24,000 bases of DNA, taken from NCBI RefSeq assembly GCF_002245785.1, contig NZ_NNCE01000001.1, forward strand, positions 65,365 through 89,364, in the 5' to 3' direction. Of this stretch, positions 1 to 24,000 are shown piece by piece; the stretch's first letter is position 1, and every line of letters begins with the position of its first letter. Under the pieces are notes generated by a model, which was not told the DNA's origin, ran no database searches, and saw only the letters and a list, made by a program, of their open reading frames with translations. This DNA comes from Mycoplasma testudineum. Lineage in GTDB: Bacteria; Bacillota_I; Bacilli_A; Mycoplasmatales; Metamycoplasmataceae. The position numbers and the translations under genes were made by a program.

Positions 1-1
1 G

Positions 2-307
2 CAATTGCTGCCAGGACATGATGAAGATGATATTGAATTAATTAAAAAATGTTTTAAAGATAATGATCTATCAAAATTAACGATTGATGAAATTGTCGAC
101 AGAATACCAAATTCAAAAAAATTAAGTACATTTTTATTAGATGATGATTGTAATTGTTCTTTTGATAAAAAAGTTAATAGTATTAAAAATTTAGATGAAA
201 ATGTAATTAATGATTTATATAAAAATAAAGATACAGTCGAAGTTAAATGTCCGCAATGTGGTAAGAGTGATTTTATTAAAAAATCAGATTTAGGAAAGGA
301 AAATTAA
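2..307 (+). CDS. hypothetical protein, C-terminal part only (5' end outside window), with four-Cys zinc-ribbon-like motif
   Basis: Frame is open from the window edge to TAA 305-307. No family recognised. CNC then about 30 residues then CPQCG near the C-terminus. The stop overlaps the next ATG (TAATG). Confidence 0.5.
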   Translation, partial: QLLPGHDEDDIELIKKCFKDNDLSKLTIDEIVDRIPNSKKLSTFLLDDDCNCSFDKKVNSIKNLDENVINDLYKNKDTVEVKCPQCGKSDFIKKSDLGKEN

Positions 308-1806
308 TGTATAAATTTATTAAAATTGATGATTTATTGTATCTTGAATTTGATCAAGATATTAAAAAAGGTACACGTATCTTGTGAGATGATTTATTAC
401 AAAAAGTTCCTTCATACGGAAAAAGAAAAATGTTAAATGAAACATTTAAAAGTAATGCCGTTTATAAAGATGATTATAAAGATTTAGAACAATTTTTTTT
501 AAGTAGTCCAGTTTATGAAAATTTAGAAAATGAAAACAAATTAAAAATTGCAAATATAAAAATTCAAAAAGATAGTGAAATAATGGAATTGCAAAAATTA
601 CATGAACAAGAATCAAAAAGATTAGCCGAAACAATTACAGACCTTAATGCTATTAAAAGTAAATTAGATTTAGAAATTGTTGCTCTTAAAGGTCGATTGA
701 ATAATTTTGAAACCGAAAAACAAAAAGAAATTTTAGAGTTAGAACACAAAATGGATAATGCAATAAATTATGATAAACAGCAAAGCGAAAAAATAATCAA
801 CGAGCTTAATGAAAAAATTATCAATTTAAAAAATGACAATCAAAATTTAATAAACAATAAAGAACAGGAAATCACGATTGCAAAAAGCAAAGCCGAAATA
901 GATGCAAATAAAAAAATTGATGAAATTCGTATAGAAAAAGAAGAAAAAATTCAAAAAATGGAATTATCATTTACTCAAAAAATAAGTGAACTTGAAACTA
1001 CAAATTCTCATTTAGAAATGAATTTAAAACGAAAAGATGAAGATCTAGCTAATTTAAAAAGAGAAAAACAAAGCATAAATATCAAACTATTAGGTGAAGA
1101 ACTTGAAGAAGATATTTTTCAAAAAGTTACAAATAAATATGGATTGCTTGCTGAAGGAAAAATCAAATTTGAAAAAACAACTGCACCAATTAAAGGTACT
1201 AAACCTGATTTCTTATTTGAAATTATGGATGGTAAAAAAACAGTTATGAAAATAGTGATTGAAGCAAAAACATTCCAAAAATTTGATAATGATGGTAACC
1301 CTATGTTTGGAAGTACAAAAAACAGAGATCACTATTCAAAATTAGAAAAAGATAGAAATAATTTCAAGGCTGATTATGCAATTTTAGCTACAGAATTAGA
1401 ACCGCAAAACAATTTTTTAATTTCAAAACCTACCGAAAAAGAATACAGAAATATATTTGTTGTGAGACCTCAATATTTAGATAGTTTATTAGATATGTTT
1501 GTAAATATTGCAGACAAATTAAGGATAATAAATAATAAGATTATTAATTTTGAAGAAAAAGAAAATATTATTGAAAAGTTCAACAATATGAAAGACTCAA
1601 TCCTAAATATCACTATCAAAAACATTGATAATCAAGCTAATAAAATTGAAACGGCAAATGAAATGATCAAAAAACAAAGCGATATTATTGCTGCATCAAT
1701 TAGAACTATGATTGACTCTCACATAAATACCTTGAAAAATAAAATGGAAAATTTCAATATTATTAAGATGGCTGAAAAAATCTCCAAACTTGAAATGGAA
1801 GAATAA
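307..1806 (+). CDS. DUF2130-like protein: long coiled coil plus C-terminal PD-(D/E)xK-type motif (499 aa)
   Basis: ORF-track 430..1806 extends upstream through TGA 385-387 (Trp) to ATG 307, preceded by the GGAAAGGA SD. The central region is K/E/L/N/I-rich and coiled-coil-like. KPDFLFEI...IVIEAKT gives a D...ExK pattern. The architecture is recalled as the DUF2130 family and was not searched. Confidence 0.6.
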
Positions 1807-1810
1807 AAAA

Positions 1811-1840
1811 ATCTGCTTAAATCGAATAAGCAGATTTTTT
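1811..1840. terminator. bidirectional rho-independent terminator shared by the DUF2130-like gene (+) and deoA (-)
   Basis: Perfect 9-bp stem ATCTGCTTA (1811-1819) / TAAGCAGAT (1827-1835) with a 7-nt loop. An A-run lies upstream and a T-run downstream. The deoA stop (1839-1841) sits in the T-run. Confidence 0.7.
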
Positions 1841-3140
1841 ATTTCAATTGTTCAAAAATTATTGTATTTGCAACTTGTTTATCTTCTAAAGAATAAGCAC
1901 CTTTAAATAAATTAGTAATTGAATTAGGAATGGGTTTTGAAGAATAAAGTGTAAATAATACATCGTCTTTTTGGACAACATCATTAGTTTGTTTATTAAA
2001 TCAAATCCCGGCTTCATTATCTAATATATCTTCTTTAGTATGTCTTCCTGCCCCTAATTCTAAAGCTGTAATACCAAATGCTAAAGCATCTTTAATAACT
2101 AAATAACCTTGTTTGTCTGCTTTGATATCTAATGAATATTTTGGATTTCATCATTTATCTTGAGTAATTTCTTCAAAATTTCCGCCCTGTGCTTCTATGA
2201 AATTTTTAAATGAATCTAAAGCACTTCCTTGTCTGATTACTTTTTCAATTAATGTAATTGCTTCACCTTGTGTTTTAGCTTTTTGAGCCATAATTAATAA
2301 AGTTGCTGCTGATGAATAAATAATTGTTTTAATATCATTAGCATAATGACCTTGCAATGTTTGAATTGCTTCAAGAACTTCATTTTTATTTCCGATTGCT
2401 CTACCTAGAGGACGATCCATGTTTGTAATTTCAACTCTTACTTCACGATTTAATAATTTACCAATGGCAATCATTCTTTTACCAAGTTCTCTTGCACTTT
2501 TAATAGTTTTCATGAAAGCACCTTTACCAACTTTTACATCTAATAAAATTTTATCTGAACCAGTAGCAAGTTTTTTTGACATTATTGATGAAGCAATTAA
2601 TGGAATTGAATTAACTGTACCTGTTACATCTCTAAGTGCGTAGATTAATTTGTCAGCAGGAACTAATTTTTCATCTTGACCAATAATTGCCATATTAATT
2701 TTATTAACTTGATTTTTAAAATCATTATCGCTTAATGATATTGAAAAATTATTAATAGATTCAAGTTTATCAATTGTGCCTCCAGTATGACCTAAACCTC
2801 TACCACTCATTTTGGCAAATTTAACACCGCAAGCAGCTAAAATAGGACCTAAAATTAAACTAATTTTATCCCCTACTCCACCTGTAGAATGTTTGTCAAC
2901 TTTGATACCAGAAATATCACTTAAATCTAAAATAGAACCGCTGTACATCATTGCCATTGTTAAATGTGTAAGTTCTTCATCATTCATTCCATTAAATCTT
3001 ATTGCCATTAATAATGATGACATTTGATAATCTTTAATTCTTTTATCTACAAAACCATTAACAATAAAATTTATTTCATCTTTAGAAAGTTCTTGATTTT
3101 GAAATTTTTTTTCAATTAAACTAACAATATTAAAATCCAT
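1839..3140 (-). CDS. deoA: pyrimidine-nucleoside (thymidine) phosphorylase, 433 aa
   Basis: N-terminus with the KHSTGGVGDK motif and SGRGLGHTGGTIDKLES. ORF-track 2151..3140 ends at TGA. Reading TGA as Trp (two adjacent at 2148-2153, one at 2001-2003) continues the frame to TAA 1839-1841. I checked every codon and found no TAA/TAG. Confidence 0.9.
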
Positions 3141-3143
3141 TTT

Positions 3144-3842
3144 TTAAATTGCTCCTAAAGCAACTTCGATCATTTTAGTAAATTTATTTTGTCTTTCTTC
3201 ACTAGAAGTTTCTTCATGTGTTACTAAATTGTCACTGATTGTTAATAAACATGCTGCTTTTTTATTTAATTTTTTTGCAACTGCAAATAGTGCTGATGAT
3301 TCCATTTCAACAGCTGCTGCTTGAGTTAATTTAATTGTTTCATCTAAATCTCTAACTGCATAAAAAACATCTGATGAGTGAACTCTTTCTAATTTAACTT
3401 CAATTCCAGCTTTTTTTGCAGAAGCAATTAATTTGTCATTTAATGAAGAACTAGGTTTTCAAATATTAGATTTAATTCCTGCTATTATTTCTCCAAAACT
3501 ATCATTATCTGTATAAGCTTCAGTTGCTAGAATTACATCGTAAAGATTTAAATCTTTAGTATAAGCACCTGCTGAACCTACTCTAATTATTGATTCAACT
3601 CCGTAATTTGCATATAGTTCATGAGAATAAATTCCTATAGAAGCATTACCCATTCCACTAGCAGCAATAGTAACTTCTTTACCTTTATATGTTCCTGTGT
3701 ACATAAACACATTTCTAACTGTGTTTACCAATCTTGGATTTTCCAAAAATTGTTCAGCCATATGTTTAGCACGAAGTGGGTCTCCTGGCATTAAAACAAA
3801 TTTAGCGATGTCGCCTTTTTTAGCATTTATGTGTGGTGTCAT
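3144..3842 (-). CDS. deoD: purine-nucleoside phosphorylase DeoD type, 232 aa
   Basis: MTPHINAKKGDIA...LMPGDPLRAK...GMGNASIGIYSHEL...RVGSAGA is typical DeoD. TGA at 3459-3461 read as Trp extends to TAA 3144-3146. Only 3 nt separate it from the deoA start. Confidence 0.9.
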
Positions 3843-3952
3843 TTTAACCGTCCTATTTTGATTTTATATTTAAATATTTTAGCCTATTTTTTATCTTTCT
3901 TAACACTATGGTTTGCTAACGGAAGTTAAAAAAAGAGACTAAAAAAGAAAAA

Positions 3953-3979
3953 TTGACAACGTTGAAAATAATGTAAAAT
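3953..3979 (+). promoter_or_regulatory. candidate sigma-70-type promoter for the 4018-5408 gene pair
   Basis: TTGACA 3953-3958 and TGTAAAAT with TAAAAT 3974-3979. The spacer is only 15 nt, which is suboptimal. AGGAG SD at 4008-4012 precedes ATG 4018. Confidence 0.3.
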
Positions 3980-4017
3980 TTAATAAACAATAAATAATAT
4001 GAGATTTAGGAGAAATT

Positions 4018-4476
4018 ATGAGTGCTACTAAAAAAATGCTTGTGGCTGGAATGGCTTTAGGTTCGATCGTTGTAGTTGGTGGAGCAGTTGGTATTGGTGT
4101 AATAATTGCACAAAGAAGATCAAGAGTTACTACTTTAACTGCTGAGGCTTTAAGAAACTATCAAGAAGCAGTTGATAAGAAAGTTACTGATGAAATAGCA
4201 TTGATGAGTAAAAATCAACCGGCAACTGCAGTTTTTACAACTATCGAAAACGGAGAAACAAAAAATATTTCTTCAACATCTGCAAATTCTCTTTTCAATA
4301 TCGACTCAATTCCAAGACCGAGCGATACTGTAACAGCAGTTGTAATTGTTAATCATGTTAGTGCAACGGATGTGTCAATTAGAATTGAGTTTAATATTAA
4401 TGGAAGTGCAGCGCAAGTCGAAGGATTTGTTAATACTTCAATATTATCATTTACTGGCTTTAACGCAAGCGCTTAA
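4018..4476 (+). CDS. membrane-anchored hypothetical protein (single N-terminal TM helix), 152 aa
   Basis: Good SD. N-terminal KK then the hydrophobic segment MLVAGMALGSIVVVGGAVGIGVIIA then RRSR. The remainder is S/T/N/V-rich. No family recognised. Confidence 0.6.
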   Translation: MSATKKMLVAGMALGSIVVVGGAVGIGVIIAQRRSRVTTLTAEALRNYQEAVDKKVTDEIALMSKNQPATAVFTTIENGETKNISSTSANSLFNIDSIPRPSDTVTAVVIVNHVSATDVSIRIEFNINGSAAQVEGFVNTSILSFTGFNASA

Positions 4477-4478
4477 TT

Positions 4479-5408
4479 ATGACTGACCAACTGGATAAAA
4501 ATATACTTTGAAATAAGCTTTTTGGTTTTAAAGAGTATGCATTTGACCTTGACGGAAATTTAATTCTTAAAAATGAATATGAAACAGATAGCCCATTTGC
4601 CTGAGCTATTGGTTTTTTTAATCCTGAAAGCAATCAATTTTACATTGCAAGTAAATCATTTATTAAACAAAGAAAAAACTTAACTGAATTTATAACATTA
4701 AATGAAAATTCATTTAAGTTAATTTCTACAACTAGCGATGAATATAAATGGATTTCAAATAATTTACTAAATGAACCAAAATTAGTTGAAAATAACGATT
4801 TATTTATGCTTAACTCAATAACTGAACAAGATTCCGGAAGCGATTTAGTTTTTGCAATATCAATTAAGCAAATGAAAAAAGATGCTTGAAAAAGGTTTGT
4901 TACATATATAACAAAAGTTGCCAAATACTACAATTTGATTAATTATGAACCTTTAACTCATGAAGGTAAGCATACATTAAAATTAAAGTTTAATGTCCAA
5001 GATGATATTGAAAGCGAAAAAATTGTTGATTTAGCAATTTCATTAGTTTCACTAATTCCTTTATTTGTTTTAAGAATGCGTAAATCAGTTGGTGATATTT
5101 GAGCTGACTCTAATTTCTTAAGACCAGGATATTATTTCAATTTGTTCATGATAGAATTCAAAAAATTAGTTGATCCTGAAATTTTGAACAAAATCGATTT
5201 TAGCAATTACACAAGTGTGTTTAAAAATACAATTTTTCTAAATGAAGACTTGAAAAAAGAGTTGGTAAAATTTGGATATAAATTAGAATTTTTTGAAGAA
5301 GCAAAAGTTTTAGCTGTTGACAATTTTTTTAGACTAGATTTATTTAAAAATAGTTACAACGAATATATTTTAAAATTGCGAAATAATTTAGCCACTAAGT
5401 TACCTTAA
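4479..5408 (+). CDS. hypothetical protein, 309 aa
   Basis: ATG 4479 lies 2 nt after the previous stop. Four in-frame TGA codons (4509, 4602, 4887, 5100) join it to ORF-track 5142..5408. The whole frame was checked by hand with no TAA/TAG. No family recognised. Confidence 0.6.
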
Positions 5409-5414
5409 ACTTTG

Positions 5415-5443
5415 TTACAATAATTTGAATCTTATGCTAATAT
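5415..5443 (+). promoter_or_regulatory. candidate promoter (TTACAA-N17-TGcTAATAT) giving a leaderless transcript of the LacI-like gene
   Basis: TTACAA 5415-5420, TG 5435-5436, TAATAT 5438-5443. ATG 5450 is 7 nt after the -10 element and no SD is present. Confidence 0.45.
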
Positions 5444-5449
5444 TTTTCT

Positions 5450-6472
5450 ATGGTTAACAAAAATAAAAAAGCGAAAAATTCAAAAATTCAAAAAGAAAAA
5501 AAATTTTATAAGTCTGCTAAATTGACCTATGCCGAAATAGCAGCAAGAGCCAATGTAGGTATTGGAACTATTTCGCGTTTCTTTAATAATGGTTATATCA
5601 GTGAAATAAGTGCATCGAGGATTTCATCGGTAATAAAAATGGAGCAAGAAAAACAACATTTTCTTTCTAGGAAATACAATCTTGAAGAAAAAAAATATTA
5701 TTTAATTGCTAAAAAGTTTTCTGACCAAGACTTAATTAATATAATGAATACTTTGGATAGCGGAACTAAAATACCGTTTAATCAAATTTCAATTATAAGT
5801 GTTGGCAATGATAATGATACTTACTTTAGAGAACTAAAAAATGCCATTAGCAAGTTACCTAATGGTATTGTTTTAATTAATCCACCTAAATATCCACCTA
5901 TGGTTAAATATTTAGAAGAAACATCATATTTACCCAAAATTGTCTCATTTGGTTCAATTATTGAAGGTGTAAATTCTGTTTACATCGACTATAAAAAAAT
6001 TATCGAAGAAATCAGTACTGAATTTGTTAACGCAACAGGTGATAGAGGCTTGGCACTAGTAACTGATTCAAGACTAAATCTTCAGGCAGTAAAATTGCAA
6101 ACAGAAATGTTTATAGAATTTTGTAAATCAAGCAACAATTATTGCAAAATTAAATTTTTTGACAGTAAAAATAATTCAACAATTACAAACGTAATAAGTG
6201 AATTAAAAGAAGCTTCAATTCGCAATGCTATTTGTACAACACATGAAGTGTTTCAGAATTTAATGATTTATAATAATGATAGTTACTTTAGATTAAGTGA
6301 TATAGGATACAATAATATTTTTGATTACAATAGAGGTTACTTTATAAAAGAATTTATCGACTATTATCAAATATATTTAGAAATAGAAAGAATTTTATTA
6401 AGTGATGATATGACACCAGTTATTTTGCCAATTCAAGGAAGCTTAATAAAACCAGAGATAGAATATGATTAA
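5450..6472 (+). CDS. LacI-family transcriptional regulator, 340 aa
   Basis: LacI-type HTH TYAEIAARANVGIGTISRFFNNGYISEISASRISSVI follows a Lys-rich 24-aa N-terminal extension. The C-terminal region has periplasmic-binding-protein-like length. Confidence 0.8.
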   Translation: MVNKNKKAKNSKIQKEKKFYKSAKLTYAEIAARANVGIGTISRFFNNGYISEISASRISSVIKMEQEKQHFLSRKYNLEEKKYYLIAKKFSDQDLINIMNTLDSGTKIPFNQISIISVGNDNDTYFRELKNAISKLPNGIVLINPPKYPPMVKYLEETSYLPKIVSFGSIIEGVNSVYIDYKKIIEEISTEFVNATGDRGLALVTDSRLNLQAVKLQTEMFIEFCKSSNNYCKIKFFDSKNNSTITNVISELKEASIRNAICTTHEVFQNLMIYNNDSYFRLSDIGYNNIFDYNRGYFIKEFIDYYQIYLEIERILLSDDMTPVILPIQGSLIKPEIEYD

Positions 6473-7301
6473 ATTAGGTTCACACGTTCCATTTAGTGCA
6501 CCCGGTTACCTTGAAAAAGCAATTGAAATAAGTGTTAATAATAAGGCTAATTGTGCAATGATATATTTAGGAGCGCCCCAAAATACTAAAAGAGTAGCAA
6601 TTGAAAAATACAATTTAGAAAAGTACAAACAAAAATATGAAACTATAATTTCCTTAAAAGATATTATAGTTCATGCACCATATATTGTTAATCCATCTAA
6701 TCCTGATAAGCAAGAATTTGCAGTTGAATTTTTAACACAAGAAATTGAAAGAATGCATAAAACTGGATTAGAAATTTTAGTATTGCATCCAGGCGCTTTT
6801 ACAAATCATTCAGTTGATATTGCAATAAACACTTTAATAAGTTCATTAAATCAAATTTTTGAAAATACTAAGTATAGTAATGTTTCGATTGCTTTGGAAA
6901 CTATGGCGGGTAAAGGTACTGAAATTGGGATTAAATTTGAACAGCTTTTAAGAGTGATTGAAGCAGTTAAATCACCAAGATTATCAATTTGTTTAGATAC
7001 TTGTCATTTATGAGATGCAGGATACAATTTAAAAAAATACGATGAATTTAAAAAAGAGCTTGTTGCAAAAGATTTACTTAAACATGTTTCGGTAATTCAT
7101 TTAAATGATTCTAAAAATGATTTAGGTGCAGCAAAAGATAGACATGAAAATATTGATAAAGGATTTATTGGTTTAGAAACTTTGGCAAAATTTGTTCATG
7201 ATAAAGATTTTGATAATATCCCTATTGTTTTAGAAACTCCAATACCGGAAAATGGTCCGATATATGATAAAGAAATTGAGATGTTAAGGAAGGCAAAATA
7301 A
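6465..7301 (+). CDS. nfo: deoxyribonuclease IV (endonuclease IV), 278 aa
   Basis: MIKLGSHV...VHAPYIVNPSN...HPGA...ALETMAGKGTEIG...CLDTCHLWDAGY...IHLNDSK...DRHENIDKG...LETP are metal-ligand motifs typical of Nfo. TGA 7011-7013 read as Trp. The start overlaps the LacI-like stop (ATGATTAA). Confidence 0.9.
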
Positions 7302-7302
7302 T

Positions 7303-9081
7303 ATGTTTTATTTACTTAAAATAGTAAGAGGCAGACTTTTAGTTATTGTAATATTAACTATTATTTTGATTCTAGTTCAAACTGGTGTTTCTTATTATCA
7401 AACAATTGTTTTATCAGAACTTATTCCTAGTCCTAATTCTGGGAGTTTGAGCAATGATAATTTTGTTATTAATTTAATTTTAGTTTTTGCTTTAGCTCTA
7501 GCAGCATTTATTTCATCGCTTTTTGCAAATTATTTTGCAGTTAGTGCATCTAGTCAGCTCGCTATGCAATTAAGACTTCAGATTTATGACAAAATTTTAA
7601 AATTAACTAATAAAGATATCCAAAATTTTACAACAGCTTCACTTACTGTAAGATCAACAAGCGATATTAAATTTTTTCAAGAAGCTTTTTTGGAAATGAT
7701 AATTTTCATTCCTCGAGGTGCTTCATTAGTAATTGGTGCAATAGTAACTGGAATTATTTTAAGTCCAAGTTTGTCACTAATCATGGCTTTTACAATTCCA
7801 TTTTTTATAATCATTACAAGTACAATTGGTGCAAAATCAAGAAAATTTCTTAAACTGCAACGAGAAGCACTTGATACAGTTCAAAGATTAATGAGAGAAT
7901 CAATTTTAGGAACAAGAGTAATTAAAAGTTATAACCTAGAAAATAAATTACAAAGCGGTTTTGATGAAGCTGACAATCTTTATGTAACAACTTCTAAACA
8001 AAGTGCACAACGTTTTTCATTTATTCAACCAATTGCAATTACCGTAATCAACGTATCTATAATGGTTGCATTTATTGTTGCTTCATATTTACAAATAAAT
8101 GGAATTGACACACAAATATTATCCTTAGTAATTCCGTTTACACTAGTAATATTTAGATCATCAATTGGTTTATTTTTACTTTCATATGGACTAACACAAA
8201 TTATGATGTCATCACAAAATGCTAATAGAGTTTCACAAGTTTTAAAATTTGAAATTATTAAAAAATGAAATGACGAAAACTTAGAAATTACAAATGGTGA
8301 TATTGAATTAAAAGATGTTAATTTTAGATATTATGAAAGTTCAAAACTAGCACTAGAAAATATTAATATTAAAATTAAAAACAAACAAAGAATTGGAATC
8401 ATAGGACCAACCGGAAGCGGTAAATCAACTCTAGTTAATTTGCTTGTTCGTAATTTTGAACCTGAATCTGGAACAATAAAAATTTCAAATACTGACATAA
8501 GCTTAATTGACAAACGAAGTTTAAATAATGATGTTGGATTAGCATTTCAAGAACCGCAAATTCTTTCTGGAACAATAAAATCAAATATTGAATTAGTTCA
8601 CAGAATTGAAAATATTAAGGATTTAGAATCAAAAAATAATGAAATTATTAATTCATTAAGATTAGCTGAAGCTTGAGAATTTGTAAATAAATTCGAAAAT
8701 AATATAGATCATGTTATTGAACAGCGCGGTAATAATTTATCTGGTGGTCAAAAACAAAGATTACAAATAGCTAGAATAATGGCACAAAAAGCTAAGATAA
8801 CAATTTTTGACGATTCAACTTCTGCTTTAGATAAAATTACCGAAAGAAATGTTTTAAGTAATATAAATAATGAATTAGATACTACTTTAATTGTCGTTGC
8901 TCAAAGAATTGATTCAGTAGAAAACATGGATAAAATTATTTTCATGGATAATGGGAAAATAATTTCACAAGGTACACATGCTGAATTATTAAGAGAAAAT
9001 AAGCATTATCGAAATATTGCATATATTCAAAATGGTAAAGAAAGAACCGATGCTCAAATCAGGGAGTTGAATAATGCTTAA
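7303..9081 (+). CDS. ABC exporter permease/ATP-binding protein, subunit with degenerate ATPase motifs, 592 aa
   Basis: Three ORF-track pieces (7303, 8440, 8779) share one frame and are joined by TGA=Trp. N-terminal 6-TM-type domain. Walker A GPTGSGKST, signature LSGGQKQR, Walker B ITIFDD (D in place of the catalytic E), H-loop VAQRIDS (Q in place of H). Confidence 0.9.
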
Positions 9082-10915
9082 AAAAGTCTTTTTAAAAAAA
9101 CAACCAAATTTTTTAAATGGATTCAATTTCATTTGAAGATATTTAAAAAATTTTAAAAAAGCTTCGATTTTCGTAGTTGTTGTAACAATAATCATTGCTT
9201 TAATTAATGTTGGTGCAATTGTAGCTTTATTTCTTTTAATGCAACTTGTTGCTCAAGCAAATCAAAATAATAATATTGCTACACAAGTAATTATTTATTC
9301 AGCAGTATTACTTGGAGCATATCTTGTCATATTAGTTTTAAGTATAATAAGAAACTGAATTGTCGTAGTTGTTTCAACTGATGTAGCTCATTTAATGAGA
9401 AGTGATTTATTCATAAAGTTAAAGCTTTTAAAAATTATTTATTATGACCAAACTCCAAGTGGAGATTTACTTTCAAGAGTTTCTAATGACATGGAAAATA
9501 TTATTAGATTTTTATCAAATAATATTTCTCAAATTATTGGTGATGTTACACAAATGCTTGTTATGGCTATAGCTATGTTTGTATTTTCACCGCAAATTTC
9601 TGCTATTGTGATTTTTGGTTTTTTACCTATTTCATTAGTAATAATTATTTTTATTGCAAGAATAAGTAGAAAACGTTACACAGATAGACAAACTTCACTA
9701 GGTGAAATGAATGGATTTTTAGAAGAAACTATTTCAGCAGCCAGAACCATTAAAACTTTAGGTGCTGAAGAAATTTTGCAAAATAAATTTAATGATTTAG
9801 CTACAAAGCAAAAGAAAAATGATGTTAAAGCTTTAATTAATTCGTATTGAGTATTAAGCTGGAATTTATTTTCAGGCGATTTAATGAACTTAGTAGTTAT
9901 TGTTTTTCCAGTTATATTTGCAGTAAACAATATTCATTTTGGCGGAATTAACACTACATTAAATGCAAGCGGAACTACCAACATTGGTGCTGCATATAGT
10001 GTTTTAACTGTATTTACATTATTGTCAAGAAACTTTTCAGGACCAATGTTTCAAATTTTTAATAACATTAACGTCTTACAAAATTCTATAGCCGGTTTAA
10101 AAAGAGTAATGAATATTTTCGAACAAGAAAATGAAGCAAATGAATCAGAAAAATATGACTTGCAAAATATTAGAGGAGACATTCTAATAAAAGATTTGAC
10201 TTTTTCATATGACGGAAATAAAAACGTTTTACACGGAATAAATTTACATGTTAAATATGGAGAAGTAGTTGCAATTGTAGGTCCAACCGGATCAGGTAAA
10301 ACTACTTTTATAAATTTACTTACTAAATTTTACGATATAGAAAATGGATATATATTTATTGATGGTGTAGATATTAGAAAAATCACCAAAGAATCAATGA
10401 GAAAAAATGTTTCATTAGTTTTACAAGATAATTTCTTATTTAATGAAACAGTTTTAGAAAATATTAGAAATGGTAATTTAAAAGCTACCGATGAAGATGT
10501 TTATGCAGCTGCTAAAGCAGCGCATGCGCACGAAATGATACTAAGACTAGAAGATGGATATAAGACTGTTTTAGACGATACTAAAATCACATTATCAACT
10601 GGAGAAAAACAATTAATTTCAATTGCAAGAGCAATTTTGAAAAATTCAACTTTATTAATATTAGATGAAGCTACTTCAAATATAGATAGTGAAACAGAAA
10701 GTTTAATTCAAAAAGCTCTTTTAAAATTACAAGAAAATAAAACTTCTTTTATTATCGCTCATAGACTTTCAACAATACGTAATGCAGATAAAATTGTTGT
10801 CTTAAAAGATGGGAAAATAATTGAAGTTGGAACACATGACCAATTACTTAAATTAGATGGATTCTATGCCAAAATGTCAAAATCTGGCAAAGAAGATGCT
10901 GATTTATTTGTTTAA
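9074..10915 (+). CDS. ABC exporter permease/ATP-binding protein, subunit with consensus Walker B/H-loop, 613 aa
   Basis: ATG 9074 overlaps the upstream stop (ATGCTTAA). The frame was checked through TGA 9134, 9356 and 9848. Walker A GPTGSGKTT, Walker B LLILDEATS, H-loop IAHRLST, but the signature is degenerate (LSTGEKQ). Confidence 0.9.
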
Positions 10916-10919
10916 AATT

Positions 10920-10948
10920 ATATGCAAATTGTACTTTGCATATTTTTT
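10920..10948 (+). terminator. rho-independent terminator of the ABC exporter operon
   Basis: ATATGCAAA (10920-10928) / TTTGCATAT (10935-10943) form a perfect 9-bp stem with a 6-nt loop, followed by TTTTT. Confidence 0.7.
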
Positions 10949-11004
10949 AATTTACTAATTAGATTAAATTTCTTTAAGACAAATTAGGAAAAATTGTTCA
11001 TTCC

Positions 11005-11036
11005 TTGACTATTATTTAATTTCAAATTTATATATA
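11005..11036 (+). promoter_or_regulatory. candidate promoter of the nuclease cassette
   Basis: TTGACT 11005-11010, then a 17-18 nt spacer, then TTATATATA (11028-11036). AAGAGG SD at 11064-11069 precedes ATG 11074. Confidence 0.4.
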
Positions 11037-11073
11037 AAAATTGTTTAATGAGATAATAAAACAAAGAGGTTTT

Positions 11074-11898
11074 ATGAAAAGAAAATACTACAATAATAAA
11101 GATTATTTTTTGGATTTGAATACTAAAAAACTAACTTTATCTGAAGAATTACACAAAAAATTATTAAATAATCAAATGGGATTCAATAAAGGTTTTAAAA
11201 AAATAACTGCTTCAAGAGCTTCGAATGTTTTGGCATTAGGACATTTTGATTCACCCTTTGCTGCTTTTTGTGATATTTCATATATTGGTTTACCAATGCT
11301 TGATACAAAATACGTAGATGCTGGAATAGCAATTGAACCCAAGGTTTTAGATGCTTTAAAAAGTCACTTCAAAAATTATACTTTTGAAACATATGATCAA
11401 AAAGAATATAACTTTGATTACTTTGCTGATAAGGATACCGTTATAGGTGGAACACCAGATGCTTATATTCCTGAAATCAATACAATTATTGAAATTAAAA
11501 CCACGGGTTTTAAAAATTACACTAACTGAACTGATGCTCCTTTAGGATATCAACGACAAGCACAGTTGTATTCATTTTTAAAAGGTAGTAAACAATTTTG
11601 AATTGTTGCAACATTTTTAGAAGAAAGTGATTATAAAAATCCACATGATTTTCCAATTGAAAAAAGAAGAATCAAAACATTTAAGTTTAAATTAGATGAA
11701 GCAATGGTTAAAAACGATATTGCATATATCAAAAAGTGGTATGAAATTTATACACAATCAGGTATCAGCCCAGAATTTGATTTAAATAAAGATGGTGATT
11801 TAATCGAATATTTAAAATGTGAAAATGAAGTTGAATGACAAAAATTAATTGACAAATGGAAAGAGGTCGGAAAAGCTAATGCAATATTCGAAGGATAA
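11074..11898 (+). CDS. YqaJ/lambda-exonuclease-like PD-(D/E)xK nuclease, 274 aa
   Basis: The motif series GIAIE, GGTPDAYI, IIEIKT (D...ExK) and YQRQAQLY matches YqaJ-type viral exonucleases. Three in-frame TGA codons. I chose ATG 11074 (good SD) over the track's TTG 11041. From memory it resembles proteins labelled 'MAGa7180 family putative nuclease' in Mycoplasmopsis genomes (not verified). Confidence 0.75.
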
Positions 11899-12604
11899 AA
11901 TTTTAAAATTTATTCAGTTTAGTAATTATCACCAGTTTAAAAATCCATATTTCACTTGAAATTCATTTGAAAAGTCTGCAATTACGGAAGAAGATTTAGA
12001 CGATTCTGAATCTAACATTGAAGAATTGTTATGGGATTTTGGTGAAGAAAATGATGAGGTTTCATACCGGAGTGTAAGTGATGCAGTAAATGTATTCAAA
12101 TTACATAATGATTCAGCAGTTCAAACATTATGTGAAAACTATCATGATAGTGAAATTGTTTTTATTGACAAAAAAATGGAACCTGAAATTAGGTATAAAA
12201 AAACAATTCAAGCATTTGAAAACGAAAGTGTGAAATTAATAATTAACCCATTCATTTATACGGATAAATATGAATTGAATTTGTTTTTTATTGACAAACA
12301 TCAAAAAGAAATTGGCGCCTTAAAATTTTCTGCCAAAACACTTGCAAAAGATTTTTTAAAAGCATTTTATAATTTATTTTTAATTGACGATCTAGATAAA
12401 ACTTATTTTAGCGATTTAGTTAATTACAATTATTGTATTTTAATTATGGACTATTTAAATTCATTAGAAAAAGGAAAAATTAGTTATAAAAAAACTTACA
12501 CAATCAATATTCAAAAAACATTCGCATTTGATTCTAAAAGAAAAAATGATTTAATCGTAAGCAATTATGTTGATGAACTAATTAAAAAATCAAAATTTAT
12601 ATAA
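11879..12604 (+). CDS. N-terminal (RecB/Cas4-like fold) portion of a DUF2779-type protein, ending at in-frame TAA; 241 aa
   Basis: ATG 11879 lies 20 nt inside the preceding gene. TGA at 11957-11959 read as Trp joins it to ORF-track 12026..12604. The segment LIINPFIYTDKYELNLFFIDKHQKEIGALKFSAKT aligns by eye with the core strands of the nuclease domain preceding DUF2779. It shares a frame with the downstream ORF. Confidence 0.55.
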
Positions 12605-12706
12605 GGTGAGTATGTTTTTAAAAAAAGAGATAATGATATAAAAAATCGCAAAGCAAATTTACCATATTCATATCTAAATTATTCTGTTAAAGAAATATTT
12701 AATAAA

Positions 12707-13816
12707 ATGAAAGATGGCACTTTACATTCTTCAATTAAATATGATAACGAAATTTACAAACTGGTTAGTTTGATTGAAAAACCAATTTATATTTATAATG
12801 AAATTATAAGGCGCAAATCTATAAGCAAATTAGTAATAGATAAATATGATTTAGAAAGCCGGCTATATAATAAATTTAGTGATGTTCCATTTAAAAGTGA
12901 TTTACTCACTTATTTTTATCCAGATGCAAAAAAGTACAATCAAGTAAAGTTTAAATTACATAAATTAGCTTCAGAAGCTGAATGAATTAATTTGAAAAAA
13001 TATATTGAGAAACTAGAAAAAGAATTAAAAGTTGTTGATCAAGAATTAACAAAAACTGAAATTGATAAATATTTAATAAAAGACATTAAATACATATGAT
13101 ACGATTTTGAAACTATATCTTTTCCTTTTTGCGCAATTGATAATTTTGTTCCCTATACAAAAATTCCTTTTCAAGTTTCAATAATTAGAACAATGAACAG
13201 CACACAATTACAAGGTGAAGATGAAGCCGAAAATTTAATAATAGATCCAATTAACATTGATTTAGAACAAATTGCAAAATTTATAGATCGAATCTATTCA
13301 TTTGCAGATTTACAAAATAATTTACCTGCTAGATATATTACATATAATAAGGCATTTGAAAATAGTGTTTTAAGAAGTATTGTTAATATCATGGAAATGA
13401 GTAATTTTTTAAACTATGAAATTTATCAAAAAAAAGTAGAGCAAATTATTGATAATACACTTGATTTAAATGATTTTTTTAAAGAAAGCAAAAGCTTAAT
13501 TTTAATTGGTGAATTGTACTGAAAATCAAGTATCAAATTAGTTGAAAAATTTATAACAAAACATAACTATCCTTTTAAAAATATGATAATTCCATATTCA
13601 TCTTTGGATATTCAAAATGGACTAGTCGCAATGGAAGCTGGGATCAAAAGATATATGGGAAATATAACTGATGAAGTATGAAAAAGTGATTATGAAAAAA
13701 ATTTAAAAACATATTGTGAAAATGATGTTAAAGCAATGTTAATGGTTTTTGAATTAATTAAAGATATATTCAAAAACCAATATCCTGAATTAGGAAATTT
13801 TTCAAATCCATATTAA
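12707..13816 (+). CDS. DUF2779 domain protein (DEDD/RNase-H-like exonuclease-type motifs), C-terminal portion; start uncertain
   Basis: W-YDFETISFPFCAIDNFVPYTKIPFQVS, YNKAFENSVL and YCENDVKAMLMVF form the DUF2779 signature as I recall it. Four TGA=Trp codons join the track pieces 12707, 13193 and the tail to TAA 13814-13816. The first in-frame ATG is 12707, but the frame is open back to the TAA at 12602, and an SD plus ATG at 12612 is one base out of frame (see findings). Confidence 0.7.
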
Positions 13817-13817
13817 T

Positions 13818-13842
13818 AAAAAAACAAAGCCAAACTGGCTTG
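13818..13842 (-). terminator. candidate rho-independent terminator of ftsZ (minus strand)
   Basis: AAGCCA (13827-13832) / TGGCTT (13836-13841) form a stem with a 3-nt loop. On the minus strand it is followed by TTTGTTTTTTT (complement of 13818-13828). Confidence 0.45.
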
Positions 13843-13861
13843 TTATCAAATAATTTTCTAA

Positions 13862-13905
13862 GATAATTAATTTCTTCGAAACATCGAAATTAGTTATCTT
13901 TTTTT
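13862..13905 (+). terminator. candidate rho-independent terminator of the nuclease cassette (plus strand), overlapping the last ftsZ codons
   Basis: Composite hairpin: outer 9 bp (13862-13870 with 13890-13898, one G-U) and inner 5 bp TTCGA/TCGAA (13875-13879 with 13884-13888) around a 4-nt loop, followed by T7 (13899-13905). Confidence 0.5.
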
Positions 13906-15098
13906 GAAAATCAATTTGGCAACTTGCTTTTCTTAGCTTTGTTTAATGTAGTTTCATTGGTTTTGGTTCCAAGGTCAAAATGTGTTGTTTGTAAAATTTT
14001 ACTTGTCAAACTCAATTTTTCAGAAGCTGGTAAAGGATCATCTAAAAGAAATTCTTTTGTTGATTCTTTTTCATATTCAATTTCTAATGTTTTAACCAAC
14101 TCAATAACTTCTGTTTTTTGTTCAACGGAAGTTATTTTTCTACTTGTATCAATTCCTGTGGCAATAACGCTTACGTACATCTCGTCATCATTTGAATCAT
14201 TTATCTTTGTACCAAAAATAATATTTGTGTCTTTACCAGTAGCTTCGGTAATAACTGCAACTGCGGTATTTATCTCCTTTAAGGTAACATTCGAACCACT
14301 AATGTTGATGATTGCATCACTAGCTCCTTTAATTGAATTTTCAATTATAGGACTAGAAATTGCATGAACAGCAGCACTAGCAGCTCTATCTTTACCTGTA
14401 GCTCGACCAATACCAACAATTGCATTACCTTTATTTGCCATTACGGTTTTAACGTCTGCAAAGTCCAAATTTATTCTAGCCGGAACTCCGATAATATCAG
14501 TTAAAGTTTTAACGGTTTGTTTTAAGATGGTATCAGCATAAACAAAACTATCATTTAATGGAACATCACCAAATTGTTCAAGTAATTTATCATTGCTAAT
14601 AGTAATAATTGAATCAACTTTTGATTTTAGTTTATCAATTCCTTCAAGAGCATTATTTTTTCTTTTGTTCCCTTCAAACATGAAAGGAGTAGTCACAATT
14701 GCAACAACTAAGGCACCAGCACTTTTTGCAGCTTCAGCTACAATAGGTGCAGCACCCGTTCCTGTTCCACCACCCATTCCGGCAGTGATAATTACCATAT
14801 CCGAACCTTTAACAACAGCTTTGATTTCTGCAAGACTATTTTGTGCAGCTGCTTCACCTATTTTTGGATCAGCTCCTGCTCCTAGTCCTCTTGCACTATC
14901 TTTATTATCACCTTCGTTACCTAAGTGAATTCTATTTTCAGTTAAAGAATTTTCTAGAGCCTGTTTATCGGTGTTAGCAACATAAAATTCAGCGCCTTGC
15001 AAATTACTCTGAATCATGTTATTAACACTATTAGTCCCTGAACCACCTACACCAATAATCTTAATTGATGCTGTGGGTACAAATTGTTTTTCCTGCAT
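13890..15098 (-). CDS. ftsZ: cell division protein FtsZ, 402 aa
   Basis: IKIIGVGGSGTNSVNNM, GAGADP and GMGGGTGTGAAP are tubulin-signature motifs. The track stop at 13911-13913 is TGA. In code 4 the ORF continues 7 codons (WFSKKDN) to TAA 13890-13892. AAGGAA SD lies upstream. Confidence 0.93.
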
Positions 15099-15107
15099 AT
15101 AGTTCCT

Positions 15108-16307
15108 TTATAAGAAGGTTGTTTTTCTTTTGCTGTAATTTTGGTTGATTAGATATTGTAACGGCATTGTGAATGTGCTTGTATCTAATGAACTTTTTGA
15201 AGTATTACTAATTCGAGATAAAGCTCAAACTGAGTAAAATTTGATTTCATCTAAACCTGGTGTTCGATAATTGGTTTGCAATTCAACTTCTCGATCATCA
15301 AAAATTTTAGATGCAATTTCAAGTGTTTTACCCATAAATGAAATGTTTCCAGAAAAAAATAATTTAATTTTATTTCCGTTTATATCTTTTATACTTTCGC
15401 TTGTTTTTTCTCAAAAACTAGTAATCAACTTAGTGTAGTTATTGATAAAATCTTTTACTGATAAGAGAGGAGAGAAATAATTGATTTCATCTTTTCTTTC
15501 TATTGCTGTTTCTAAAAAATGAGAAAATAAAAAGTGATATTTTTTTGCAGTATCATAATCAAAATCAAATTCATTCATTGTATGTTTTATAAATGAATTT
15601 TCACCAAAATCAAGATACTTTATAATTGTAACATTTCCGTCTTCGCGTTTACTAATATATGTTTTGTTTCGGCCAAAATGTATGTTGATAAAGTCTTCTT
15701 TTAAATCCTTGTTTACAAAAGCATCATTAACTAATTTTGCATATGGATAAATTTTATTAATTTTAAGACCAAGCAATTTAAATTTTTCTTTTAAATTATT
15801 TACTATTGATTTTTCAGCACATGTTATTTTTGCGTGAATTTCAAATTTTTGGTTATCAAAATTAATTTCATCGATAGACTCATATATGTTAATGGTTTCA
15901 TCATAAACATTTAATTCATTAAAATGCAAAGGCACTACATCGATAATGTAGTGATTTTGGTTTACTTTTTCATATTGGCTTGCTATATTTTTGATTAAAG
16001 AAATGATTTTCTTTTTAGAGTTGTAATTCTCGTTTAAAGTTTTAGTTACGCTAAAATCATTTAAAGTTGTTTTTAAAAAATCTGTTTTATAAACAATGTC
16101 TATTTTTTCTAAGCGAGTTCCTATTTTTTCATAGTAATTAACTAAATAAGTTCTAGCTGCTTGAAGACTTGATTCAACATCATCTTTATCAACATAATAT
16201 TCTTTTTCCAAAACAATAGAATCAACATTATCAAAATTGACATAGGTTACAAATCTGTAAGTTGCTATGTCTATTTCAACTAGTGTCTGGTATTTTGGAA
16301 GTCCCAT
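15108..16307 (-). CDS. ftsA: divergent FtsA-like (actin-fold) cell division protein, 399 aa
   Basis: It sits between rsmH and ftsZ. Weak actin-fold phosphate/adenosine motif equivalents: LVEIDIATYRF, INIHFGRNKTYIS, LFFSGNISFMGKTLEIASKIF. The track ORF 15411..16307 was extended through TGA 15411 and 15225 to TAA 15108-15110, checked codon by codon. Confidence 0.6.
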
Positions 16308-16316
16308 ATTTATCCT

Positions 16317-17216
16317 TTAATTTTTTAGTTTGGTTAAAACTCTAAGTTTTGCACTTCGTGAGCGTTTATTGTTTGTAATTTCATCGTTTGTTGGATTATA
16401 AGTTTTTGCTTTGAACTTAGCTTCTTCAATAATTGGTAAGCGAAAGTCATGTTCACGTTGAATCAAATTTTTAAAGAAATCTTTAATTATTTTGTCTTCT
16501 GCAGAATGGAAACTAATAATCATTAATTTACCGCCAACTGGCAGATAATCAATTGCTTTAGTTAAAAATTCTTGCAGAGCAGAAAATTCATCGTTGACTT
16601 CAATTCTTAGTGCTTGAAAAACAGTTTTTGCATGATTTTTTTGACGAACTAGTTTAGCTGGCAATGCTTTTCTAATTAAATCTACAAGTTCTAAAGTTGA
16701 ATTTAATGGTCTGTTTTCTACAATAGCTTTCGCAATTACTTTTGGTAATTTTACATCAGCGTTTTTAGTAAAAATACGGACCAATTCATCTTGAGTTGCA
16801 TTATTAATTATTGAGTGTGCAGTCAAATTTTGTTCTTGATTCATGCGCATGTCCAATGGACCATCTTTGTTATAACTAAAACCTCTATCGGCAAAATCTA
16901 CTTGGACGCTGGAAATTCCTAAATCAGCTAAAAAATAATCAACTTTATCAATTTTTAGTGCTTGTAAGTGAGTGTCAAAATTTCTAAAGTTACTCTTAAA
17001 TACTCGGGCACTTGGATATTGGGCAAGTTTCAATTTGCTATTTTTAATTGCAAAATCATCTTGGTCAAATCCGATTAATTTTAGTTTTTTATTTTTATTT
17101 AATATAGCTGCAGAATGTCCGGCATAACCAATAGTTGCATCAACAAAAATTTTATTAGTTAAACTATCAATTTGGTCAAGGACTTGTTCTAATAGCACGG
17201 GTTTATGAAAATCCAC
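16317..17216 (-). CDS. rsmH: 16S rRNA (cytosine1402-N4)-methyltransferase RsmH (MraW), 299 aa
   Basis: HKPVLLEQVL, FVDATIGYAGHS, DLGISSVQ(VD) and ISFHSAEDKI are typical RsmH motifs. GTG start at 17216, 2 nt after the mraZ stop. Confidence 0.92.
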   Translation of the reverse strand: MDFHKPVLLEQVLDQIDSLTNKIFVDATIGYAGHSAAILNKNKKLKLIGFDQDDFAIKNSKLKLAQYPSARVFKSNFRNFDTHLQALKIDKVDYFLADLGISSVQVDFADRGFSYNKDGPLDMRMNQEQNLTAHSIINNATQDELVRIFTKNADVKLPKVIAKAIVENRPLNSTLELVDLIRKALPAKLVRQKNHAKTVFQALRIEVNDEFSALQEFLTKAIDYLPVGGKLMIISFHSAEDKIIKDFFKNLIQREHDFRLPIIEEAKFKAKTYNPTNDEITNNKRSRSAKLRVLTKLKN

Positions 17217-17218
17217 TA

Positions 17219-17674
17219 TTATTTTTCCTTTGATTTTTCTACTTCGTTTTCAAAAACCGCTTTGGCAGCTTCTGAATAAGCAGAATCATCCATCATTGAA
17301 TCAAATTCTTCTTGTGATTCTGAACTTCAGATTTCAACTTTTGAACCAGCTCCAATGAAAACTACATCTTTTTTGATGGCAGATTTTTTAATAAAGTTTT
17401 CAGGAATTACAAATCTTCCTTTAGCATCAACTTCAACTTCAGAACTTCTTTGGTAAAAAGCTCTTTTAAATTTTGTTGCTGCAGCATCAAGATAATTGCT
17501 TTGGTCTAACTTTTGAGTATAAATTCTAAAATCAGATTCGGTTCACATCTCGATAACATTATCAAAACCTAGAACAATGAAAAAACGGTCACCAAAATTA
17601 TCTTTAAATTTAGCCGGTACACTAACTCTGTAACGGCTATCAAGTGATCTTGGATATGTCCCATAATTTCCCAT
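17219..17674 (-). CDS. mraZ: transcriptional regulator MraZ, 151 aa
   Basis: Two SpoVT/AbrB-like repeats (SLDSRYRVSVPAKF and EVDAKGRFVIPENF). Two TGA=Trp codons. ATG 17674 chosen; an in-frame ATG 12 nt upstream (17686) is an alternative start. TAA at 17219-17221. Confidence 0.9.
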
Positions 17675-17806
17675 TCTATCCCCCATCTATTTTATTTTAT
17701 ATTTTTTTGCCCATAATCAATGAAAAAATGCCTAAAATTTTCAATTATTTTGTTTTTGAGTTAAATAAAAAAATTTCCAAAAGGGGAAATTGGCTAAAGG
17801 ATTAAA

Positions 17807-17812
17807 TATAAT
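17807..17812 (+). promoter_or_regulatory. -10 box (TATAAT) placed for a leaderless transcript of the 17819 gene
   Basis: Perfect TATAAT at 17807-17812. The A of ATG 17819 lies 7 nt after the hexamer and there is no SD in between. Confidence 0.4.
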
Positions 17813-17818
17813 TATTAA

Positions 17819-18409
17819 ATGAAGCAAAAAAAAGTTAATTTGGGGATATCAACCCACGAAATTGCAGTCTTATCTTTATTAATGGCCCTAACTGTAGCCT
17901 TTAGCTTTTTTAGAATCCCAATTGGAACAAGCGGCAATGGGATTTATTTAATTGGAATAATAGTTTTTTTAAGTCCAGTTATTATGAAAAATTTTTGAAC
18001 GCTAGTTCCAGTAGTTTTTGGAGTTTTAATAGCAGATTTAATAGCTGCTTATCCATTTTGATATTTCAGCATTTTAATATATGGAATTTCAGCAATAATT
18101 TTGGTACTTGCGACTAAAATTAAAAAATTAGCCTGATTATTTTATTTTATTGCACTATTTTTTACATTGCTTTTTCAAGTTGGAAGCTATTTTTTAATCA
18201 ACTATTTTGTTTACGGATTAAATACAAGTGTTGTACTTTTACCTTGGGATTTTATTCAAAGCGCTATTATATTTTCGATTATAATTATTTTATATTTACC
18301 AATAAATAAATTGATGGATTTGTTATATAAAGATAAAGCTAATCGATTAGGAAATATAAGTAATAAAAAAGATAGTAAAAATGAGTGAACAAGAACAAAG
18401 CAAAATTAG
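17819..18409 (+). CDS. polytopic membrane protein, possibly an ECF-transporter S component, 196 aa
   Basis: ATG 17819 and four TGA=Trp codons (17996, 18059, 18134, 18386) join to track ORF 18167..18388; TAG at 18407-18409. About 5-6 hydrophobic helices. Size and the N-terminal pattern (STHEIAVLSLLMALTVAFSFFRIP) are reminiscent of S components. The assignment is tentative. Confidence 0.5.
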
Positions 18410-18863
18410 ATATCTGCAAAGAAGAGTTAAACAAGATCATCGTTTAATTAGAGCAGGAACAATTGTATGATCTTTGTGTATTGCTATTTTTATATCTGCA
18501 ATTGTTTCTTTAAGTTTTTATATTTCTGCAGCAGTTAATAGTTACAGTGCAAGTAATAATTCTGTTGTTATAATCGATGGCAGCGATATTAACCCGATTA
18601 ACCTATCTAATTCAAGATTTTATTTATCAATTATTTTTTTTGCCGCTTCAGTTGCTACGAGCATAATATTTTCGTCAGCAGGGGCAATAATTGAAATCAT
18701 AACTTCGGTTAATATTGCTAGATATGAAAAATTTGAAATTAGAGCGTTATTAATTTGAGCAATTTTGTCGATATTTTTCTGATTTTTATTCTTCCCTTGA
18801 ATTCTTTTACATGTTAAATTTAGTAAAATTAGAAAAGAAATATTATCTATTCCACTGGGGTAG
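18381..18863 (+). CDS. hypothetical membrane protein, 160 aa
   Basis: ATG 18381 overlaps the previous gene by 29 nt. TGA=Trp at 18468, 18756, 18780 and 18798; TAG at 18861-18863. Basic N-terminus followed by about 3 hydrophobic segments. No family recognised. Confidence 0.5.
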
Positions 18864-18949
18864 ATTTTTTAATAATTTTAAAGATTAAAAAAATGTCTGT
18901 TTTCTAAAAAATACTTTATTATTTATAAGGAACTTCACTTTTTGTTCAG

Positions 18950-18994
18950 GTTGTCGCGCCCGTTAGCGATGGCAACATTAACTTTAGTGTTAAT
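18950..18994 (+). promoter_or_regulatory. candidate structured 5' leader of the rplM-rpsI operon
   Basis: A GC-rich island (18 of 28 nt G+C at 18949-18976 by my count) in AT-rich DNA. GTTGTCGC (18950-18957) can pair with GCGA-tgg-CAAC (18966-18976). A second hairpin is ATTAAC (18977-18982) / GTTAAT (18989-18994). It lies about 45-90 nt upstream of the rplM ATG. Confidence 0.35.
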
Positions 18995-19040
18995 TATAAT
19001 AAAAGTAAATTATAAAATAATCTAAAAAACAAGGAGCAAT

Positions 19041-19475
19041 ATGCGACAAACCACAATCGTAAAACATCTTGAAGTTGAAAAAAAATGATTCCTTATCGAT
19101 GCCGAAGGGAAAGTACTAGGTAAAGTAGCAGCACAAGTGGCAACTATTTTAAGAGGTAAAAATAAACCAACATTTACTCCAAACGTAGATATGGGTGATA
19201 ATGTAGTTATTATTAATGCGGAAAAAATTATTTTAACTGCAAATAAAGAAGAAGACAAAATGTATTACTCACACTCTGGATACCCTGGAGGATTAAAAGA
19301 AATTAATGCAGCAAAACTAAGAGCTAAAAAACCAATTGCTATTTTAGAAAAAGCTATTAAAGGAATGTTACCACATACAAAATTAGGGCGTAAGCAATTT
19401 ACTAACTTATATGTTTATGCTGGAGACAAACACAAACAAGAAGCACAGTCACCTGTGAAAATAGAGGTTAAATAA
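19041..19475 (+). CDS. rplM: 50S ribosomal protein L13, 144 aa
   Basis: AAGGAG SD at 19031-19036. [47 protein letters not shown] is typical L13. TGA 19086-19088 read as Trp. Confidence 0.95.
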
Positions 19476-19867
19476 TGGCAGATATAATGTATAGAGGATT
19501 AGGTAGAAGAAAAAAATCAGTTGCTAGAGTAATTCTACGTCCTGGTTCAGGAAAATTCGTTATTAATAAACGTGAAGCTAAAGATTACTTAATGAGCGAC
19601 ATTTTAATTAAAGATGCTATGCAACCGATTGTAATTACCGAAGTTGAAAACCAATTCGACATTTTAGTAAATGTTCGTGGTGGAGGTTTATCAGGACAAG
19701 CCGGAGCAATTAGATTAGGAATTGCAAGAGCTTTACTTGAAGCTTCAGCTGACTATAGAGCTAAACTAAAACCTGAAAAAATGCTTACACAAGACGCTCG
19801 TAACAAAGAACGTAAAAAGCCAGGATTACGTAAAGCTAGAAAAGCACGTCAGTTTTCAAAACGTTAA
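19475..19867 (+). CDS. rpsI: 30S ribosomal protein S9, 130 aa
   Basis: [14 protein letters not shown]...[19 protein letters not shown]...[18 protein letters not shown] is typical S9. The start overlaps the rplM stop (TAATG). Confidence 0.95.
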
Positions 19868-19916
19868 TATTTTATTTAACAAAATCAGCAATTGTAATGT
19901 AAAATTGTTGATGCAT

Positions 19917-19993
19917 GGGAGCGTAGCTCAGTTGGTTAGAGCACACGACTGATAATCGTGAGGTCGATGGTTCGAGTCCATTCGTTCCCACCA
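19917..19993 (+). tRNA. tRNA-Ile (anticodon GAU), CCA encoded
   Basis: Cloverleaf folded by hand: acceptor GGGAGCG/CGTTCCC, anticodon stem CACGA/TCGTG, loop CTGATAA, T-loop TTCGAGT. 77 nt. Confidence 0.9.
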
Positions 19994-20010
19994 TTTATTT
20001 ATTAATACCA

Positions 20011-20030
20011 AAAGCATTCGTGCTTTTTTT
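20011..20030 (+). terminator. rho-independent terminator after rplM-rpsI-tRNA-Ile
   Basis: AAAGCA (20011-20016) / TGCTTT (20021-20026) with loop TTCG, running into a T-run to 20030. Confidence 0.6.
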
Positions 20031-20070
20031 ATTTCCCTTACATTTACCACATAATGAGTAAAAAAATTTG

Positions 20071-20076
20071 TATAAT
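20071..20076 (+). promoter_or_regulatory. -10 box (TATAAT, preceded by TG) for the EIIB gene
   Basis: TTTGTATAAT at 20067-20076. AGGAG SD at 20084-20088 and ATG at 20098. Confidence 0.5.
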
Positions 20077-20097
20077 AATTTTCAGGAGAAAATAATT

Positions 20098-20424
20098 ATG
20101 AGAGATGATCAAAAATACAAAAAAACAGCTTTTGAAATTATTGAAATTATTGGTGGAGCAGACAATATTACCAATGCTTACCATTGTGCTTCAAGGTTAA
20201 GATTTGAAATAAAAGATCAAACAAAAGCACACAAAAGCACAATGGAATTTATTGATAACGTTAAAGACGTTTTTCAAAACGGTAGCGAACTTAACGTGGT
20301 TATTGGTTCAGACGTTAATTTATATTTTGACGAAATGATTAAATTACCGGGAATGGAAAAGTTTGCCAAAAAACCTAGTAAAAAGTTTTGCTTATTCAAA
20401 AAACTATTCAAAAAAGACAAGTAA
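20098..20424 (+). CDS. stand-alone PTS EIIB(Glc-type) domain protein with Lys-rich tail, 108 aa
   Basis: ADNITNAYHCASRLRFEIKD matches the EIIB phosphocysteine motif (N-[IL]-x5-C-x-[TS]-R-L-R). Start taken at ATG 20098 (SD) rather than the track's 20068. Confidence 0.75.
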   Translation: MRDDQKYKKTAFEIIEIIGGADNITNAYHCASRLRFEIKDQTKAHKSTMEFIDNVKDVFQNGSELNVVIGSDVNLYFDEMIKLPGMEKFAKKPSKKFCLFKKLFKKDK

Positions 20425-20606
20425 AACAGTTAATAAAAATACCTAAAATTTATTGTTAAAAATTACATTATTTTATATAATAAAAAGGCACTTATGAAGA
20501 GTGTAAAAATAATAATTATTTTAATCGATAGTTATTAAATATCTATATAATTACAATGCTTACAAAGACATTTTATATCACTTATTTATACAATTTGTAA
20601 GCACGT

Positions 20607-20683
20607 GGAGAAGTAGCTCAGCTTGGCAGAGCACTTGGTTTGGGACCAAGCGGTCGAAGGTTCAAATCCTTTCTTCTTCACCA
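20607..20683 (+). tRNA. tRNA-Pro (anticodon UGG), CCA encoded
   Basis: Acceptor GGAGAAG/CTTCTTC (one G-U), anticodon stem CTTGG/CCAAG, loop TTTGGGA, T-loop TTCAAAT. 77 nt. Confidence 0.9.
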
Positions 20684-20689
20684 TTTTAT

Positions 20690-20766
20690 GGGGGGGTAGC
20701 TCACCTGGCTAGAGCGCCTGCCTTGCACGCAGGAGGTAGAGGGTTCGACTCCCTTCCTCTCCACCA
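20690..20766 (+). tRNA. tRNA-Ala (anticodon UGC), CCA encoded
   Basis: Acceptor GGGGGGG/CCTCTCC including the G3:U70 identity pair, loop CTTGCAC. 77 nt. Confidence 0.9.
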
Positions 20767-20770
20767 TTAT

Positions 20771-20847
20771 GGCACTGTAGCTCAGCTGGTTAGAGCATCC
20801 GGTTCATACCCGGAAGGTCATGAGTTCGACTCTCATCGGTGCTACCA
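20771..20847 (+). tRNA. tRNA-Met elongator (anticodon CAU), CCA encoded
   Basis: Loop TTCATAC, anticodon stem TCCGG/CCGGA. Closely resembles Bacillus-type elongator tRNA-Met. 77 nt. Confidence 0.8.
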
Positions 20848-20870
20848 TTTGGAAAAATACTAGCAGTATT

Positions 20871-20946
20871 GGATCTATAACTCAATGGTTAGAGTAACCG
20901 GCTCATAACCGGTCTGTTGCAGGTTCGAGTCCTGCTAGATCCACCA
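20871..20946 (+). tRNA. tRNA-Ile2 (gene anticodon CAU, presumably lysidine-modified), CCA encoded
   Basis: Loop CTCATAA, stem ACCGG/CCGGT, fully paired acceptor GGATCTA/TAGATCC. Position and loop context match the Ile(CAU) member of the conserved Firmicute/Mollicute cluster. 76 nt. Confidence 0.7.
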
Positions 20947-20947
20947 A

Positions 20948-21040
20948 GGGCAATTACCCAAGTCTGGCTGAAGGGAGTAGTCTTGAAAACTACCAGGGGA
21001 TGAAAGTCCCGCGGGGGTTCGAATCCCTCATTGCCCGCCA
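20948..21040 (+). tRNA. tRNA-Ser (anticodon UGA), long variable arm, CCA encoded
   Basis: Acceptor GGGCAAT/ATTGCCC, loop CTTGAAA, long extra arm (GGGGATGAAAGTCCC). 93 nt. Confidence 0.9.
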
Positions 21041-21076
21041 TTTGATATTCATAAATATCACCAAAAAAAACAATAT

Positions 21077-21152
21077 CGCGGAGTAGAGCAGTTGGCAGCT
21101 CGTCGGGCTCATAATCCGAAGGTCATAGGTTCGAATCCTATCTCCGCAACCA
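21077..21152 (+). tRNA. initiator tRNA-fMet (anticodon CAU), CCA encoded
   Basis: C1 opposite A72 (unpaired first pair) in acceptor CGCGGAG/CTCCGCA. GGG at the bottom of the anticodon stem, loop CTCATAA. 76 nt. Confidence 0.85.
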
Positions 21153-21153
21153 T

Positions 21154-21230
21154 GGTCCAGTGGTAAAGTGGTTTAATACGCCTCCCTGTCACGGAGGAGA
21201 TCGCGGGTTCGATCCCCGTCTGGACCGCCA
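21154..21230 (+). tRNA. tRNA-Asp (anticodon GUC), CCA encoded
   Basis: Acceptor GGTCCAG/CTGGACC, loop CTGTCAC, discriminator G. Starts 1 nt after the previous CCA. 77 nt. Confidence 0.9.
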
Positions 21231-21233
21231 TTT

Positions 21234-21309
21234 GGCTCTGTAGCTCAGTAGGTAGAGCAACGGATTGAAGCTCCGTGTGTCGCTGGTTCGATTCCTGCCG
21301 GAGCCACCA
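21234..21309 (+). tRNA. tRNA-Phe (anticodon GAA), CCA encoded
   Basis: Acceptor GGCTCTG/CGGAGCC, anticodon stem ACGGA/TCCGT, loop TTGAAGC. 76 nt. Confidence 0.9.
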
Positions 21310-21324
21310 TATGACAATTGTCAC

Positions 21325-21349
21325 ATCCTCAAGTTATGAGGATTTTTTT
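21325..21349 (+). terminator. rho-independent terminator of the tRNA cluster
   Basis: ATCCTCA (21325-21331) / TGAGGAT (21337-21343) with a 5-nt loop, followed by a T-run. Confidence 0.7.
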
Positions 21350-21411
21350 ATTTTTTTTATGCGTTTTTTCGGATAAGGACTTTTTATTGCATTAATTAAT
21401 GAGGTACAAAA

Positions 21412-21693
21412 ATGAAAAAACTAAATACACTACTTGATTCAAATAACACAAAAATCGTTTGAGATATATTAGAAGGCTATAATGCATATATTCGTTCAAA
21501 GTCTATTCATCGATCGGTAAAAGAAAATTATTTTGAAGCCACACTAGCTAAATTAAGTGATTTACAAAGAATTATATTTTTAAAACACTTTTTTAATATT
21601 AAAATGCCAGCCGAACTTAATTTAGATTTGCTAACTTTTAAGCAAAATTTATATTTAACAACTAATAATTTCCTGGAGAACTTTTATGCTTAA
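21412..21693 (+). CDS. small hypothetical protein with possible sigma-70 region-4 / YlxM-like HTH, 93 aa
   Basis: TGAGGT SD then ATG 21412; one TGA=Trp (21460). The C-terminal half LSDLQRIIFLKHFFNIKMPAELNLDLLTFKQNLYLTTNNFLENF follows the L-x2-x-Q-R-x-hh-hL...helix-turn-helix spacing of region 4.2/YlxM proteins. Recognition is by eye only. Confidence 0.4.
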
Positions 21694-22219
21694 TAATTCA
21701 GAACCAATCCAAGTTTATGAGCACAAAATTAATATGGTAGCTCACTATAAAGTAAATACAAAAGTAACTCCAACTGAAAGACATGATGTTGAAATTAAAA
21801 GATATTTAAGAGATGATACTTTTAGTGTTAAAACAACTTTCTATTCTACTCGTAAAAGAAATATTGTTTTTGCTTTACAAATCAATAATAAAAATATTGC
21901 ACAAAGCAGCAATTTCTATCTTGAACCAGGTGATAATAAAACACATATATTCGATGCAATTCACATCAAACACAAATTAACCGAGGTTGACAATTTAAAA
22001 GTTGTAGTTATTGACTATTCTAATCAAAGATTATCTGATTTCTTATTTATTACAGATTTAAATATTTCTTTAAGTGATTATAAAAGACAATATTTGATAG
22101 ATAACAAAACGCTTTTGGTAAAGATTCCGCATATTATAAATATATCAAATTGAGCATCACAAATACATAAAGGAGTTCTACCTACAATTGAGACACAATA
22201 CTTAAATTTAGAGCTCTAA
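21686..22219 (+). CDS. hypothetical protein, 177 aa
   Basis: GGAG SD. The ATG overlaps the previous stop (ATGCTTAA). TGA 22151 read as Trp extends the track ORF to TAA 22217-22219. No family recognised; predicted to be beta-rich from composition. Confidence 0.55.
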
Positions 22220-22255
22220 AAGCCTAAATACGACCGTCTCAGACCAATTGAAAAT

Positions 22256-22786
22256 ATGTTGAATTACAGCGTTAAAAATATTAATAATACAGATGTTAGT
22301 CGAGATATAAATATTAAAAGTGGCAAAGTTACTTTTGCACAAGCAGAAGGCTTTGCTAAAATGAGAACCGGGGTGAATTTAGAAATAAATCACAAAGATG
22401 CTTCCGGTAATTTTTTTATAAATTCACAATCGATATATGATTTTGAAAAAGGTATTACAAAAATTGGTCTAGAATCAGGGAGTAAAAATGGACTCTTAAT
22501 CCCTTTTAATTTTAAAGGCAAATATATAATAAAATTCGAAGCAATGTTTAATGAGGCATTTAAGGATATTGAATTTGGCATTGTACAAAACTTTAAATCG
22601 AAATTATTAGATCCCAATGAAGGGACAATAAGACTAAAAATAAAAGAGACAAATCGAGATGATTCACTAAAATGAAAAAGAGGATATATCAGTTATAAAG
22701 ACTTTAACGAAATTATAGATAACGAAGTTACAATTGATTTTTTAAATTTGAAATACTATTACAGGGAACCTAATGTTCAAGATTAA
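22256..22786 (+). CDS. hypothetical protein, 176 aa
   Basis: Track ORF 22256..22675 extended through TGA 22673 to TAA 22784-22786. No SD precedes ATG 22256. It shares a frame with the preceding ORF. No family recognised. Confidence 0.5.
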
Positions 22787-23222
22787 AACAATTAAAGCAA
22801 AGCTTAAAAAACATAGATTATTTATTTCAATTTCATTTGCTGTCTTCGTAATAGTGGGAATAGGATTAGGACTATTTTTTACATTGAGTGGAAATGCATC
22901 CTCAAACACAAATCCGCAAACTCCAAAATCAACTGTAAATGAAAAGTATGCTCCATTACTAAGCAGTCAAGTATTTCATGAAATTGATGAAACTTATTTT
23001 TATTCTGCAATCAAAATACATGATGGATTTATAAAAATAGATCAAGACATAATTGCCAAAATAATTAAGGATCAGATTTCAAGAAACACACTAGGTTACG
23101 GAAATATAACGTATGAATATATTTTATTAACTGATACTAAAATTTTGCTTTCATTGATATGAAGCGATAGCAACAATAATTCACTAACAAAAACATTTGA
23201 AATAAGCGCAATAAGTCTATAA
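22773..23222 (+). CDS. membrane-anchored hypothetical protein (N-terminal signal-anchor), 149 aa
   Basis: The ATG overlaps the previous gene by 14 nt. Basic N-terminus plus the hydrophobic helix LFISISFAVFVIVGIGLGLFFTL. TGA 23160 read as Trp; TAA 23220-23222 followed by a second TAA. Confidence 0.55.
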
Positions 23223-23229
23223 TAAATTT

Positions 23230-23460
23230 ATGGAAATAAAAAAAGATATATATAAGGCTCTTAATCGCCTTGCCAACAAAAATGTTTCAGGCGAAGATTA
23301 TTTACTAGATATTGGAATTGATTCACTAGATTTATTGCAATCTGTTACTGAATTAGAAGAACACTTTGCAATAGAACTTTCTGAAGAAGAATTAGTTAGA
23401 ATTTTAACTGTTGATAATTTAGTTGACACAATCACTACAAAAGTGAAAGAAAAAGAATAG
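23230..23460 (+). CDS. acpP: acyl carrier protein, 76 aa
   Basis: LLDIGIDSLDLLQSVTELEEHFAIELSEEEL contains the DSL phosphopantetheine-attachment motif, and the size and acidity are typical of ACP. Confidence 0.8.
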   Translation: MEIKKDIYKALNRLANKNVSGEDYLLDIGIDSLDLLQSVTELEEHFAIELSEEELVRILTVDNLVDTITTKVKEKE

Positions 23461-23546
23461 CATTAAAACTATTCTATGGGACCAATATTTTTCATAAAAA
23501 AATGGGGAATTTGGTCATTTTTATATATAATTTTTTTAATTGACGT

Positions 23547-23621
23547 AGGAGTATAGTTCAATGGTAGAACAACGGGCTTCAACCCCGTGTGTTATGGGTT
23601 CGAGTCCTGTTACTCCTGCCA
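23547..23621 (+). tRNA. tRNA-Trp (anticodon UCA, reads UGA and UGG), CCA encoded
   Basis: Acceptor AGGAGTA/TACTCCT is perfect. Anticodon stem ACGGG/CCCGT, loop CTTCAAC, discriminator G. 75 nt. TATAAT at 23525-23530 lies upstream. Confidence 0.9.
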
Positions 23622-23635
23622 TTTTTTTATTACTT

Positions 23636-24000
23636 TTAGTTTATTAAAGCTTTTAATTTATTTATAACTTCTGGTCGGTAATTTAAATTTGCGTAAGCTA
23701 ATGCTTTTTCGCCTGTGTGAATTGCAATAACTGAAGGTATATAACTTACTAGTACTTCATTTTGACAATGTTCTTCTAAATTCTTGCTAAAAGCATTAAC
23801 ATCTGGATTTTTTGCATGAAGAATTATTGGATTGAAATATTCGGAGTGATTTTTTCGTTTTGAAATTCTTTTAGCTACCTTATCACAAATTTTTTCAAAT
23901 ACCATTCCTTTTGAGTCTTTTAAAAGTTGTCCATGTTCAAATTTTATAACGGGCACAATTTTTAAAACTTTAGCTAGAGCAGCTGCTTTTGGACTAAGTC
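23636..24000 (-). CDS. DegV-family (fatty-acid-binding) protein, C-terminal part; 5' end outside window
   Basis: The frame is open to the window edge (…LSPKAAALAKVLKIVPVIKFEHGQL…SVIAIHTGEKALAYA), typical of a DegV C-terminus. TAA at 23636-23638. The track's Met is an internal GTG. Confidence 0.7.
   Translation of the reverse strand, partial: LSPKAAALAKVLKIVPVIKFEHGQLLKDSKGMVFEKICDKVAKRISKRKNHSEYFNPIILHAKNPDVNAFSKNLEEHCQNEVLVSYIPSVIAIHTGEKALAYANLNYRPEVINKLKALIN

Follow-up and report, generated by a model that had tools for sequence, protein, structure and literature searches.

A lambda-exonuclease-type putative nuclease and a DUF2779 protein in an overlapping gene pair of Mycoplasma testudineum, with a possible role in DNA-end processing

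What use a mycoplasma may have for a self-contained pair of nuclease-type genes is the question raised by a locus of Mycoplasma testudineum. We analysed a window of 24,000 nucleotides (NCBI RefSeq assembly GCF_002245785.1, contig NZ_NNCE01000001.1, positions 65,365 to 89,364), in which two overlapping genes, here called ORF A and ORF B, lie on the forward strand between an ABC-transporter operon and the convergent ftsZ. A sequence-only reading of this DNA considered the function of the pair uncharacterised, but the genes are already catalogued: both families have curated NCBIfam models, the Cas4-like plus DEDD architecture of B was published in 2014 and 2026 (PMC3985635, PMC13621843) and phenotypes of B homologues have been described. 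We lean, tentatively and at not quite an even chance, to the reading that A and B form a coupled and conserved two-gene operon for the dual-polarity housekeeping processing or degradation of linear DNA ends.

The window uses genetic code 4, because it contains in-frame TGA codons and a tRNA with anticodon UCA (23547-23621), and read in this code all that had been stated at sequence level about the M. testudineum unit between the ABC operon terminator and ftsZ was borne out. Upstream, two ABC transporter genes are closed by a forward-strand terminator at 10920-10948 with a 9-bp stem (10920-10928 with 10935-10943) and a T-run, which folds at -9.8 kcal/mol (z = -3.6; 0 of 200 shuffles fold as well). 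A candidate sigma-70-like promoter is read at 11005-11034 (TTGACT at 11005-11010, 18 nt, TATATA at 11029-11034, forward strand). Promoter-like matches in this AT-rich region are no commoner than in shuffled sequence (31 found versus 27 +/- 5), and thus the promoter is plausible only. ORF A (11074-11898, +; ATG at 11074, TAA at 11896-11898; 274 aa) has an SD-like AAAGAGG (11063-11069, +) 4 nt before its ATG. The same SD-like motif occurs within its 3' end (11860-11866, +), 12 nt before the ATG of ORF B at 11879; B (11879-13816, +) therefore starts 20 nt inside A, and its frame runs for 645 codons to the TAA at 13814-13816. The unit ends in a terminator at 13860-13905 (+), with a 15-bp stem (13860-13874 with 13886-13900) and seven T (13899-13905), that runs into the final codons of ftsZ, a convergent gene with its stop at 13890-13892; the region 13814-13910 folds at -21.6 kcal/mol (z = -6.2), a value reached by 0 of 200 shuffles. 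Both hairpins were assessed by direct folding against 200 shuffles in place of a consensus promoter and terminator scan, which is uninformative in AT-rich DNA and missed the two of them because it requires three G-C pairs. In this sense, of the promoter and hairpin terminator that had been ascribed to the unit, the terminator is strong, while the promoter is present but not distinguishable from background. The downstream neighbours are ftsZ, a 399-aa ORF without Pfam match, rsmH and an ORF at the mraZ position.

ORF A is supported, by sequence and by structural model, as a YqaJ/lambda-exonuclease-type PD-(D/E)XK putative nuclease. It is a member of the MAGa7180 family of putative nucleases (NCBIfam equivalog NF045870), with 357.2 bits (E = 5e-107, profile positions 1-270 of 272) against a curated cutoff of 225 bits, and it matches PHROG 434, a RecE-like exonuclease, with E = 8e-14. 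Its score against Pfam YqaJ PF09588 (17.4 bits, E = 0.0055) stays under the 22-bit gathering score, and a precomputed PF09588 match is present in most ORF A homologues. The protein carries the E...D...ExK and QxxxY motif set of YqaJ/lambda exonuclease in GIAIE (residues 84-88), GGTPDAYI (125-132), IIEIKT (138-143) and YQRQAQLY (159-166), and the catalytic set E88, D129, E140, K142, Q162 and Y166 is invariant among 59 aligned homologues. A profile search of PDB sequences with A gave nothing significant, and the fold was assigned instead from an AF2 model (pLDDT 95, pTM 0.90), for which Foldseek returned 3syy (E = 1e-6), 3sm4, 1avq, 3k93, 4ic1 (E = 2e-5) and 3h4r, with a target-normalised TM of up to 0.69 for the lambda-Exo-like fold. 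The full motif set that had been read from the letters was thus confirmed, and the profile and fold comparisons proposed for A led to NF045870 and to lambda Exo, LHK-Exo, RecE and Cas4 structures. A shares the fold and the motif set, and is similar in size to, the lambda exonuclease/RecE/YqaJ nucleases of SynExo, that is, exonuclease-annealase, systems (PF09588; 1AVQ, 3SM4, 3SYY, 3H4R). It differs from them in two extensions, one of ~40 residues at the N-terminus, which is specific to the family, and a helical one at the C-terminus, and its identity to the solved structures is 14-18% only. For A as for B, polarity and substrate (DNA or RNA) are predicted by analogy with distant homologues of 9-18% identity; for A the prediction is a 5'-3' polarity on linear dsDNA.

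ORF B is a UU173-family protein with a DUF2779 domain, which has been placed among the DEDD exonucleases (PMC3985635). Against the 650 positions of NCBIfam NF045869 its first half covers 2-243 and its second half 265-650, the latter alone with 271.5 bits over a cutoff of 225 bits, and it exceeds the 23.3-bit cutoff of PF11074 with 80 bits (E = 2.4e-22). The C-terminal domain (12974-13783, +) is supported, again by sequence and by model, as a predicted 3'-5' exonuclease of RNase H-like fold, in which the DEDD-type triad and its tyrosine are complete: D409 and E411 (WYDFE), E494 (YNKAFE) and D616 (YCENDV), with Y612 as general base, assigned from established DnaQ-family motifs and from PMC13621843. 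These residues are invariant in alignments of 23 and of 13 relatives, as are N490 and D529, and the motifs WYDFETISFPF, VPYTKIPFQVS, YNKAFENSVL and YCENDVKAM are all present. A profile search of PDB sequences with this domain found nothing significant either; the fold comes from the AF2 model (pLDDT 72-94) and from Foldseek matches to ExoI, RNase T, RNase D and polymerase exonuclease domains (probability 0.9-0.98, E ~1e-3 to 1e-2). In agreement, the DUF2779 signature had been proposed to form a DEDD triad, and PF11074, the invariant residues and the ExoI/RNase T/RNase D folds bear this out. The domain resembles the DEDDh/DEDDy exonucleases (E. coli ExoI, RNase T, B. subtilis MrfB) in DxE, Nx3(D/E), Yx3D and the RNase H-like fold. 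It departs from them in the second-motif acid, which is Glu and not Asp, in large insertions and in the Cas4-like fusion, and no MrfA-type helicase partner is present at the A-B locus. The DUF2779 protein of M. mycoides has PF11074 in common with B, and likewise the arrangement in two domains and the DEDD acids, tyrosine replacing histidine in both (PMC13621843).

The N-terminal folded domain of B (~residues 60-215; 12056-12523, +) is homologous by alignment to the Cas4/RecB-like N-domain of DUF2779 proteins, which is presumed to have evolved from Cas4 (SSO0001, 4IC1) and RecB/AddB nuclease domains. Its site reads D139, A147 (where (D/E)xK would have Glu) and K149. Among 23 relatives, an acid occupies position 147 in only 2, and 12 retain K149, whereas a DUF2779 protein from outside the Mollicutes (P0092) has a canonical D...IEVK. 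Fe-S cysteines are absent in all Mollicute sequences aligned, as against a C-x5-C-x5-C in P0090-P0092. The M. mycoides protein differs in the same respect, with Asp186, Glu210 and Lys212 intact and stated to be conserved family-wide (PMC13621843), while the Glu position is non-acidic in 21 of 23 members of the clade of the window. The sequences thus indicate that the N-domain is probably non-catalytic in the Metamycoplasmataceae clade. Its AF2 model (pLDDT 64-90) alternates helix and strand elements, and it gave no match to Cas4 or RecB by Pfam, PDB-sequence profile or Foldseek; it also lacks the CRISPR or helicase context of those nucleases. Therefore, of the three nuclease-type domains proposed for the cassette, the A and DUF2779 sites stood, while the Cas4-like one, which lacks both the (D/E)xK acid and the Fe-S cysteines, is probably not a nuclease here, and two predicted active nuclease sites are left; for B as a whole, the profile and fold comparison recovered the C-domain and not the expected Cas4/RecB relationship. 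A match to Cas4 4IC1 by fold was seen for A, and a common origin of A and the N-domain of B was rejected (hhalign probability 0.05).

In this assembly the B frame is interrupted by a single in-frame TAA at codon 242 (12602-12604, +), as had been noticed, and the products are annotated as OYD27084.1 and OYD27085.1, of 241 aa and of 369 aa, the latter from an ATG at 12707. As a feature of the gene it does not stand. Over 6825 bp the Logan assembly SRR12407803 differs from it at a single base, 12603, which is A here and C elsewhere (TCA, Ser), and another NCBI assembly encodes an intact B of 645 aa (TDO21162.1 / WP_133509956.1). We take the TAA as a single-base variant that belongs to this assembly or culture and not to the gene design. 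It could well be real in the culture that was sequenced, although we would stop short of calling this probable: a laboratory-acquired nonsense mutation would leave a stock that makes only an N-fragment of 241 aa and perhaps a DEDDy fragment of 369 aa. The variant base lies outside any homopolymer, so that a simple sequencing slip is not obvious, and the stop sits in the disordered, indel-rich linker that joins the two folded domains, a hypervariable stretch of low confidence in the alignments and the AF2 model. Loss in culture may also be tolerable, as a M. bovis B mutant is normal in axenic medium (PMC7373297). Against such a mutation, TCA is found in two of the three data sets for M. testudineum.

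Whether the two genes belong together was examined in 42 A-anchored Metamycoplasmataceae loci, since B, being low in complexity, gave few matches by word-indexed homology search (5 with the full protein, 9 with the C-domain alignment). Synteny of A and B elsewhere, which had been named as a check, was confirmed: an uninterrupted B directly follows A in 32 of these loci, in 27 of which the stop of A and the start of B overlap, and none of the 32 has an interrupted B. The overlap is consistent, at sequence level, with translational coupling. From the operon structure, and from this only, we infer a physical or functional interaction of A and B. No third partner emerged, as the flanking genes vary and no ORF within 6 kb on either side recurs beyond closely related MAGs in the 42 loci. 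A stands without adjacent B in the other 10 loci; the genes that follow it there look, judged by eye from their sequences, like unrelated housekeeping genes and not like a replacement of B. Upstream ORFs of non-Mollicute DUF2779 genes (L055, L056) fail to match the A profile. The idea that A compensates for the dead N-site of B gained no support from a correlation, one of the L055/L056 B proteins also being without the ExK acid.

The relatives of A have a wider history. ERF adjoins distant or phage-borne relatives of A in L044, L050 and L061, together with SSB in L061, and only such relatives, a placement in phage modules that they have in common with the SynExo nucleases. Hence it could be asked whether the pair is a decaying prophage exonuclease-annealase remnant, with the premature stop in B of this assembly as a sign of ongoing pseudogenisation. 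We regard this as very improbable, and largely refuted. The pair has no annealase, methyltransferase, helicase or integrase as a neighbour, as had been read from the letters; tblastn of two ERF proteins and an SSB against the window found nothing, and no phage genes are near. The adjacent Redbeta, RecT, ERF or Rad52-like annealing protein that defines SynExo membership is missing at the A-B locus, and with no annealase in the window or in the 42 related loci the conserved partner of A is instead the DUF2779 protein. Alignments of 59, 23 and 13 homologues show all catalytic residues of A and of the B C-domain to be intact and without variation, no B homologue was found among 50,697 phage records, and the stop is lacking in the two other M. 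testudineum data sets as well as in all 32 other loci.

A second alternative is that A-B serves in defence, degrading incoming linear DNA (phage, ICE transfer intermediates, transforming DNA) in the manner of ExoV. The B N-domain derives from Cas4/RecB-type nucleases (PMC13621843), the A-B unit moves between differing genomic neighbourhoods, and full-length A homologues (~45% identity) are found in M. anatis and M. anserisalpingitidis records labelled 'putative prophage', or in variable regions, with a Dam methyltransferase and a DUF6088 protein as neighbours, contexts that hint at a link to mobile elements or defence islands. We consider defence improbable nonetheless. None of the PADLOC-DB 2.0 defence models matches B, and a 9-bit DrmA match of A (E = 0.03) is negligible; the operon has no sensor, ATPase or self/non-self discrimination partner; and most species of the family have kept the pair, in contrast to the patchy occurrence of defence islands, with the pair in the window flanked by core genes (ABC transporters, dcw cluster) at an unremarkable GC content. 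Furthermore, in JCVI-syn3.0, a minimal cell free of parasites, the B homologue from M. mycoides, MMSYN1_0389, is a quasi-essential gene, and the authors conclude that it acts 'beyond bacterial immunity' (PMC13621843). In M. bovis, a transposon mutant in the DUF2779 gene Mbov_0804 grows axenically and fails to grow with host cells (PMC7373297). These published phenotypes, which answer the call for essentiality data on the gene pair, favour a housekeeping role over defence.

Housekeeping, in turn, need not mean cooperation. In a further reading, which we think unlikely though less so than defence, A and B act separately despite co-transcription, B being mainly an RNA or oligonucleotide 3'-5' exonuclease (RNase T/oligoribonuclease-like) that feeds nucleotide recycling and A acting on DNA. 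RNase T and RNase D are among the best fold matches of the B C-domain, alongside ExoI. The M. bovis B mutant comes from the same screen as nanoRNase and cyclic-dinucleotide phosphodiesterase mutants, of which the sole one tested, the Mbov_0328/0327 knock-out, regained growth in cell culture on addition of nucleotides or nucleosides; this screen also gave mutants in RecD-like, HolA, DnaB-like and nucleotide-recycling DHH phosphodiesterase genes (PMC7373297). The 10 loci with A alone point the same way, and together with the only neighbour found for the M. mycoides B homologue, MMSYN1_0388, which is not described as A-like, they suggest that A and B can work singly; no upstream lambda-Exo-like gene is reported at that locus, unlike in the window. 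Literature on MPN551 and MAGa7180 gave nothing usable. Against separate action, the overlap and the adjacency in 32 of 42 loci despite changing context argue for a shared function, the B N-domain comes from a DNA-end nuclease family, and the M. mycoides homologue is reported to match most closely, by profile, MrfB, an exonuclease of DNA repair (PMC13621843).

The preferred reading, a dual-polarity housekeeping operon, may then be put as follows. A and B would form an autonomous, translationally coupled operon, conserved as a unit in Metamycoplasmataceae, in which A, from a lineage also seen in recombination modules of phages, those of Mollicutes among them, would digest the 5' strand of linear dsDNA ends and the DEDDy domain of B the 3' ends, while the Cas4-like domain, its catalytic acid and Fe-S cluster lost, would probably have no more than a binding role, towards DNA ends or partners. 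With A and B combined, a DNA end could be digested in both polarities. Targets may be linear or broken DNA, that is, repair or recombination intermediates, with recovery of nucleotides that mycoplasmas cannot synthesise, a use other than the annealase-dependent recombineering of the phage ancestors. The gene structures and family assignments, the conservation of the active sites, the predicted folds, the synteny and the variant base are results of this analysis, and we infer polarity, substrates, cooperation of A and B and cellular role.

A more far-reaching version is that A and B, possibly with a RecD-like helicase encoded elsewhere, are the end-processing machinery of Mollicutes, an analogue of RecBCD/AddAB, in which A supplies in trans the PD-(D/E)XK site that B lost; we give it as low a probability as defence. 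To our knowledge, Mollicutes have neither RecBCD nor AddAB. RecBCD, AddAB and the Pif1/RecD-like-YqaJ fusions all join a PD-(D/E)XK nuclease to DNA-end processing, and a Pif1/RecD-like (SF1B) helicase is fused to an A-like nuclease in 7 of the 150 best profile matches of A. These helicase-nuclease machines differ from the present pair, as no helicase is encoded in the A-B operon or the 24-kb window.

Taken by itself, the window offers two typical genes of families already catalogued, and the split of B comes down to one base in a single assembly. Beyond it, the analysis shows that a DUF2779 gene forms an overlapping operon with a phage-derived lambda-Exo-type putative nuclease across a large mycoplasma family, that the Cas4-like site of B is degenerate in Metamycoplasmataceae and that fusions of A-type nucleases with Pif1/RecD-like helicases recur elsewhere. 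From the operon, the degenerate site and the helicase fusions follows a testable hypothesis, namely that of a gene set which processes DNA ends in both polarities. In the minimal cell JCVI-syn3.0, DUF2779 proteins count among the products of a few dozen genes that are needed but have no assigned function, and the RecBCD/AddAB-analogue reading, if true, would explain why its DUF2779 gene is quasi-essential. Furthermore, dual-polarity end processing could bear on repair, on antigenic variation by recombination and on the nucleotide economy of pathogens with reduced genomes.

In Mycoplasma testudineum, a gene for a MAGa7180-family putative nuclease (A; 11074-11898, plus strand, 274 aa, 100% identical to EI74_0194 of this species) is overlapped by 20 nt by the start of a UU173-family/DUF2779 gene (B; ATG at 11879, end at 13816, plus strand), whose 645 codons are open save one TAA at 12602-12604. 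Table 4 was used for all coding analysis, since the window is rich in AT (its GC fraction is about 0.23-0.35), has in-frame TGA codons within its long ORFs and contains a tRNA gene with a UCA anticodon (23547-23621, plus strand), which directly supports genetic code 4. ARAGORN labels this tRNA 'SeC' (tRNA-SeC); the host being a Mollicute, it is a UGA-reading tRNA-Trp. Under this table we reproduced the coordinates, overlap and single TAA of the sequence-only reading, and found all the peptide motifs that it quoted for A and B. The motif AAAGAGG lies upstream of the start codon in both genes. The pair is preceded by two ABC transporter genes, whose operon ends in a hairpin with a T-run (10920-10948, plus strand, z = -3.6), and is followed on the opposite strand by ftsZ (13890-15098, minus), a 399-aa ORF without a Pfam match, rsmH and an ORF at the mraZ position. 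No recombinase, DNA methyltransferase or helicase occurs among these neighbours, as had been noticed before. The terminator proposed for the unit was recovered as a 15-bp hairpin plus T7 (13860-13905, plus strand, z = -6.2), overlapping the final codons and stop of the convergent ftsZ. The proposed promoter held in part: the TTGACT/TATATA sequence is there, and promoter-like matches in the region are no commoner than in shuffled sequence. A second small hairpin (13827-13841), with its T-run on the minus strand, resembles an ftsZ-side terminator.

A profile-guided scan with one genome per species yielded 42 Metamycoplasmataceae and 11 distant non-Mollicute loci, in which B was called with an HMM of B and ORFs cut only by a contig end were counted as uninterrupted. 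B lies directly 3' of A on the same strand, as a single uninterrupted ORF, in 32 of the 42 Metamycoplasmataceae loci, which bears out the expected synteny, and the stop of A overlaps the start of B in 27 of these 32. When every neighbouring ORF was clustered, only A (42/42) and B (32/42) were recurrent, and the flanking genes vary, already differing in M. agassizii, a close relative. In the remaining 10 loci, whose sequences were judged by eye, A is intact among unrelated housekeeping genes. Thus, pairing in 32/42 loci, variable flanks and the occurrence of A without B describe a unit that is under selection, yet in which the pairing is not obligatory.

The in-frame stop, at codon 242 of B, does not separate two genes. 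The part before the TAA accounts for positions 2-243 of the 650-position NCBIfam UU173-family profile and the part after it for 265-650, so that B is a single gene that has been cut. An independent Logan assembly (SRR12407803) matches the window over 6825 bp with a sole difference at 12603, where a C gives TCA (Ser) and leaves B intact at 645 aa. The intact protein is also in the protein collection (TDO21162.1/WP_133509956.1; its assembly has a contig of 186,946 bp), while the split form, OYD27084.1 (241 aa) plus OYD27085.1 (369 aa), matches the window and comes from an assembly whose contig measures 185,768 bp. B is interrupted in none of the 32 orthologous loci, and the TAA falls in a hypervariable, indel-rich linker with AlphaFold pLDDT < 35. 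The stop thus stems from an error in sequencing or from a variant in the culture of a single stock and is not a property of the gene; the chance that the stock sequenced carried it as a genuine mutation, and that it is no error, is real, if less than even.

The identification of A as a YqaJ/lambda-exonuclease type stands on several agreeing lines. A belongs to NCBIfam NF045870 'MAGa7180 family putative nuclease' (357 bits, cutoff 225), with a weaker, sub-threshold match to NF045868 'MPN551 family DNA-binding protein'; against Pfam YqaJ it reaches 17.4 bits, under the threshold of 22, and PHROGs returns 'RecE-like recombination exonuclease' (E = 8e-14). E88, D129, E140, K142, Q162 and Y166 are invariant across 59 homologues and constitute the E...D...ExK...QxxxY set of lambda exonuclease. 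The AF2 model (pLDDT 95, pTM 0.90) matches LHK-Exo, lambda exonuclease, a Haemophilus phage-related exonuclease, Cas4 SSO0001 and RecE, with E-values of 1e-6 to 1e-4 and target-normalised TM up to 0.69. Family profile, invariant residues and fold therefore define A as a lambda-Exo/RecE-type PD-(D/E)XK nuclease with intact active-site residues. By analogy with such homologues, A would share their polarity and substrate.

Against 1.84 billion representatives, the A profile gave 3920 matches at E <= 1e-3 and 179 at E <= 1e-30, the majority being proteins of about 350 aa with a C-terminal extension. Relatives inspected in two loci (L044, L050) belong to phage or mobile replication-recombination modules, adjoining an ERF annealase gene together with primase or D5-type helicase genes. 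A code-4 (UGA=Trp) contig (L061 2142-7147, Logan SRR31200909) carries an operon with a full-length Mollicute-type A-like exonuclease, a 109-aa ORF, two metallophosphatases, an ERF annealase, an MBL-fold (Apyc1-like) protein and an SSB; this phage-like module is possibly a Mollicute phage recombination cassette. Full-length homologues with about 45% identity, without B, also occur in 'putative prophage' records of M. anserisalpingitidis (MW353169, L057 7010-10295) and M. anatis (MW353167, L058 376-3654), where the homologue is divergent to a D12-class Dam methyltransferase gene, and a DUF6088 gene and small ORFs come after it. These contexts place A in a phage-derived lineage of exonucleases. 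The chromosomal A-B operon is missing the usual annealase partner, as the sequence-only reading had it, and a tblastn search of the window, with two ERF proteins and one SSB as queries, recovered no remnant of it. That reading's alternative of a decaying prophage module with a decayed annealase nearby, to which this ancestry would lend itself, lost ground on that search; the C-terminal domain of B has 0 matches in 50,697 phage records, and we consider such a remnant very improbable.

In 7 of the best 150 matches (P0109, P0137, P0147, P0150, P0191, P0212 and P0218), an A-like (lambda-Exo/YqaJ-like) nuclease forms the C-terminal part of a fusion protein that also carries a Pif1/RecD-like SF1B helicase. 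One code-4, chromosomally embedded fusion (L059 8001-11390, Logan SRR31200908 contig) is flanked by dprA on one side and by ribonucleotide reductase, DHFR and thyA genes on the other. A further protein of 618 aa (P0206, L060 6001-7857, ENA ERZ27257897 contig) has a Mollicute-type A domain as its C-terminal half; its N-terminal 320 residues are without a Pfam match, and the N-terminus (KLVIALDVATKISG...) resembles an RNase H/RuvC-like fold.

The C-terminal half of B matches Pfam DUF2779 (E = 2.4e-22), as anticipated. D409 and E411 (WYDFE), N490 and E494 (YNKAFE), Y612 and D616 (YCENDV), as well as D529, are invariant in the 23- and 13-member alignments of the family. They match the three motifs of the DnaQ type, in the form whose general base is a tyrosine (DEDDy). 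The AF2 model of this domain (pLDDT 72-94) retrieved ExoI, RNase T, RNase D and polymerase proofreading domains in Foldseek (probability 0.9-0.98). These data concur with PMC3985635, which assigned DUF2779 to the 3'-5' exonuclease clade among RNase H-like proteins, and are consistent with the MrfB match that HHpred gave for MMSYN1_0389 (PMC13621843). With RNases among these folds and A found without B in some loci, the two proteins may act independently, B on RNA or oligonucleotides; given their pairing elsewhere, we judge this unlikely. As for the Cas4-like N-terminal domain, a nuclease function was not upheld: we take it for a degenerate and probably non-catalytic descendant of a Cas4-like nuclease, a reading that departs from the report that the D/E/K triad is kept family-wide (PMC13621843).

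Other genes in the window deserve mention. A 499-aa protein (307-1806, plus strand) has a long coiled coil as its N-terminal half and a C-terminal DUF2130 (E = 1e-38); its KPDFLFEI...KIVIEAKT resembles a PD-(D/E)XK nuclease motif, so that on its sequence it looks like a further uncharacterised nuclease-like gene. Nucleoside salvage genes (pyrimidine-nucleoside phosphorylase and purine-nucleoside phosphorylase, PNP_UDP_1) occupy 1839-3842 (minus). At 5450-7301 (plus), directly 5' of the two ABC transporter genes, an ORF matching Pfam AP_endonuc_2, a family that includes endonuclease IV (Nfo), begins within a weak LacI-type regulator ORF; M. hyosynoviae (L028) likewise has an nfo-like gene, at a distance of about 3.5 kb from A, and the other loci have none. 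A tRNA-Ile gene (19917-19993, plus) and a tight cluster of eight tRNAs (20607-21309, plus; Pro, Ala, Met, Met, Ser, Met, Asp, Phe) follow, and long antisense 'ORFs' across these tRNA genes are artefacts of the tRNA sequences. Four small ORFs of 93, 177, 176 and 149 aa succeed each other at 21412-23222 (plus), the two compared with Pfam having no match and the last beginning with a hydrophobic, signal- or membrane-anchor-like stretch.

Published phenotypes concern B. In JCVI-syn3.0 the DUF2779 protein is MMSYN1_0389; it is quasi-essential in a manner not attributable to polar effects, and its role, according to the authors, must extend 'beyond bacterial immunity' (PMC13621843). None of the PADLOC defence models matches B, A giving only a negligible 9-bit match; that this pair of nuclease-related proteins serves defence seems to us more doubtful still than independent action. 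With a transposon inserted at 39% of its DUF2779 gene, Mbov_0804, M. bovis grew normally under axenic conditions and failed to grow with host cells; the same screen gave insertions in RecD-like, HolA, DnaB-like and DHH phosphodiesterase genes, and nucleotides or nucleosides relieved the defect of the Mbov_0328/0327 knock-out, the sole one tested (PMC7373297). We tentatively propose, at a little short of even chances, that A and B jointly trim or destroy linear or broken DNA: A would digest the 5' strand of a linear dsDNA end, B would be tethered to DNA or to A through its probably inactive Cas4-like module, and its DEDDy domain would remove 3' ends. This may serve repair and recombination and may return nucleotides to a cell unable to synthesise them. 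The identity of the parts is much surer than this mechanism, and we hold it with high confidence.

Both families are curated in NCBIfam (NF045868 to NF045870 are consecutive accessions), and the domain architecture of B is already in print (PMC3985635, PMC13621843). The conserved overlapping operon and the degeneracy of the N-terminal domain of B in Metamycoplasmataceae, the phage ERF/SSB ancestry of A and the helicase fusions of A-like domains appear to be unreported as far as the searchable literature shows. The pair is a variation on known kinds and not a novel kind of system. The A-B operon offers an experimental way into a minimal-cell gene of unassigned function.

Follow-up and report, generated by a model that had tools for sequence, protein, structure and literature searches.

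A probable single-base nonsense difference, private to one draft assembly, in the UU173/DUF2779-family nuclease gene of Mycoplasma testudineum

Programmed -1 frameshifting in Escherichia coli dnaX takes place at the heptamer A_AAA_AAG, which has an SD-like stimulator upstream and a hairpin downstream. In some Mycoplasma surface-protein genes poly(A) tracts are phase-variation switches. Within the RNase H-like superfamily the DUF2779 proteins form a clade of 3’-5’ exonucleases, often fused to a PD-(D/E)XK domain (PMC3985635). For one member of the family, MMSYN1_0389 of JCVI-syn3.0, a fusion of an N-terminal Cas4-like nuclease with a C-terminal DEDDh/y exonuclease has been proposed (PMC13621843).

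We analysed a window of 24,000 nucleotides from the draft assembly NNCE01 of M. testudineum BH29T, in which a gene of this family is annotated as two separate products. A first-pass annotation had drawn attention to the junction between them, where a stop codon, an SD-like octamer, an out-of-frame ATG and an A-rich slippery heptamer follow each other closely, and had offered four readings: programmed -1 frameshifting or transcriptional slippage, homopolymer phase variation, recent gene decay, and homopolymer sequencing error. The comparisons presented here make it very probable that the split results from a private single C-to-A nonsense difference in an otherwise intact UU173/DUF2779 gene, and that nothing is programmed at the junction.

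The window has a G+C content of 28% and contains genes with in-frame TGA codons. These TGAs and a tRNA with anticodon UCA show its genetic code to be table 4 (Mollicutes). This tRNA was labelled “tRNA-SeC” by ARAGORN; in a code-4 Mollicute it is a UGA-reading tRNA-Trp. Since the window uses table 4, a table-11 ORF listing fragments its genes artificially, breaking every gene at TGA, and a code-4 analysis was used in its place. Under code 4 two adjacent open frames, 11849-12604 and 12605-13816, lie in the same reading frame with a single TAA between them, which bears out the earlier observation that the upstream ORF and the DUF2779 ORF share a frame. The former contains an ATG at 11879, from which the gene extends for 645 codons if codon 242 is taken as Ser, interrupted in this assembly by one in-frame TAA; the annotated start of the second product is the earliest in-frame ATG past that TAA. 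On the 650-position NCBIfam profile NF045869 (UU173 family) the N-half occupies positions 2-243 (74.9 bits) and the C-half positions 265-650 (271.5 bits; cut-off 225), and the C-half also matches Pfam DUF2779 (PF11074; 80 bits). Because they share a frame and fall colinearly on one profile, the halves belong to one gene, and what divides them is a single in-frame stop and not a frameshift. The coordinates of these and other features are collected in Table 1.

Table 1. Coordinates of the UU173/DUF2779 gene, its junction and neighbouring features in the window.
Feature	Position	Strand	Remarks
MAGa7180-family putative nuclease gene	11074..11898	+	YqaJ/lambda-exonuclease-like; NF045870, 357 bits; its last 20 nt lie within the UU173 gene
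UU173/DUF2779-family gene	11879..13816	+	NF045869 match to both halves; Pfam DUF2779; intact 645-aa conspecific product
N-half, 241 aa, OYD27084.1	11879..12604	+	annotated in this assembly as “hypothetical protein”
In-frame TAA, codon 242	12602..12604	+	TCA (Ser) in other M. testudineum contigs and in M. agassizii PS6
Variant base	12603..12603	+	A in the window, C in L081; sole mismatch across 21,938 aligned bases
SD-like AAGGTGAG	12603..12610	+	gene frame (T)AA GGT GAG = stop/Ser-Gly-Glu; CAGGTGAG in the intact allele
Out-of-frame 9-codon ORF, MFLKKEIMI*	12612..12641	+	inside the coding sequence; ATG spans TAT GTT (Tyr245-Val246)
T5A7 tract	12615..12626	+	G-TT TTT AAA AAA A-GA = Val246 Phe247 Lys248 Lys249 Arg250; A7 in both assemblies
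C-half, 369 aa, OYD27085.1	12707..13816	+	annotated in this assembly as “DUF2779 domain-containing protein”
Terminator-like hairpin	13827..13841		between the convergent UU173 and ftsZ genes
Division-cluster remnant	13911..17686	-	ftsZ, 399-aa gene, rsmH/MraW, mraZ
ftsZ	13911..15098	-	
tRNA-Ile	19917..19993	+	
Tight cluster of eight tRNAs	20607..21309	+	Pro, Ala, Met, Met, Ser, Met, Asp, Phe; three CAU anticodons
tRNA, anticodon UCA	23547..23621	+	ARAGORN label “tRNA-SeC”

Seven proteins that differ from the interrupted gene by a one-substitution reversion of the TAA (K, E, Q, Y, L, S, and W via TGA) were looked up by exact sequence. The Ser revertant proved to be an existing record (TDO21162.1 / WP_133509956.1 / UniRef100_A0A4R6IG84, “DUF2779 [Mycoplasma testudineum]”, 645 aa; NCBI and Logan sources), which consists exactly of the N-half, Ser and the C-half, all 644 other residues being identical to those of the window. 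The same look-up returned no record with K, E, Q, Y, L or W at codon 242, Ser alone being found. This intact product is encoded by three other M. testudineum contigs, and the two split products are recorded from one contig only. A single uninterrupted ORF of the size usual in the family (~550-860 aa) is thus found in the conspecific contigs and is lacking in the window, where codon 242 is TAA. At the DNA level one conspecific locus, L081 (the Logan assembly of run SRR12407803), was compared as the sole representative of the three contigs with the intact product. It is identical to window positions 1879-23816 at 21,937 of 21,938 bases, and its gene call at 10001-11938 corresponds to the full-length gene of the window. 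The premature stop and the serine codon of the intact allele are one base apart, and in M. agassizii PS6 the aligned codon is likewise TCA, in the context ATT TCA ATT.

The wider family gives the same picture. The homologue in M. agassizii, the closest other species, is a protein of 673 amino acids which aligns to 99% of the read-through fusion with ~30% identity; at the junction the alignment has no gap, and Ser stands opposite the stop. When the full-length M. agassizii protein was used as query in an exhaustive HMMER search, 162 family representatives were found; of the 150 listed, most have a length of 550-860 aa, many of them matching end to end. A scan in which each species was represented by one genome recovered 80 Mollicutes loci, which were read under code 4. 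One is cut by a contig end and was left out; each of the remaining 79 encodes the homologue in a single ORF without interruption, 551-862 aa long. The scan used the pattern LKTYCENDV, and M. testudineum is absent from its 126 confirmed matches, though it carries the pattern. In multiple alignments the stop sits in a length-variable, unconserved stretch, and the window sequence keeps every invariant family residue on both sides of it. The invariant columns include the DEDDy set D409, E411, D529, Y612 and D616. Since all invariant residues are retained, the gene shows no sign of further decay.

Seven representatives among the 150 listed (P0021, P0047, P0080, P0097, P0119, P0129 and P0139; 295-382 aa) match the C-terminal DEDDy part only. 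They may stand alone as exonucleases, or they may be incomplete: fragments at contig ends, or proteins from Mollicutes metagenomes cut short at TGA by table 11.

The intact protein was modelled with AlphaFold2 on a 32-sequence alignment; the model has a mean pLDDT of 74.7 and a pTM of 0.77. It contains two confident domains, residues ~68-215 in the N-half and ~370-640 (DEDDy) in the C-half. Residues 217-335 (window ~12527-12883), which include codon 242, have a pLDDT below 50 and are poorly conserved and length-variable in the family. An acidic N-terminal stretch, residues 31-67, is also modelled with low confidence. The best Foldseek matches are DEDD exonucleases, ExoI and RNase T, with weak E-values (~5e-3) and high probability, and back the DEDD fold of the C-domain only; a profile search of PDB sequences gave no match. 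The fold matches are in line with the assignments published for DUF2779 and MMSYN1_0389 (PMC3985635, PMC13621843). The gene product is putatively an N-terminal Cas4-like PD-(D/E)XK nuclease joined to a C-terminal DEDDy 3’-5’ exonuclease, the Cas4-like assignment being taken from the literature.

As to the surroundings of the gene, a MAGa7180-family nuclease lies immediately 5’ of the UU173 homologue in 29 of the 80 Mollicutes loci, and MAGa7180/UU173 is a conserved pairing with three predicted nuclease domains. The 399-aa gene of the downstream division cluster has no Pfam match and is possibly FtsA-like. GC-rich ORFs on both strands at tRNA-Ile and at the tRNA cluster are spurious, being artefacts of the tRNAs.

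The motifs of the junction were all found where the first-pass annotation had placed them (Table 1), the heptamer A_AAA_AAA lying at 12620-12626 in the frame of ATG 12612 (TTA AAA AAA G). In the frame of the gene, the region reads ATA T[C/A]A GGT GAG TAT GTT TTT AAA AAA AGA, that is, Ile-Ser/stop-Gly-Glu-Tyr-Val-Phe-Lys-Lys-Arg. The A7 run encodes Lys-Lys and the first base of the Arg codon, and the SD-like octamer starts on the variant A, the same base that makes the stop. The octamer, the out-of-frame ATG and T5A7 are ordinary codons of an AT-rich gene, situated in a poorly conserved inter-domain linker. Such motifs are abundant here: the + strand of the window has 30 runs of A7 or longer, six of them within the UU173/DUF2779 gene, and each strand has 378 X_XXY_YYZ heptamers (~16 per kb). 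An ATG occurs within 12 nt downstream of ~22% of window positions, and an A7 or longer run within 30 nt of 9% of positions in the gene. The composite of an SD tetramer, an ATG and an in-frame heptamer recurs at two further sites in the window. These high base rates explain the coincidence at the junction, which is no more than chance and post-hoc selection would produce.

The reading in which -1 frameshifting or transcriptional slippage on A_AAA_AAA, from ATG 12612, regulates synthesis of the exonuclease half is very improbable. It takes its appeal from the position of the heptamer in the frame of that ATG, with AAGGTGAG before the ATG and 9 nt upstream of the heptamer, and from the fact that a -1 slip would yield MFLKK-RDNDIK, continuous with the DUF2779 ORF; the resemblance of the SD-like motif and A_AAA_AAA to dnaX keeps it formally conceivable as a coincidence that could be exploited in the TAA background. 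However, the three other contigs have an uninterrupted ORF with the same A7 tract and need no shift, the supposed zero frame is a mere nine codons within coding sequence, and the SD-like motif begins with the mutated base. Nor does the sequence 3’ of the heptamer (12627-12720) contain a stimulatory RNA structure: its MFE is -9.5 kcal/mol with z = -0.82, 40 of 200 shuffles fold equally well, and the predicted stem begins 35 nt downstream, in agreement with the earlier remark that no convincing hairpin was visible. The site is also unconserved: the 105 nt aligned from M. agassizii PS6 include neither an ATG nor an A run of six or more, and none of the 79 homologous loci is split. The first-pass annotation had proposed the comparison of orthologous junctions as a check. 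Orthologues are single ORFs in which the SD/ATG/A-tract arrangement is unconserved, and A7 is fixed across assemblies, an outcome that goes essentially against its claim. Less probable still, to the point of being negligible, is an A7/A8 phase-variation switch that turns the exonuclease half on and off. An A8 tract would link ATG 12612 to the frame of the C-half; but A7 is present in the independent assembly L081 as in the window, and the three intact contigs need A7 to encode the exact 645-aa protein. The halves share a frame, so the break does not come from a change of tract length; the substitution that causes it lies 17 nt before the A run. In addition, long A runs are common in this DNA, and the gene product is a cytoplasmic nuclease and no surface antigen. 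A homopolymer sequencing error is not supported either: the break is a substitution and the run is A7 in L081, so that any error would be a substitution and not a miscount of the run. We conclude that the recoding or phase-variation element at the junction is not real.

A stable split into two genes, with the Cas4-like and DEDDy halves made separately and ribosomes reaching the second either by reading through the stop or by re-initiating at ATG 12707, is highly unlikely, even though several features seem to invite it. The stop lies in the non-conserved linker, so both folded domains would stay whole; there is no other lesion in the gene; and some C-terminal-only members of ~300-380 aa occur among the listed representatives. 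Against this, the split is private to one assembly and is one base in 22 kb away from an intact conspecific copy, which makes it too recent to have evolved as an arrangement; ATG 12707 is not preceded by an SD-like motif; and all 79 other assessable loci are fused. A promoter scan was at chance level (29 found vs. 26.5 expected) and is uninformative about an internal promoter. Stop-codon readthrough was considered and set aside, being without evidence and needless given the intact allele. There is similarly only a slight chance that the TAA is real in the BH29T stock and both domains are still made, the second because translation restarts at ATG 12707, or restarts at ATG 12612 and then slips by -1 on A_AAA_AAA.

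We therefore return to a private nonsense difference as by far the most probable explanation: a C-to-A change at 12603, peculiar to the NNCE01 (BH29T) draft, converts codon 242 of a 645-codon gene from TCA (Ser) to TAA. Recent gene decay, one of the four original readings, is right in kind in this form, as a single nonsense substitution. The difference could have arisen in two ways, which we hold to be about equally likely. It may be a very recent C>A nonsense mutation in the sequenced stock, in which case the protein would be truncated after the Cas4-like domain; G:C>T:A changes of this kind fit the AT-biased mutation pressure of Mollicutes. Or it may exist in the consensus only, through a wrong base call, a fault of assembly or a variant present in the minority. 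The NNCE01 assembly of BH29T was produced with SPAdes from Illumina NextSeq data at 64x coverage (PMC5896096). Reads from the group behind that assembly entered PRJNA655797 in August 2020, and the group also used its BH29T reads again (PMC7857612). SRR12407803, from which L081 was assembled, could be the same read set as that behind NNCE01, PRJNA655797 being a candidate by its date alone; if so, this would favour the error or mixture alternative.

The practical consequence is that the split annotation, a 241-aa hypothetical protein followed by a 369-aa DUF2779 protein, calls for correction: it represents one gene, for a Cas4-like/DEDDy nuclease of 645 aa, with a single-base nonsense difference. 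More generally, in very AT-rich code-4 genomes the density of slippery heptamers, A runs and stray ATGs can place a seemingly complete frameshift cassette beside any accidental stop. Should the TAA be real in the stock, the allele would be a knock-out or would separate the domains, and this in a family with quasi-essential status in JCVI-syn3.0; the product would be 241 aa long and hold the N-domain, and the DEDDy domain would be made only via re-initiation, most simply at ATG 12707. If both domains were nevertheless made, the strain would provide a natural experiment in which two nuclease domains work as separate polypeptides.

In comparison with known systems, the junction resembles the E. 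coli dnaX -1 site in that an SD-like element lies ~9-10 nt upstream of an A-rich X_XXY_YYZ heptamer. Unlike dnaX, it has no downstream hairpin, its zero frame is nine codons long, it is unconserved, and the intact gene needs no shift. With the poly(A) phase-variable mycoplasma genes, such as vaa of M. hominis and p78 of M. fermentans, it shares an A run in the coding region; here, in contrast, the tract does not vary in length between assemblies, and the break is an upstream substitution that leaves one shared frame. With the UU173/DUF2779 family itself (e.g. MMSYN1_0389, and Mbov_0804 of M. bovis) the gene agrees in its two-domain architecture, its colinear match to the profile and its DEDDy residues, the interruption of the ORF being confined to this M. 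testudineum assembly. This is a known, uncharacterised family, and the intact form of the gene is already in the databases as TDO21162.1/WP_133509956.1, an allele which has the same T5A7 tract and is alike in all other compared DNA, and which differs at codon 242, where it has TCA and not TAA.
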